Notes: generated from the sequence alone by a model not told the origin. A stretch of 64,000 nt of DNA from Agreia sp. (GCA_040398585.1 JBBATW010000003.1:14670-78669); one strand, 5' to 3'; shown: positions 1 through 64,000, counted from the first letter of the stretch. Numbers and translations are program-made.

Positions 1-493
1 TGCGGCCGCCGTAGTTCACGCACATGGTGAGGGTCATCGTGCTATTGCCCGCGGTCAGGCGCTCGGCGTCCTGAAGCTCGTTGATAACACTGGCCCAGAG
101 GCGCGGCCGTCGACCGGCCCATCGGATTCGCACGCCCCACTCATTCAGCTGGTCGCGGCGGCGGCGCAGCACCTCGCGGTTGAATCCCATCAAAAAGCGC
201 ACCTCGTCGGGGCTGCGCTTCCAGTTCTCGGTCGAGAACGCATAGACGCTAAGGTGCTTCACTCCGATCTGAATCGCGCCGGCAACGACGTCAAGCAGCG
301 CAGCCTCGCCCGCGCGGTGGCCCTCGATGCGGGTCAGCCCCTGCAGATTCGCCCAGCGTCCGTTGCCGTCCATGACGATCGCCACGTGCTCAGGAACGGC
401 GTTGAGCGGCACAGCGGGAGCAAGCCGCCCGGTATAGGCAAGCGGCAGGAACTCAACCGGAGCCGTCTTCTCCGCCCGGCCACGGCGGCTCAT
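1..493 (-). CDS. uppS: Undecaprenyl-diphosphate synthase (cis-isoprenyl transferase), N-terminal ~164 codons; gene runs off the left edge
   Basis: Hand translation of the minus strand from the ATG at 493 gives [15 protein letters not shown]...[12 protein letters not shown]...[15 protein letters not shown]...NYGGR, which are cis-prenyltransferase signature motifs. The ATG overlaps the recO stop (ATGA at 490-493). recO-uppS adjacency is typical of actinobacteria. Confidence 0.85.
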
Positions 494-1293
494 GCCACAG
501 CCCCGTTGGCATAGCCCGGGCCATTTGTGCGCTCCTGTTGGGCAAGCGTGCGGGTCTTGGTGTATTCGATGGTGCGGTCAACGTGCTCGAGTGAGCGCAG
601 TCCACGCTCCATATGCCACTGGGTATAGGCAGAAACAACGCCGCTGGCGCGGGCCCGAGCGACCTCCCCTGCGTTATCGGCGTAGTTCCAGTCTCCCGCG
701 AGTAACGCCCCGAGCAACGCAATGGTCTCAGCGTCGAGCCGGGGGGAACCGGGTGGGGCTACGTCGTCGGCCACAACGCCGCCGAGCTGCACGACGAAGG
801 CGGAGTGCGGCCCGGGGGAACCCGTGACGGCGCAGTCCTGGAAGCTGGGCGCCCAGCCTGCCATCGAGAGTGCCCGCAGGAGGTAGGAGTCGAGGATCAG
901 GCTGGAGCCGTGTTCCCGGCGGCTCAGGGCGCGCAATGCCCCGACGAGCAGAAGGTACTGTGGCAGCCCGGCCTCGGCCTCGCTCAGCTTGTCCGCCGTC
1001 TCGACCATCGCGCTCGCGGCGGTGTAGCTCGCGTAATCCGCCGTTATGAGGGCCCCGTAGGAGCTGATGGTCTCGGCCTGGGTGACCGTGTCGAGGGTGC
1101 GCCCCTCGTAGAACTGAACGTCGGCGACCATGAATGGCTCGAGCCGGGCACCGAATTTCGACGCCGTGCGGCGCACACCTCGCGCGACGGCACGCACTTT
1201 GCCGTGCCGACGGGTCAGCATCGTGACGATCCGGTCCGCCTCGCCCAGCTTATGGGTGCGCAGGACCACACAGTCGTCGCGGTAGGTGGGCAT
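490..1293 (-). CDS. recO: DNA repair protein RecO
   Basis: ORF 490..1365. [42 protein letters not shown]... is the typical RecO N-terminal OB-fold region. Start moved to the internal ATG (MPTYRDD) because the upstream 24 codons look non-coding. Confidence 0.9.
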
Positions 1294-1403
1294 TTGACAA
1301 TTATCGGCCCTTGGGCGGCCAACAGCCTGCACGCGGCATCCGTGTTCAGGATCTCTGTTTCGCATCCGTATTTCGCAGCGTCCCCAAGGGGCGAGAATAA
1401 GAC

Positions 1404-2120
1404 GTGACCACCGCCGTGCCTTTCGTCATCCCGCTCTGGGCCGATCTTCTCGCCGTCGGCGTCGGCAGCCTTCAGGGCGCCATGTTCGCCTCCGGCTTCC
1501 GGGACCGCAGGCTCGATCTGCTGGGCGTCGCCATTATCGGCTTCGCCTCGGGTCTCGGCGGCGGCGTGCTTCGCGACATCCTCCTCGTCGTGCCCCTCGT
1601 AGCTCTCAGCACGAACTGGTACCTGAGCGTCGCTATCCTTGCCGCCCTGCTCGGAATGCTGCTCGTGAAGCTCTTCGAGCGCCTCGACATGGTGATCACG
1701 ATTCTCGACGCGCTCACGATCGGCCTCTTCGGCGCAATCGGCACCACGAAGGCGCTCTCGCTCGGAATCCCGGTGATCCCGTCGATTTTCGTCGGCGTGG
1801 TCTCCGCCGTCGGCGGCTCCGTCGTGCGCGATGTGCTGCTGGCCATGCCCATTGCCCTGATGCACGTCGGCTCGCTCTACGCTGTCGCGGCCGGAGCCGG
1901 TTCGGCGGTTCTCGTGCTGTGCTGGGCCGGCGGTGTCGACATCGCAATAGCGGCCGGCATCTGCGTTGCGGTAACCACCGTCGTTCGACTTCTCGCCGTT
2001 CGCTATGGCTGGAGCCTGCCCGAGCAACGAGCCATCAGCAGGATGCCGCGGATCCCGCGCACCGCCTGGCCGCGCCGAGTCCCCCGCATCCGCCCCTCCA
2101 GCGGACCGCAGGGCGTCTAA
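1404..2120 (+). CDS. Trimeric intracellular cation channel / UPF0126 (YadS-type) membrane protein
   Basis: 238 aa, about 7 hydrophobic helices. It has two internal repeats, each ending in G-G-G/S-V-L/V-RD ([17 protein letters not shown]), as in the UPF0126/TRIC family. Confidence 0.75.
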
Positions 2121-2135
2121 CGCCGGCCGTATTCA

Positions 2136-2184
2136 GGCCATAGCCGCGCGCAACCGCCTGGGGCGGTTGGCGGCGGCTATGGCC
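2136..2184. terminator. Nested GC-rich hairpin between convergent genes (bidirectional terminator candidate)
   Basis: ggccatagccgc...gcggctatggcc forms the outer stem. caaccgcc-tggg-gcggttg forms the inner stem. It sits between the stop at 2120 (+) and the leuA stop at 2203 (-). Confidence 0.5.
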
Positions 2185-2202
2185 TGAAAACGGAAGCAAA
2201 TA

Positions 2203-4086
<1,884 letters not shown>

Positions 4087-4123
4087 ACCTTCAGGCTAGC
4101 ACCGTCGACCAAGAGTGCGTTTT

Positions 4124-4852
4124 TTACGGAGCGACGCGACCACTCGCGTTGAATGCGGCATAGGTCAGCGGCATCAACTCTGCCCACCTGTCTTCCATCT
4201 TCTCGGCGCACATCTCGATCTCACGCTGGGGGTAGCTCGGGAACTGCGTGCCCTCGCGCTTGGTGCGCAGCGACAGGAAGTTCATCAGCGAGCGAGCGTT
4301 CATCGTCACGTACATCGACGAGTAGATATTCAAGGGCAGAACGATGCGGGCGACCTCGCGGGCTACGCCGGCTTCAAGCATCCGCTCGTAGGAGGCAAAT
4401 GCCGCGGTGGCCTGCGTGACGACCTCGTTCTCGACGAGGCTCATCTGCTCGGGGGTACCGGGCAAAAAATCATAGGCGCCGGGCTTGCCGACCTGAACGA
4501 GGTTGCGATCGGCACCTGGAACGTAGAAAACCGGATTCAACTGGCGGTAGCGCCCTGATTCCTCGTTGTACGAGGCGATGCGATGCCGCATGAACTCACG
4601 AAAGACGAAGATCGGTGCCTGCACGTAGAACGTCATCGAATTGTGCTCGAACGGCGAGCCGTGACGGTCACGCATAAGGTAGTTGATCAGTCCTTTATCC
4701 CGCTTCGGGTCGGCCTCCGTGGCCGCTTCGGCATCGCTGAGGGTCTGTTCACCGAGCGTAGAGACGCGGGCGGCGAAGAGAACATCGGAATCACTGGCGC
4801 TCGAGCGCACAAGTTCCACGGTCACATCGGTTCGAAACTCAATTTCTGGCAC
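4124..4852 (-). CDS. thyX: FAD-dependent thymidylate synthase
   Basis: The ThyX motif RHRIASYNEESGRY (RHRxxSxxxxSxRY) is present. Length 242 aa. Confidence 0.93.
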   Translation of the reverse strand: MPEIEFRTDVTVELVRSSASDSDVLFAARVSTLGEQTLSDAEAATEADPKRDKGLINYLMRDRHGSPFEHNSMTFYVQAPIFVFREFMRHRIASYNEESGRYRQLNPVFYVPGADRNLVQVGKPGAYDFLPGTPEQMSLVENEVVTQATAAFASYERMLEAGVAREVARIVLPLNIYSSMYVTMNARSLMNFLSLRTKREGTQFPSYPQREIEMCAEKMEDRWAELMPLTYAAFNASGRVAP

Positions 4853-5017
4853 GACACTAGGATATCGGTGCCCGAGCGTTGAACCTTGTCACGGCCTACA
4901 GCATCGGCTTGCCGAATGCGACGGCCCGTGGCCATGAGAATGGGCTGCGATTCAGCGCCGGAATCACCACCGTGCTTCTGCCCGGCCGTAGGCTTGAGCA
5001 AACTGGAGGTCGGAACC

Positions 5018-5926
5018 GTGACTGAACCCTTGACCGTCGTAATCGCCGGCGCATCCGGCATGATCGGCTCTGAGCTGTCAACCCAGCTCACTGCTGCGGG
5101 ACACCGAGTCGTGCGACTGGTGCGCCGGCCAGCCATTGGACCGAACGAACGCCAGTGGGATCCCGCAGCCGGGCTTCTGAGTGCCGACGCCCTCAACGAC
5201 GTTGATGCTGTGGTGAATCTCTCCGGCGCCTCCATCTCTCGCCTGCCCTGGACCGCGTCCTACAAGAAGCAGATTCTCTCCTCGAGAATTCAGGCCACGT
5301 CGACCCTGGCGACAGCAATCAGCCGCGCACCGAAGCCACCCTCCGTATTCATCAGCGGATCCGCTGTGGGTTTCTACGGCGACCGCCCCAATGAGCGGCT
5401 CGACGAGGCTTCCGCGCCTGGCACCGCGTTTCTTTCTATGGTCGTTCGGGCGTGGGAGGGCGCAGCCCAGAGTGCGGCATCAAATTCGACCCGGGTCGTC
5501 CTGGCCCGAACAGGCCTCGTGCTCGGCAGCGGCGGCGCGTTGACCCCGCTCAAGATCATCGCCAAGCTTTTCGCCGCGGGGCCCCTCGGCTCCGGCCGCC
5601 AAGTATGGCCCTGGATTTCCCTGCACGACGAGGCCGCAGCCATCGTGCATCTGATCAGCGTCTCCACGCTCGCCGGCGCGGTGAATCTGGTCGGTCCCCG
5701 GCCGGTTACGGCGACGGAGCTGAACCGCGCCCTCGCCGGGATGCTGCATCGTCCGTTCTGGCTACCTGCTCCGGGTTGGGCCATTGTCGCTGCCCTGGGC
5801 GATGCCGGCCGCGAACTGCTGCTTGCTGATCAGGATGTCTCAGCAGGTCGGCTCGTCGAAGACGGCTTCCGGTTCACCCATACCGACGTTCAGAGCGCCC
5901 TGAACGCCGCCCTGACGGGCCGCTGA
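5018..5926 (+). CDS. TIGR01777/YfcH-type NAD-dependent epimerase family protein (SDR39U1-like)
   Basis: Contains the Rossmann motif VVIAGASGMIGSEL and a C-terminal DUF1731-like region. Start set at GTG 5018 (VTEPLTVV), preceded by GGAGG. The upstream part of ORF 4886.. is Arg/Cys-rich and unlikely to be coding. Confidence 0.75.
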   Translation: MTEPLTVVIAGASGMIGSELSTQLTAAGHRVVRLVRRPAIGPNERQWDPAAGLLSADALNDVDAVVNLSGASISRLPWTASYKKQILSSRIQATSTLATAISRAPKPPSVFISGSAVGFYGDRPNERLDEASAPGTAFLSMVVRAWEGAAQSAASNSTRVVLARTGLVLGSGGALTPLKIIAKLFAAGPLGSGRQVWPWISLHDEAAAIVHLISVSTLAGAVNLVGPRPVTATELNRALAGMLHRPFWLPAPGWAIVAALGDAGRELLLADQDVSAGRLVEDGFRFTHTDVQSALNAALTGR

Positions 5927-5963
5927 GAACAGGTGGCTTGACGCCGCTGCTGATCTGGGATTT

Positions 5964-6407
5964 TCAGGCCGTCGTGCGAGAAAGGGCGATGGCTCTCCGA
6001 AGGGCGGCACGGGCACGGCGGCGATCACCGCTGGCGTCATAGGCCAGGCCAAGCCTGAACCAGGCGCGCCAGCTCTCGGGCTGCGATTCAACCTCGTCGC
6101 GAAACTGGAGAAACTCCTCATCGGCGGCCGCCCGAATCGGGCGACCACTGGGGCGGTGCGGCAACAAGTCTTCCGGTAAGGCATGTTCTGAATCAAGGAT
6201 TTTGACCAGTCTCTCCGTGCGCACCCCAAAGAGAAGTTCACGCACCAGGGCCCAGGCGCCGATCAGAGGGAAGACCAGCAGGGCCGCGCCCAGAGCGACT
6301 GCAATAGGTATCGCCGTTCCGATCAGCCGTACGGCAAGCTGACCGACGAGAACGAGATAGAGCACCATCAAAAGGGCCATCAGGAGGGCTCCGATGCGGC
6401 CCTTCAC
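5964..6407 (-). CDS. Small membrane protein with a C-terminal TPR-like helix pair (hypothetical)
   Basis: Two N-terminal TM helices (ALLMALLMVLYLVLVGQL, IPIAVALGAALLVFPLIGAWAL), then WRAWFRLGLAYDASGDRRRARAALRRAIAL. Confidence 0.5.
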   Translation of the reverse strand: MKGRIGALLMALLMVLYLVLVGQLAVRLIGTAIPIAVALGAALLVFPLIGAWALVRELLFGVRTERLVKILDSEHALPEDLLPHRPSGRPIRAAADEEFLQFRDEVESQPESWRAWFRLGLAYDASGDRRRARAALRRAIALSRTTA

Positions 6408-6417
6408 AGCGTCGCCC

Positions 6418-7248
6418 TCATAGTGAGCTCGTTGCTGCGGCGGCTTGGCCCGAAGGTTCGTCCGATATCCGAGAGGCAGAGGGCGTGGCCTCCGCGAACG
6501 GCTTGGCGAGAGGACCGGTGCCGAGATCGATGAGCTGGTCCAGTCCCACCGTCACGCCCCGCGTCACCCTGACGATGCGTATGGCAATCAGGATACCGGC
6601 CTCGTATGAGCTGGCAGAGATGGTCTCGTGGCCGATGGTGAGAGTCTCCCCCGTGCCACCGAAGTGGACGTCTTGCTTGGCGAGGATTCCGCGGAGCCGG
6701 AGACTGTGAATGGGAATGCTGGCCACCTGCTGGCCACGGGCTCGCTGGTCGGTGTGCGGGGCCGCAACAGGCCCCAGTGCCGCCCGGGAGATCGAGATGA
6801 GCTCAGCAGTGCGAACGGCAGTGCCGGAGGGTGAATCAATCTTGGTGGAGTGATGCGCCTCGACGATCTCGATCGAATCAAAGAATCGCGCCGCCATGGC
6901 AGCGAACGAGGTCGCCAGCACTGAACCGACCGAGAAATTCGGGATGATCACGACGCCGGACACGGTATTGCCGACCAACGCGCGCTCAAGCCTGGCGATC
7001 CGGTCGCTCGACCAGCCGGAGGTTCCGACGAGAACGCCGATCCCGTTGGCCACGGCGAAGTCGACCACACTCTGGCTGACACCGGGCGTCGTCACATCGA
7101 CCACGATGTCAGCCCCGAGCATCTCCGTCAGCAGGCCCGTGGAGCCGATCTCCGCGAAAAGCTCGAATCCCTCGGTTTCTCGAACGATTTTTACGACGAG
7201 TTGGCCCATCCTGCCGGTTGCGCCGACGACGGCTACCTTTGTACTCAT
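6418..7248 (-). CDS. dapB: 4-hydroxy-tetrahydrodipicolinate reductase
   Basis: MSTKVAVVGATGRMGQ Rossmann start, plus the EAHHSTKIDSPSGTA motif (E-x-HH-x-K-x-D-x-PSGTA). It has an Ala/Ser-rich C-terminal tail of roughly 25 aa. Confidence 0.9.
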   Translation of the reverse strand: MSTKVAVVGATGRMGQLVVKIVRETEGFELFAEIGSTGLLTEMLGADIVVDVTTPGVSQSVVDFAVANGIGVLVGTSGWSSDRIARLERALVGNTVSGVVIIPNFSVGSVLATSFAAMAARFFDSIEIVEAHHSTKIDSPSGTAVRTAELISISRAALGPVAAPHTDQRARGQQVASIPIHSLRLRGILAKQDVHFGGTGETLTIGHETISASSYEAGILIAIRIVRVTRGVTVGLDQLIDLGTGPLAKPFAEATPSASRISDEPSGQAAAATSSL

Positions 7249-7264
7249 GTATTCAATCTAGCAA

Positions 7265-7867
7265 TCAGAATGGCTGGGGTTCGTGCAGGCCGGTGCGCAG
7301 TTCAACGGGCAGATGACCCAGGTCGTTGTGGGTGACAAGTTCAGCCGGGCGGCCGGTCTTCATGCTGATGATGGTCAGCCCGCAGTGCGCCTGATTTATC
7401 CCGACCCAGCGCCAGTCAGGCGCATTCAAGGCCTCGCGCACAAGCCAGCCGATAACAAAATTGTGTGTAATGAGCAGATCGTGCGTCACCTCACGGGTCG
7501 GGCTGAGAAACTCTGACACAGCGTCGACCATCTGCGCTTCACCGGCATCGACCTGGTCCTCGGTAACCGAGTTGAAGAACGCCTTGAACGTCGACGGCAT
7601 TTCTGGCGAGTAGCCGGTTGGAATGCAGTCGAAAAGCAGCGGAGTGGGCTGGGGATCCAGCGCCGGAAGGTGCTCAGCCATGATTCCTGCCGTCTCAACA
7701 GCACGCTGAAGGGGCGAGTGCCAGACATTGTCGAACGGAACTCCGCCAAGGCGTTCAGCCAGGAGCCGGGCCTGGCGCTGGCCGCGGGGAGACAGCGGGC
7801 CGTCATCGACGCCGTATTCGGCGTCCTGCTGTTCGCCGTGACGAACGAGAAAAAGGGTGTGACTCAT
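7265..7867 (-). CDS. Histidine phosphatase family protein
   Basis: N-terminal LFLVRHGEQ (RHG catalytic motif), 200 aa. The stop of the upstream gene overlaps its start (7864-7867). Confidence 0.75.
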   Translation of the reverse strand: MSHTLFLVRHGEQQDAEYGVDDGPLSPRGQRQARLLAERLGGVPFDNVWHSPLQRAVETAGIMAEHLPALDPQPTPLLFDCIPTGYSPEMPSTFKAFFNSVTEDQVDAGEAQMVDAVSEFLSPTREVTHDLLITHNFVIGWLVREALNAPDWRWVGINQAHCGLTIISMKTGRPAELVTHNDLGHLPVELRTGLHEPQPF

Positions 7868-9246
7868 GAGAGTTCAATCTGACTGAAGACATCGGGGTCA
7901 ATGGCCCCTACTGCGGAAACGGACAGCGGACGAGAGGCAAGAATCTGGGCAAGGTCGCGGACATCCGCCTGCGTCACCCTGCGCAAGCGGCGCAGCGCTT
8001 CATCGAGGTCAACGAACTCGCCCTGGGTGATCTCGGAGTTTCCGAGTCTCATCATCCGGGTATCGGAGTTCTCCATTGCGAGGACCGCGGATCCGGCCAG
8101 CTGGCCGTTTGCCCGGGTTAACTCTTCGGACGTGATGCCCTCGGCGGCGAGGTGTCTGAGTCCGCCGAGCATAAGCTCGGCGACCTGGCCCACGCGTGCC
8201 GGGCTGCAGCCCGCGTACATTCCGAACAGGCCCGCATCCGAGTAGCTGGGGGAAAACGAGTACACCGAGTAGGCGAGCCCACGCTTTTCGCGAATCTCCT
8301 GAAAGAGTCGCGAACTCATGCCACCGCCGAAGACCGAGCCGTGCACGGCGAGGGCGCTGCGGCGCTCGTCGGTAGCGGTGAAGCCTGTCGTTCCGATCGC
8401 GAATGTCGCCTGCTCGTTGGCACGCTCAACGATCGAAACCGGGGCTCCCTGACGGATTGCCGCCTCGTTCGCCAGCCGACGCGGCACGGGCACGGCTTCG
8501 GCGCCGAGGTCCCAGCCAGCCCGCGCCAGTGCCCGGCTGACGCCCGCGACGAACCCGTCGTGAGCGACCGCTCCGGCGACTGTGATGACCACATCGTTGG
8601 GCCGGTAGTTCTGCCGGTAGTGCTCCCAGACCGAGTCTCGGGACACCTCGCGAATAGCCTGTGGAATTCCGCCCACGGGACGCCCGAGCGGATGATCCCC
8701 CAGTACGGCCTCGAAGAACCGCTCGTTCGTCACATCGGCCGGATCGTCGTCTGCCATCGCGAGCTCTTCGAGGATGACCCCACGCTCGGTCTCGAACTCA
8801 TCGAGGTCGATCAGCGACGATGTCAGCATGTCGGCAATCACGTCGACCGCCATCGGAAGATCCCTATCTCGGACCTTGGCGTAGTAACAGGTGTGTTCCT
8901 TGCCCGTCATCGCATTGTGCTCTCCTCCGACAGAATCGAAGGCGACCGCGATGTCTAGCGCACTCCGGTCTCGTGTTCCTTTGAAGAGCAGGTGTTCCAG
9001 AAAATGCGTCGAGCCGAACGTAGCCGGAACCGCGAGGGGATTTCGACGGCTGATCGGATGACCGGCCTGTTCGTCCCGGGAACCGGCGGCAACCCAGAAG
9101 CCGACGGTCGCACTCTGCGATCCGGGCATGTTCTCACTCAGGATGCGCACTCCACAGGGCAGGACGGTACGCCTGACGAGGCTTCCCCCCGACGCCGTAA
9201 TCGAGAGTTCTGGAAGGTCAAGGGGAAGAGGGACTGCACCGTTCAT
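7864..9246 (-). CDS. M16 (pitrilysin/insulinase) family zinc peptidase, PepR-like
   Basis: Inverted zinc motif HFLEHLLFKGT. Its position downstream of pnp matches M. tuberculosis pepR. Start moved to ATG 9246 (MNGAVPL) so that it does not overlap the divergent gene. An extra ~15 aa (QAGHPISRRNPLAVPATF) sits just before HxxEH. Confidence 0.8.
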   Translation of the reverse strand: MNGAVPLPLDLPELSITASGGSLVRRTVLPCGVRILSENMPGSQSATVGFWVAAGSRDEQAGHPISRRNPLAVPATFGSTHFLEHLLFKGTRDRSALDIAVAFDSVGGEHNAMTGKEHTCYYAKVRDRDLPMAVDVIADMLTSSLIDLDEFETERGVILEELAMADDDPADVTNERFFEAVLGDHPLGRPVGGIPQAIREVSRDSVWEHYRQNYRPNDVVITVAGAVAHDGFVAGVSRALARAGWDLGAEAVPVPRRLANEAAIRQGAPVSIVERANEQATFAIGTTGFTATDERRSALAVHGSVFGGGMSSRLFQEIREKRGLAYSVYSFSPSYSDAGLFGMYAGCSPARVGQVAELMLGGLRHLAAEGITSEELTRANGQLAGSAVLAMENSDTRMMRLGNSEITQGEFVDLDEALRRLRRVTQADVRDLAQILASRPLSVSAVGAIDPDVFSQIELS

Positions 9247-9344
9247 CGAAGTCAACCCTACGCCAGCCTGCAGAACCGAATCAGCCCTCTCCTCATCGAT
9301 TGTCTTTGGCAGCTGCACCCAGCCGGTTAGGCAAAGATGGGCGA

Positions 9345-10262
9345 ATGACAGATTCACGGGATCCCAGGGCCGCCTCAAACCTTCCACCGCTGCGGTTCCC
9401 CCTGCGCAGGATCGGCGCTCGCGAGTTCGACTTTTCCAGACAGATAGCGGTCATGGCGATCATCAACCGTACCCCCGACTCCTTTTTTGACTCCGGGCGA
9501 ACATTTGGGTTGGATGCTGCCGTTGCAGCGGCACTGACGGCGGCTCGAGACGGAGCAGATTGGGTCGACATCGGCGGCGTCAAGTTCGCCCCGGGGCCCG
9601 AGGTCCCCCTTGCGGAAGAGCTTGATCGTGTCATTCCCGTCGTCACCGCGGTGGCCGCAGGATGCGACGCGGTTATTTCTGTCGACACGTTCCGGCCCGA
9701 GGTCGCTGCAGCGGCGATAGCCGCGGGTGCCTCGGTCATCAACGACACCACAGGAATTTATGATCATGCAATAGCCGAGGTCGTGGCCGACAGTGACGCA
9801 ACCCTCGTGATCACCCACAGTCTCGCAGTTCCGCGCACGAGGCTCACGTCTCCCCCGCACTATGAGGACGTCGTGAGCGAGGTTAAAGCGTTTCTGGCCA
9901 ACCGGGTTGAGCTCGCCATCAGTCTCGGGATCCCCGAGGACAGGCTCGTGATCGACCCGGGCCACGACCTCAACAAGAACACCCAGCACACCCTCGAGAT
10001 AACCCGTCGGATGCACGAGATCGCCTCCCTGGGCCTACCGCTGCTCGCAGCCGTCTCCAACAAGGACTTCATCGGTGAGTCCCTTGGCCGGCCGAAGCAC
10101 GAACGACAGGATGGAACAATCGTCGCCGCCACCGTGTGCGCGATGCTCGGGGCGCGAATTGTGCGAATGCATGACGTGCCCTCTGCCGTGGCGGCAATGA
10201 AAATGACGGAGGTCATCCTGGGGTTCCGGCAGCCCGAGTGGGCAATTCACAACGTCGGCTGA
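9345..10262 (+). CDS. Dihydropteroate synthase-like protein (FolP2-type; pterin-binding TIM barrel)
   Basis: MAIINRTPDSFFDSG, VDIGGVKFAPGPE, ISVDTF, INDTTG, DPGHDLNKNT, VSNKDFIG, RMHDV. The scaffold is DHPS, but GGESTRPG is replaced by GGVKFAPG and other loop residues are substituted. Start at ATG 9345. Confidence 0.75.
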   Translation: MTDSRDPRAASNLPPLRFPLRRIGAREFDFSRQIAVMAIINRTPDSFFDSGRTFGLDAAVAAALTAARDGADWVDIGGVKFAPGPEVPLAEELDRVIPVVTAVAAGCDAVISVDTFRPEVAAAAIAAGASVINDTTGIYDHAIAEVVADSDATLVITHSLAVPRTRLTSPPHYEDVVSEVKAFLANRVELAISLGIPEDRLVIDPGHDLNKNTQHTLEITRRMHEIASLGLPLLAAVSNKDFIGESLGRPKHERQDGTIVAATVCAMLGARIVRMHDVPSAVAAMKMTEVILGFRQPEWAIHNVG

Positions 10263-10285
10263 GCGCTGCGGAATTCGCACAGAAA

Positions 10286-10317
10286 AGGCGGGTCCCCTCC
10301 TAAGAGCGGACCCGCCT
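10286..10317. terminator. Hairpin between convergent folP-like and pnp genes
   Basis: aggcgggtcc-(12 nt)-ggacccgcct, a 10-bp GC-rich stem between the stops at 10262 (+) and 10338 (-). Confidence 0.55.
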
Positions 10318-10337
10318 GATCAGTATGCGTGGGTGGG

Positions 10338-12590
10338 CTAGACCTCGTCGGTCTCGTCAGCGGCTGCCTCATCGGCACCCTCGGCGAGGACCGGGGCGAG
10401 CGACAGCTTTCCGCGGTCATCGATCTTGGTGATCTCCACGAGAATCTTCTGGCCGACTCCGAGCACGTCTTCGACGTTCTCGACGCGCTTGCCACCGGCG
10501 ATCTTGCGGACCTCCGAGATATGCAGCAGTCCGTCCTTGCCCGGGAGCAGGGAGACGAAAGCGCCGAACGTGGCGATCTTGACGACGGTTCCGAGGAACT
10601 GTTCGCCGACCTCGGGGTTGGTCGGGTTAGCGATCGCGTTGACCTGCGCACGCGCGGCCTCGGCGCTCGGACCGTCGACGGCGCCGATGTACACGGTGCC
10701 GTCTTCCTCGATCGAGATATCTGCGCCGGTCTCGTCCTGGATGGCGTTGATCGTCTTGCCCTTCGGGCCGATCAGCTCGCCGATCTTGTCGACGGGAATC
10801 TGGACGCTGATCACGCGGGGCGCGGTCGGGGCCATCTCGTCGGGCGCGTCGATCGCCGAGTTGATGACGTTCAGGATCGCGTCGCGGGCGGCCTTGGCCT
10901 GCTTCAGCGCGCCGTCCAGCACACTCGACGGCAGGCCCGAGAGCTTCGTGTCGAGCTGGATTGCGGTGATGAACTCACTCGTACCGGCAACTTTAAAGTC
11001 CATGTCGCCGAGGGCGTCTTCGGCACCGAGGATGTCGGTGAGGGCCGCGTAGCGGGTCTCGCCGTCAACGGTGTCGGAGACGAGGCCCATGGCGATGCCG
11101 GCGACGGGTGCGCGCAGCGGCACTCCCGCGTTCAGCAGGCTCAGGGTCGAGGCGCAGACGGAACCCATCGACGTCGAACCGTTTGAGCCGAGAGCTTCAG
11201 ACACCTGGCGGATCGCGTAGGGGAACTCCTCGCGACTCGGCAGCACGGGAACGAGGGCGCGCTCGGCCAGGAAGCCGTGACCGATCTCGCGACGCTTCGG
11301 GCTGCCGACGCGACCGGTCTCACCGGTGGAGTAGGGCGGGAAGTTGTAGTGGTGCAGGTAGCGCTTCTTCTTGATCGGGCTCAGGGAGTCGATCTGCTGC
11401 TCCATCTTGAGCATGTTCAGCGTGGTGACGCCCAGGATCTGGGTCTCGCCGCGCTGGAAGATGGCGGAGCCGTGCACGCGCGGGATGACCTGAACCTCGG
11501 CGTCCAACGGACGGATGTCGGCAAGTCCCCGACCGTCGATGCGGATGCCGTCCTTCAGGACGCGGGTGCGAACGACAGCCTTGGTGACCGACTTGTACGC
11601 AGCCGAAACCATGCCGAGAACGTCAGCGGGGAGCTCGCCGGCGTCGACCTTGGCCTGGATGGCGAGCTTGACGCGGTCCTTCAGGGCGTCGTCGGCATCC
11701 TGGCGCTCGATCTTGTCGGCGATCTGGTAGATGCCGACGAGCTCGTCGTAGCTGAGCTCGGCGACGGCGTCATAACCCGCCTGCGTATAAGGCAGGAAGA
11801 TCGGGTAGTCGCGAACCGGCTTGGCGGCCTGCGCGGCGATCGAGGCCTGGGCAGCGACGAGTTGCTTGAGGAACGGCTTGGCAGCCTCGAGGCCCTGGGC
11901 GACGACAGCCTCGTTGGGCTTCGTGGCACCGGCCTGGATCAGGTTCCAGCTGTTCTCGGTGGCCTCGGCCTCGACCATCATGATGGCGATGTCCTCGACA
12001 CCGTTCTTGTCAACGACAAGACGACCGGCGACGACGAGGTCAAAGACCGCGTCTTCCAGCTGCGAGTGCTTCGGGAAGGCGACCCACTGGTCACCGATGA
12101 GGGCGAGGCGTACGCCGGCGATGGGGCCGTCGAACGGGATGCCCGAGATCTGGCTTGATGCGGATGCAGCGTTGATGGCCAGCGTGTCGTAGAACTCGTC
12201 GGGAGCAATGGAGAGGACCGTGATGACGACCTGGACCTCGTTACGAAGTCCGTTGACGAACGACGGCCGCAGCGGGCGGTCGATCAGGCGGCAGACCAGG
12301 ATGGCCTCGGTGGAGGGACGACCCTCGCGACGGAAGAACGATCCGGGGATCTTGCCCGCGGCGTAGCTGCGCTCTTCGACGTCGATGGTCAGCGGGAAGA
12401 AATCGAAGTTGTCCTTCGGGTGCTTTCCGATGCTGGTGGCGGAGAGAAGCATGGTCTCTTCGTCGAGGTAAGCGACGACGGCGCCCTGAGACTGCTGCGC
12501 GAGGCGGCCGGTCTCAAAGCGAACCGTGCGGGTGCCGAACTTGCCGTTATCGAGAACGGCTTCGGCGAATTTGATTTCTGGACCCTCCAT
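10338..12590 (-). CDS. pnp: Polyribonucleotide nucleotidyltransferase (PNPase / GpsI)
   Basis: 750 aa with two RNase PH domains, KH and S1 ([27 protein letters not shown]). Acidic C-terminal tail. Confidence 0.97.
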
Positions 12591-12776
12591 ATGGGGGTTT
12601 TCTCCTTAGGTGTTGTTTCCGCCCACGCGGGCGGAACCCGCTATGCAAGCGGGAGGTCTCGCAGCGCCCCGTATTGGGCGGCGATCCGAACCTTCGATCC
12701 CGTCGCACCGCGACGTTTTGATCGAATCGAACTAATTACTTCCGTTACGTAAGAGCAACGGGTCAAGATTATCAGT
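12591..12776 (-). promoter_or_regulatory. Highly structured pnp 5' leader
   Basis: At least five consecutive hairpins are readable on the minus strand. Examples: UUCCGCCC-gcgu-GGGCGGAA (12636->12617), CCCGC-uugcaua-GCGGG (12653->12637), CGUCGC-ggu-GCGACG, CGCCC-aauacg-GGGCG, CCGUU-N10-AACGG. They are followed by the AAGGAG Shine-Dalgarno and the ATG. Confidence 0.35.
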
Positions 12777-13385
12777 TCAGCGAGAATTCGGGAGGTCTAC
12801 AGGAATTTCTCCCAGTTCTACGTTAACGAGGTAGGGCCGCCCCGTGCCAAGCACCCTCACCGGCACCGTGAAATAATGGCCGCTCGCCGCGAAAGGTTCG
12901 AGGAATGCGTCAAGTTCTCCGCCGATCCCGGCGGGCAGGAAGCCGGCCCGATACACGCGATCGTTGGCAATAAGATCGACCGCCACCCGGTATTCACGCC
13001 CCATCATTCGTGTCGCTCGCGGGGTCAATGCAGCCTCCAACGCAGCACCGCTGAGCGCCCAGGCGGCATCAATGCCAAATTGCCGCCGCGCCGTCTCAAC
13101 GACCTCAATACGCCTAAACGGCCCTGCCATTTTTTCAAAGGCCACGACATCCGTCAGTTGGAGACTGCCCTCGCTGTCGCCGCGGCGGGCCCTCTTCGTG
13201 AAGGGGTTGAATTTGACAGCGACGACGAAGGCTGCCGCTACCAAGAAGCAGACCCCTGCCGCCTGGCTCAGCACCGGAATGCGAAGGGCCAAGGCCACGT
13301 AGGCCAAGCCGCACAACCCGAACACGATCAGGCCGAAAAAGGGCAGCCACTTCAGCAGAGGCATCTTCAGGCGAGCGTGATTCAT
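12777..13385 (-). CDS. Hypothetical membrane protein (2 TM helices plus soluble C-terminal domain)
   Basis: 202 aa. LLKWLPFFGLIVFGLCGLAYVALAL and AAGVCFLVAAAFVVAV are the helices, followed by a ~120-aa domain with no motif I recognise. GC looks locally lower by eye. Confidence 0.5.
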   Translation of the reverse strand: MNHARLKMPLLKWLPFFGLIVFGLCGLAYVALALRIPVLSQAAGVCFLVAAAFVVAVKFNPFTKRARRGDSEGSLQLTDVVAFEKMAGPFRRIEVVETARRQFGIDAAWALSGAALEAALTPRATRMMGREYRVAVDLIANDRVYRAGFLPAGIGGELDAFLEPFAASGHYFTVPVRVLGTGRPYLVNVELGEIPVDLPNSR

Positions 13386-13442
13386 TGCGATTCATCTCCA
13401 TTTGCCCTGACCAGATCCGGGCGATTGTTCTAGAGTCGTGCC

Positions 13443-13742
13443 ATGGACGAGCGAAGAGGTACCCCAGAAGAAAACGACTACGTCGAGACCTCGGCGGAGC
13501 ACGACGGACGCGGCCAAGCGGAGTTCGCCCATCCAGGCGATCCCGATATTGATGATGAGGAGAGTCTGGACAGCGATCTTTTCAGCGGAGCAGACAATGA
13601 CTTCGACACCGACGAGCACATCGACACGCTGGAAATCGACGATCCTGAGGTCACGGCTGATGACCTGGACACCGAAGATCTTCATCGCACGGAGACGGAA
13701 GCCGAGCTCGAGCAGTTGCTTGCCAGCGATACCGAGGACTGA
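13443..13742 (+). CDS. Hypothetical, extremely acidic 99-aa protein
   Basis: ATG-initiated ORF, Asp+Glu about 40%, no Lys and few Arg. The third-position GC bias favours this frame over the antisense ORF 13392..13751. It ends 37 nt before a strong hairpin. Confidence 0.4.
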   Translation: MDERRGTPEENDYVETSAEHDGRGQAEFAHPGDPDIDDEESLDSDLFSGADNDFDTDEHIDTLEIDDPEVTADDLDTEDLHRTETEAELEQLLASDTED

Positions 13743-13778
13743 ACGAACCACACCGCATCGTCGGCCCGGCTACGAGAA

Positions 13779-13808
13779 TGAGCCGCCTCCCCGAAGGGCG
13801 GCGGCTCA
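13779..13808. terminator. Hairpin shared by the convergent acidic ORF and rpsO
   Basis: tgagccgcc-(12 nt)-ggcggctca, a 9-bp stem between the stops at 13742 (+) and 13835 (-). Confidence 0.6.
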
Positions 13809-13834
13809 CTGTCATTGTCTGAAGACGTCTTCGA

Positions 13835-14104
13835 CTAGCGACGCAGTCCGAGACGACCGATCAGCGCGCGGTAGCGGCTGACGTCGATGTCGGACAGGTA
13901 ACCCAGCAGGCGGCGACGCTGGCCTACGAGCAAAAGCAGTCCACGACGTGAGTGGTGGTCATGCTTGTGCTCTTTGAGATGCTCCGTCAGGTCAGTGATG
14001 CGACGCGTAAGCATCGCAACCTGGACCTCAGGGGATCCGGTGTCACCGGGGTGGGTTGCATATTCATCGATGATCGCCTTTTTGACTTCTGACTCAAGTG
14101 CCAT
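13835..14104 (-). CDS. rpsO: 30S ribosomal protein S15
   Basis: [70 protein letters not shown]... 89 aa from ATG 14104, with an AAAGGGGA Shine-Dalgarno upstream. Confidence 0.95.
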
Positions 14105-14381
14105 AGTTGGAGATCCCCTTTCTTCTTGTTGCGCGGCGCCCGACACAGAATGCGTGGGCTCTCTTTATCCGCGGCCGTTAGACGGCAACCTCCTAAGACT
14201 AGCAGGCTCGGGTGCGGCGGTAGCGTAGGCGGTGTGTTGTAGTTCGCTGGGAAACACCCCCTCAAACGTTGAAAGTGCCGACGATATTCCAGCATTTCGC
14301 GGTAACGTTCACTATCTGACGTACCGGGCGTATGCCTATCACCTGACTGAGAAGTCGAATCCAGTTTGAGGAATCCTCTCA

Positions 14382-15524
14382 GTGACGGCAATCCCAGCGC
14401 AGCCAGCAGGGGCGCTCAGCCCCGCAGCAGCTGCACCCTCTTCACAGCGCCCTTCCGTGCGAATCATCAAAACGCGTCCGGGTGGGGGCAACGGAAGCAC
14501 GACGTCGAGCTATTCGTCACTTCTGAACACCATCAAGAACGTGGGCCTGCTTCGCCGGAGAACGGGTTACTACTGGGTTATGTTCTCGGCGCTCGTCATC
14601 GCGATGGGTGCGACTTGGACAGGCTTCGCACTCTTGGGCAACTCCTGGTACCAGTTGATCATTGCCGCGATTCTTGGCATCCTGCTGACGCAGTTTGCGT
14701 TCCTCGCCCATGAGGCCTCGCATCGCGCGGTTTTCACCAGTGGCAAAGCAAACGACCGGGCCGGGCGAATCCTTGCCTCCGGCATTGTCGGTATCAGCTA
14801 CTCGTGGTGGATGAGCAAGCACAGCCGCCATCATGGCAAGCCCAATCAGGTCGGCCTGGACCCCGATATTGAGAAGGACTGGATCTCCTTCCAAGAGAAG
14901 GACGCAGCAGAGGCAAAGGGTGTGGCCGGGTGGCTGACACGTCGACAGGGCTACCTTTTCTTCCCCGTGCTAACCCTCGAGGGCATCAACCTCCACATTC
15001 ATGCTTTCAAGACCGTCTTCGGCAAAGAGAAGGTCGACGCCCGTTCGCTGGAGATCACGTTGTTGAGTGTGCGCATCCTCGGCTACCTGGCGGTTGTTTT
15101 CTACTTCCTGCCGCTGGGCATGGCCTTCGCTTTCGTCGGAGTCCAGCTGGCGATCTTCGGTCTCTACATGGGGGCTTCGTTCGCCCCGAACCACAAGGGA
15201 ATGCCGATCCTGCCGCACGATAGCAAGGTCGATTTCCTGAGCCGCCAGGTTCTCACGTCGCGCAACATCAAGGGCGGCTTCTTTATGGACGTCTTCATGG
15301 GCGGGCTCAATTACCAGGTCGAGCACCACCTGTTCCCGAACATGGCTCGCCCGAGCCTTCGTCGTGCCCAAGAGATCGTCAAGGAATACTGCGCGACGAA
15401 CAACGTGCTCTACACCGAAGCCCGTCTCACTGAAAGCTATGGCATCGTCATCAAGTACCTGAACCGTGTTGGTCTTGCCGCGCGCGACCCGTTTGACTGC
15501 CCGATGTCCAAGGCACTCCGCTAG
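14382..15524 (+). CDS. Membrane fatty-acid (acyl-CoA/acyl-lipid) desaturase
   Basis: Three His boxes: HEASHRA, HSRHHGKPN, QVEHHLFP. TM helices are present in the N-terminal half. GTG start preceded by GAGGA. Confidence 0.85.
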   Translation: MTAIPAQPAGALSPAAAAPSSQRPSVRIIKTRPGGGNGSTTSSYSSLLNTIKNVGLLRRRTGYYWVMFSALVIAMGATWTGFALLGNSWYQLIIAAILGILLTQFAFLAHEASHRAVFTSGKANDRAGRILASGIVGISYSWWMSKHSRHHGKPNQVGLDPDIEKDWISFQEKDAAEAKGVAGWLTRRQGYLFFPVLTLEGINLHIHAFKTVFGKEKVDARSLEITLLSVRILGYLAVVFYFLPLGMAFAFVGVQLAIFGLYMGASFAPNHKGMPILPHDSKVDFLSRQVLTSRNIKGGFFMDVFMGGLNYQVEHHLFPNMARPSLRRAQEIVKEYCATNNVLYTEARLTESYGIVIKYLNRVGLAARDPFDCPMSKALR

Positions 15525-15544
15525 GCAGTAGTTTCCGTCCAAAG

Positions 15545-15585
15545 AAAAAATCACCCGCCGAGACGAATCTGGCGGGTGATTTTTT
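15545..15585. terminator. Bidirectional intrinsic terminator
   Basis: aaaaaaTCACCCGCC-gagacgaatct-GGCGGGTGAttttt. The perfect 9-bp stem is flanked by an A-run and a T-run, between the stops at 15524 (+) and 15611 (-). Confidence 0.7.
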
Positions 15586-15610
15586 CGTTGTGGTAATGAG
15601 GCTTCAGTAT

Positions 15611-15982
15611 TTACGGGACCGAAATCAGGTCGATGACGAAGACGAGGGTCTTGCCGCCGAGGAAATGGCCACCAGCGGGGCCATAGGCCAGGTGCGGTGG
15701 AATGGTCAGCTTACGGCGACCGCCGGCCTGCATTCCTGGGATGCCCTCCTGCCAGCCTGCGATGAGACCGTTCAGCGGGAACGTGATGGTCTCGCCACGG
15801 TTCCAAGACGAGTCGAACTCCTCGCCCGTCGCATATTCCACGCCGAGGTAGTGCACCTCGACCTTGGCGCCGGGCGTTGCCGTCGGGCCCACACCGATAA
15901 TGATGTCCTCGATCACGAGGACCTCTGGCGCTGGGCCCTCGGGGAAGTCGATCTCGGGCTTTGAATTGATGGGATCAGTCAT
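15611..15982 (-). CDS. FKBP-type peptidyl-prolyl cis-trans isomerase
   Basis: VHYLGVEYATGEEFDSSWNRGETITFPLNGLIAGWQEGIPGMQAGGRRKLTIPPHLAYG is a canonical FKBP domain. Start at MTDPIN. Confidence 0.85.
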   Translation of the reverse strand: MTDPINSKPEIDFPEGPAPEVLVIEDIIIGVGPTATPGAKVEVHYLGVEYATGEEFDSSWNRGETITFPLNGLIAGWQEGIPGMQAGGRRKLTIPPHLAYGPAGGHFLGGKTLVFVIDLISVP

Positions 15983-16050
15983 AGTCCTATCCAAGCGTGC
16001 CAGAGCCCGCCGGTCAAAACGTTACTCTCTGGCCAGACACCGCCGATCTC

Positions 16051-18360
16051 CTAGCGGGCGACGTCGATCAGATGCAGACGCTGGGTTGCCCGGGTCATGG
16101 CGACGTAGAGCCCCGACGCACCACGGGATGACTCCGCGAGTATTCCAGCCGGGTCCACGACGACCACGGAGTCGAACTCGAGCCCCTTGGCGTCGTGCGG
16201 AGTGAGCACCGAGATCGCCCGCGTGAGACCTTGGGCGCCCAGTCCGATATCGGCACCGAAATTCTCGGCGAGTGCGACGTACAGTCCAGGCACGCTCTTC
16301 GTCGGCGCAATGACAACCACGGTTCCGAGCCTGTCGATGTCCCGATCGTCTTCCAACACGGTGGTGATGGCATCGAAAAGCGCGTCAGGGTCGTGGGATC
16401 CGGTCTGCACCGAAAGATCGAGCGCCACATGAAAGACCGGCCAGTCACTGTCGCGAACGGCCCGAGACAGGGTGATCGGCAGGTTGTGCGCGATCGCCAT
16501 CCGGTCGGCCTCCTCTGAAATCTGAGACGGAGTTCGGTAGTTCACCGTGAGCTCCTCGAGTCGCCAACGGTCGCCGGGCAGGGCGTTGCCGACGAGCGGG
16601 ATGACCGCATCCTGCCAGCTGTCGGCGCTGGCCGCAGCGCTGGCCTGAGCCATATCGCCCACGATCGTGAACGAGCGCACGGGGCAACGCCTGGCGAGCA
16701 CACGCCACTGCATGGGTGAGAGCTCCTGAGCCTCGTCGACCACGATGTGGCCGTAGGTCCAGCTGCGATCCGCGGCCGCCTGCTCGGCCGTGGTTCCGCG
16801 CACGCTCGACTCTGCGAAGCCGGCGGCGAGGTCTTCCGCGTGAACGAGCCCCTCGACCTGCATGTTCTCGATCGCGTGTTCGGCGTTCTCGATATCGCGC
16901 TTGCGCTGCTGCTTGGCCTCGCGCTTGAGGGCCGCGTTCTGCACGCTGTACTCCCCCAGCAGCTCGGCCGCCTCGTCAAGCAGCGGGACATCCGAGATAG
17001 TGAAGGCTGCGTCGCGCGGCCGACACAGCAGCGCTCTGCGCTCCGGTGACCAGTTAGGAGTGAGCGACACGAGCCACTGGGGCCGGGCGAACAGGTCCTG
17101 CAGCAGCTTCTGCGGCGTCAGCGGCATCCAGGCTGTGTTCAGGGCAATGATGACGTCGTCGGCGGTGCGGAGGTCCTCCTTCAGCACCGCGAGGTCGCTC
17201 TCGTCGATGGTCGAGCCATGAGCCTTCAGCTGATCGCCGAGTTTCCGGGAGAGCTGTCCGAGAGCGCTTTTGACGAAAACGACGCGGGCCTCGTTGTGCG
17301 GCTTGCGGGTCTCTCTCGCCCGATGCATTGCTTGGGCGATGAGGCTGGGCTCCAGCGTCAGGCGCTCACCGTTGATCATCAGTTCCCGGGCGGCCGCCGG
17401 CACGCGCTGGCGGGAGGCCACCGCCCGAGCGATGAGGCCGGCCATATCAGCCGAGCCCTTCACCACGGCGACCTCGGGGGAATCATCGACACTGGCCTCT
17501 ACGCCGGGGTACAACTGCCCCACGGAGGCGACGACGACGCCCGTTTCGCCCAGACTCGGCAGCACCGCCTCAATGTACTGGAGAAACGCTCGTGAGGGCC
17601 CAACGACCAGCACACCGGAGGATGCCAGCCGGTCGCGGTGCGAGTAGAGCAGGTAGGCCGCGCGGTGCAGCGCTACCGCGGTCTTTCCCGTTCCCGGGCC
17701 GCCCTGAACGACGAGAACTCCACCGAGGGGCGAGCGGATGATGCGGTCCTGCTCCGCCTGAATCGTCGCGACGATGTCGTGCATTCGCCCCGTTCGCTGG
17801 GTGGCGAGTGACGCCATCAGCGCGGCCTCGCCCTGCAGATTGTCGGCTCCCGCCGCGAGCAGTTCAGCATCGAATATCTCGTCTTCGACCCGGATGACCG
17901 TGCGGCCGCTGCTGATCAGGTGTCGACGCGCCCGGGCGCCCAAGGGTGTCGCCGCGGTGGCCTGATAGAACGCGGCGGCCTGGGGCACCCGCCAGTCCAA
18001 GAGAATCGGCCGCAACTCTTCGTCGCGAAGGCCGATACGGCCGATATAGCGGAAGGGCGTGCCGAGGTCTTCGTTCTCGACCGTGTCGACGCCCGCCTCG
18101 GTGCGATCCATGAGTTCGAGCCGCCCGAAGGCGAGTCGCTCATCCACCTCGTCGAGCTGCACCAGCCGATCCTCGTAGAGCCGAGCATAGGCATCCCGCT
18201 CCGAGCGACTCTGGTGATTGCCGCCCACGTCATCGCGACGAACCCTGACAAGGGCTTCGCGAGCCTCGCGTCGCAGGGTATCCAGTCGCGCATAGAGAAC
18301 CGCAACATACGCACGCTCGTTCTCAAGCTCGGGTAATGAGATTGGTGCTTCTGAAACCAC
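16051..18360 (-). CDS. helD: HelD-type UvrD-like ATPase (RNA polymerase recycling factor)
   Basis: N-terminal coiled-coil arm (ERAYVAVLYARLDTLRREA...), the DWRVPQAAAFYQAT motif, Walker A GGPGTGKTAVALHRAAYLLY, Walker B VVDEAQELSPMQW. GTG start with AGGGAG 7 nt upstream. Confidence 0.85.
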   Translation of the reverse strand: MVSEAPISLPELENERAYVAVLYARLDTLRREAREALVRVRRDDVGGNHQSRSERDAYARLYEDRLVQLDEVDERLAFGRLELMDRTEAGVDTVENEDLGTPFRYIGRIGLRDEELRPILLDWRVPQAAAFYQATAATPLGARARRHLISSGRTVIRVEDEIFDAELLAAGADNLQGEAALMASLATQRTGRMHDIVATIQAEQDRIIRSPLGGVLVVQGGPGTGKTAVALHRAAYLLYSHRDRLASSGVLVVGPSRAFLQYIEAVLPSLGETGVVVASVGQLYPGVEASVDDSPEVAVVKGSADMAGLIARAVASRQRVPAAARELMINGERLTLEPSLIAQAMHRARETRKPHNEARVVFVKSALGQLSRKLGDQLKAHGSTIDESDLAVLKEDLRTADDVIIALNTAWMPLTPQKLLQDLFARPQWLVSLTPNWSPERRALLCRPRDAAFTISDVPLLDEAAELLGEYSVQNAALKREAKQQRKRDIENAEHAIENMQVEGLVHAEDLAAGFAESSVRGTTAEQAAADRSWTYGHIVVDEAQELSPMQWRVLARRCPVRSFTIVGDMAQASAAASADSWQDAVIPLVGNALPGDRWRLEELTVNYRTPSQISEEADRMAIAHNLPITLSRAVRDSDWPVFHVALDLSVQTGSHDPDALFDAITTVLEDDRDIDRLGTVVVIAPTKSVPGLYVALAENFGADIGLGAQGLTRAISVLTPHDAKGLEFDSVVVVDPAGILAESSRGASGLYVAMTRATQRLHLIDVAR

Positions 18361-18541
18361 GACAAAACTCCCTAGAAGGCGACCCTCGAGTTTACTCGCC
18401 GTGGGGCAAGCTCAGACTGGGAAGTGTTTTCCGGTACTCATGATTTCGCTCGGAGAGGGCCATGGGCGCCGTTCGCCGAGGGCAGCGATGGCCCATTCAA
18501 GCTGCTCCGGGCCACAGCGCCCTATTGCGGCGTGGCCGTTT

Positions 18542-20131
18542 CTAGGAGCCGGGGTTTTCCGCGTCCCGGACAGGCGCATCCGACAGGTCGACGATCGTGA
18601 TTGCCGCGGTGGGTGTCTCGAGTCCTGAGAGTCTGGCCGGAGAGAGCAGCTTCATCACTCGCTCACGCGGCATCAGGCCGGCCTCCACCACGAGGTCGGC
18701 GATATTGCGCTTCGTCAGCAGAGCCGTGTGTGCGAGTGACGACGAGGCGGTGTAGCCGATGTAGGGAGTCAGCGCCGTCACCACACCGATCGAGCTCTGC
18801 ACCATGTCGTGCAGGTGATCGTGGTTCGCGGTGATGCCATCGATGCAGTTGATGCGAAGGGTCCGACAGCCCTGGCGCATCCACGCGAGACTCTGTAGTA
18901 GGGAGTGCGCGATCACCGGTTCGAAGGCGTTCAGTTGCAGCTGGCCGCCCTCGGCCGCCATGGTCACCGTAAGGTCGGCACCGGCAACTGAGAAGGCGAT
19001 CTGATTCACGACCTCGGGAATGACCGGGTTGACCTTGCCTGGCATGATGCTCGAACCTGCCTGACGCGCAGGCAGGTTGATCTCACCGAGGCCGGCCTGG
19101 GGGCCGCTGGAGAGCAGGCGCAGGTCATTGCAGATCTTGGATAGCTTGATTGCGGCCCGCTTCAGCACCCCGGACAGCTGCATGAAGACGCCAACGTCGC
19201 TGGTCGCCTCTATCAGGTCGGCTGCGGTGATGTGGCTGTAGCCGGTCAGCCTGCTGAGCTGGGTACAGACGGATGCCGCGTACCGCGGGTCTGCCGTGAT
19301 GCCTGTTCCGATCGCGGTCGCCCCGAGGTTGATCTCGCCGAGCAGCGGAATGGTCTCGCGAAGACGATCGAGGTCCTCGGTGAGGGTGGTTGCGAAACCA
19401 TGGAACTCCTGGCCAAGTGTCATCGGCACCGCGTCTTGCATCTGCGTACGACCGATCTTCAGGACGTCCGTGAACTCGACCCCCTTGGCAGCGAACGAGT
19501 CCCGAAGGAGGGCGTGCTCGAAGAGCAGCCGCTCGATCGAGAAGCAGAGCGCCAGCTTGACCGAGGTCGGGTAGGTGTCGTTCGTGCTCTGGCTGCGGTT
19601 CACATCATCGAGGGGGTGCAACACGTCGTACCGACCCTTGGCGTAGCCCGCCAACTCGAGGGCGACGTTCGTGATCACCTCGTTGGTGTTCATGTTGGTG
19701 GAGGTACCTGCCCCGCCCTGGATGACGCCCACCACGAACTGGTCATGATGGGTGCCCGAGCGGATGAGTTCGCAGGCGGCCTCGATCCAGGCTGCCTTCT
19801 CCGGCGCAAGGACTCCGATTTCGACGTTGGCCCGAGCTGCGGCCTGCTTGACGATCACGAGGGCGTCGATGAGGTCGGGGTAGACCGAGATTGGGCGACG
19901 GCTGATCGGAAAGTTTTCCAGCGCTCGCGCGGTGTGTACACCCCAATAAGCCTCAACGGGAATGTCTACGCTGCCGAGCGAGTCGGTCTCCGTCCGAAGG
20001 TTGGTAGCAGTGGACGGCCGCAGCGCGGACTCTGCCGTGAACTCTGCCGCCAACCTCTCGGCCGCCGTCGTTGGCGCCGTCACCTTCTTGGGCGGATTTG
20101 TTGCAGCGTTTGAACACTCGGGAATGGTCAC
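18542..20131 (-). CDS. aspA: Aspartate ammonia-lyase
   Basis: RTETDSLGSVDIPVEAYWGVHTARALENFPIS matches an aspartase-type N-terminus, and the lyase-1 signature GSSIMPGKVNPV is present. The start is uncertain. The ORF reaches ATG 20233 but would then overlap the upstream gene by 32 nt. GTG 20131 has AAGGGAG 9 nt upstream, and GTG 20083 is also possible. Confidence 0.85.
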   Translation of the reverse strand: MTIPECSNAATNPPKKVTAPTTAAERLAAEFTAESALRPSTATNLRTETDSLGSVDIPVEAYWGVHTARALENFPISRRPISVYPDLIDALVIVKQAAARANVEIGVLAPEKAAWIEAACELIRSGTHHDQFVVGVIQGGAGTSTNMNTNEVITNVALELAGYAKGRYDVLHPLDDVNRSQSTNDTYPTSVKLALCFSIERLLFEHALLRDSFAAKGVEFTDVLKIGRTQMQDAVPMTLGQEFHGFATTLTEDLDRLRETIPLLGEINLGATAIGTGITADPRYAASVCTQLSRLTGYSHITAADLIEATSDVGVFMQLSGVLKRAAIKLSKICNDLRLLSSGPQAGLGEINLPARQAGSSIMPGKVNPVIPEVVNQIAFSVAGADLTVTMAAEGGQLQLNAFEPVIAHSLLQSLAWMRQGCRTLRINCIDGITANHDHLHDMVQSSIGVVTALTPYIGYTASSSLAHTALLTKRNIADLVVEAGLMPRERVMKLLSPARLSGLETPTAAITIVDLSDAPVRDAENPGS

Positions 20132-20201
20132 TTTTGCGGGCTCCCTTGCCTTATCTGCAGCTTGTTTCCCACAGACTTCCAATGTACCGCTGGGCTGGCT
20201 A

Positions 20202-21038
20202 TTATTCCTCGTGCGTCGTCGGGTCGCCGTCAAATAGTCGCCCGTCTTTTCTGCCGAGGCCTGTGATCGCGGCCATCTCCGCAGCGCTCAACTCGAAGCC
20301 GAACACGTCGAGGTTCTCGCGCTGGCGAACAGGGTCGGCAGACTTGGGCAGTGGGATCGTGCCGAGCTGCACATGCCAGCGAAGCATCGCCTGAGCGGGG
20401 GTGACACCGTGCGCTGATGCGGCGGCGGTGACAGCCTCGGCGCCCATCATAGCCGAGCCCTTGCCCAAAGGGCTCCAGCTCTCGGTGCGGATGCCGTTGG
20501 CTGCGTGGAATTCCAGCAGTTCGGTCTGCGGAAAAAATGGGTGCAGCTCAATCTGGTTGACGGCCGGAAAGACGCCGGTCTCATTCTTCACCTTTTTGAG
20601 AAACTCGATCGTGAAGTTACAGACTCCGACGGAGCGGACTCGGCCCTGGTTCTGGAGGGAGATCATGGCCTCAAAGGTCTCGACGTAGAGACCCACGCTC
20701 GGGTTCGGCCAGTGAATCAGATACAGGTCGATGTAATCGGTGCCCAACCGGGCAAGGGAACCCTCGATAGAGGCAAGGGCAGCGGCCTTGCCATGGTCTG
20801 GGCCGGGAATCTTCGTAGCGAGGAAGAATTCCTCGCGGGAAATCCCCGAGGCGGCGACGGCTCTTCCCACGGCGTCCTCGTTGCGGTAGTACACCGCTGT
20901 GTCCAGCAGCCGGTAACCTGCTTCTATGGCGGTGGCGGTGGCGGTTTCGCATTCGTCACCCCTCATCGGATAGGTGCCGAATCCGAGGGCGGGCAGGTCG
21001 TTTCCGTCGGTCAGGTGGTACGTGGGGATTAAAGTCAT
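20202..21038 (-). CDS. Aldo/keto reductase (2,5-diketo-D-gluconate reductase-like)
   Basis: LPALGFGTY...YRLLDTAVYYRNE...IDLYLIHWP...NQIELHP. The AKR catalytic tetrad context is present. Start at MTLIPTY. Confidence 0.85.
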   Translation of the reverse strand: MTLIPTYHLTDGNDLPALGFGTYPMRGDECETATATAIEAGYRLLDTAVYYRNEDAVGRAVAASGISREEFFLATKIPGPDHGKAAALASIEGSLARLGTDYIDLYLIHWPNPSVGLYVETFEAMISLQNQGRVRSVGVCNFTIEFLKKVKNETGVFPAVNQIELHPFFPQTELLEFHAANGIRTESWSPLGKGSAMMGAEAVTAAASAHGVTPAQAMLRWHVQLGTIPLPKSADPVRQRENLDVFGFELSAAEMAAITGLGRKDGRLFDGDPTTHEE

Positions 21039-21156
21039 GGCCAAGAACGTAACGCGCCACGGAGGTCGTGTCAAGAGCCTTTCACGTTCGGTGAACTAGC
21101 GGCTGGCTCGGTCCACAGTATTCTTGTTGCTCGGGGCCCAGAGAAAGAATGCAGCC

Positions 21157-21894
21157 ATGCCAGAACCCGCCGGTGAGCTCGACCCCGAGGGGACCACGCT
21201 CAAGGGTCGTCGTGCGCCCGGGACTGTGATCACCGATTCGACCGTCGCCCTGGCTGCGGGCAGTCTGCACGTGCGTACCTACCGAGGCGGCGAGGGCACG
21301 AATCTGCCGCTTGTGCTGTTCTTCCCCGATGCGGCGAGTGGCAAAAAGAGCGGCGAATGGATCTCCTCCTGGCTGGCATCGGCCATCTCGGGAATCGTTC
21401 TCGAGATCAGGCCTAGGGCTTCTCTCGCTTCCAACCTGATCCTGGACTGGGCCGGTGGCTATTCGTCCGCAATCGGCGCATCCATCGAACGCATCGCCGT
21501 TCTGGGCAACGGAACAGGAGCGGACGCGGCCCTTGAGGTATTTGCTGCCCTTCCGGCCGGCAGGCCGGCCTCCGTCTCCCCCGTTCGCCTCGTGATGATC
21601 TCTCCCTCCCTAGCGGCTGGAAGTAATGGCGTTCCCCCTGGGCTTCCCACGGTACTGCTGCAGGTGACCAGGCCCACGACGGGGAGACACCCCGCGGTCG
21701 CCCTCCTTGAGGAGCTCAAGGACGCGGGCAGTCCGGCTCGCATCATCGAGTACCTCGGCAAGGAGCGCGACTGGGTAGCATCGCCGCGCAGCGTGCGCAG
21801 CGCCCACGAACGGCTGCGTGACACCATCACGTTCCTGCGGCGCGGACTCGTCGATGATTCCTATGACATCGTGCCGAACTGGAACATGCACTGA
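21157..21894 (+). CDS. Alpha/beta-hydrolase-fold protein, apparently lacking the catalytic triad
   Basis: The layout follows hormone-sensitive-lipase-type esterases, but HGGG reads FPDAAS, GDSAG reads GNGTG, and the C-terminal His position reads R-D-W. Start at MPEPAG. Confidence 0.5.
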   Translation: MPEPAGELDPEGTTLKGRRAPGTVITDSTVALAAGSLHVRTYRGGEGTNLPLVLFFPDAASGKKSGEWISSWLASAISGIVLEIRPRASLASNLILDWAGGYSSAIGASIERIAVLGNGTGADAALEVFAALPAGRPASVSPVRLVMISPSLAAGSNGVPPGLPTVLLQVTRPTTGRHPAVALLEELKDAGSPARIIEYLGKERDWVASPRSVRSAHERLRDTITFLRRGLVDDSYDIVPNWNMH

Positions 21895-22143
21895 CGCTCC
21901 CGGACGCGGGTGAGGGATCGTCGGAACCTGCGGTATTTCGCCAGGATCGTTCGCGAGAGTTCCTTTTCTATCGTGCGGGCCTGCGTGAGCACTTTTCGTT
22001 CCCCCCGGGTAGGAGTCGGCTGTCTCGGCGCCGAAGGCCACCAGGTCGACGCCGTTTGCTGCCTCTGCCGGGTAGGACAGACGGCGCGCGGCACTCTTGA
22101 GCCGGCGCAGGTCGTTTCGGATGCCCCGCTGGAGTTCCGCCAC
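21861..22143 (-). pseudogene. Small ORF interrupted by a frameshift at a C6/G6 run (hypothetical)
   Basis: The frame with good third-position GC runs from GTG 22143 (MAELQRGIRNDLRRLKSAARRLSYPAEAANGVDLVAFGAETADSYP) to the run at 22001-22009. The GC3 signal then continues in the frame of ORF 21861..22151 (ERKVLTQARTIEKELSRTILAKYRRFRRSLTRVRER...). Confidence 0.3.
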
Positions 22144-22624
22144 GGCGTCACCGGTGGCGCGCGTGCACGTAATCCTCGTCGTCCCGCCGCGCTCGCGGAT
22201 CCTGAGTCTTCAGGTCGGCCACGAGTCCCGTCAGGATCGAGCCCATGGCCGCGAGCGCAACAGGTGCTTCCGCTGGGGATGTCGATGAGCGTGCAGCCGG
22301 GGAGACCTCGAAGTCAGAGCCCATGGCACGGGCGAGTTTCGAGACGCTCAGGGCAGGCAGTGTCCGGCCCTGACGAGGTCGTCGCAGACCTCCGCCACCG
22401 ATCGTCTCGGGTCATGATTGCTGGCAAAAAACTAGCGATCCAGAGGCTGATGCACTCGAACTCATCGATCGGAATAGAGTTGGCGTGGCGTCCTGACACA
22501 CGTCGAGTCGAACTCGACATAGCGCTCTGTGAGGTCGCCTACTAATTCCGGAACAGGCCAGCCTGGCGGCTCATCCCGCTGACCGCCATCCGACGCCTGG
22601 TGACACCGAACGAATGAGACACGC

Positions 22625-24775
22625 ATGACCGAGAAACTCAGCACCCCGCCCATCGCCGAGAAGCGGCCCCAGTCGCGCGTGCACCACGGCGACGAGGTCT
22701 TCGACAATTTCGAGTGGTTTCGTGACAGGGAAGACCCCGCCGTCATCGCCTATCTCGAAGCCGAAAACGCCTTTACCGAGGCCAGTACCGCGCATCTTGC
22801 GGGCCTTCGACAGTCGATCTTCGATGAAATCAAGTCGCGCACCCTCGAGACCGATCTTTCCGTACCTGTCCGCAGCGGGCTGTGGTGGTACTACTCCCGA
22901 ACCGTTGAGGGCCTGGAGTACGGCATCCACTGCCGGCGCCCAGTGGCCGGCCCCGATGATTGGACTCCCCCGGTGCTCGTAGCGGGCTCGATCCCGACAG
23001 ACGAGCACATACTGCTCGATGACAACATCCAGGCGGAAGGTTTCGACTTCTACTCCCTCGGCAGCTTCGACGTCAGCACCGATGGCAAACTATTGGCCTA
23101 CAGCGTCGACACCGTCGGCGATGAACGCTACACACTGCGCATTCGCGACCTTCTGACCGGGCTGGATCTTGCCGACGAGGTACCGAACACCTTCCCCGGC
23201 GCCACCTTCGCCCCGGGCGGGCGCTACGTGTTCTACCCGACTGTCGACGACTCCTGGCGCCCAGACACGATGTGGCGGCACGAGGTCGGCACGGCCGCAT
23301 CCGACGACGTCTCCGTCTTCCACGAGCCCGACGACCGGTACTGGATCGGGATCGGACTGACCCGCAGCGAGAAGTACCTCGAGATTGACCTGGGCTCCAA
23401 GATCACGAGCGAGTCATATCTTCTGGATGCCAGCGACCCCACTGGCGAGTTCACCGTCGTTTGGCCGCGCCGCGAGGGCGTTGAATACGCCGTGGAGCAC
23501 GCCGTGATCTCGGGCGAAGACCGCCTCCTGATCCTGCACAACGACGGAGCGTTGAACTTCACCCTGATCGACGCGTCTGCGGCCGACCCGACAGATGCCA
23601 GCCGGCACCGGGTGCTTCTCCCGGCCAGCGAGGACGTGCGGATCGAAGACGTCGACGCATTCGCCACTCACCTCACGGTGGAATATCGCCGCGATGGGCT
23701 GACCCGGGTGGGCATCATCCGCCTCGGCGCGACCGGCGACGCCGGAGGGCTCCCCTGGGCCCCCCTTGAGGAGCTCTCCTTCGACGAGCCGCTGTTCCAG
23801 GTCGGCACCGGCGGAAATCCCGAGTGGCACCAGCCGACCGTGCGCATCGGCTACACCTCGTTTGTCTCGCCCTCCAGTGTCTATGACTACAGCCTCGAGA
23901 CGGGAGAGCTCACCCTGTTGAAGCAACAACCGGTTCTAGGCGGCTACGACCCGGCCGACTACGAACAGTTCCGGGAGTGGGCGCCGGCCAGCGACGGAAC
24001 GCTGATTCCCATCTCCCTCGTCCGCCGCCGGGATCTCGGGGCCACAGGCCCGCGGCCGACGGTGCTCTACGGCTATGGGTCCTACGAGGCATCCATCGAT
24101 CCGGGCTTCTCGGTCGCTCGGCTGTCGCTTCTTTCGCGCGGCGTGACTTTCGCGATCGCGCATATCCGCGGCGGAGGCGAACTGGGCCGGTCCTGGTACG
24201 ACGACGGGAAGATGCTGACCAAGAAGAACACCTTCAGTGACTTCGTCGCCGCAGCCGACCACCTCATTCATCAGGGGCTCGCGACGCCCGCGACCCTTGC
24301 GGCCGAGGGTGGAAGCGCCGGCGGACTGCTGATGGGTGCCGTGGCAAACCTCGCCCCCGACAGATTCGCTGGAATCCTTGCCCAGGTGCCATTCGTCGAC
24401 CCACTGACATCGATTCTCGACCCCGACCTACCCCTGACGGTGATCGAATGGGACGAGTGGGGCGACCCCCTGCACAATGCAGACGTCTACGCCTACATGA
24501 AGTCGTACTCGCCCTACGAGAACGTGCGAGCGGATGCCGCCTACCCACCGATACTTGCTGTGACCAGTCTCAACGACACACGGGTGCTCTATGTCGAGCC
24601 CGCTAAATGGACCGCGCGGCTCCGCGAAGTCGGCGCGCCCGTGTTGCTCAAAACGGAGATGAGTGCCGGACACGGCGGTGTCAGTGGCCGTTACGAGCGC
24701 TGGCACGAGGTGTCCTACGAGTTCGCCTGGCTACTGGACATCCTCGGCCTTGGCACCACCGAGCCGAACACCTGA
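22625..24775 (+). CDS. ptrB: Oligopeptidase B (S9A prolyl oligopeptidase family)
   Basis: 716 aa, with an N-terminal beta-propeller region and a C-terminal catalytic domain. The nucleophile elbow is GGSAGGLLMG, and D and H lie downstream (LNDTRV, SAGHGG). Confidence 0.9.
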   Translation: MTEKLSTPPIAEKRPQSRVHHGDEVFDNFEWFRDREDPAVIAYLEAENAFTEASTAHLAGLRQSIFDEIKSRTLETDLSVPVRSGLWWYYSRTVEGLEYGIHCRRPVAGPDDWTPPVLVAGSIPTDEHILLDDNIQAEGFDFYSLGSFDVSTDGKLLAYSVDTVGDERYTLRIRDLLTGLDLADEVPNTFPGATFAPGGRYVFYPTVDDSWRPDTMWRHEVGTAASDDVSVFHEPDDRYWIGIGLTRSEKYLEIDLGSKITSESYLLDASDPTGEFTVVWPRREGVEYAVEHAVISGEDRLLILHNDGALNFTLIDASAADPTDASRHRVLLPASEDVRIEDVDAFATHLTVEYRRDGLTRVGIIRLGATGDAGGLPWAPLEELSFDEPLFQVGTGGNPEWHQPTVRIGYTSFVSPSSVYDYSLETGELTLLKQQPVLGGYDPADYEQFREWAPASDGTLIPISLVRRRDLGATGPRPTVLYGYGSYEASIDPGFSVARLSLLSRGVTFAIAHIRGGGELGRSWYDDGKMLTKKNTFSDFVAAADHLIHQGLATPATLAAEGGSAGGLLMGAVANLAPDRFAGILAQVPFVDPLTSILDPDLPLTVIEWDEWGDPLHNADVYAYMKSYSPYENVRADAAYPPILAVTSLNDTRVLYVEPAKWTARLREVGAPVLLKTEMSAGHGGVSGRYERWHEVSYEFAWLLDILGLGTTEPNT

Positions 24776-24920
24776 TGAACACATGACATCTCGCCGTAAA
24801 TTTCCCAAGAAAGGTGCGTGGCGGATGGCACCTGCTCTGGCAGTCGTGCTTTAGTTACTCCAACGAACGGGGACGGAAGTTGACCCGACTCCCGGCGTGA
24901 GCAGCAGATCGGCGATTGAC

Positions 24921-25874
24921 ATGACTGTCAGGACCAGCGAGCACGCCCGGCCTAATCACTTCCTTGTTCACTTGAGTGACACACACTTCGTGGGTGAGGG
25001 TGCGCTGCTCTACGACGCGGTCGATGCCGAAGCCCACCTGACCCAATTGCTCGCAGAGCTCGAGGCGTCTGAGTCCCGACCCGAGGCGATCATCTTCACG
25101 GGCGACCTCGCCGACAAGGGCGATCCTCGGGCCTACGAGAAGCTTCGCGCTCTGGTGGAGCCCGTGGCCGGGCGCCTCGGCGCCCAGCTGATCTGGGTCA
25201 TGGGCAACCACGACAACCGGGCCGTCTTTCGCGCCAGCCTGTTGAACCAGCTGCCGTCAATGAATCCCGTCGACCGGGTCTATGACGTCAATGGCCTGCG
25301 CATCATCACCCTGGACTCCACAGTTCCCGGGATGCACCACGGCGAAGTCAGTCCTCAGCAGCTCGACTGGCTCGCCGAGGAGCTTGCCAGCCCAGCCCCC
25401 CACGGCACCATCCTGGCCATGCACCACCCGCCGATCCCCAGCATGCTCGATCTGGCGGTTCTCGTAGAGCTTCGCAACCAATCAGCCCTCGCCGAGGTGC
25501 TCGAGGGTAGCGACGTGCGCTCCATCATCGCCGGCCACCTTCATTACTCCAGCACCGCGACCTTCGCCGGCATACCCGTCTCTGTCGCCTCCGCCACCTG
25601 CTACACCCAAGACTTGAATGTGCCCGTCGGCGGCACCCGCGGCCGGGACGGCGCGCAGGGCTTCAACGTCGTGCATGTCTACGAGAACACCGTGCTGCAT
25701 ACGGTGGTGCCCATCGGTTCCTACGCGGCGACGAACTATGTGTCGGCCGATGAGACGGCCAAGAGGCTTCAGGAGGCCGGCGTTAGGATCGCGCCGGCTC
25801 CCGACCTCGCCGTTCAAGCAGTTGAAGACTTCACGGTGCCGGCACTGGGCGCTTTGCAGAAGACGGTCGCCTAG
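24921..25874 (+). CDS. cpdA: Class III cyclic-nucleotide phosphodiesterase / metallophosphoesterase (Rv0805-like)
   Basis: [33 protein letters not shown] are the calcineurin-like metallophosphoesterase motifs in order. Start at [14 protein letters not shown], by analogy with the Rv0805 N-terminus as I recall it. Confidence 0.8.
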
Positions 25875-27502
25875 GCTGGGGTCTCCCAGGGAGCCCTGAT
25901 CGGATAGTACATTTCGAGAAAAGCGCCCATGATCTCCGAGCGCTCCTCGGCCGGCACCTCAGGGAAGCTGCCGTCGTTCAGACAGAAGAAGTCGTACTGG
26001 CGTCTCTTGAGTAGGCCGGGAAGTTTACCCAGCCCGCTTCTGGATGTCGTGTCGACGTAGAGCACGCGAGCCGACTCTTGGGTCACAGCCTGGCCGGTCA
26101 GGAGGGCGTAGTAGTGGTAGAGCGAGTTCGTGACAGAGATATCAGTGCTGGCGCGAAAGCGGCTTGCGGCCGTGCGGGCGAAGTCTTCAGGGAACTCCGA
26201 CTCGAGTTGCCGGATCACACTGGTTCGAAGAGGCGCAGGGGTGTGCTCGAGGTGCCTGGTGATGATGTGGCCGAACCGGCGCCAGAGCAGATCACGGTTC
26301 ACCCTCGCCGAATTCTCGAAGCCGCTGCGTGCGGCATCGCTCTCGCCGAGGCCGATCCGGGTCTTGGCCTGGATAAACTTCGTGATCCCGCCCGGGGAGA
26401 AAAACATTCCCGGCTCCACCGGTCGGCCGAAGAACATATCATCGTTCGAGTAGAGGAAGTGCTCGCTCAGGCCGGGGATGTTCTGCAGCTGGCTCTCGAT
26501 CGCCTGCGAGTTATGGGTCGGCAGCACAGAGGGGTCGGCGAAGAACGCCTCACTCCGAACGAGCTGCACCCGAGGATGCTCCACGAGCCATTCCGGGCGC
26601 GGCGAGTCGGTGACCACATAGACATTGCGAATCCAGGGCGCGAAGGCATACACGGCCCGGAGCGCATAGCGCAGCTCATCAACCTGGCGAAAACGCGCCT
26701 CGGCGGCATCGCCCTCCCCGACGACGACACCCTGCATCCGTTCGGCGCGGGCACGCTGGTACTCGGGGTCATTGCCGTCAACCCAGGAGAAGACCATGTC
26801 GATGTCGAAGCGCACATCGGTGGCGTGCGGGTCGAACATGCCCTCGAGCGTGTTCCATGTGCGGCCGTAGAGCTCTACGGTGGCCCGGATGGCCTCGGAG
26901 AGCGGCAAGACCTCACGGGTGAGTGAGTTCTCCACGGGACAGATATAGTTGCCGCCCTCGATGGTCCAGAACTGAAGCTCGATGCCGATTGAGGAACCGT
27001 AGGAGAGACCACCGATCGGCTCGACGCGGGGCCTGAACAGCCGGAATATCCTGGCCTTCCGGCGGGAAGACAGCACACCATCGCCCACGAGCACAGGGGC
27101 ACGACGCCTGCCGTCGATGGTGCGTGAGTAGAACGGCTCGTCCTTGAATGCCTCGGCGAGGGCACGCTCCACCGGGCGACGCTGGGGAAGATCGACCACG
27201 ATGACCGGCCGCTCGTCATTGCCACGAACGAGCAGGAAGTCGATACCGGCCAAGATCAGGGCGTCTCGGACGAACAACAGGTCGGAGACGAGCGCCTGGT
27301 GAGGCGTGAGCGTAGTATTCACAAGCATCGCCACGCCCTTGCGCACGACAACATCCGTGCGGGCGTGACGCAGGGGCCAGTCCCTGCCGGTCCCAGTCTC
27401 GCCCGCCGCCCGATTGAACTCCTGGTCCGGAGACTCTCCCGGGCCCTCGTCCAGAGCGAGGTTGTGGGTTGCGGCGCTGCCGGACGAGAGGTTGAGAGTC
27501 AA
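25871..27502 (-). CDS. Stealth (CR1-CR4) family sugar-phosphate transferase (CpsY-like)
   Basis: CR1 [17 protein letters not shown]2 [25 protein letters not shown]3 [32 protein letters not shown]4-like HTPAPL. Confidence 0.85.
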
Positions 27503-27603
27503 GATATTTACGAGCCTTTCCGAGCCCGACCGGTCAGACTGCCCGAATCCATAGCTTTGCCCAGTTTAGCCCCGACCGGTGCCGGGCCGCCGTTCGCTCG
27601 TGG

Positions 27604-28731
27604 CTAGAGCCAGCCGAACCGCTTGAAGACCGCAAAGAGGCCTGTCATCCCCAGCAGCATCGTCCCGATTGCGAGCGGATAACCGAATGTCCAGTCCAGT
27701 TCGGGCATGTGGATGAAGTTCATGCCGTAGATGCCGGAGACTACCGTCGGCGCATAGAAGATTGCAGCCCACGCGGAGATCTTCTTGACCTCCTCATTCT
27801 GCCGGTTGCTCGCCTCGCTGAGCACCTTCATATCCTCGTTCTGCCGCTGGGCGACCAGGGTCGAATTCACGGCAAGAATTTCACGCAGGGTCGAACGGAA
27901 ACCGTCGACGTGGTCGTTGACGAAACTCACGTGGTCTGCGACGTCCCGAAGCGCTCTACGAAGCTCTAGGTTCGTCTCAAACTCATCAAAACCGACGCGC
28001 AAAGTCTCAAGCATTGCCGTCAGGGGCAACGTGGCCCGCTGGAACTCAGCAACCTCGCGGCTCAGCTCGTAGATGCGTCGGGAGACGGAGGCGTCCCCTG
28101 CGAAGACCTGGCCCTCAATCTCATCGATGTCGTTCTCCAGCCCTGCCACGACCGGCATGTACTGGTCGACAACGGCGTCAAGGATTCCATAGAGCACGGC
28201 CACAGGCCCCAGCGCGAGCAGCTCAGGCTCACCTTCCATGCGCCTCCTGACCAGCGAGAGGTCTGGCGCTTCGCTGTGACGCACCGAGACGACGAAGTTC
28301 TTGCCCACGAAGAGATGAAGTTCCCCGAATTCGACCTCTTCGCGGTCTTCGGAATAGCTGGCTGCCCGGAGCACGACGAAGAGCATGTCTCCGTAACGCT
28401 CGAGTTTCGGTCGCTGGTGGGCGCTGACGGCGTCTTCTACGGCAAGCGGATGGAGCGAGAATTCGGCCTGGATGACGGCGAGTTCCTCGGCATCCGGTCG
28501 GTACAAACCGATCCAGGCCATCGACTCGGGATAATTCCCACAGGCAGCCAATGTCTCAGCCAAGGTCACCGGGGAGAGAACGCGGAGCCCCTTGGCATAG
28601 ACGGCGTTGTCAACGGTGCCGTTGTGCTGCCCGGTGGGCTGCTCCAGATGCACCGAATCGACAATGACTTTCGCGGGAGCGACACGCCGCGTGAAGGCGT
28701 GGATGGCAGCCGCGACGCTGGGCTTCCTCAC
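27604..28731 (-). CDS. corA: Magnesium/cobalt transporter CorA
   Basis: C-terminal GIYGMNF motif between two TM helices, plus a large N-terminal cytoplasmic domain. The GTG start overlaps the upstream stop (GTGA). Confidence 0.9.
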   Translation of the reverse strand: MRKPSVAAAIHAFTRRVAPAKVIVDSVHLEQPTGQHNGTVDNAVYAKGLRVLSPVTLAETLAACGNYPESMAWIGLYRPDAEELAVIQAEFSLHPLAVEDAVSAHQRPKLERYGDMLFVVLRAASYSEDREEVEFGELHLFVGKNFVVSVRHSEAPDLSLVRRRMEGEPELLALGPVAVLYGILDAVVDQYMPVVAGLENDIDEIEGQVFAGDASVSRRIYELSREVAEFQRATLPLTAMLETLRVGFDEFETNLELRRALRDVADHVSFVNDHVDGFRSTLREILAVNSTLVAQRQNEDMKVLSEASNRQNEEVKKISAWAAIFYAPTVVSGIYGMNFIHMPELDWTFGYPLAIGTMLLGMTGLFAVFKRFGWL

Positions 28732-29378
28732 TTCGCGTCGCCGCTCTTCTCAAGCAGGGCTGCTACCGAGGCCGGCACTGCGATTGCCGCGCGGAGGTCG
28801 GGCGCCGGCAGCGCCGTGGTGTAGCCGTTGGCGCTCAGAAGCACGCCCGCCCATGCCTGCCCTGCAACGTCGTTGTCCGAATCCTCCGGCCAGAGCGCCG
28901 AGCGCTTGATCGAGAACTCCTCGACGTGGAATCTCAGCACCAGGGTAGCCGCCAGTTCGCGATCGGTATGACGACGAACCTCACTGGCCCGGCCCGGAAT
29001 CAGATGATCAGTGATCAGATCCAGGGCACGAACCTTCGCGTCGTCTGCAAGCACCGAACACGCGCCGAAGGCGACCCCGCTGCGATACCGCATCGAGGAT
29101 TCGAAGGCACTGCGGGCGATCACCAATGCATCAAGGGCGGTCACCTCCAGAGTGACAGGAACTCCGGTGGCAATGATGCGGAGCCAGTGCGAGCCCGTCG
29201 AGCCGTGCAACAGCACAGTGTCTCCGTCCCGAGCGATCGCGATGGGCAGCACCATTGCGTCGCCGTCCCGGACGAATGCGAAGTGTCCGATCAGCGAATC
29301 ATCCAGCAGGGCGTCAAAGGCCGCCCGGTCGGAGACGGAGACGCTATTTGTGAGTCGGGTGGCCCTGATGCGCGACAT
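28728..29378 (-). CDS. Pyridoxamine 5'-phosphate oxidase-like FMN-binding split-barrel protein
   Basis: 216 aa. The pattern HFAFVRDGDAMVLPIAIARDGDTVLLHGSTGS is typical of the putative-PNPOx_2 family. Confidence 0.7.
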   Translation of the reverse strand: MSRIRATRLTNSVSVSDRAAFDALLDDSLIGHFAFVRDGDAMVLPIAIARDGDTVLLHGSTGSHWLRIIATGVPVTLEVTALDALVIARSAFESSMRYRSGVAFGACSVLADDAKVRALDLITDHLIPGRASEVRRHTDRELAATLVLRFHVEEFSIKRSALWPEDSDNDVAGQAWAGVLLSANGYTTALPAPDLRAAIAVPASVAALLEKSGDAK

Positions 29379-29381
29379 CTC

Positions 29382-31499
29382 TCAGGCCAGCGCCTCTCGC
29401 AGCAGGTGTACCAGGGCGTCCATCTGCACGCTGTCGGTCGAGGTGATCTCCTCGTCTGAGCCGTCAAGCGCCCGGGCGGCAAGGCTCTGCTTGCTGTCGA
29501 TCAGCTCGGCTATCTTCGCATCGATGGTCTGGGCGGCGACGATGCGCCAGGCCGTCACGGGCTCCTCCTGACCGATGCGGTGCACTCGGTCAATGGCCTG
29601 CGTCTGCTCGGCCGCCGTCCAGGACAACTCTGCGAGCACGACGTTGGAGGCCGCCTGAAGATTGAGCCCGACGCCCGCGGCCGTGAGGGAACACACGGCG
29701 ACCGATACCGACGGATCGTTGTTGAACGCGTCGATCTCTTTCTGGCGGGCGATGGCTGTCTGGTCACCACGGATGGACACCGTCACGAGGCCCGCCCTCT
29801 CCAGTGCCTGTTCGGCATGATCCATCACATCAATATGCTTCGCAAAAAATACAACCTTGCCGACGGACCGGGCCAGCTGGGCCGTGTAATCCGCGGCGAG
29901 TGATGCCTTTGCCTTGCCGATCAGGCGCACCATCGTGAAGACGTTCTCCCCGCCCCCACCCTGGGCTTTGGACTCCTCGAGTTCCTGCTTGGCGACCGCG
30001 CGCATGAGGTTCTCAACGTTTGTCTCGCCATCGGGATCTGACTTGCGGCGCGCCTTGACCAGTCGCTCGTATCGGGTCAGAAGTCTCTTTCCGAGCTCGG
30101 CCTCGGCCTCGCGAATCGAGCGCCCGAGGTCATCGTCAAGCTCGACCGGCAGGTCGACCACTCTCTTTGATGGCAGGTCGGCAGCCACGTCGATCTTTCG
30201 ACGACGAACGATGCCCATATCAATGACGGCCTCCCTCGCCTCGGAGAAGAACCCGAAGTCTGCCGGTGTCAGCCCGGTCTCCTCGAGCTTCTGCATCAGG
30301 GCTGCGGTCGGCTTGGTACCGTCGATCCAACCGAGGAAACGCCAGATCGCCCGGAGATCGTCGATGTCGTTGATCAGCGGCGTACCGGTCAGCGCCATCA
30401 TCAGCGGGTTGCCGCCAGGGGCTTTCAGTCGAATGCGATCGGCCAGGGCGAGAACATGCTTGGAGCGCTGGGACGCTAAATTCTTGATGAAGTGCGCCTC
30501 GTCGACGACCATCCCGCGAAATCCCATGGTGCCGATCCATGCGAGGTGGCGATCAAGAACCTCGTAGTTCACGATCACGACGTCGGCGAACGCGTCGAGG
30601 CCGGCACCATCGCCGTGGATGACCGTGGCGCGGCGGTTCGGAGTCCAGAGTTCGACCTCGCGGGCCCAGTTCATCTTGACGACGTTGGGGACGATGGCCA
30701 GAAGTGGGTAGGCATCGGCAACCGAAGCCGCTAGGAGCGACTGGGCAGTCTTGCCCAGGCCCGGCTCATCCGCCAGCAGGAAAGAGCGGTGTCCGGCGGC
30801 AACGCTGGCGATGAATCTCGCCTGGTGGCGCATAAGCTCATGGCCGGGCGGCGAAAGCCGATCCATCTTGGGGGCCTCGGGGAGGTCCATGCTGGCAACT
30901 TGGCCGCCCGAGCCGTATTCGAACGCCCGAAAGAGCGGACCGAGCAGCTCCCAGTTGGACAGGCGCCCGTGCGATGGTGACTTCGCAAGTTGCGGCAGGG
31001 AGAAATCCGGCGCGAGGAATGGATTCGCCAGTTGGCGGGCCTTGACCGACTGCGGAACCACCTGACGCTCGACAAGCTCCGGAGATACAAGCGTGATCGC
31101 GGCTGGCACCGGGACGATCTCGTCAGAAACCTCGATGCCGGCTTCAGTCTGATACTGGCGACGAAGCTTCTGAGCTACCGGGGAGATGGGAACGTCGCTC
31201 TCGAGAAGCGTAATCAGCGAGGTGTCTCGAGCCGCCGTCTTGGCCAGAATCGATCCGATGCCATCGAGACGCTTGAGCTGCTCGGCCCGGTCGGCATCGG
31301 CCAGGTCGGTCGACGTCTTGACCCGGATGCGTTCCTCGCGGGCCAGCAGGGCGACGACGAGGAACTTCGTTCGGTTGCTCGGGGCCACCTTGCCGCGCTG
31401 GGCGGCGGCCTCGACCTCGCGCACCTTGCGAGCAAGAATGGGAATAAGGCCGGTGTTATCGACGCTGCGCGTCTGTCGGCGTCCGCCAGAGCGAGACAT
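29382..31499 (-). CDS. SNF2-family DEAD/H helicase-like ATPase
   Basis: LLADEPGLGKTAQSL (motif I), VVDEAHFIKN (motif II), LTGTPLIN (III), C-terminal helicase lobe with QAIDRVHRIGQ (VI). Start at ATG 31499 with AGGAGG 4 nt upstream. Confidence 0.85.
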   Translation of the reverse strand: MSRSGGRRQTRSVDNTGLIPILARKVREVEAAAQRGKVAPSNRTKFLVVALLAREERIRVKTSTDLADADRAEQLKRLDGIGSILAKTAARDTSLITLLESDVPISPVAQKLRRQYQTEAGIEVSDEIVPVPAAITLVSPELVERQVVPQSVKARQLANPFLAPDFSLPQLAKSPSHGRLSNWELLGPLFRAFEYGSGGQVASMDLPEAPKMDRLSPPGHELMRHQARFIASVAAGHRSFLLADEPGLGKTAQSLLAASVADAYPLLAIVPNVVKMNWAREVELWTPNRRATVIHGDGAGLDAFADVVIVNYEVLDRHLAWIGTMGFRGMVVDEAHFIKNLASQRSKHVLALADRIRLKAPGGNPLMMALTGTPLINDIDDLRAIWRFLGWIDGTKPTAALMQKLEETGLTPADFGFFSEAREAVIDMGIVRRRKIDVAADLPSKRVVDLPVELDDDLGRSIREAEAELGKRLLTRYERLVKARRKSDPDGETNVENLMRAVAKQELEESKAQGGGGENVFTMVRLIGKAKASLAADYTAQLARSVGKVVFFAKHIDVMDHAEQALERAGLVTVSIRGDQTAIARQKEIDAFNNDPSVSVAVCSLTAAGVGLNLQAASNVVLAELSWTAAEQTQAIDRVHRIGQEEPVTAWRIVAAQTIDAKIAELIDSKQSLAARALDGSDEEITSTDSVQMDALVHLLREALA

Positions 31500-31644
31500 T
31501 GTCCTCCTGTGGAGTGGGGTGACGAGCGCCGAGCGCCCCATCAGACGGATGGGTCACAGTGAGCCGAACAGCCTGACATTGTCAGGGTCGACACGGTGGG
31601 CTGACGCTAGTGCCCGGTGTGCGCTAAGTCTACGCGAGAAAAAG

Positions 31645-32001
31645 CTAGCGACCGCCGGCCGTGCGCTCCTCGTGCACATCGACCCGAATTCGGAGTCCGG
31701 CCACGACGAAGACGACTGCCGCAAGAATATGGGCGAACTGCCAGGGCAGGATCTCTAGATCTATGGGCACGATCGGATTCCAGAGGATCGCGATCGGCGC
31801 CAGCCCGATTATCCACCACCACTGCTTGGCCTGAATGGCGAAGACGGCCACGATCACCGCGAGGATACTGATGGCGTACCGGAACACGATGAACCAGTCG
31901 GTGCCGATGAGCGCGACGCCCGTGAGCAACAGGATGCCGGCGAGCAGTCCCGGCACGAGGGCGAGACGGGCGTTGGTATTGGTGGGATAGCGCTGAGTCA
32001 T
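31645..32001 (-). CDS. Small 4-TM membrane protein (hypothetical)
   Basis: 118 aa, four hydrophobic helices, no recognisable motif. Confidence 0.5.
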   Translation of the reverse strand: MTQRYPTNTNARLALVPGLLAGILLLTGVALIGTDWFIVFRYAISILAVIVAVFAIQAKQWWWIIGLAPIAILWNPIVPIDLEILPWQFAHILAAVVFVVAGLRIRVDVHEERTAGGR

Positions 32002-32014
32002 TGCAGTGATCAGT

Positions 32015-33511
32015 CTAGATGCGCGCGGGCTCGTCGTTGGCCTCGACCAGTGCCGTTGCGACGATTCTGTTGGCCATGCCGTTGAAGATCACACCGTGAA
32101 AAGGCAGGATCGCAAACCAGTAAAGTCGGCCGCCCAGCCCCGTGGGGAAGAAGATGGCCCGCTGGGTATAGTACGAGCCACCACCCGGTGCAGGCTTCGC
32201 CGACATCTCGAGCCACGCCCGCCCCGGCACCACCATCTCGGCGCGCAGGCGCAGCATGCTGCCGCGCTCGATCGCTTCGACGCGCCAGAAGTCGAGCGCG
32301 TCACCCATGTGCAACTCGTCGGCGTTGCGTCGGCCACGGCGAAGCCCTACTCCCCCCACCAGCTTGTCTGCCCAGCCGCGAACCGCCCACGCGAGCGGGA
32401 ACGAGTACCAGCCATTCTCGCCGCCGATGCCCTCGATGACCCGCCACAGCTGCTCGGGCTCGGCCGGTGTGCGGCGTTCCTTGATGTCTAGGTACACGGT
32501 GTGTCCTGTCCAGTCTGGGTCGCTCGGCAGGGGATCGCTTGCGGCGCCCTCGACCGCGCTGTTCTGCCAGCTCGTCTCGATCGCGCCATCGCGCATCTTG
32601 CCCAGTGCAAGCCGAACGGCCCGACGATAGGGCGTGAGCCCGCCCTCGGGGTCAGCAATCAGGCTCCGGATGTCTTGCTCGTTGGCCACACAGTCGAACT
32701 GGAGTGACGCGATGATGGGTATCGCCAGGGCCCGGGGAATCGGCGTTACCAGGTTGACCCACTGGGAGGCCAGCCACGGCGTCATCACGGGCAGGGAAGC
32801 GATCGGGCGCTGCCTGAGCCCCGCCTCCAGTGCATAGCCATTCATCATCTGGCCGTACCGCAGTACGTCTGGTCCCCCGATGTCGAACGTACGATTCACC
32901 TCGGGCGCCAGGTCGGCGCAATGGATCAGATAGTGAAGCACGTCACGCACCGCGATGGGCTGAATGAAATTGCGTACCCACTTGGGTGCCGGCATATAGG
33001 GCAGCACGTCAGTGAGGTGGCGAACCATCTCGAACGACGTCGACCCGCTGCCGATCACGACGCCGGCCTGCAGGGCCGCTGTGGGAACGCCGGAGGCCAT
33101 CAGGATCTCCCCCACGTGCTTGCGGCTCTCCAGATGCTCGGAAAGCTTTCCGGTCGCCGGGTGCAGGCCACCGAGATAGACGATTCGAGCGATCCCCGCG
33201 GCCGCGGCGGCCTCGGCCACGTTCGTGGCGGCCGTGCCCTCGGTCTCGGCGAAGTGGCCCTTGCCTCCCATCGAGTGCACGAGGTAGTAGAGAACATCCA
33301 CGCCCGCGCAGGCGCCGGCGAGCGATTCGGCGACGCCGAGATCACCCCGCGCGACCTCGACCTCGTGCACCCAGGGCACATCCCGCAGCTTCTCAGGGTC
33401 GCGAACGAGTACGCGAACGGCAAAACCGGCTTCGAGCAGGCGCGGCACCAGCCGACCCCCGATGTAGCCCGTCGCACCCGTGACAAGGGCGAGTCTCTGT
33501 GCATCTGACAT
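32015..33511 (-). CDS. NAD(P)-binding SDR-family protein fused to a DUF2867-like C-terminal domain
   Basis: ALVTGATGYIGGRLVPRLLEAG Rossmann motif, with a ~170-aa C-terminal extension. The DUF2867 assignment is from memory of the typical fusion. Confidence 0.7.
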   Translation of the reverse strand: MSDAQRLALVTGATGYIGGRLVPRLLEAGFAVRVLVRDPEKLRDVPWVHEVEVARGDLGVAESLAGACAGVDVLYYLVHSMGGKGHFAETEGTAATNVAEAAAAAGIARIVYLGGLHPATGKLSEHLESRKHVGEILMASGVPTAALQAGVVIGSGSTSFEMVRHLTDVLPYMPAPKWVRNFIQPIAVRDVLHYLIHCADLAPEVNRTFDIGGPDVLRYGQMMNGYALEAGLRQRPIASLPVMTPWLASQWVNLVTPIPRALAIPIIASLQFDCVANEQDIRSLIADPEGGLTPYRRAVRLALGKMRDGAIETSWQNSAVEGAASDPLPSDPDWTGHTVYLDIKERRTPAEPEQLWRVIEGIGGENGWYSFPLAWAVRGWADKLVGGVGLRRGRRNADELHMGDALDFWRVEAIERGSMLRLRAEMVVPGRAWLEMSAKPAPGGGSYYTQRAIFFPTGLGGRLYWFAILPFHGVIFNGMANRIVATALVEANDEPARI

Positions 33512-33577
33512 ACCGCAAGGCTACGTCGACCAGCCGAGAATCAGATGCACCGCACCGCGCGGCCCTAGGCTGGACTG

Positions 33578-34552
33578 GTGCTTACGGAATCCACACTCCC
33601 ACAGTCGAGCCGTGATGCGCTGATCAGGTGTTTCGTTCTCGCCGTCGACTTCGGCGGAACCAAGGTCGAAGCGGCGCTGGTCGACTCCGACGGCGTTGTG
33701 TTCCGAGGGTCCCGATTCCGCTCGCCGACGGGCGTCAATTCCTCCAGCGGCGCGTTGGCCCTGGCAGTCACCCAGGTTGTCGAACAGGCTCTCGGGGCCA
33801 TGCCAGACGCCGCCGCGCTTACCGGAATAGGCGTGGGCAGTGCAGGCCCGATCGACCTGGCCAACGGTCTCGTCTCCCCGGTCAACCTCACCATCTGGCA
33901 GGACTTTCCGCTCCGAGACCTGGTGGAGCAGGTCGCTGCTCGTCTCGGTCATCCAGCGCCCGCAACCCTGCGGCTGGACGGCCTCTGCATCACACTTGCC
34001 GAGAACTGGGTAGGGGCCGCTCGCGGCTTCAGCAACGTTCTGGGAATGATCGTGTCTACGGGGATTGGCGGCGGTCTCATTCTCGACGGTCGCGTCGCCT
34101 CCGGCGCCAGCGGGAACGCAGGCCACATAGGCCAGATCGAGATCCCCGGTTTCACAGAAGCCACAGCCCCGTGCACGCTCGAAGACATCGCCAGCGGGCC
34201 GAATGTGGTCGCCTGGGCTCAGGCAGAGGGATGGAACGGGGCCACCGGTGAAGACCTCTCCCTGTCTTATTCTGCCGGTGACGATATCGCGGTCGCGGCC
34301 GTGAACCGGTGCGGTTCGGCGCTCGGCCGGGCCATCGCATCCGTCGGGGCCCTGCTTGATATTGAGGTCGTGGTCATTGGCGGCGGATTCGCGCGGGTCA
34401 CGCCCGACCTGTTCGGCATCATCCGAACATCGATCGATCGCTACGCCCGCTTCGAATACGCCCGCCGGGTCACGCTCGCCCCAACGGGACTCGAAACCGA
34501 CGGACCCATCATCGGGGCGGCCGCCCTCGTATGGCGCGGCAACTCGATCTAG
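33578..34552 (+). CDS. ROK family protein (sugar kinase or regulator-like kinase fold)
   Basis: LAVDFGGTKVEAALVD (phosphate-1), VGSAGPID, IVSTGIGGGLILDG. The Cys-rich zinc motif of ROK glucokinases is not evident. Confidence 0.8.
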   Translation: MLTESTLPQSSRDALIRCFVLAVDFGGTKVEAALVDSDGVVFRGSRFRSPTGVNSSSGALALAVTQVVEQALGAMPDAAALTGIGVGSAGPIDLANGLVSPVNLTIWQDFPLRDLVEQVAARLGHPAPATLRLDGLCITLAENWVGAARGFSNVLGMIVSTGIGGGLILDGRVASGASGNAGHIGQIEIPGFTEATAPCTLEDIASGPNVVAWAQAEGWNGATGEDLSLSYSAGDDIAVAAVNRCGSALGRAIASVGALLDIEVVVIGGGFARVTPDLFGIIRTSIDRYARFEYARRVTLAPTGLETDGPIIGAAALVWRGNSI

Positions 34553-34576
34553 TCCGAGCCGGGAAGAACCGTGTCC

Positions 34577-35812
34577 TTATGCCGATGAAGGGCGTGACCA
34601 GTCGTCTTCCAACATCCGTGGCCGCGATACGACCAGCCCCGCCACGACGATCGAGAGGGCACTGACGAGGAGGAACACAATAGGCAGGGTCCAGTCGCCG
34701 GACAATTCGTGCAGGACTCCCAGCACCAGGGGTCCGAGAGCTGCAAGTCCATAGCCGACGCCCTGCACGAACCCGCTCAGGGCGACGGCACCCTCGTGCG
34801 TTCGCGTACGCATGTTGATCAGCACGAGGCTGAGCGGGAAGAGCAACGGGCCGAGGCCGGCGAGGGCGACCCAGAGCCAGGTGAGGGTAGCCGGGGCAAG
34901 AAGCAGGCCCAGGTAGCCGAGAACATAAAAGACAACCCCGGCGTAGATCAATACTCCGACGTTGCGCATTCGCCCGGCCAGAAGCGGGATCAGCAGGGCA
35001 ACTGGAAGCCCAACCCCCGCGTAGAGCGCAAGCAACGCGCCTGCCTCCGCGGCCGAGGTCGAAGTCGTGTCGGCAAGAATCGCGGGAAGCCAGGCGAACA
35101 TCGAATAGGCGTTGAGCCCGGTCAGGGCGAACACGAGCATCAACGACCAGGCGATCGTGGAGTGCCAAACCCGACCTAGGATCTCGGGCTCGGCCTCCTC
35201 AGCCGCCACGTCGTTGGTGGCCGAGAGCCTCGTTTGATTCGAGATGATGATCGCCAGCCACGGCAGGATGCTCAGCAGCGCAAAAACGCCCCAGACCCCA
35301 ACAGAGAGCCGCCATCCCGCCGCCATCGTCAGCGGCACCGCGAACAGCGGCGGAAGGGTGGCGCCAACGGCCATCGACGTAGCGTATAGCGAGGTCAACA
35401 GACCTATTCGATCAGGGAAGTACTTCTTCACCAGGGGCGGCAGCAACACGTTCGCCACTCCCATCCCGGCGAAGGCAAGGGCACTGGCCCCCGACAGGAC
35501 GCTGAAGTTATCGGCCAGCGAGCGAATCACATGCCCCAGCAGCATCGCGATTAGTGCCGCAACGAGAATGCGCTCGAGCCCGAACCGACGGTGCAGCATG
35601 GGTGCCGTTATCCCGAAAATGGTGAAGCAGACAGGTGGCAGCATGCCAAGCACCCCGATGGAGAGGCTTCCCAGCGGCACATCAACGCTGACCTCCGCAA
35701 AGATCGGCGACAGTGCCGCCACAGCGGTTCGAAGGTTCAAGCCGACCAACAGAATGCCCCCGAGGGCAAGGGCCCGACCTCCCCAGAGGGGCACGGTCGC
35801 GATAGCTGTCAC
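34577..35812 (-). CDS. MFS transporter (CynX/NimT-like)
   Basis: 411 aa, about 12 TM helices. The N-terminal LGGILLVGLNLRTAVAALSP is typical of the CynX-type subfamily. Confidence 0.8.
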   Translation of the reverse strand: MTAIATVPLWGGRALALGGILLVGLNLRTAVAALSPIFAEVSVDVPLGSLSIGVLGMLPPVCFTIFGITAPMLHRRFGLERILVAALIAMLLGHVIRSLADNFSVLSGASALAFAGMGVANVLLPPLVKKYFPDRIGLLTSLYATSMAVGATLPPLFAVPLTMAAGWRLSVGVWGVFALLSILPWLAIIISNQTRLSATNDVAAEEAEPEILGRVWHSTIAWSLMLVFALTGLNAYSMFAWLPAILADTTSTSAAEAGALLALYAGVGLPVALLIPLLAGRMRNVGVLIYAGVVFYVLGYLGLLLAPATLTWLWVALAGLGPLLFPLSLVLINMRTRTHEGAVALSGFVQGVGYGLAALGPLVLGVLHELSGDWTLPIVFLLVSALSIVVAGLVVSRPRMLEDDWSRPSSA

Positions 35813-35841
35813 CTCCTGAGTTTAGGCGACGGCTGGGGCCT

Positions 35842-36768
35842 TCAGAGCAGGCCCCGCACCTGCATCACGTCATCGGCCATCTGGGCGATCAGCGGGGCAA
35901 CGCCCTCATATTTGACCATTCCTCGGATGCGGGCAACGAACTCGACATCGACGTTGTGGCCGTAGAGATCGAGGTCTTGATCGAGGAGGAAGGCCTCCAC
36001 CTGCTTGGGTCGCACCCCGTCGAAAGTGGGGTTGCTGCCCACAGAGATGGCCGCGGGGTAGCGCACGGAACCGTCGATGAACCAGCCCGCGTAGACGCCG
36101 TCGGCCGGAATCAGCCCCTGCGACTCGGGCGAGAGGTTCGCGGTGGGAAAGCCGAGCTCCCGGCCGCGCTTGGCGCCGTGCACAACCACGCCGCGGACCG
36201 TTGGGATGTGCCCCAGCAGCTCGCCCGCACGCGCTACGTCCCCCTCATGCAGGAGTCCGCGAATCCGCGTGGAAGAGACCCGGTGCTGCCCATCGGGCAT
36301 CACATCGTCAATCAGCGTGACCGTGAAGCCGAACCCCACACCGAGAAGACGGAGGGTCTCCACAGTGCCGACGCCGCCCGCGCCGAAGCGAAAGTCCTGC
36401 CCCACCAGGACGGTGGCGGCGTGCAGCGAATCCACTAGGAACTCCTTGATGAATTCCGCCGGCGGCAGTGCAGCCAGACGCGCGTCGAAAGGAACGATAA
36501 GGACCGCGTCGAGACCTGTCTCACTCAGGAGCTCTAACTTCTGCTCGATGCTGATCAGGTTCGGCGGGCAGATCTCGGGCCGCAGCAGCGCCAGTGGGTT
36601 GCGATCGAACGTCACCGCCACCGCGGGCATCTCCTGCGCACGAGCAACCGTGACCAGCTGGCTGATGACTGCTCGATGCCCGAGATGAACGCCATCGAAC
36701 TTGCCGACCGTCACGACGGACGCGGTGAATTCACCCGCCGCAGCGGCTGCAGAGGTGAAGATCCTCAC
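35842..36768 (-). CDS. ribF: Bifunctional riboflavin kinase / FMN adenylyltransferase
   Basis: VTVGKFDGVHLGHRAV at the N-terminus. The C-terminal kinase domain has GFPTANL and PTFDG...EAFLLDQDLDLYG. Confidence 0.92.
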   Translation of the reverse strand: MRIFTSAAAAAGEFTASVVTVGKFDGVHLGHRAVISQLVTVARAQEMPAVAVTFDRNPLALLRPEICPPNLISIEQKLELLSETGLDAVLIVPFDARLAALPPAEFIKEFLVDSLHAATVLVGQDFRFGAGGVGTVETLRLLGVGFGFTVTLIDDVMPDGQHRVSSTRIRGLLHEGDVARAGELLGHIPTVRGVVVHGAKRGRELGFPTANLSPESQGLIPADGVYAGWFIDGSVRYPAAISVGSNPTFDGVRPKQVEAFLLDQDLDLYGHNVDVEFVARIRGMVKYEGVAPLIAQMADDVMQVRGLL

Positions 36769-37184
36769 GAGGCGAGCCCGCGACGGCGCCGAAGCCAGAT
36801 CATGCCGAGAACAGGCAGCACCAGTGGAATGAAGAGATAGCCGATTCCGAAGTCAGACCAGACCGACGGATGGGAAAAGAGGTCGGGGTGGGTAAGGCTG
36901 AGGGTGCCCACCGTGAGAACACCGACTAGTTCGAAGGTGATCGTGACCCAGGCGACGCGGTACCACACCGGACCGGGAGCGATCAGGGCGATCGTCGCCA
37001 CGATGTAGACGACCGCGGCCAGAGCGGAAAGGCTGTAAGCCACAGGTGCCTCGCCGAACCTGCCCACGACCTGAACGAAGCTGCGCCCCGTGGCACCGAG
37101 GGCGAGGATTCCGTAGACAACGACAAGGACTCGGCCGATGCCGGAGATCCGGGGGCGGCGAAGGGAAGAGGTAGGCTCCTGCAT
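36765..37184 (-). CDS. Hypothetical 4-TM membrane protein
   Basis: 139 aa and hydrophobic. Its stop overlaps the ribF start. Confidence 0.5.
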   Translation of the reverse strand: MQEPTSSLRRPRISGIGRVLVVVYGILALGATGRSFVQVVGRFGEAPVAYSLSALAAVVYIVATIALIAPGPVWYRVAWVTITFELVGVLTVGTLSLTHPDLFSHPSVWSDFGIGYLFIPLVLPVLGMIWLRRRRGLAS

Positions 37185-37230
37185 ATCGCTCTAATTCTAC
37201 CGTCTGCGATCGCCGCTCCCCAGCACTCGC

Positions 37231-37599
37231 CTAGGCTGTCGGCGCCAACCAGATGACATTCATTCGAAACACCATCACCGCGACGGCAAGGCAGATCACG
37301 CCGACGATCACAGTGCTCCATCTCGTGCGCTCGATCAGGGCCCAGAACCCAGCTACAAGCGGCAGCAGAATGGCTGACACGAGGTACACGTAGAACTCCA
37401 ACGGGTCACCGACGGGCGAGTTGCCGACGGTCGGCGCCACTATGGACACGACCAGCTGGGCGACAAGCAGGACCTCGACCAGCGCGAGCGCGCCCAACAC
37501 GAGGTCGGAGGGCTTTCGGCCCAAGAGTCCCACTACGACGCAGACGACGCCGGCCATTACGGCGACTCCGATCTGCAGCCAACTGAACCACTCGATCAT
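37231..37599 (-). CDS. Hypothetical 4-TM membrane protein
   Basis: 122 aa and hydrophobic. Its start overlaps the truB stop (37596-37599). Confidence 0.5.
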   Translation of the reverse strand: MIEWFSWLQIGVAVMAGVVCVVVGLLGRKPSDLVLGALALVEVLLVAQLVVSIVAPTVGNSPVGDPLEFYVYLVSAILLPLVAGFWALIERTRWSTVIVGVICLAVAVMVFRMNVIWLAPTA

Positions 37600-38534
37600 C
37601 TGGCGTCCTCCGGAAAATTAATGAGTGTCCGAGCGACTCCATCGGCCACCGATACGAGCCCGATCAACCGGTCGTCCGGGGACACTGCGGCAACCTGTTC
37701 TGCGTTGGGCCGGCCAGGTACTTCGATCCGCTTGCCATGCCCTAGGTCAACCGTCTGCCCGGCATCCAACCGCAGCACGTCAAACAGCAGCTCGACCACC
37801 GACACCGGGGACAGGAGCTGGGCCTCGACATCAAGGTCGTCAGGGGTGGCGGCGGTCGCGGTGCTGAACGGGCCGATCCGGGTTCGCCGAAGCGCAGTGA
37901 GATGCCCGCCCACGCCCAGTCCTGCCCCGAGATCGCGGGCAAGCGCTCGGATGTACGTTCCAGAGGAGCATACAACCCGCACATCGACGTCGATGAAGGG
38001 TGCACCCGCAGCGGATTCGCCCGTCGTCCGTGCCAGGATCTCAAACTCCGAAACGGTCACGGGTCGGGATTTCAGCTCCACCTCGACCCCTTCTCTGACC
38101 AGGTCATAGGCCCGTCTTCCATTTACCTTGATTGCGCTTACCGAGCTGGGCGTCTGCACGATGTGGCCCGTCAACTGCGCAATGCCGGCCCCGAGAGCCT
38201 CGGGCGTGATCGAGGAAAGCATCTCCTGCGGTGCCCTGCCAAGCACCTCTCCCTCGGCATCGTCGGTGGTTGTGGACTGCCCCAGCCGAATGGTTGCGAA
38301 GTATTCTTTGTCGGCGCCCACGATATAGGTCAGCAACCTGGTGGATCCGTTCAGCCCGAGCACAAGCAGCCCCGTGGCCATCGGATCCAGCGTTCCGGCA
38401 TGGCCCACCTTCCGGGTTCCAGCCCTGCGGCGGGTGATGGCTACGACATCGTGGCTGGTCATACCCTGGGGCTTGTCCAGAAGAAGAATGCCGCTTCGCT
38501 TGAACGAGTGCGGTGCGGGAAGCGTAGTTGACAC
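37596..38534 (-). CDS. truB: tRNA pseudouridine(55) synthase
   Basis: GILLLDKPQGMTSHDVV and KVGHAGTLDPMATGLLVLG (catalytic Asp motif). Confidence 0.93.
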   Translation of the reverse strand: MSTTLPAPHSFKRSGILLLDKPQGMTSHDVVAITRRRAGTRKVGHAGTLDPMATGLLVLGLNGSTRLLTYIVGADKEYFATIRLGQSTTTDDAEGEVLGRAPQEMLSSITPEALGAGIAQLTGHIVQTPSSVSAIKVNGRRAYDLVREGVEVELKSRPVTVSEFEILARTTGESAAGAPFIDVDVRVVCSSGTYIRALARDLGAGLGVGGHLTALRRTRIGPFSTATAATPDDLDVEAQLLSPVSVVELLFDVLRLDAGQTVDLGHGKRIEVPGRPNAEQVAAVSPDDRLIGLVSVADGVARTLINFPEDAR

Positions 38535-38549
38535 GCCCGCAAGTTTAGA

Positions 38550-39164
38550 TCAACAGAAGTCGGCCAGAACACGACGGGGCGCGCGAGAATCGCGGGTATC
38601 TACGATTGCCGTCGCGGCGACGCGGGGCTCGTTCGAATCGACATACCTTTCCCATGCGGACTCGATCCCTCTCGGCTGCTCCCCGATCGGGGCCTCAATG
38701 AAGATGAGGTAGTTGAAGAGCCCCCGCAACTCCGGCACCGCCAGTGGAGGGCCGGCGAGCAACAGAACGGCGTCGGGTGCGGCAGTGATCCAGCGGGATT
38801 CGTAGGGTGTGTTGCTGGCCGCATCGAAGGCCGCAAGCACGAAACCCGCACTGCCACCGAGACGGAACGGCTCCACCAACACCCGGCGAAGCGTCACCAC
38901 GTCGTAACGCGTCAGCGCGAACCGCTCAGGCACAACGCTCGCAGGCTGCTGCCCCACCAGACGGGGCCGCTGGAAATCAGCCAGCGAAGCTTGGAATACC
39001 GCTTGGCCGCGGCGCTCGAAGGCGGCGGCGAGTCCCACACTGAACCCTTGGGTGTCGGCGAAGCCGTCAATACCGACGATGGGCCGTCCCCGACCGTAGT
39101 TCTGCGCGATCTCCGCAGCCTGGGCATCGAAGAAATGGCTCGTAGCCAACGATTCAGCAGTCAT
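38550..39164 (-). CDS. Uridine-kinase-like fold protein with a degenerate P-loop (hypothetical)
   Basis: RPIVGIDGFADTQGFSVGLAAAF aligns by eye with the vvgIdGxsGSGKST...la start of uridine/pantothenate-type kinases. The GxxGxGK[ST] residues are absent. Confidence 0.4.
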   Translation of the reverse strand: MTAESLATSHFFDAQAAEIAQNYGRGRPIVGIDGFADTQGFSVGLAAAFERRGQAVFQASLADFQRPRLVGQQPASVVPERFALTRYDVVTLRRVLVEPFRLGGSAGFVLAAFDAASNTPYESRWITAAPDAVLLLAGPPLAVPELRGLFNYLIFIEAPIGEQPRGIESAWERYVDSNEPRVAATAIVDTRDSRAPRRVLADFC

Positions 39165-39187
39165 GATTACCAGCCTAGGCTTGAACG

Positions 39188-40093
39188 GTGAACGAAGGCC
39201 GCACAGACCATCCCCGGGTGCCCACCCCTGCCTATTCCTCGCTCTTGATCGACTGGTTCGCCGTGTCCGGCCGCGACCTGCCCTGGCGCGCGGCCGGGTT
39301 CAGCCCGTGGGGAACCCTCGTCAGTGAGTTCATGCTGCAACAGACCCCCGTTGCCCGGGTAATACCGCGCCTCACGGAATGGCTGACACGCTGGCCCACC
39401 CCCGCTGACCTCGCCGCGTCGCCTTCCGGCGACGCGGTCCGCGCCTGGCAGTCACTCGGATACCCGCGCCGGGCCCTGTACCTTCACGCCTGCGCCGTGA
39501 CCATCACCGAGCGCCACGGCGGAATCGTGCCCAGCGATGTCGCCGAACTGCTGGCGCTGCCCGGCGTCGGGGACTACACGGCGCGCGCGGTCGCCAGCTT
39601 CGCCTACGGCCAGCGCCATCCGGTTGTCGATACAAATACCCGCCGGGTGATCGCCCGCTCGGTGACCGGGCTTGCCGACGCGGCGCCGCCCAGCGTTCGG
39701 CGTGACCTCGCGGCCATGACCGAGCTTCTGCCCGAGGGCCTCCAGGACGCGCACGACTTCAACGCCGCCATCATGGAACTCGGGGCCGTTCTCTGCACCG
39801 CCCGGCGCCCCGAGTGCGACATCTGCCCAATCGCTCATCTCTGCGCGTGGAAAGCTCTGGGCTTTCCCCAAACGGATGCGCCGAGAAAGCAGGTGCAGAA
39901 GAAATTCGAGGGTAGCGACCGCCAGGTTCGAGGCCTTATTCTGGCAGCACTTCGCTCGTCGCCCGACCCGGTTCCGGCCGCCATCGTGGACCTCGTCTGG
40001 CCCGAGGCCCGTCAACGAGAACGCGCCCTGGCCGGACTGCTCACCGATGGCCTCGTCGTCGCCACCGGCGGATGCTTCGCGCTGCCATCCTGA
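39188..40093 (+). CDS. mutY: A/G-specific adenine DNA glycosylase
   Basis: HhH-GPD region (LLALPGVGDYTARAV...VVDTNTRRV) and the 4Fe-4S cluster loop CTARRPECDICPIAHLC. Confidence 0.85.
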   Translation: MNEGRTDHPRVPTPAYSSLLIDWFAVSGRDLPWRAAGFSPWGTLVSEFMLQQTPVARVIPRLTEWLTRWPTPADLAASPSGDAVRAWQSLGYPRRALYLHACAVTITERHGGIVPSDVAELLALPGVGDYTARAVASFAYGQRHPVVDTNTRRVIARSVTGLADAAPPSVRRDLAAMTELLPEGLQDAHDFNAAIMELGAVLCTARRPECDICPIAHLCAWKALGFPQTDAPRKQVQKKFEGSDRQVRGLILAALRSSPDPVPAAIVDLVWPEARQRERALAGLLTDGLVVATGGCFALPS

Positions 40094-40139
40094 TTCAGGG
40101 CAGCCCGGCCCGGCAGCGAAGCGCCGTAGGCTTTGTGGA

Positions 40140-41141
40140 ATGCGAATAGCGGTCATCGGGGCAGGCGCCATCGGCGGAACCATCGCGGCGCTCATGGCCG
40201 GCGCTGGCCACGACGTGTCAGTCGTGGCGCGAGGCCGCCAACTCCACGTGCTCAGCCAGCAGGGCCTTCATCTCACCGGGCCCTTCGGCTCGTTTTCCGC
40301 ACCCATAACGGCCATCCCATTTCTTTCGGAGACACCTGACGTCGCCTTCGTCTGCACGAAGGCGCAGGACGCTCGAGAGGCAATCGACTCGCAGGCCGAA
40401 TACCTGAGGAACATCCCGGTGGTGATCGTGCAGAACGGAATCGAGGGCCTCGCCGCCGCCCAGGAGCAGCTCCCCGACTCGGAGGCTATCGGTGCCCTTG
40501 CCGTTTTCGCGGCCAGCTATCTTGAACCGGGCACGGTGACCGCGACCGCCGGAGGGCCGACTTTCCTGGGCTCCGGCAGCGCTGAACCCAGCGCCAGTGC
40601 CCTGCGGCTGGCAGCCGTGATGAACAGCGTCATGCCCGCCCGGGCGGTGGCGAATTTCACGGGTGCGCAGTGGACCAAGCTCATTGTCAACCAGGTCAAT
40701 GCGCTGCCGGCGATCACGGGCTTGAGCGCCCAGGAGTGCATCCGGCACCGGATTCTCGGTCCAATTCTTTGCGCTGGTATGCGTGAGGCCGTGCGCATAG
40801 GTCTCCTGAGCGGCATTCAGTTCGGCTCGATCATGGGGCTCAGCCACGAGCTCCTCCGCCTCTTTGCCGCGAGTCCACTCGTACTCGGCAGGCTGCTTCC
40901 CCTGGGCATGGCCAAACAGATGGGCTCGGTGCCCAACCCCGGATCGACCCTGCAGAGCATTCGCCGAGGCCAGCGTACGGAGATCGATTATCTGAATGGT
41001 GCGGTCGTAAACGCGGCAGCGGCTCTTGGCCGACGGGCCCCGATCAACGAAACACTGACCGCCCTTGTTCATCTGGTCGAGACCGCGGGCGTATTCCTGT
41101 CTCCCGCCACCGTTAACCACACCGTCAATCTGGCCCGCTGA
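40140..41141 (+). CDS. panE: 2-dehydropantoate 2-reductase (ketopantoate reductase family)
   Basis: MRIAVIGAGAIGGTIAALMAGAGHDV Rossmann start, plus a C-terminal ApbA domain (STLQSIRRGQRTEIDYLNG). ORF 39876.. was trimmed because its first 88 codons overlap mutY out of frame. Confidence 0.8.
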   Translation: MRIAVIGAGAIGGTIAALMAGAGHDVSVVARGRQLHVLSQQGLHLTGPFGSFSAPITAIPFLSETPDVAFVCTKAQDAREAIDSQAEYLRNIPVVIVQNGIEGLAAAQEQLPDSEAIGALAVFAASYLEPGTVTATAGGPTFLGSGSAEPSASALRLAAVMNSVMPARAVANFTGAQWTKLIVNQVNALPAITGLSAQECIRHRILGPILCAGMREAVRIGLLSGIQFGSIMGLSHELLRLFAASPLVLGRLLPLGMAKQMGSVPNPGSTLQSIRRGQRTEIDYLNGAVVNAAAALGRRAPINETLTALVHLVETAGVFLSPATVNHTVNLAR

Positions 41142-41160
41142 CACCCTCACGCCGATAAAC

Positions 41161-41198
41161 AGCAAGGTCCGCCGTGCCGAGGCACTGCGGACCTTGCT
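41161..41198. terminator. Hairpin between convergent panE and rbfA
   Basis: agcaaggtccgc-(14 nt)-gcggaccttgct, a perfect 12-bp stem. Confidence 0.65.
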
Positions 41199-41221
41199 CT
41201 TGAACGCCGCGAAGGAGAGAC

Positions 41222-41695
41222 CTACTTGATGTCCTTGTCGTCTTCGTCGAGGTCTTTTTCCTCTTCGTCAAGCAGCTCGCGCGGCTTGGCGTAGGGGTCG
41301 GCATCTCCGGCGTAGACGGCATCCTTCGCCTGAGTCATGGTGTCGGCGTCGCGTCGCATCGCCTCAGCCAGAAGGCCGTCGATCAGAAGGGCGTTCTCGG
41401 GGATGCCATCAGCGATGAACTCAAGGCTCGGGGTGAGGCGGGCGGTGATGTTCTTGCCCACCTCACTCCGAAGCATTCCCGTGGCCGACTTGAGAGCTGC
41501 GGCACTATCGGCCCGCTCCTCGTCTGATCCGTAGACCGTGTAGAAGACCGACGCGTGCTGCAGGTCGCCGGTCACCTTCACGTCTGTGATGGTGACGAAC
41601 CCGAGGCGGGGATCTTTCAATCCCCGCTCCAGGGTCTTCGCCACGATGACCTGAATGCGCTCCGCCATTTTTCTGGCGCGTGCGGGATCAGCCAT
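41222..41695 (-). CDS. rbfA: Ribosome-binding factor A
   Basis: ARKMAERIQVIVAKTLERGLKDPRLGFVTITDVKVTGDLQHASVFY. Acidic C-terminal tail. Confidence 0.9.
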   Translation of the reverse strand: MADPARARKMAERIQVIVAKTLERGLKDPRLGFVTITDVKVTGDLQHASVFYTVYGSDEERADSAAALKSATGMLRSEVGKNITARLTPSLEFIADGIPENALLIDGLLAEAMRRDADTMTQAKDAVYAGDADPYAKPRELLDEEEKDLDEDDKDIK

Positions 41696-41742
41696 TCAAC
41701 ACCGTCTTTCCTTTTCTGAGCCGTGCGACCTATCCGTGAGGA

Positions 41743-44553
41743 CTAGGCGCGCGGCTTTTCCTTCATCTCGATGGTCTCAATCTCGTCGCCGAGCTGGATG
41801 TCGTTGAACTTGCCCAGGCCAATACCGGCCTCGAAGTCCGTACGGACCTCGGTGACGTCGTCCTTGAACCGACGCAGGCTCTCGATCGCCAGGTTGTCGC
41901 CGACAACGATGCCGTCGCGGATAACCCGCGCCTTGGCGTTCCTGGTGATGGTACCCGAGCGAACGATGACACCCGCGATGTTGCCGAACTTGGAGGAACG
42001 GAAGATCTCGCGGATCTCTGCCACACCCGACTGCACCTCTTCGAACTCGGGCTTGAGCATTCCCTTGAGGGAGTTCTCAATGTCCTCGAGTGCCGAGTAG
42101 ATGACCGAGTAGAACCTGACATCGACGCCTTCGCGGGCAGCACGCTCGCGGGCCTTCGTGTCGGGGCGAACGTTGAACCCGATGATGATGGCGTTGTCGA
42201 CGGTAGCGAGGTTGACGTCGCTCTCGGTGACAGCACCGACACCGCGGTGGATGATGCGCAGCTGAACGGAGTCGTCGACCTCGATCTTGAGCAGCGATTC
42301 CTCGAGTGCTTCAACAGCACCCGAAACGTCACCCTTGATGATGAGGTTGAGCGACTCGACCTTGCCCTCTTCGAGCGCACGGGTGAAGTCCTCGAGGCTG
42401 ATGCGCTTGCGGCTCTTGGCCAGCAGGGCGTTACGCTCGACGGCTTCACGCTTCTCAGCGATCTGGCGGGCGGTGCGGTCGTCCTCGGTGACGAGGAACG
42501 TGTCACCGGCGCGAGGAACGCTCGACAGGCCCTGTACCTGAACGGGCCGGGCAGGCAGCGCCACGGTGAGGACGTTACCGTCTTCGTCGTGCATAGCGCG
42601 AACCTTGCCGTAGGCGGTACCAGCGACGATGGGGTCTCCGACGCGAAGCGTTCCCGACTGGATGAGCACGGTGGCAACCGCACCGCGACCCTTGTCGAGC
42701 TTCGCCTCGATGGCGACACCGCGGGCGGCCTTGTTCGGGTTGGCGCGCATGTCGAGACCTGCATCCGCGGTGAGCAGCACAGCGTCAAGAAGTTCCTTGA
42801 TACCGATGTTGTTCAGCGCCGACACGTCGACGAACATCACGTCTCCGCCGTACTCCTCGGCGACGAGGCCGAATTCGGTGAGCTGCTGACGGACCTTGGC
42901 CGGGTTTGCGCCGACCTTGTCGATCTTGTTCACCGCGACGACGATCGGCACGCCGGCGGCCTGGGCGTGGTTCAACGCCTCAACCGTCTGCGGCATGATG
43001 CCGTCATCAGCCGCAACCACGAGGATCGCGATGTCGGTGACCTGGGCACCACGGGCTCGCATGGCGGTGAACGCCTCGTGACCCGGGGTGTCGATGAAGG
43101 TGATGGCGCGTTCGATGCCCTCGTGCTCGGCAACTACCTGGTAGGCGCCGATGTGCTGCGTGATCCCACCGGCCTCGCCGGCGACGACGTTGGCACTGCG
43201 GATCGCATCCAGCAGACGGGTCTTACCGTGGTCGACGTGACCCATGACGGTGACGACCGGCGGGCGAACCTCGAGGTCTTCGTCGGTCTCGTCTTCAAGC
43301 TCCTGGTCGATGTCGATGTCGAAGCCCGAGAGAAGCTCGCGGTCCTCGTCCTCGGGGCTGACCATCATGATCTTATAGCCGAGTTCTTCACCCAGAATGT
43401 CGAAGGTCGCCTCGTCGAGGCTCTCCGTCGCCGTTGCCATCTCACCGAGGTGGAACAGCACCGTGACCAAGTTGCCGGGGCTGGCGTCGATCTTGTCGGC
43501 GAAGTCCGTGATGGAGGCTCCGCGACGCAGGCGAACGACGGTCGAGCCATCGCCGCGGGGAACGCTTACGCCACCAAGAGAAGGGGCTTCCCGCAGCTCG
43601 AACTCGGCGCGCTTCGTGCGCTTCGACTTGCGCGCCTTGGCACGACCGCCGCCACGACCGAAAGCACCAGCGGTTCCGCCGCCGGGGCCGCGACCTCGTC
43701 CACCGGCACCGCCGGGGCGGGGTGCGCCGAACGTGGTTGCACCGGGGGCGCCAGGAGCCCCGCCGGGACGGGCTGCTCCACCGGCACCGGCCGGGCGAGC
43801 GCCGCCGGGTCCACCGGGACGGAAACCGCCACCGGCACCCGCGGGACGCTGGCCGAAACCACCCGGACGGGCACCCTGGCCTACTCCACCGGGGCGCGGG
43901 GCGCCGGGGCGGGGCATGCCGGGACGAGGTGCTGCCGGACGCGGGATGGCGCCGGTGGCGCCACCGCCGGAGCCGGCACGAGGCGCAGCGGCAGGGGCCG
44001 GCGTGGTTCCCATTCCCTGTGAGCTGGCGAACGGGTTATTGCCGGGGCGAGGCGCGCCGGGGCGCTGCATCCCCTGGGTGCTGGCGAACGGGTTATTTCC
44101 CGGGCGCGGGGCGCCGGGCCGAGTTGTTGCGGCGGGCTCGGCCGCGGCCGGAGCCGCCGCGGAAGCCGGGGCTGCGGGTGTTGACGCAGGAGCGGGCGGC
44201 CGAGCCGCAACGGGAGCCGCTGCCACAGGCGCTGGTGCAACCGGGGAGGCAACAGCTTCGGGAGCCGCGGGCCGGGCCGGGCCGGGCGTCGCACCGGTCG
44301 ACGGGCGCGCTGCGGCCGGTGTCGCAACAGCGACAGCGGGTGCCGCAGGCGAGGCCACGGCTGCAGCAGGCACAACGACCTTGCCAGCGCCATCGGCGAT
44401 GAGGGCCTCCTTGAGTCGACGGGCGACCGGGGGTTCGATGCTTGACGAGGGACCCTTGACGAACTGGCCCATTTCTTTCAGCTTTGCGAGAGCTATTTTG
44501 CTATCGACGCCAAGTTCGGCGGCGACTTCGTGCACGCGTGGTTTTGCAGCCAC
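41743..44553 (-). CDS. infB: Translation initiation factor IF-2
   Basis: 936 aa. N-terminal [16 protein letters not shown], a long Ala/Pro/Gly-rich linker, and a G domain ([28 protein letters not shown]). GTG start with GGAG upstream. Confidence 0.97.
44008..44121 (-). repeat. In-frame 57-bp tandem duplication inside infB
   Basis: Encodes [19 protein letters not shown] / [19 protein letters not shown] (residues 145-182). The two DNA copies are nearly identical. Confidence 0.8.
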
Positions 44554-44559
44554 AATTCT

Positions 44560-44586
44560 CCTGTCTGGGATCTGCTCCCGGACAGG
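44560..44586 (-). promoter_or_regulatory. Hairpin overlapping the infB Shine-Dalgarno
   Basis: Minus-strand RNA CCUGUCCGGGA-gcaga-UCCCAGACAGG forms an 11-bp stem with one G-U pair. The 3' arm ends in the AGG of the AGGAG Shine-Dalgarno, 6 nt before the GTG start at 44553. Confidence 0.4.
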
Positions 44587-44593
44587 GGCAGAC

Positions 44594-44663
44594 CATTAGT
44601 TACGGACGGATCTCATTACGAGCCGCTCATTAGACGACGCTCATTATTAGGACGCGCTCATTA
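44594..44663 (-). repeat. Degenerate tandem TAATGAG(C/A) repeat forming chained mini-ORFs in the ylxR-infB spacer
   Basis: The minus strand reads aaaTAATGAGCGCGTCCTAATAATGAGCGTCGTCTAATGAGCGGCTCGTAATGAGATCCGTCCGTAACTAATGG. This gives five TAATG junctions, with 20, 14, 14 and 17 nt between successive start codons reading 5' to 3' on the minus strand. Confidence 0.7.
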
Positions 44664-44715
44664 TTTGGTCACAATGCCAATCGGATAGTTCAGTGGGCAG
44701 GCCGGTAAATCGGGC

Positions 44716-44994
44716 CTATCCAACGGTGGATTCCTCGGGAACATTTAACTGCTTGGAAACGAACATCAGCACGTCGCCCGGGTCAAGTGTCTCGGCTACC
44801 CGAAGCGCCCGCCCGAAAGCCCGACGCTTGATCGAGTTCTCAACACACTCACGAGTCGGATGCACCCACGCGCCCCTGCCCTGAAGTGTGCCGGTCTCAT
44901 CGACCGCCACACGGGAATTCCGGGCCACAACCCTCAAAAGAAAGGACTGTGCGGCACGCGCTCGGCAACCGACGCACGTTCTTACAGGGTTCAT
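44716..44994 (-). CDS. ylxR: YlxR/DUF448 family RNA-binding protein
   Basis: MNPVRTCVGCRARAAQSFLLRVV...GRGAWVHP. It sits in the canonical position between nusA and infB. Confidence 0.85.
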   Translation of the reverse strand: MNPVRTCVGCRARAAQSFLLRVVARNSRVAVDETGTLQGRGAWVHPTRECVENSIKRRAFGRALRVAETLDPGDVLMFVSKQLNVPEESTVG

Positions 44995-45047
44995 AGTACA
45001 CCTCCGGCTGTTCAGGCGGTCGTTGCCGAGCAGATCGAGGCGGCAGG

Positions 45048-46142
45048 TTACGCCTCGTCCATCACGGAGTCGGGCTGGATGTCGATCTTGGCTCCGGTCA
45101 GCTTGGCAGCCAGTCGGGCGTTCTGCCCCTCCTTGCCGATGGCGAGAGAAAGCTGGTAGTCGGGAACCAGGGCGCGAACCGCCTTGAGCGACTCATCGAT
45201 CATGAAGGCGCTAGACACCTTTGCCGGTGACAGGGCGTTGGCGACGAACGTCGGCAGGTCGTCCGAGAAGTCGACAATGTCGATCTTCTCATTGCCGAGC
45301 TCACTCGTCACGGCGCGCACCCGCTGGCCAAGCTCCCCGATGCACGCACCCTTGGCGTTGATTCCAGGCTCGGTCGCGCGAACGGCGATCTTCGTGCGGT
45401 GACCGGCCTCCCGCGCGAGGGACACTATCTCGACGAGACCGTTTGCGATTTCGGGTACCTCGAGCGCGAAGAGCTTGCGCACCAGGGACGGATGAGTGCG
45501 GGACACGGTGATTGCGGGGCCCTTGAGCCCCCGAGTGACACTCGTGACAAAAACACGGATGCGGGTGCCGTGCGAGTAATCCTCGCCCGGTACCTGCTCC
45601 TCCGGCGGCAGGATCGCCTCGATGGTGCCGAGATCGACGTGAATCATCCGGGGGTTCGGGCCCTGCTGGATGACACCGGCAATGATGTCGCCCTCGCGAC
45701 CCTTGAACTCGCCGAGTACGGCGTCGTCGGCGAGGTCGCGCAGACGCTGATTGATGACCTGCTTGGCCGCGAAGGCACCGATGCGGCCGAAGTCGGTCGG
45801 CTCATCATGGGCCTCCCCGATGACGAGTCCATCCTCATCAAGCTCGGGCACGAAAATGCTGATGCGCCCTGTCTTGCGGTCAAGATGAACTCGCGCGGGC
45901 GGTGCCGCGTTCGGGTCTGCAGCTGCTGCCGCCTCGGCGGCTTTCTTATCGGCACCCTTGGGGTCGGTTCCCCGGTGGTCTGCTACCTTCGGGTCAACAC
46001 TCTTGATATTCTCTAGGCCTGCCTGATCGACGTGCTTCTGGTAGGCGGTGAGAATTGCCTGTTCAATGATCTGTACCAGCTCTTCGAATGGGATTTCCCG
46101 TTCGCGTTCCAGCACCCTGAGTACGCTGAGGTCGATATCCAT
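45048..46142 (-). CDS. nusA: Transcription termination/antitermination factor NusA
   Basis: N-terminal MDIDLSVLRVLEREREIPFEELVQIIEQAILTAY, an S1 domain (GDIIAGVIQQ...) and two KH domains. A low-complexity insert of roughly 45 aa (KSVDPKVADHRGTDPKGADKKAAEAAAAADP...) follows the N-terminal helix. Confidence 0.95.
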   Translation of the reverse strand: MDIDLSVLRVLEREREIPFEELVQIIEQAILTAYQKHVDQAGLENIKSVDPKVADHRGTDPKGADKKAAEAAAAADPNAAPPARVHLDRKTGRISIFVPELDEDGLVIGEAHDEPTDFGRIGAFAAKQVINQRLRDLADDAVLGEFKGREGDIIAGVIQQGPNPRMIHVDLGTIEAILPPEEQVPGEDYSHGTRIRVFVTSVTRGLKGPAITVSRTHPSLVRKLFALEVPEIANGLVEIVSLAREAGHRTKIAVRATEPGINAKGACIGELGQRVRAVTSELGNEKIDIVDFSDDLPTFVANALSPAKVSSAFMIDESLKAVRALVPDYQLSLAIGKEGQNARLAAKLTGAKIDIQPDSVMDEA

Positions 46143-46223
46143 GGCCGGCCTCCTTCTTTTTTTAGTTTGCTTTATTGCAAGAATTCTGCGGGCAGGATTA
46201 CGACCCCGGCCCGAGGGTAGAGC

Positions 46224-47996
46224 TTAGCCGACTTCGCCAAGACGGGCGACGACATCGGCGATGGCGACCTCGAGCCGCGCGCCGGAGCGTCGGTCCCACA
46301 GCTCGACCACACCATCGGCCACACCGCGACCGACGATCACGATTGTGGGAACGCCAAGCAACTCGGCGTCGCCGAACTTCACACCCGGGGAGACCTTCGG
46401 ACGGTCGTCGTAGAGCACGTCGCGGCCGGAGGCCTCAAGGGCGTGAACGATGACCTCGGCGGTCTCATAGGCGAGGGTGTCCTTGCCCGTGGCGAGCACA
46501 TGTACATCGAAAGGGGCGACCGGCTTGGGCCAGATCAGGCCCTTGGCATCATTGTTCAGCTCGGCGATGATGGCAAGGATTCGCGTCACACCGATACCGT
46601 AGGAGCCCATCGTGACGGTGACGAGCTTCCCGTTCTCGTCCAAGACCTTCAGTCCCAGGGCCTCGGCGTACTTGCGACCGAGCTGGAATACGTGCCCGAT
46701 CTCCATTCCGCGCGCACTCTCGATGGGGCCGGAGCCGTCGGGGGCCGGGTCGCCGTCGCGAACGGATGCAGCCTCCACGACGCCATCCGCAACGAAATCG
46801 CGGCCAGCGACGAGTTGGAGAACATGCTTACCCGCCTCGTTGGCGCCCGTGATCCACTCGGTTCCCTCAACCACGCGGGGGTCGAGCAGATAGCGGATTC
46901 CAGTGCGGCTCGCGGTGCCGAGAACGGTACCCTCTCTCGACCATGGGCCGATGTAGCCCTTGACGAGCCCAGGATGCTTCGTGAAGTCATCTTCGGTGGC
47001 GGGCTCGACCTCGGCCGGCTGGAACGCTACCTCGGCGCGCTTAGTATCGACGTCCCGGTCTCCCGGCAGCCCGATAACGACAAGCTCGCGGGTGCCATCT
47101 GGCCGGGTGAGCGCGAGCACGACGTTTTTCAGCGTGTGCGCGGCGGTCCACGGGGCACCGTCGGCGCGCGGCTGTTCGGCGTTGGCAAGGGCTACCAGGG
47201 ACTGGATAGTGGGGGTGTCGGGCGAGTCGAAGACCTGGGCCTCGGGGCGGCCTGCGAGCGGGATCGAGTCGGGCACGAGGGTGGTGAACGCCTCGATGTT
47301 TGCCGCGTAGCCGCCGGCGCTTCTGACAAACGTGTCCTCACCGACCGGGGTCGGGTGCAGGAACTCCTCGCTTTTGGAGCCGCCCATAGCACCGGCGTCC
47401 GCGGTGACGATCACGTATTCGAGGCCGAGCCGGGTGAAAATGCGCTCGTAGGCGTCCCGCTGGGCCTGATAGGAGGCGGTGAGTCCGGCATCCGTGTGGT
47501 CGAAGGAGTAGGCGTCCTTCATAGTGAACTCACGGCCGCGCAGGAGGCCGGCGCGGGGGCGTGCCTCATCGCGGTACTTGTCCTGGATCTGATAGATCGA
47601 CAGGGGCAAGTCCTTGTAGCTGTTGTACAGGTCTTTCACTAAAAGGGTGAAGACCTCCTCGTGCGTCGGGGCGAGCACATATCCCGCGTCGCGACGATCG
47701 GCCAGCCGGAACATACCGTCGCCGTACTCGGTGTACCGACCGGTCACCTCGTAGGCCTCCTTGGGCAGGAGCGCCGGGAAGTGCACCTCGTGGGCGCCTG
47801 CGGCCGCCATCTCCTCACGGACGATGGCCTCGATCTTTCCCTTGACGCGCAGCCCGATGGGCAGCCAGGCGAAGATGCCCGGCGCCTGGCGCCTGATATA
47901 GGCCCCGCGCACAAGCAGTCGGTGACTCGTCACCTCCGCATCCGAGGGGTCTTCGCGGAGGGTACGGAGGAAGTAGTTAGTTAGACGCACAGGCAC
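46224..47996 (-). CDS. proS: Proline--tRNA ligase (bacterial type with editing insertion)
   Basis: 590 aa. [36 protein letters not shown], class II motifs ([25 protein letters not shown]; [14 protein letters not shown]). Confidence 0.95.
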
Positions 47997-48160
47997 GCGT
48001 CGAGTCTATTCTCCGCACGGCCCCGGGATTACTCGCAACCGAAGAATCGGCTCAGTCGCCGATGGAACAGGTCACCCGGCTGAGGAGCGAACCCGATGGT
48101 CGACCGGCCGAAGCCTGTGCAAATCCGAATCGGGCCTGACCCGAGTCGGATCTGTCCGTA

Positions 48161-49318
48161 TTAGGACCCGACGCTGACCACCGGGCTACCCGTGGAGGTG
48201 TCGCTGGCGGGCATCTCGGCCGCCAGGCGATTGGCCTCCTCGATGAGTGTCGCGACGATCTCCGATTCGGGCACGGTCTTGATGACCTCTCCCCTGACGA
48301 ATATCTGGCCTTTGCCGTTGCCCGACGCCACACCGAGGTCAGCCTCACGGGCCTCACCCGGACCGTTGACGACGCACCCCATAACGGCAACGCGGAGCGG
48401 CACGGTCATTCCCTCGAGCCCGGCCGTGACATCGTTGGCGAGCTTGTAGACGTCGACCTGCGCCCGGCCGCAGCTCGGGCAGGAGACGATTTCTAGCTTG
48501 CGCTCCCTGAGGTTCAGCGACTGCAGGATCTGCAGGCCGACCTTGATCTCCAGGGCCGGCGGGGCAGAAAGGGAAACCCGGATGGTGTCGCCGATTCCTT
48601 CGCCAAGAAGGATTCCGAACGCCGTGGCGCTCTTGATGGTGCCCTGGAACTCGGGTCCCGCCTCGGTCACTCCGAGGTGGAATGGCCAGTCGCCTCTTTC
48701 GGCGAGGAGCCGGTACGCCTTGACCATAATGACGGGGTCATTGTGCTTGACCGAGATCTTGAAATCATGGAAGTCGTGTTCCTCGAACAGGCTCGCCTCC
48801 CAGACTGCGCTCTCAACGAGAGCCTCAGGGGTTGCCTTGCCGTACTTCGCCAGCAGGCTCGGCTCAAGGGATCCGGCGTTGACGCCAATACGCAGGGATA
48901 CACCGGCAGCCTTTGCCGCGGCGGCGATCTTGCCGACCTGGTCGTCGAACTTTCGAATGTTACCCGGGTTCACCCTTACGGCCGCGCAACCCGCGTCGAT
49001 GGCGGCGAAGACGTAGTTCGGCTGGAAGTGAATATCGGCGATGACCGGGATCTGGCTCTTCTTGGCGATGATCGGCAGGGCCTCCGCATCGTCCCGGGAG
49101 GGCACGGCGACGCGAACGATGTCACAGCCGGTGGCGGTGAGCTCCGCAATCTGCTGGAGCGTCGCGTTGATGTTGGTCGTCGGAGTCGTCGTCATCGACT
49201 GCACGCTTACCTGCGCATCACCGCCGACAAGGACTTTGCCGACCTTGATCTGCCTGGTCTTACGTCGCGGAGAAAGAACTTCTGGAACTTTGGGCATTCC
49301 CAAATTGATAGCGGCCAC
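48161..49318 (-). CDS. ispG: 4-hydroxy-3-methylbut-2-en-1-yl diphosphate synthase
   Basis: [28 protein letters not shown], and C-terminal Fe-S ligands in SCPSCGR...[10 protein letters not shown]. Confidence 0.95.
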
Positions 49319-49343
49319 GCCCTAAGTGTAGAGCGCGAACCTG

Positions 49344-50669
49344 TTAGCCAAACAGCGAAATGGGCTTGACGATATCGGCATAGATGAGCAGCGCACTCAT
49401 GCCGCCGAGCAGGATAACCACACCGAAGGTCAACGGCATCAGTTTGGCGGTGTCGAAGGGCTCGGGCGTGGGACGGCGCAAAAGCCGAGCGAATCCTCGC
49501 CGGAGGGCATCCCACAGCGCGCCAGCCACGTGGCCACCATCCAGCGGCATCAGCGGCACAAGATTGATCACGAAAAGCGCGACGTTCAGTGACGCGAGGA
49601 GTCCGAGCAGGCTTGCCACCTTGGACTGCACAGGCATGTCGATGCTGGTGATCTCCCCGGCGACGCGGCCGATGCCGACAACGCTGATCGGTCCGTTAGG
49701 GTCCCGCGGCCCGGAGCCGAACGCGGCATTGGCCACATCGACAAGCCGGGCGGGAAGGTTCGCGATGATGTGAACGACTCCCCCGATGTTCTCACCGACA
49801 ATCGGCAACACACTCGTGACCGGCTGGGGAACCAACTCCTGAGCCGCACCGATGCCGACGAAGCCAACATTCTGGGTGATGTCTTGGCCGTTCGCGTCCT
49901 TCGCGATCTGACCGCTGTCGGTGACGGCATAGCGCTCCGAGAGCAGCGGAGTGATCGTCAGGGGGGTTTCGACGCCGTTGCGGAGCACGATGAAGCTGAG
50001 GGGCACGCCAGCAGAGTTCCGGATGATGTCGGTTGACTGCGCCCAGCTCGTGACCGGGTTCCCCTGAATGCTGACGAGCCTGTCGCCGGGCATAATTCCT
50101 GCCGCGGCGCCGGGGGCCGGGGCATCGGTGGCGCCGCAGGTCTGGCTCGTGCTGGTGGCCGACACGACGCAGGCGCTCACGCTACCGACGGTCGTGGAGA
50201 CCTGGGCGGTGCCGAATCCCATCAGCAGAACCGCGTACAGCACGAGCGCGATGAGCAGGTTCATGGCCGGCCCGCCAAGCATGATGATGATGCGCTTGTA
50301 GGTCGGCAGTCGGTAGAAGGCGCGGTGCTCGTCGTCTCCTACGCCTTCGGCGCTGACATCCCGGGCATCCTGCACCATGGTGTTGAAGAAACCGGTGCTG
50401 GCGTTGCGCACCTTGCCGCCGGACTTGATCGGCGGGAACATTCCGATCATCGAGATGAAGCCACCGAGCGGAATCGCCTTGACTCCGTACTCCGTCTCAC
50501 CCCGCTTCTTTGAGAACAGTGTCGGTCCGAAGCCGATCATGTATTGGGTGACCTTGACCCCGAACTTCTTGGCAGGCAAGAGGTGCCCCACCTCGTGAAG
50601 TGCGATGGATACCGCTAAGCCGATGACGACGACGAGTACGCCGAGAATAAAAAGAAGGACCGTTTCCAC
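49344..50669 (-). CDS. M50 site-2 (RIP) metalloprotease with PDZ domain (Rip1/RseP-like)
   Basis: HEVGHLLPAKKFG (HExxH in TM1), a PDZ region (GIMPGDRLVSIQGNPV) and LNVALFVINLVPLMPLDGGH (NxxPxxxLDG). GTG start. Confidence 0.88.
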   Translation of the reverse strand: METVLLFILGVLVVVIGLAVSIALHEVGHLLPAKKFGVKVTQYMIGFGPTLFSKKRGETEYGVKAIPLGGFISMIGMFPPIKSGGKVRNASTGFFNTMVQDARDVSAEGVGDDEHRAFYRLPTYKRIIIMLGGPAMNLLIALVLYAVLLMGFGTAQVSTTVGSVSACVVSATSTSQTCGATDAPAPGAAAGIMPGDRLVSIQGNPVTSWAQSTDIIRNSAGVPLSFIVLRNGVETPLTITPLLSERYAVTDSGQIAKDANGQDITQNVGFVGIGAAQELVPQPVTSVLPIVGENIGGVVHIIANLPARLVDVANAAFGSGPRDPNGPISVVGIGRVAGEITSIDMPVQSKVASLLGLLASLNVALFVINLVPLMPLDGGHVAGALWDALRRGFARLLRRPTPEPFDTAKLMPLTFGVVILLGGMSALLIYADIVKPISLFG

Positions 50670-50840
50670 GTACGAACGTTACCCCGGCGCCCCATGGCAC
50701 TGCTGTCCTTTGCCTGAGAGGCGACCGAAACCCACCGCGACGGCCCGTTTACGGCCCCAGGTTTCTGCCGGTCGGCTGTGATCGGCGTATTCCAGTTTTC
50801 ACCTGCAACGCAGGCTCCCAGCGCGCCGGCCAGGCTCCCG

Positions 50841-51932
50841 TCAGCGGGCGATGCGCGTATCGGCCGTGCGACGGGCCCACGCCTCGGCTTCGGCAAGCGA
50901 CGCGAGGCTGAGGTCTTCAGAGCCGGGGTCGTGGGACTCGACGACGGAGCGGATGGTGTCGACGATCTCGAGGAAACCGATCTTGCCGGTGTGAAACGCC
51001 GCAACCGCCTGCTCGTTGGCCGCGTTGAAGACGGCCGGATAGGTTCCGCCGGAGCGACCCACCTGCTTTGCGAGCTCTACGGCAGGGAAAGCGATGTCAT
51101 CCAAGGGCTCAAACGTCCACGTGTGGCTTTGGGACCAGTCAAGAGGCTTCCCGGCGCCAGCGATACGGTTCGGCCAATCGAGGCCAAGGGATATCGGCAG
51201 CCGCATGTCGGGCGGCGACGCCTGGGCGATGGTCGAGCCGTCGATGAACTCGACCATCGAATGGATCATCGACTGCGGGTGAACCGTCACGTCGATCCTT
51301 GAGTAGGGCACATCGAACAACAGGTGCGCCTCGATGATCTCCAGCCCTTTATTCACGAGTGTCGACGAGTTCGTCGTGATGACCAGACCCATGTCCCAGG
51401 TCGGATGCGCGAGGGCCTCGCGCGGGGTCACCGCGGCCATCGACTCGCGACTGCGACCGCGAAACGGGCCGCCGGACGCCGTGAGTACCAGGCGTTCGAC
51501 CTCGGCGGCGGTGCCGGCCCGCAGCGCCTGCGCGATCGCTGAGTGCTCAGAGTCGACGGGCACGATTTGGCCCGGCTCAGCCATGGACTTGAGCAGATCG
51601 CCGCCAACGATCAGGCTCTCTTTGTTCGCCAAAGCGAGGATCCGACCCGCACGGAGGGCCGCGACGCTTGGCCCGAGCCCTACCGACCCGGTGATGCCGT
51701 TCAGGACGACGTCTGCCTCGATGTCTCGAACCAGGTATTCGGCCTCCTCTGCCCCCAGGGCAAGGTTCGTCACTCCGAACTCCTCGGCCTGCGCCTCGAG
51801 CGCATCGCGCTTGGAACCGGCTCCCAACCCCACCACCTCGAAGCGGTCGGGATTATTCCGGATCACGTCGAGCGCCTGAACACCGATCGAGCCCGTTGAG
51901 CCAAGGATTATTACGCGTCTCACGCGCTCCAT
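50841..51932 (-). CDS. dxr: 1-deoxy-D-xylulose 5-phosphate reductoisomerase
   Basis: [44 protein letters not shown]. Confidence 0.95.
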
Positions 51933-51951
51933 CCTGCACTACCCGAGGAGC

Positions 51952-51994
51952 AAATAAAAACGTCGCCCAGCGGATAGCAATCCACTGGGCGACG
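51952..51994 (-). terminator. Intrinsic terminator after the FKBP lipoprotein gene
   Basis: Minus-strand CGUCGCCCAG-(14 nt)-CUGGGCGACG followed by UUUUUAUUU, 14 nt after the stop at 52008. Confidence 0.7.
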
Positions 51995-52007
51995 CTGGAA
52001 TTCAGAT

Positions 52008-53018
52008 CTACTGGCTGATTGCCAGGATGTCCACCACGAATACAAGGGTGTCGGTGGCACCGATGCCTGCGGCCGGTACTCCGGCAGCGCCGTAGCCTTC
52101 GGCCGGGGGAATGGTGACAATGACCTGGGAACCGACGGTCTGGCCAACGATGGCCGCCTTGAAGCCGGGGATCACGCCATTGACCGAGAACTGGGCCGGA
52201 GCCTTGCCCCAGCTCTGATCGAAGACCTTTCCGGTGCCCCAGATAACGCCCTGATACTGAACGCTCACGGTCGCCGCGTCTGGAACAACGACGCCGTCAC
52301 CCTTCTTCAGCACCGCGATGTCAAGGGCCGTCGGCGGGTCATTGCTCGGAATTGTCATCGTCGGCGCACCATCGGCGGCAAGAACCACCGTGGGGAAGCC
52401 GGCGGTCAGGGGCTGGTCTGCGCCCGTAGCCCGCGACGGGATGCTGCCCGGCGCAGGGGTTGCGGCCGGCGGCGAAGCCTGACCGACGTCGAGAACCAGC
52501 ACGACCGAATCGGTCGCGGTCAGGTCGAAGCCTGTTGGGATCTTGTCGCCCCAGGCATCCGCGGGGGGAATGACTGCGACGATCCTCGACCCGCCAGGCG
52601 CGCACTCTACGCCCTTCACGATGCCGATAATGAAGGCCGAGTCGACCGTCACGTTTGCGGCGCCGCCCTGATCCACGGACGAGTAGACCTCTTTACCGGT
52701 GGTGCCGTTGAAAGCGGTGAGGTTCATTGTCGTGCTGTCGCCGATGTTGATCTTCTCCCCGGATCCGGGCGTGACGATCGTGCGCTGGGTAGCGGTGACC
52801 GACAGTGGCGCCGTGAACGTCGCGGTGGGCTTGGCGTTGATGTCACCCGCAACCGTGACGGCGTCTGACGCCGAACCGGATGCGGTTTCGGTGCAGGTTC
52901 CGGTGGACCCAAGTGCGGAGGGGTTCGCGGTATCGGTCGGAGCCGGGGCAGCGGAGGCACAGCCCCCGAGAACGAACGCCAGGGCGGCGGCGGCGAAGAT
53001 GACGGGGAGCTTACGCAT
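52008..53018 (-). CDS. Secreted lipoprotein with tandem FKBP-type PPIase domains
   Basis: Signal peptide and lipobox MRKLPVIFAAAALAFVLGGC. C-terminal FKBP domain: VSVQYQGVIWGTGKVFDQSW...VIPGFKAAIVGQTVGSQVIVTIPPAEGYG. A more divergent FKBP-like domain lies upstream. Confidence 0.8.
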   Translation of the reverse strand: MRKLPVIFAAAALAFVLGGCASAAPAPTDTANPSALGSTGTCTETASGSASDAVTVAGDINAKPTATFTAPLSVTATQRTIVTPGSGEKINIGDSTTMNLTAFNGTTGKEVYSSVDQGGAANVTVDSAFIIGIVKGVECAPGGSRIVAVIPPADAWGDKIPTGFDLTATDSVVLVLDVGQASPPAATPAPGSIPSRATGADQPLTAGFPTVVLAADGAPTMTIPSNDPPTALDIAVLKKGDGVVVPDAATVSVQYQGVIWGTGKVFDQSWGKAPAQFSVNGVIPGFKAAIVGQTVGSQVIVTIPPAEGYGAAGVPAAGIGATDTLVFVVDILAISQ

Positions 53019-53086
53019 GAGACCTCAGGGTAATTGGGAGCAATGTTCGTGGAGTCTGGCCGCGCCCATGCGCAGCACAAACGCCT

Positions 53087-54526
53087 CTAGTCTGCCCCAT
53101 CTCCGGCATTCCCGCCTGTCCGACCGCTGGGAAGAGGGTTGCGAATACCTGTGGCCGAGACAATTCCGCCCGCTATCAGCAGGATGGCAGCGGCGGCGAT
53201 GGCCCGGTGGAACCCGGCCACATCCAATTCAACACCGATGAGCAGGCTCACCGCGGCCACGGCAATCAGGCCGGCGACCCGGGACACCGCGTTGTTCACC
53301 GCCGACGCGATTCCCGCGCGACGAGAGTCGATGGAGCCCAGAACCGCGGCGGTCAGTGGGGCAACAGTGATCGACTGGCCCAGGCCGAACACCACCAATC
53401 CTGGGAACACCGCGCTCCAGTACGCACCAGAGTCATCGACCCTGAGCAGGAGCAGAAAGCCCAAACCGCCGAGCATCGGTCCCACAGTCATGAAGAGTCG
53501 CGGACCGAATCTGCCGGCTAGAGAGCCGAAGAATGAGGAGAGCAGGATGCCCAGCACAACGACGGGTACGAGGGCAAGGCCCGCGAGGGTGGCACTGTAA
53601 CCGGCCACCTGTTGAAGAAAGAGGGTCAGGATGAAGGTGCCGACGGCGAGAGCGCCATAAATCAGAACCGTGGCGGCATTGCCGACCCGGAAGTTTCGCA
53701 CAGCGAATAGCCCACTGGGCAGCATGGGGTGCAGCGTCCTGGCCTCATGCCGGAAGAATGCCGCGAGCGCCAGTACACCGACCGCCATCGAACCCCAGAT
53801 AACGGGATGCGCAAAGCCCAGTGCGCTCTGTTCGATCAGGGCGAAGACGCACAGACCGAGCCCCACCATCCCCAGAACCGCTCCGAGAAAATCGATGCGG
53901 GTTCCTGCGGCGACCGCCTCGAACCGCTCGAGGCGGCTGAGGAGCAGAAGGGTCAAGACAATGGGCACGACGTTCAGCCCGAAGACGAGCCGCCAGGAGC
54001 CCAGGTCGACCAGAATGCCACCGAGCAGGGGGCCGATGAGGAATGCGGTGCCGGTCCACGCGGTCCAGAGGCCGATAGCCCGGGCCTGGCGGGAACCGGA
54101 GAAGCCAGCCAGGATGAGGGCGAGTGACGAGGGAACGAGAAGGGCCCCGGCGACGCCCTGAAGTGCCCGGGCGCAGATCAGGATGCCAGCGCTGGGCGCC
54201 AGGGCGCAGGCGACCGAGGTGACTCCGAATCCGACGAGGCCCCAGAACAGGACCCGGCGTCGACCGTAGGCATCAGAGAGAGACCCAGCGAGCAGGATGA
54301 CGGAGCCCAGTGTCAGCAGATAGGCATTGATTACCCACTGCTGCGTTGACAGGGCACCCCCGAGTTCGCCTGAGATCGCCGGCAGCGCCACATTCACGAC
54401 GGTGCCGTCGAGAAAAGCGATGAACGAGGCGAGAACCGCCACGGTGAGAACGAGTCGATGGTGAGCACCGGGCTCACCGGCTCTGGGTAGATCTACGGCG
54501 CACACCTGCTCAGCTAAACACGCCAC
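53087..54526 (-). CDS. MFS transporter, DHA2 (EmrB/QacA, 14-TMS) family
   Basis: 479 aa, about 14 TM helices. LDGTVVNVALPAI and GSLSDAYGRRRV are motifs typical of DHA2 drug:H+ antiporters. Divergent from the NRPS gene, with a 75-nt spacer. Confidence 0.8.
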   Translation of the reverse strand: MACLAEQVCAVDLPRAGEPGAHHRLVLTVAVLASFIAFLDGTVVNVALPAISGELGGALSTQQWVINAYLLTLGSVILLAGSLSDAYGRRRVLFWGLVGFGVTSVACALAPSAGILICARALQGVAGALLVPSSLALILAGFSGSRQARAIGLWTAWTGTAFLIGPLLGGILVDLGSWRLVFGLNVVPIVLTLLLLSRLERFEAVAAGTRIDFLGAVLGMVGLGLCVFALIEQSALGFAHPVIWGSMAVGVLALAAFFRHEARTLHPMLPSGLFAVRNFRVGNAATVLIYGALAVGTFILTLFLQQVAGYSATLAGLALVPVVVLGILLSSFFGSLAGRFGPRLFMTVGPMLGGLGFLLLLRVDDSGAYWSAVFPGLVVFGLGQSITVAPLTAAVLGSIDSRRAGIASAVNNAVSRVAGLIAVAAVSLLIGVELDVAGFHRAIAAAAILLIAGGIVSATGIRNPLPSGRTGGNAGDGAD

Positions 54527-54601
54527 GGCGGGGTTTCTGCCAAAACCATTGGCCGGGCGTCGCTACAGTGATGAGTAGATATCGTCAGAACGGGACCTGA
54601 A

Positions 54602-57600
54602 ATGACCTTGACTTCGGGTGTTCCGACACTCCTTCTGGGTGGCGCGCGAGCCACACCGGCACGAACCCTTATTGACATTCTGCGGGCCAGCGCCCTTGAG
54701 AACGCCGAGTCCGCGGCACTGGCCGATGCCGGTGGGAGCCTGAGCTACCGCGAACTGATGCGACTGGTCAATCGCTCGGCCAGCGCCCTGAATCGTGACG
54801 GCGTGCGCCGCGGCGACCGGGTGGGTATCCGAATCCCGTCTGGCACCCGCACGCTCTACATTTCTATTCTTGCCGTGCTCTCTGTCGGCGCCAGCTACGT
54901 TCCGGTCGATGCCGACGATCCAGACGAACGTGCCCGGTTGGTCTTTTCAGAAGCGGGTGTCGTGGGAATCATCGGCGAAGACGGCACGCTGATTCCGTTC
55001 ATCTCCTCGCCGCTGTCGACACCCTCGGAGTCAGAGCCTGCCGATTCGAACGAGCTTCACGTCGACCAATCGGCAACCGGCAGCATCCCGCTCGTGCCGG
55101 GCCCCCTGCCCGAGGATGATGCCTGGGTGATCTTCACATCCGGCTCCACCGGTGTGCCCAAGGGCGTCGCCGTGACCCACCGCTCCGCCGCCGCGTTCGT
55201 CGATGCCGAGGCACGGCTCTTTCTGGCCGGCGACCCTCTCGGGCCCGGCGACCGGGTGCTGGCCGGGCTTTCCGTCGCCTTCGATGCATCCTGTGAGGAA
55301 ATGTGGCTCGCCTGGCGCTACGGGGCCTGCCTGGTCCCGGCCCCCCGCACTCTCGTTCGAAGCGGCGCCGACCTCGGCCCCTGGCTGATCGCCCACGGAA
55401 TCACCGTCGTCTCCACCGTGCCCACCCTTGCAAGCCTCTGGCCGGTCGAGTCGCTGGAGAATGTCAGGCTGCTGATCTTCGGCGGAGAGGCCTGCCCGCC
55501 CGAGCTCGTGGCGCGACTGGCCGTGGACTCCCGGGAGGTCTGGAACACCTATGGGCCGACCGAGGCGACGGTAGTGGCCTGCGCGGCTCTCCTGGACGGC
55601 AACACCCCCGTTCGAATCGGCCTGCCACTGGATGGCTGGGACCTCGCCGTCGTGGACGCAGACCTGAATCCGGTTGCCACCGGCGAGGCCGGCGAACTGA
55701 TCATCGGCGGCGTCGGACTTGCGCGCTACCTCGACGCCGACAAGAATACGGAGCAGTACGCCCCGATGCCCTCTCTCGGCTGGGACCGCGCCTACCGCAG
55801 CGGCGACCTGGTGCGATTCGACGGCGAAGGACTTGTCTTCTTGGGCCGCGCCGACGACCAGGTGAAACTCGGCGGACGCCGGATCGAGCTCGGTGAGATC
55901 GAAGCGGCCCTGGCGGGACTTCTCCACGTGGCGGGCGCAGCCGCCGATATCAAGATGACCGCATCAGGCAACAAGGTGCTCGTCGGCTATCTCGCCTTGG
56001 TCGAGGGCGAACTGGAACTGTTCGACCGGGCCCGCGCCCTGGCCCAACTTCGTGCGGAGCTTCCCGGCTCCCTGGTGCCGCTACTCACCGTCGTGGACTC
56101 CCTTCCCGTGCGCACCTCCGGCAAGGTCGATCGCGCCGCGCTGCCGTGGCCGCTGACCGCGAAGAACGGCGATCACGACACGGCCGGGCTGTTTGGCACC
56201 GCGGCCTGGCTTGCCGAACTCTGGACGGCCGTTCTCGGCGTGCCGGTGGCCGGGCCAGACGACGACTTCTTCGCTGCGGGCGGTGGCAGCCTCTCCGCCG
56301 CCCAGCTGACATCCCTTGTCCGCACACGGTTCCCCGAGGCCCGGGTTGCCGACGTGTACGATCATCCGCGCATCGGCGCCTTAGCAAGCGAGTTGGATTC
56401 CCGCGCGCCCACGGAGTCGGCCCCGCAGCGGGCCGTGCTGCCCACCCCTGTTCGAAGCCAGCTTCTGCAGACTGTCCTCGGGTTCCCTCTGCTCACGCTG
56501 GTCGGTGCACGCTGGGTGATCTACCTGCTGGCGGCAAACAACATTCTGAACCGGCTGGTCGGGCTCGACTGGCTGCCCACATTTTCGTGGTGGGGAATCG
56601 CCGCAGGATTCTTCGTGTTCGTCACCCCTCTGGGGCGCATGGGACTCTCCGTTCTTGCCGCGAGGCTGCTGCTGAAGGGACTCGCCCCGGGCGAATACCC
56701 CCGGGGCGGTTCGGTGCACCTGAGGCTCTGGCTTGCCGAGCAGGTGGCCAGTCTCGTCGGGGCCGCCTCGCTCGCCGGCGCACCCTGGATTACCAACTAT
56801 GCCCGCGCGCTGGGGGCCAAGATCGGTGAGGGTGCCGACCTGCACACGCTGCCGCCGGTCACGGGGATGCTGACCCTGGGCGCACACGCCTCCATCGAGC
56901 CCGAGGTAGACCTCTGCGGGTATTGGATCGATGGCGATATTCTGCGGGTCGGCACGGTCACCGTCGGCGCTGACGCGGTCATCGGCGCCCGAAGCATTCT
57001 GTTGCCCGGATCCCGGGTGGGCAAGGGCGCGGCAATCGCACCCGGCTCGGCAGTGCACGCTCGCGTTCCTTCCGGAGAGCTGTGGGCCGGCAGTCCCGCC
57101 GAGCGCCTGGGCAAGGCCAAGAGCGGCTGGCCCGCCGAGCGCCCGCCCCGCGCCCCGCGCTGGCTCGTCGCCTACGCTGCGGGCTCGATCGCACTCTCCG
57201 CCCTTCCCCTGCTGGCGGTTTCCCTGGGGCTGGGGATCTGTGTGATCTTCATGCGTAACTCCAACAGTCTTGGCGAGGCGGCGGCGGCGGCCTTGATCGC
57301 CCTTCCACTTGCCACTGTCAGCGCCGGGGTCGCCTTCGCGCTCCTCGTGATCATCAGCGTGCGACTCCTCGCCATTTCTCTCGCTCCCGGCTACTATCCC
57401 GTGCGCAGTCGCATCGGCTGGCAGGTGTGGGCTACAGAGCGACTGCTGGACGTGTCGCGCAGCCTGCTGTTTCCACTCTATGCCGGCCTGTTCACCCCCG
57501 TCTGGCTCAGGCTGCTCGGCGCGAAGGTCGGCTCCAACGTGGAGGCGTCCACCGTGCTGCTGCTGCCATCGATGACCACGATCGGCGACCACGCCTTTCT

Positions 57601-58564
57601 CGCGGACGACACGATGGTCGCCTCCTATGAGCTCGGTGGCGGCTGGCTGCACATCGACGAGGCGAAGATCGGCCGCCGGGCCTTTCTCGGCAACAGCGGC
57701 ATGACCGGACCAGGCCGAACGGTACCAAAGAATGGCCTCGTCGCCGTGCTGTCGGCCACGCCCAAAAAGGGAAAGTCCGGGTCGTCCTGGATCGGCAATC
57801 CCCCGGTCAGGCTGCGCCGCGCCGTTACCGAGTTCGATGAGGGTCGAACATTCAAGCCACGCACTGCGCTGAGGGTCGCGCGGGCTCTCTGGGAACTCGG
57901 CCGCATCGTTCCGGTGATCGTTACCGCGGCGATCGGCCTCGGTGTCGCAGTCGTCCTGGAACTCGGCGTCGTATCGATCGGTCCGGCCGCAACCTTCGTG
58001 CTGTCAGGGATCGTTCTCCTCGTCGCAGGTGCTGTGGCCGCCCTAGTCACGACGCTGATGAAGTGGTGCCTGATCGGTCGCATCGGCATGTCGGAGCATC
58101 CGCTCTGGTCGTCGTTCATCTGGCGAAACGAGATCGCCGACACGTTCGTCGAGATGGTAGCCGCGCCCTGGTTCGCGCGCGCCGCCTCCGGCACACCGGC
58201 CCTCGCCTGGTGGCTGCGTTCGCTCGGCGCGACAGTTGGCCGGGGAGTGTGGTGTGAGAGCTACTGGCTCCCCGAGGCCGACCTCGTGAAGCTGGGTAAC
58301 GGGGCGACCGTTAACCGCGGCTGCGTGGTGCAGACCCACCTGTTCCACGACCGGGTGATGTCTCTTGACTCGGTCGAGCTGGCCGCCGGCGCGACGCTCG
58401 GCCCGCACAGTGTGATTCTTCCCGCGGCCAAGGTTGGCCGGGACGCTACAGTGGGCCCGTCCTCACTCGTGCTTCGCGGTGAGGAAGTACCCGCCGGAAG
58501 TCGTTGGAGCGGCAATCCCATCGCCCCCTGGACGACAACCGCCCGAAACCGCAGGGGAAGCTGA
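54602..58564 (+). CDS. Pls/PosA-family single-module NRPS (homopoly(amino acid) synthetase-like): A domain, T domain, then three membrane-flanked hexapeptide-repeat domains
   Basis: A-domain cores: FTSGSTGVPKGV, FDAS, NTYGPTE, GELIIGG, YRSGDL, GRADDQVKLGGRRIELGEIE, SGKVDR. T-domain FFAAGGGSLSAAQL (Ser563). The C-terminal ~700 aa has three pairs of TM helices alternating with left-handed beta-helix repeat segments. No C or TE domain. Confidence 0.85.
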   Translation: MTLTSGVPTLLLGGARATPARTLIDILRASALENAESAALADAGGSLSYRELMRLVNRSASALNRDGVRRGDRVGIRIPSGTRTLYISILAVLSVGASYVPVDADDPDERARLVFSEAGVVGIIGEDGTLIPFISSPLSTPSESEPADSNELHVDQSATGSIPLVPGPLPEDDAWVIFTSGSTGVPKGVAVTHRSAAAFVDAEARLFLAGDPLGPGDRVLAGLSVAFDASCEEMWLAWRYGACLVPAPRTLVRSGADLGPWLIAHGITVVSTVPTLASLWPVESLENVRLLIFGGEACPPELVARLAVDSREVWNTYGPTEATVVACAALLDGNTPVRIGLPLDGWDLAVVDADLNPVATGEAGELIIGGVGLARYLDADKNTEQYAPMPSLGWDRAYRSGDLVRFDGEGLVFLGRADDQVKLGGRRIELGEIEAALAGLLHVAGAAADIKMTASGNKVLVGYLALVEGELELFDRARALAQLRAELPGSLVPLLTVVDSLPVRTSGKVDRAALPWPLTAKNGDHDTAGLFGTAAWLAELWTAVLGVPVAGPDDDFFAAGGGSLSAAQLTSLVRTRFPEARVADVYDHPRIGALASELDSRAPTESAPQRAVLPTPVRSQLLQTVLGFPLLTLVGARWVIYLLAANNILNRLVGLDWLPTFSWWGIAAGFFVFVTPLGRMGLSVLAARLLLKGLAPGEYPRGGSVHLRLWLAEQVASLVGAASLAGAPWITNYARALGAKIGEGADLHTLPPVTGMLTLGAHASIEPEVDLCGYWIDGDILRVGTVTVGADAVIGARSILLPGSRVGKGAAIAPGSAVHARVPSGELWAGSPAERLGKAKSGWPAERPPRAPRWLVAYAAGSIALSALPLLAVSLGLGICVIFMRNSNSLGEAAAAALIALPLATVSAGVAFALLVIISVRLLAISLAPGYYPVRSRIGWQVWATERLLDVSRSLLFPLYAGLFTPVWLRLLGAKVGSNVEASTVLLLPSMTTIGDHAFLADDTMVASYELGGGWLHIDEAKIGRRAFLGNSGMTGPGRTVPKNGLVAVLSATPKKGKSGSSWIGNPPVRLRRAVTEFDEGRTFKPRTALRVARALWELGRIVPVIVTAAIGLGVAVVLELGVVSIGPAATFVLSGIVLLVAGAVAALVTTLMKWCLIGRIGMSEHPLWSSFIWRNEIADTFVEMVAAPWFARAASGTPALAWWLRSLGATVGRGVWCESYWLPEADLVKLGNGATVNRGCVVQTHLFHDRVMSLDSVELAAGATLGPHSVILPAAKVGRDATVGPSSLVLRGEEVPAGSRWSGNPIAPWTTTARNRRGS

Positions 58565-59901
58565 TGCCGAACAAGCAGCCGGCACCCCTTGATGAGGGAG
58601 TAGTTGCGGGTGGCGACCGCTACGTTCCTTCGAGCGGGAACGCCGGCTACCAAGTCTCGCACTACGCCTTAGAACTCGACTACCGGGTGGCCAACAACCG
58701 CTTGACGGGGATCACGACGATCACGGCGACGGCGACGCACGACCTGGCCCGGTTCAGTCTCGACTTTGCAGGCCTCGTCACCAATCGGGTGTCGGTGAAC
58801 GGTGTGCCCGCGAGAAAGGTCGTCGAGACCCAGCGAAAACTCACCATCACGCCGGCGGTCGCGATACGTGCGGGAGCTGTTTTTACGGTGATGATCCGCT
58901 ATTCGGGTGCGCCGGCGCCGGTGAAGAGCCCGTGGGGCGTTCTCGGCTGGGAGGAACTGGAAGACGGCGTGATCGTCGCTTCACAGCCCTGCGGCGCAAT
59001 GACGTTCTACCCCTGCAACGACGCCCCGGGAGACAAAGCCACCTACTCGTTCTCGATCACAGCCGAGTCCACCCATCAGGTGTTGGCCAACGGAAAGCTG
59101 ATCTCCCGGATGCCACGGGCAAGCCGCACGACCTGGACCTATGCGACCGACGAGCCGGTTGCCAGCTATCTCGTGAGCATCCAGATCGGTCGCTACCGGG
59201 AGATACTCCTGTCCCGTGACCCGGTTCCGCAGTTCGCCCTGCTCCCACCCGACCTGACGTCAAATGCCCTCAGGGACTTCGCCGACCAGAGCCTGATGAT
59301 CAACCTTTTCGAGCGCAGCTTCGGCCCCTACCCGTTCGCCCAGTACACGGTCGTCGTGACCGACGACGACCTGGAGATCCCGCTGGAGGCCCACGGCTTC
59401 TCAACCTTCGGCCGCAATCACATCGACGGCCAGGGCGGCAGCGAACGACTGATCGCGCATGAACTGGCCCATTCGTGGTTCGGAAACAGCCTGACCATTG
59501 CCTCATGGAAAGACATCTGGCTGCACGAGGGTTTCGCCTGCTACGCGGAATGGCTCTGGTCGGAGGAGAGTGGCGGTCCAAGCACCAGGGCCTGCGTGAA
59601 GCAGTACTGGCGCCAGCTGAATGCCCTCGGCCAGGATCTCGTGCTCGGCGATCCCGGGCCTGAGCTTATGTTCGACGACCGGGTGTACAAACGGGGCGCA
59701 ATCTTCCTCGACGTTATCCGCCGCGAGCTCGGCGACGCGCAGTTCTTTGCCCTTCTTCGTTCGTGGGTGGCCGAGAATCGGTTCGGCAGCGTAACGACGG
59801 CCGGGTTCCAAGCCGCGGCCGAGGCTCACAGCACGACACCGCTGGCCGGGCTCTTCGACAACTGGCTGTTCTCGGCACGGCTGCCTAAACTGCCCGCGTA
59901 G
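58564..59901 (+). CDS. M1-family zinc metallopeptidase (aminopeptidase N-like)
   Basis: HELAHSWFGN followed 18 residues later by WLHEGFACYAEW (HExxH-18-E gluzincin signature). The ATG shares one base with the synthetase TGA (cTGATGc at 58562-58566). Confidence 0.85.
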   Translation: MPNKQPAPLDEGVVAGGDRYVPSSGNAGYQVSHYALELDYRVANNRLTGITTITATATHDLARFSLDFAGLVTNRVSVNGVPARKVVETQRKLTITPAVAIRAGAVFTVMIRYSGAPAPVKSPWGVLGWEELEDGVIVASQPCGAMTFYPCNDAPGDKATYSFSITAESTHQVLANGKLISRMPRASRTTWTYATDEPVASYLVSIQIGRYREILLSRDPVPQFALLPPDLTSNALRDFADQSLMINLFERSFGPYPFAQYTVVVTDDDLEIPLEAHGFSTFGRNHIDGQGGSERLIAHELAHSWFGNSLTIASWKDIWLHEGFACYAEWLWSEESGGPSTRACVKQYWRQLNALGQDLVLGDPGPELMFDDRVYKRGAIFLDVIRRELGDAQFFALLRSWVAENRFGSVTTAGFQAAAEAHSTTPLAGLFDNWLFSARLPKLPA

Positions 59902-60505
59902 TTGGTTCCAGCACTGTCAGGGTCACGTTGAGTGACGCTGTGCCCCCGCGAGCGGCCACGATCATCACCACGAACAGCGTCAGGTCTACGTTGGGCACAG
60001 GAAGTCGTTCGAAGAGCACGTTCGGCCCGAGATCCGTCGTATCGACGTGGGTCAGCTCAACCCGAAGCCCGCGGCCGGTTGCCTTCAGGTACGCCTCTTT
60101 GAGGGAGAAAATCGCCGTTCTTTCAGCCTGGCGCAGGGCAGCCGGGGCGTCGTCGATTGCGTCAAGCTCCGCGGAAGCGAAGACCACCTCGTCGACCTGG
60201 GCCCGGCTCATCCGCGTTACGGACTCGAGGTCGATGCCCAACTCGCCGCCACAGCCTGCAGCGACAGCGACAAGGCCGGCTGCCCGGCTCTTACTCACCA
60301 TGATCTCGCTGCCGTCCGGCATCCGTGGAACCACGACCCGCGGTTTGCCATGGTCTCGGCCACAGTGCTGGCACTGGGAATCCAGAACAACATCTGCGGC
60401 CGCGACACCCGCGAAGGCCGCTACGGCCCTGGGCAGCAGCGCTACGTCGAGGTCTTCCGCCACAAGCCAGACATCGACGCTGCCGCTAGCGCGCGGTCGG
60501 CTCAT
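59885..60505 (-). CDS. 4'-phosphopantetheinyl transferase (Sfp-type)
   Basis: HGKPRVV, and the W/FSxKEAxxKA motif as FSLKEAYLKATGRGL. 206 aa. Its 3' end overlaps the 3' end of the peptidase gene by 17 nt (convergent). Confidence 0.8.
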   Translation of the reverse strand: MSRPRASGSVDVWLVAEDLDVALLPRAVAAFAGVAAADVVLDSQCQHCGRDHGKPRVVVPRMPDGSEIMVSKSRAAGLVAVAAGCGGELGIDLESVTRMSRAQVDEVVFASAELDAIDDAPAALRQAERTAIFSLKEAYLKATGRGLRVELTHVDTTDLGPNVLFERLPVPNVDLTLFVVMIVAARGGTASLNVTLTVLEPTTRAV

Positions 60506-60950
60506 GGCTGACCGGAAAGTTCACTGAGTTTGCGATGAAGCACTTTCGTGCGGCCTCTGCGTGCAGCGAGTTCGCCAGCTCAGCCTGAGAGACGTCGGCC
60601 AGGGTGACGACGGGGCGAAGCGTCGCTCCGGTGAACCGGCCGGCACCGTCGGCGGTCGTAACCATGACGCCGTTGGCGGCATCCGTGTAGGCCATCACAG
60701 TCACGCCATGAGCCACTGCCACATGCAAGTACGACAGCATGTGGCACTCGCTCAGGGCGGCGAGCAACAGCTCCTCGGGGTTCCAACGGTCGGCATCGCC
60801 GTGAAAGGTTTTGTCGGCACTGCCAAGAAGCGCGGGTTTGCCGTCCGCTGTGACAACGTTCTGGCGGCCGTAGTCCCGATAGCTGCTCGTGCCTGTTCCG
60901 CGATTGCCAAGCCACTCTACGGTCACGAGGTAGGAATGCTCTGCTTTCAC
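60486..60950 (-). CDS. OsmC/Ohr family peroxiredoxin-like protein
   Basis: WNPEELLLAALSECHMLSYLHVA (first conserved Cys) and KCFIANS (second Cys). 154 aa. Overlaps the PPTase start by 20 nt. Confidence 0.85.
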   Translation of the reverse strand: MKAEHSYLVTVEWLGNRGTGTSSYRDYGRQNVVTADGKPALLGSADKTFHGDADRWNPEELLLAALSECHMLSYLHVAVAHGVTVMAYTDAANGVMVTTADGAGRFTGATLRPVVTLADVSQAELANSLHAEAARKCFIANSVNFPVSHEPTAR

Positions 60951-61000
60951 GGCGCCCAGCCTACGTGTCTTTCCCAGACCCCCGCGATAAACTTCAGTTC

Positions 61001-62371
61001 ATGACCGACACTCTCTCGTCCCGCCCCGTCGAAGCCACTTCCTTCACGATCGCCCAGGAGCGAAAGGTCGTCACCTCGATCCCCGGCCCTCGGTCCATTG
61101 CCCTGCACGAACGTCGCCTCGCCGTTGTACCCACCGGTGTGGCCACCACCCTTCCCGTCTACATCGAGAAAGCCAACGGAGCCATAGTCGTCGACGTCGA
61201 CGGCAACCACTTCATCGACCTGGGTGCCGGAATCGGCGTCACGACCATCGGGCACACGAACCCGGCCGTCGTCGCCGCCGCCACCCAGCAGCTCAACAAG
61301 GTCACCCATACGCTCTTCACCGTAACTCCCTACGAGGAGTACGTGCGTGTCGCCGAACTGCTCGCTGAGCACACCCCCGGTGACTTCGCAAAGAAGACCG
61401 TGCTCGTGAACTCCGGCGCGGAGGCGGTAGAGAATGCCGTCAAGATCGCCCGCAAGTTCACCCGCCGGGTCGGCGTGGGCGTGCTGGACCACGGCTACCA
61501 CGGTCGCACCAACCTGACCATGGCCATGAACTTCAAGGCGGCGCCCTACTCAACCGGCTTCGGCCCGTTCGCAGGCGACGTCTACCACGCGCCCAATTCC
61601 AACCCGTATCACGATGGCCTAACAGGCGCCCAAGCGGCCAAGAACACCATCGCCTGGTTCGAGAAGACCGTCGGAGCCTACGACCTCGCCTGCATCGTGG
61701 TCGAGCCTATCCAAGGCGAAGGAGGCTTCATCGTCCCCGCCGAGGGGTACCTGCAGGCGCTTCAGGCGTGGTGCACCGAGAATGGCATCGTCTATATCTC
61801 CGACGAGATTCAGAGCGGAATGGCCCGAACCGGCGCCTACTTCGCCAGTTCGCACTTCGGCCTCGTTCCCGACATGGTCACCAGCGCCAAGGGCATCGCA
61901 GGCGGAATGCCGCTGGCCGGGGTCACTGGACGCGCCGAGATCATGGACTCCGCATTCCCCGGCGGACTGGGCGGCACCTTCGGCGGCAACCCCGTTGCCG
62001 CCGCCGCCGCGATCGCGGTGTTCGAGACCATCGAGAGCGACAACCTGCTCGCGGAGGCCACCCGCATCGGAAACACCCTGACGGCCGGGCTCGCGAAGCT
62101 GGCCGCCAAGTACGACATCATCGGCGAGGTGCGCGGCATCGGCGCCATGATTGCGATCGAGTTCGTGATGCCCGGCACGGGTTCCACCACCAAGGAGCCC
62201 AACGCCGCCGCAGTGAACGCGATTACCGCCTTCGCCGCTGCGAACGGTGTGCTCGTGCTGAATGCCGGAACGTACGGCAATGTGATCCGCTTCCTGCCGA
62301 GCCTGGTGATTTCCGACACCCTGCTCGAGGATGCCCTCGGTGTCCTCGATGCCGCCATGGCGACCCTGTAG
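61001..62371 (+). CDS. gabT: 4-aminobutyrate--2-oxoglutarate transaminase
   Basis: Class III aminotransferase. GIGVTTIGHTNP, EPIQGEGGFIVP, ISDEIQSGMARTG, and TSAKGIAGGMPL (PLP lysine). Start at MTDTLSS. Confidence 0.9.
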   Translation: MTDTLSSRPVEATSFTIAQERKVVTSIPGPRSIALHERRLAVVPTGVATTLPVYIEKANGAIVVDVDGNHFIDLGAGIGVTTIGHTNPAVVAAATQQLNKVTHTLFTVTPYEEYVRVAELLAEHTPGDFAKKTVLVNSGAEAVENAVKIARKFTRRVGVGVLDHGYHGRTNLTMAMNFKAAPYSTGFGPFAGDVYHAPNSNPYHDGLTGAQAAKNTIAWFEKTVGAYDLACIVVEPIQGEGGFIVPAEGYLQALQAWCTENGIVYISDEIQSGMARTGAYFASSHFGLVPDMVTSAKGIAGGMPLAGVTGRAEIMDSAFPGGLGGTFGGNPVAAAAAIAVFETIESDNLLAEATRIGNTLTAGLAKLAAKYDIIGEVRGIGAMIAIEFVMPGTGSTTKEPNAAAVNAITAFAAANGVLVLNAGTYGNVIRFLPSLVISDTLLEDALGVLDAAMATL

Positions 62372-62379
62372 CCTTGGCA

Positions 62380-63372
62380 GTGACGACCGAGGGCGTACTG
62401 CCCGGAACCTTCGCGGTTGATCAATCCGTCGAACTCGCCGTGCTGACCCGCAGCGGGTTCGTCGAGAGCAGGCACTCCGGCTCCGCTGTGGTCGTGGATT
62501 CGGAGGGCAATGACCTGCTCGTGCTCGGCGATGCGAGTTCGCCGGTGTTCCCCCGGTCGTGCCTCAAACCGTTCCAAGCCTTGGCGGTGATGGAATCCGG
62601 TGTTCGACTCTCCCCTGTTCAGACGGCGCTCTCCACCGCCAGCCACTCCGGAACTCCCGAGCACCTTCTGGTCGTGCGAAGCATTCTCGCCACGGCTGGC
62701 ATCGATGAGTCACAGCTCGGTTGCCCAAATGACTGGCCTGGAAGCCGGTCGAGCCGGGATGCGGTCGTGCTGGCCGGCGGGCACCCCGAGGCCGTCATGA
62801 TGAACTGCTCCGGCAAGCACGCCGCCATGCTGGTGGCCTGCGTCCTGAACGGCTGGTCGACTGCGGACTACCTCAAGCCGGCGCATCCGCTCCAAGCGAA
62901 GGTTCTGGAGGTTATTGAGCGCTACACCGGGGACAAAGTGCAGTTCAGCGGCATCGACGGCTGCGGCGCCCCGGTGCACGCCGTCTCCCTGCGTGGCCTG
63001 GCCCGTGGCATCTCGCGGGTCGCGCAGTCCTTGGATGAGTACTCCGCGTGGCTCACCTCCAGCGTGTTGGAAAACGGCTGGGCCCTGGACGGACCCGGCG
63101 AGGAGAACACCATTGTCATCGAGCGCCTCGGAGTGTTCGCGAAGATCGGTGCGGAGGGTGTCATGGTGATGTCCACGACGTCGGGCGTCGCCGTAGCCCT
63201 GAAGATTCTCGATGGAAACCTGCGTGCGGCCGTCATCGTGGCGCTGGAGCTGCTCGTGCGAGTGGGCGCCCTCACCCCCGACGCCGTCGAGAACACCCGC
63301 TCCGTGTTGAACCTGCATGTGCTGGGCGGAGGCAAGCCCGTGGGCAGTATCCAGGTCACGGCCCACCCCTGA
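62380..63372 (+). CDS. Asparaginase family protein (Rhizobium-type asparaginase II, PF06089-like)
   Basis: ESRHSGSAVVVDSEG, FPRSCLKPFQALAV and NCSGKHAAML match the family as I remember it. GTG start at 62380. The upstream part of track ORF 61768.. is an out-of-frame overlap with gabT. Confidence 0.7.
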   Translation: MTTEGVLPGTFAVDQSVELAVLTRSGFVESRHSGSAVVVDSEGNDLLVLGDASSPVFPRSCLKPFQALAVMESGVRLSPVQTALSTASHSGTPEHLLVVRSILATAGIDESQLGCPNDWPGSRSSRDAVVLAGGHPEAVMMNCSGKHAAMLVACVLNGWSTADYLKPAHPLQAKVLEVIERYTGDKVQFSGIDGCGAPVHAVSLRGLARGISRVAQSLDEYSAWLTSSVLENGWALDGPGEENTIVIERLGVFAKIGAEGVMVMSTTSGVAVALKILDGNLRAAVIVALELLVRVGALTPDAVENTRSVLNLHVLGGGKPVGSIQVTAHP

Positions 63373-64000
63373 CGCCCCCGGCCTTGACGCCCCCGGCCCG
63401 GCCGAGCACCCCGGCACAGGTGAGCAGCCACCGTCGGGGCATCCCAGGATTCGTCGGCGGCGGAAGGTCCCTCCGGCGAGTCAGCGACCGGTAGTCGGCG
63501 ACGGTGCAGGCGTCGAAGAGCACATCGAACGAAGCTCGGAGGGCTCCGAACAGTGCCCAGTGATTCAGCCACTCCTCCGGCTCGCCAACGATCGAAAGCC
63601 TCGGGGCATCGGCTATCCCGGCTACGTACTGGGCTGTGGGCCGCGGTATGTCGATCGCAAGCTCGGCCAGCTTCAGTACTTCGCCATGCGACTCACCCTG
63701 TTCGGCGATGAAACTTTGCACTCTCGTGGACACGACCAGGAGTCGGCCCGATAGCCGGGGTGATGCGTCAGTTTCCGGCTGCTCGGCGGCATAAATTCCG
63801 TCGGGTGGACCTGGTCCGCCTGCCCCGGAGGTTGAGCCAGCCGACACGGCGACCTTCAGTCTGGTTCCCGACCAAAAGCCCTCGCCCGGGGCGAGCATCG
63901 GATCGAAATCAGCGGGCCGGCCGTCGGCGAGCAGGTACTCCGCCCGACTCGTAGACCGCAGCAGGATGCGCTCTCTGAACAGCGGGGCGAGGCCGGAAAG
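63356..64000 (-). CDS. C-terminal part of an FtsK/SpoIIIE-like (EccC-like?) ATPase; gene continues beyond the right edge
   Basis: The reading frame is open from the window edge (LSGLAPLFRERILLRSTSRAEYLLADGRPADFDPMLAPGEGFWSG...), so the ATG at 63898 is internal. The ...LLR..s..e.....G......PGxG... pattern resembles the end of FtsK-type P-loop domains. Weak call. Confidence 0.4.
   Translation of the reverse strand, partial: LSGLAPLFRERILLRSTSRAEYLLADGRPADFDPMLAPGEGFWSGTRLKVAVSAGSTSGAGGPGPPDGIYAAEQPETDASPRLSGRLLVVSTRVQSFIAEQGESHGEVLKLAELAIDIPRPTAQYVAGIADAPRLSIVGEPEEWLNHWALFGALRASFDVLFDACTVADYRSLTRRRDLPPPTNPGMPRRWLLTCAGVLGRAGGVKAGGVRGGP
63370..63399. repeat. 15-bp direct tandem duplication at a convergent gene junction
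   Basis: tgacgcccccggcct / tgacgcccccggccc. The first copy starts with the asparaginase TGA stop. On the minus strand the pair encodes AGGVK-AGGVR in the tail of the FtsK-like ORF. Confidence 0.8.

Follow-up and report, generated by a model that had tools for sequence, protein, structure and literature searches.

The pls locus in the 64,000-nt stretch of Agreia sp. [quoted passage not shown] Given that the specificity code of the adenylation (A) domain is identical to that of confirmed epsilon-PL synthetases, and that a PldII-like peptidase gene directly follows pls, the enzyme is expected to take L-lysine as substrate and to yield epsilon-PL. The features of the locus are collected in Table 1.

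Table 1. Features of the pls locus; nucleotide positions are counted from the first letter of the window, and residue numbers are those of the respective protein.
Feature	Position (nt)	Strand	Basis
DHA2-family MFS efflux transporter	53087..54526	-	TIGR00711 efflux_EmrB 230.2 bits; Pfam MFS_1
pls-like gene, Pls/PosA-family single-module membrane NRPS, predicted epsilon-PL synthetase	54602..58564	+	1320 aa, ATG start, TGA stop
Adenylation domain, aa 18-519	54653..56158	+	PDB 7WEW match; code extraction
Carrier (T/PCP) domain, aa 536-596; phosphopantetheine site Ser563	56207..56389; Ser563 56288-56290	+	Pfam PP-binding 41.6 bits
Membrane helix pair TM1-TM2, aa 617-653 and 663-690	56450..56671	+	AF2 helices (block pLDDT 75-92); KD maxima 1.83, 1.57
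C1 soluble hexapeptide-repeat domain (left-handed beta-helix-like), aa 691-852	56672..57157	+	Pfam Hexapep aa 786-818; weak PDB matches; hhalign to units 2 and 3
Membrane helix pair TM3-TM4, aa 853-884 and 890-924	57158..57373	+	AF2; KD maximum 2.37 each
C2 soluble hexapeptide-repeat domain, aa 925-1087	57374..57862	+	55% identical to Streptomyces Pls C2
Membrane helix pair TM5-TM6, aa 1088-1126 and 1128-1158	57863..58075	+	AF2; KD maxima 2.40, 2.55
C3 soluble hexapeptide-repeat domain, aa 1159-1320	58076..58561	+	65% identical to Streptomyces Pls C3
PldII-like M1 zinc metallopeptidase, 445 aa	58564..59901	+	Pfam Peptidase_M1_N and Peptidase_M1
Sfp/HetI-type 4'-phosphopantetheinyl transferase (PPTase), 206 aa	59885..60505	-	Pfam ACPS 46 bits; NF042922 HetI; FSLKEAYLKATG motif
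Class-III aminotransferase	60965..62371		Passes GabT equivalog cutoff

The gene encodes an intact membrane-bound Pls-type enzyme, an ordinary and already-annotatable member of a well-known family. A Pfam scan at E<=0.01 returned only AMP-binding (aa 29-375, 213 bits), PP-binding and Hexapep, with no Condensation or Thioesterase family. The first-pass annotation had described an ORF with complete adenylation and carrier domains, a carrier serine at position 563 and neither of those two families, and the Pfam result, the ORF reading and a check of the Ser563 codon (AGC) bear this out. The NCBIfam model TIGR02353 ("Pls/PosA family NRPS") scored 729.7 bits against a cutoff of 423.1, with aa 622-1307 covering positions 2-695 of the 695 in the profile, and TIGR01733 scored 333.6 bits against 317.4. 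Homologues are abundant (7935 of 8000 database candidates scored, at E<=1e-20), the C-terminal module has matches in 742 cluster representatives (E<=1e-30), and the nearest homologues, for which NCBI uses the protein name 'Pls/PosA family NRPS', are all from Microbacteriaceae. High-GC DNA yields many long false ORFs, and several overlap pls in other frames. However, the idea that pls is itself such a chance ORF or a decayed pseudogene is effectively ruled out by the full-length TIGR02353 match, the unbroken frame with every core motif intact, the 64-92% identity across genera, the invariant specificity code, and a GC3 of 0.80 that is typical for real genes here.

The code residues (D228, A229, E232, S271, I292, G294, T316, V324, V325 and K508) read DAESIGTVVK, in a register validated on GrsA, which gave DAWTIAAICK. 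The S. albulus Pls sequence in the crystal structure 7WEW has the same code, 119 of 122 aligned sequences keep it, and Data Set S3 of PMC8117764 assigns it to the confirmed Pls of S. albulus, S. celluloflavus, S. roseoverticillatus, Kitasatospora, C. variabile, Epichloe and Claviceps. The first-pass annotation stated that monomer, linkage and chain length could not be read from the sequence. That caution stands for chain length and for linkage, on which the code is silent, but not for the monomer, since DAESIGTVVK is the code of every confirmed epsilon-PL synthetase. Even so, identity of a Stachelhaus code predicts the substrate and is no proof of it.

Similarity over the whole domain points the same way. 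The A domain scored 591.7 bits against that of the epsilon-PL synthase (7WEW; 64.6% identity by MAFFT, 60.8% by BLASTP) and 195.3 bits against the PosA A domain (8G95), which places the Agreia protein nearer to confirmed Pls than to PosA. Over the N-terminal 409 aa (a partial sequence from another strain), it is 63.6% identical to Corynebacterium variabile Pls, and the two confirmed enzymes of S. albulus and C. variabile share 62.3% identity. Relative to Streptomyces Pls, the Agreia A domain carries a low-complexity insertion of ~25 aa at aa ~133-165. The carrier motif FFAAGGGSLSAAQL (aa 556-569) holds Ser563 within GGGSLS, and GGGSL(S/T) is found in the commonest family variants.

It is improbable that the enzyme builds its polymer from another cationic monomer (ornithine, Dab, Dap, beta-lysine or arginine), with the nearby class-III aminotransferase as supplier. 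Several monomers are on record for the Pls/PosA family, and the synthetases for beta-poly-Dap, gamma-poly-L-Dab, gamma-poly-D-Dab and epsilon-poly-beta-lysine (from Streptomyces and Streptoalloteichus) share its architecture. A class-III aminotransferase also lies near pls in Plantibacter, and a diaminobutyrate transaminase is present in poly-Dab clusters. However, the Agreia code matches that of lysine polymerisers and differs from those of the gamma-poly-D-Dab (PDDAB) synthetase (DFECLSCVSK) and the poly-beta-lysine enzyme (DGESISVVNK). PosA, the delta-poly-L-ornithine synthetase of Acinetobacter baumannii (8G95-8G98), belongs to the same family with the same domain layout, but is encoded in a single-gene operon without a peptidase and makes a 7-12-mer of ornithine (PMC10522769). 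At code position 2 it has Met218, which has been called chain-length determining (PMC10522769), whereas the Agreia enzyme has Ala, as in Pls. The aminotransferase in the window scored 544.1 against the GabT equivalog cutoff of 506.65, but fell far below that of the diaminobutyrate transaminase model (224 against 671). The clusters for other polymers hold monomer-supply genes, whereas profile searches of the genes neighbouring pls found no lysine 2,3-aminomutase, Dap or Dab pathway gene.

Beyond the carrier domain, the protein has the A-T-(TM2-C)x3 layout on which the original Pls/PosA-type assignment was based, and Pfam, TIGR02353, homology between the units, AlphaFold2 (AF2) and alignment to Streptomyces Pls agree on it. 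The six hydrophobic segments that had been quoted (aa 621-643, 663-685, 854-883, 897-920, 1102-1124 and 1132-1153) and the three hexapeptide openings (aa 738-748, 973-983 and 1209-1219) were all located in the translation. The Kyte-Doolittle 19-residue maxima of the six segments are 1.57-2.55, and an AF2 model of aa 601-1320 (pTM 0.76) has a long helix at each of the membrane positions in Table 1. Helices and hydropathy together support a predicted arrangement of six TM helices, in three pairs, between three tandem hexapeptide-related soluble domains. The three TM-plus-soluble units are mutually homologous (hhalign probability 96.4-98.8%, E 1e-9 to 1e-16), and all have weak PDB matches to hexapeptide acyltransferases, those of C1 extending to gamma-carbonic anhydrases.

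The likeness to Streptomyces Pls extends over almost the entire protein, including residues 600-1320. Alignment to S. albospinus Pls, the A domain of which is 89% identical to 7WEW, is colinear with 52% identity over 1299 aa. Neither a failed alignment of this region nor a count below six TM helices, two grounds on which the first-pass annotation would have given up the assignment, was seen. S. albulus Pls (BAG68864; 7WEW) is of the same length class (1319 aa), with the same layout and an A domain ~61-65% identical to that of Agreia, and its gene too is translationally coupled to that of an M1 peptidase next downstream. In contrast, identity to Streptomyces Pls falls to 26-33% in the TM pairs and linkers. 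Linkers reportedly affect chain length in Pls, according to work by Hamano and colleagues, and a Microbacteriaceae enzyme with divergent linkers might yield polymers of another length.

Outside Streptomyces, a useful comparison is the Pls of C. variabile (WP_014008652 / WP_041630296), an actinobacterial enzyme from another family (Corynebacteriaceae) that has the same code and is encoded in an operon with a peptidase. It makes a 26-35-mer of epsilon-PL by heterologous expression, and is 51% identical to S. albulus Pls and 31-33% identical to three other synthetases (PMC8117764). A Microbacterium homologue is listed in the same study (PMC8117764), and antiSMASH flags a pls-type cluster in Subtercola, Herbiconiux, Agromyces and Microbacterium. 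The first-pass statement that no product had been characterised from this kind of genome is therefore correct in a narrow sense, in that we found no experimental proof in the literature of epsilon-PL from any Microbacteriaceae enzyme. It is too strong otherwise, since the C. variabile orthologue makes epsilon-PL (PMC8117764) and relatives already carry antiSMASH and NCBI labels. Neither the native C. variabile strain nor a C. glutamicum host gave detectable epsilon-PL, and production worked only in Streptomyces under the pls promoter (PMC8117764). Thus, the Agreia gene may also be silent or tightly regulated.

The start codon of the peptidase gene overlaps the pls stop codon (TGATG), with AGGGGA 8-13 nt upstream. 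The Streptomyces junction is coupled likewise (overlap GTGA), and pldII is translationally coupled to pls (PMC9223678). The window protein carries HELAH-x18-E and shares 39% identity (299 aa aligned, E 3e-67) with the peptidase encoded 3' of S. albospinus pls, which is also an M1 zinc peptidase. They differ at the N-terminus. The Streptomyces peptidase, reportedly located outside the membrane, begins with a Tat-like leader (SRRALIRGAALLPLAATVA), whereas no signal peptide or TM segment was found in the window protein, as judged from hydropathy alone (the highest KD value in the first 45 aa is -0.11), and three Microbacteriaceae orthologues have similarly hydrophilic N-termini. Extracytoplasmic location, a trait of PldII, is therefore not predicted for this peptidase, which probably acts in the cytoplasm and may have a different role. 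The missing export signal weakens its assignment as a PldII in the strict sense, but leaves the predicted polymer-degrading function unaffected.

Relative to Streptomyces, the locus adds an adjacent Sfp-type PPTase gene and a divergent MFS pump, in a non-mycelial host. The PPTase gene is convergent with the peptidase gene (their 3' ends overlap by 17 nt), and its product is presumed to be the activator of the Pls carrier domain. The MFS gene is separated from pls by a 75-bp gap, and keeps this position in another Agreia and in a metagenome relative, but not in Plantibacter. We regard the transporter as a candidate exporter or immunity pump, and infer its tie to pls. The pls-peptidase-PPTase trio was found in all three of the other Microbacteriaceae loci examined (those of the second Agreia, Plantibacter and the metagenome relative). 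Such broad retention of the module across the family hints at a role beyond antibiosis.

An epsilon-PL synthetase could operate here as follows. The PPTase would modify the carrier domain at Ser563 to give its holo form, and the A domain, to judge from its code, would activate L-lysine as lysyl-AMP and load it as a thioester. The C-terminal module probably packs as a single pseudo-threefold unit on the cytoplasmic face and, if the mechanism established for S. albulus Pls carries over by homology, would repeatedly couple free lysine or the free growing chain, through its epsilon-amino group, to the bound lysyl thioester, such that an isopeptide-linked polycation leaves the enzyme without a thioesterase. 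The coupled M1 peptidase may then hydrolyse the polymer, as S. albulus PldII has been shown to do, and so protect the cell or control chain length, and the divergent DHA2 pump may, more speculatively, export the polymer or confer tolerance.

Such a polymer need not be a secreted antibiotic. There is a small chance that the oligo- or poly-lysine is short, cell-associated or turned over intracellularly by the signal-less peptidase, and serves envelope charge, stress tolerance or as a nitrogen reserve. The module lies amid core genes (dxr, ispG, proS and infB) in an arrangement shared with the second Agreia and the metagenome relative, homologues occur in at least 15 Microbacteriaceae genera, none of the four peptidase orthologues has a recognisable signal peptide, and native C. 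variabile makes no detectable free polymer. However, the Plantibacter module is at a different locus, the divergent efflux pump suits export, and the lack of a signal peptide is a judgement from hydropathy. With similarly low confidence, we suggest that the pls/signal-less peptidase/PPTase module could be an old, vertically inherited, near-core trait of Microbacteriaceae, in which a lysine polymer, possibly of different chain length, is made and trimmed on the cytoplasmic side for physiological purposes (envelope charge, tolerance of cold or osmotic stress, or nitrogen storage, for example) and not as an antibiotic secreted in the manner of Streptomyces.

Returning to the epsilon-PL synthetase operon as the preferred reading, the Pls family, its architecture, the lysine code and the peptidase partner have all been described already. 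The divergences from Streptomyces predicted here are small: the peptidase has no export signal, the locus has a PPTase of its own, and a candidate MFS exporter is encoded divergently from pls. Epsilon-PL is a commercial food preservative, and thus non-Streptomyces enzymes that make it are of some applied interest. The pls gene itself adds little that is new, and the modest points of interest are a predicted Microbacteriaceae polymer, a peptidase that appears to be cytoplasmic, and the broad conservation of the module in this family.

[quoted passage not shown] The first-pass annotation, made from the sequence alone, had described a 1320-residue Pls/PosA-type membrane synthetase, and the reading frame was recovered in full on the forward strand, from ATG to TGA (see the table). 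Pfam matches comprise AMP-binding (aa 29-375, 213 bits), PP-binding (aa 536-596) and a single Hexapep (aa 786-818), and at E<=0.01 no condensation or thioesterase domain was found, as had been stated. The carrier motif FFAAGGGSLSAAQL (aa 556-569; Ser563 is AGC, nt 56288-56290), the six hydrophobic segments and the three hexapeptide openings all lie where the annotation had placed them. Its classification likewise stands, given the architecture and the match to NCBIfam TIGR02353 (Pls/PosA family non-ribosomal peptide synthetase), whose curated cutoff of 423.1 is exceeded with 729.7 bits; aa 622-1307 cover profile positions 2-695 of 695. The cutoff of TIGR01733, the model for amino-acid adenylation, is passed as well. 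We regard membership in the Pls/PosA family as virtually certain.

Features of the pls region and other genes of the window discussed in the text
Feature	Position	Strand	Length	Remarks
DHA2 MFS efflux gene	53087-54526	-		divergent from pls, 75 bp between
pls-like ORF	54602-58564	+	1320 aa	ATG start, TGA stop
M1 zinc peptidase	58564-59901	+	445 aa	Peptidase_M1_N and Peptidase_M1; HELAH-x18-E
Sfp/HetI-type PPTase	59885-60505	-	206 aa	convergent with peptidase; FSLKEAYLKATG motif
GabT-type class-III aminotransferase	60965-62371			
infB (IF-2)	41743-44553	-	936 aa	long Ala/Pro/Gly-rich N-terminal region
Stealth-family protein	25871-27502	-		CR1-CR4 regions

For comparison with Streptomyces, contigs were scanned with a degenerate DNA pattern that encodes the S. 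albulus Pls peptide DLCIEIERRARQLRD. This retrieved two relatives rather than S. albulus itself: a truncated locus (L001), and an S. albospinus locus (L002) with pls complete and the following peptidase gene cut off after ~320 codons. The S. albospinus Pls (1318 aa) is orthologous to the S. albulus enzyme, and its A domain is 89% identical to the S. albulus A-domain crystal sequence (7WEW). Over its whole length the window Pls aligns with this protein (1299 aa, 52% identity, 40 gap positions), including residues 600-1320, a stretch whose failure to align would, by the first-pass annotation, have refuted its reading. Identity by region is 64% in A, 50% in T, 49% in C1, 55% in C2 and 65% in C3, and merely 26-33% in the three helix pairs. 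Relative to S. albulus Pls (7WEW), the window A domain carries a Ser/Pro-rich low-complexity insertion of ~25 residues. It lies at aa ~133-165 (window ~54998-55096), upstream of the TSGSTG motif. PosA, the delta-poly-L-ornithine synthetase of Acinetobacter baumannii, has its own insertion relative to Pls, of 16 residues (Tyr132-Glu147).

A sequence search of the PDB found no solved relative for the C-terminal 720 aa; all three soluble segments drew weak matches only, to hexapeptide acyltransferases and gamma-carbonic anhydrases. Similarly, a Foldseek search of the PDB with an AlphaFold2 model of this module (pTM 0.76, mean pLDDT 70.6) gave nothing at E<=0.001 and marginal hexapeptide acetyltransferases only. 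The model contains six long helices (aa 617-653, 663-690, 853-884, 890-924, 1088-1126 and 1128-1158) that agree in position with the hydropathy peaks of the protein. Taking as a unit the second helix of each pair with the soluble domain after it, profile-profile comparison among the three units gave probabilities of 96.4-98.8%, and thus they are true tandem repeats. The same alternation of helix pairs and soluble domains has been described for Pls and PosA (PMC10522769; PMC8117764). The module is common, with 742 representatives of 50%-identity clusters matching at E<=1e-30.

The substrate was predicted by aligning the A domain with GrsA-PheA and with the S. albulus A domain (7WEW, reconstructed from its match in the PDB search). 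Given that the canonical DAWTIAAICK was recovered, the GrsA-PheA alignment is in register. The 10-residue specificity code of the window Pls is DAESIGTVVK, identical to that of S. albulus Pls, and 119 of 122 sequences (the window Pls, that of S. albospinus and 120 Microbacteriaceae homologues) retain it. An identical code is listed for enzymes confirmed to synthesise epsilon-PL, from S. albulus, S. celluloflavus, S. roseoverticillatus, Kitasatospora aureofaciens, C. variabile, Epichloe festucae and Claviceps purpurea, and the poly-D-Dab synthetase is listed with DFECLSCVSK (PMC8117764, Data Set S3). The poly-beta-lysine enzyme has DGESISVVNK. In PosA, code position 2, called chain-length determining by its authors, is Met. 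The A domain scores 591.7 bits against 7WEW and 195.3 bits against PosA. The window Pls is 63.6% identical to the C. variabile N-terminal sequence; the two confirmed enzymes of S. albulus and C. variabile are 62.3% identical to each other. A 34-position "8 Angstrom" signature missed the published S. albulus signature at five positions and met an alignment gap; it was dropped, and the substrate call rests on the validated 10-residue code. L-lysine is strongly predicted from this code as the substrate, and we put the probability that lysine is the monomer and epsilon-PL the product at about 0.8. The first-pass annotation had held that neither monomer, linkage nor chain length could be read from the sequence; given the code and the A-domain comparisons, it was too cautious on the monomer, and correct that linkage and chain length are not predictable.

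The pls gene and the peptidase gene meet in a TGATG junction, in which one A is common to the pls stop (TGA, 58562-58564) and the peptidase ATG, with AGGGGA 8-13 nt upstream of that ATG. In S. albulus the position downstream of pls is occupied by the translationally coupled pldII, which encodes an epsilon-PL hydrolase of the endo type that is located outside the membrane and required for self-protection (PMC9223678). A pls-peptidase operon of this kind is also present in C. variabile (PMC8117764). The peptidase directly downstream of S. albospinus pls, whose GTG start overlaps the pls TGA, shares 39% identity with the window peptidase (299 aa, E 3e-67). Both have a degenerate GAMEN exopeptidase motif (IPLEA in the window, APVEN in Streptomyces). 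The two differ at the N-terminus. The Streptomyces peptidase (S. albospinus, L002 1-985, minus strand) begins with MTRCSRRALIRGAALLPLAATVA and has a Tat-like leader, SRRALIRGAALLPLAATVA. No signal peptide or transmembrane segment was found in the PldII-like window peptidase or in its orthologues from Agreia (L003 13942-15276), Plantibacter (L004 14005-15339) and a metagenome relative (L005 13963-15303). In all four, a short hydrophilic N-terminus leads directly into a conserved D-x-Y-x-P-S-S-G-N motif, and over the first 45 aa of the window protein the 19-residue hydropathy peaks at -0.11. Judged from these N-termini, the window peptidase is probably cytoplasmic.

The dedicated PPTase and the MFS pump are also extra relative to the Streptomyces locus. 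There is a 17-nt overlap between the PPTase gene and the 3' end of the peptidase gene, and one of 20 nt, within a single strand, between the PPTase gene and the upstream OsmC-family gene (59885-60950 together). Given the latter overlap, the two are probably co-transcribed, and their pairing is retained in Agreia and the metagenome relative. A promoter and terminator scan of 54300-61100 performed no better than shuffles. The departures from Streptomyces (peptidase without leader, extra PPTase, MFS pump) leave the family call unchanged, and they leave room for somewhat different polymer biology. One such possibility, that polylysine is trimmed in the cytoplasm and used physiologically as a near-core trait of Microbacteriaceae, seems unlikely to us.

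The closest Pls homologues are all from Microbacteriaceae, led by a JGI metagenome protein (92% identical) and Agreia (72-73%). Next, at 64-71%, come Luethyella, Glaciibacter, Leifsonia, Compostimonas, Salinibacterium, Subtercola, Herbiconiux, Cryobacterium, Plantibacter and others. Many already carry the NCBI name "Pls/PosA family non-ribosomal peptide synthetase". A homologue search with the 7WEW A domain returned truncated proteins only and was used just for the spread of this A-domain type. Homologues with the same code occur in Corynebacterium, Brevibacterium, Arthrobacter, Microbacterium and others, and C. variabile Pls made 26-35-mer epsilon-PL by heterologous expression, with none detectable in the native strain (PMC8117764). 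In that study the C. variabile gene gave product solely when expressed in Streptomyces from the S. albulus pls promoter. For Subtercola, conserved antiSMASH "NAPAA"/epsilon-PL clusters are reported, as prediction only (PMC10303725), and such clusters are also predicted in Herbiconiux (PMC10011130), Agromyces (PMC13515495), and Microbacterium and Agrococcus (bioRxiv 10.1101/2025.01.21.633868). In the literature we found no member of the Microbacteriaceae reported to make the polymer itself.

The gene order of the window (MFS, pls, peptidase, PPTase, OsmC, GabT, asparaginase II, with the block adjoining dxr) recurs in Agreia sp. COWG and in the metagenome contig whose Pls is 92% identical. Plantibacter has pls-peptidase-PPTase at another locus, without the MFS gene. 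From the shared order and the Plantibacter arrangement, therefore, this trio is the conserved core. The Plantibacter module lies a few genes upstream of argS-lysA-hom-thrB (L004 17129-24005), beside the last lysine biosynthesis step. A GabT-type aminotransferase is near pls in two contexts, two genes downstream in the window and directly upstream, divergent, in Plantibacter (L004 8507-9850; 57% identity between the two). As a supplier of Dab it was rejected on model scores and the lysine code of Pls; its position may be coincidence or a tie to lysine/5-aminovalerate catabolism.

Recent horizontal transfer of the locus was also considered and rejected, with no sign of it in GC3 or in synteny with Agreia. 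Core genes flank the operon upstream (rbfA, infB, nusA, proS, ispG, an rseP-like M50 site-2 protease, dxr and an FKBP lipoprotein) and downstream (OsmC, GabT, asparaginase II), and the remainder of the window holds housekeeping genes, with nothing related to the pls operon. Mirror-strand ORFs across infB are long and spurious, so the high-GC DNA here readily yields false ORFs. Amid the housekeeping genes is a Stealth-family protein, with CR1-CR4 regions like those of capsule hexose-1-phosphoryl transferases.
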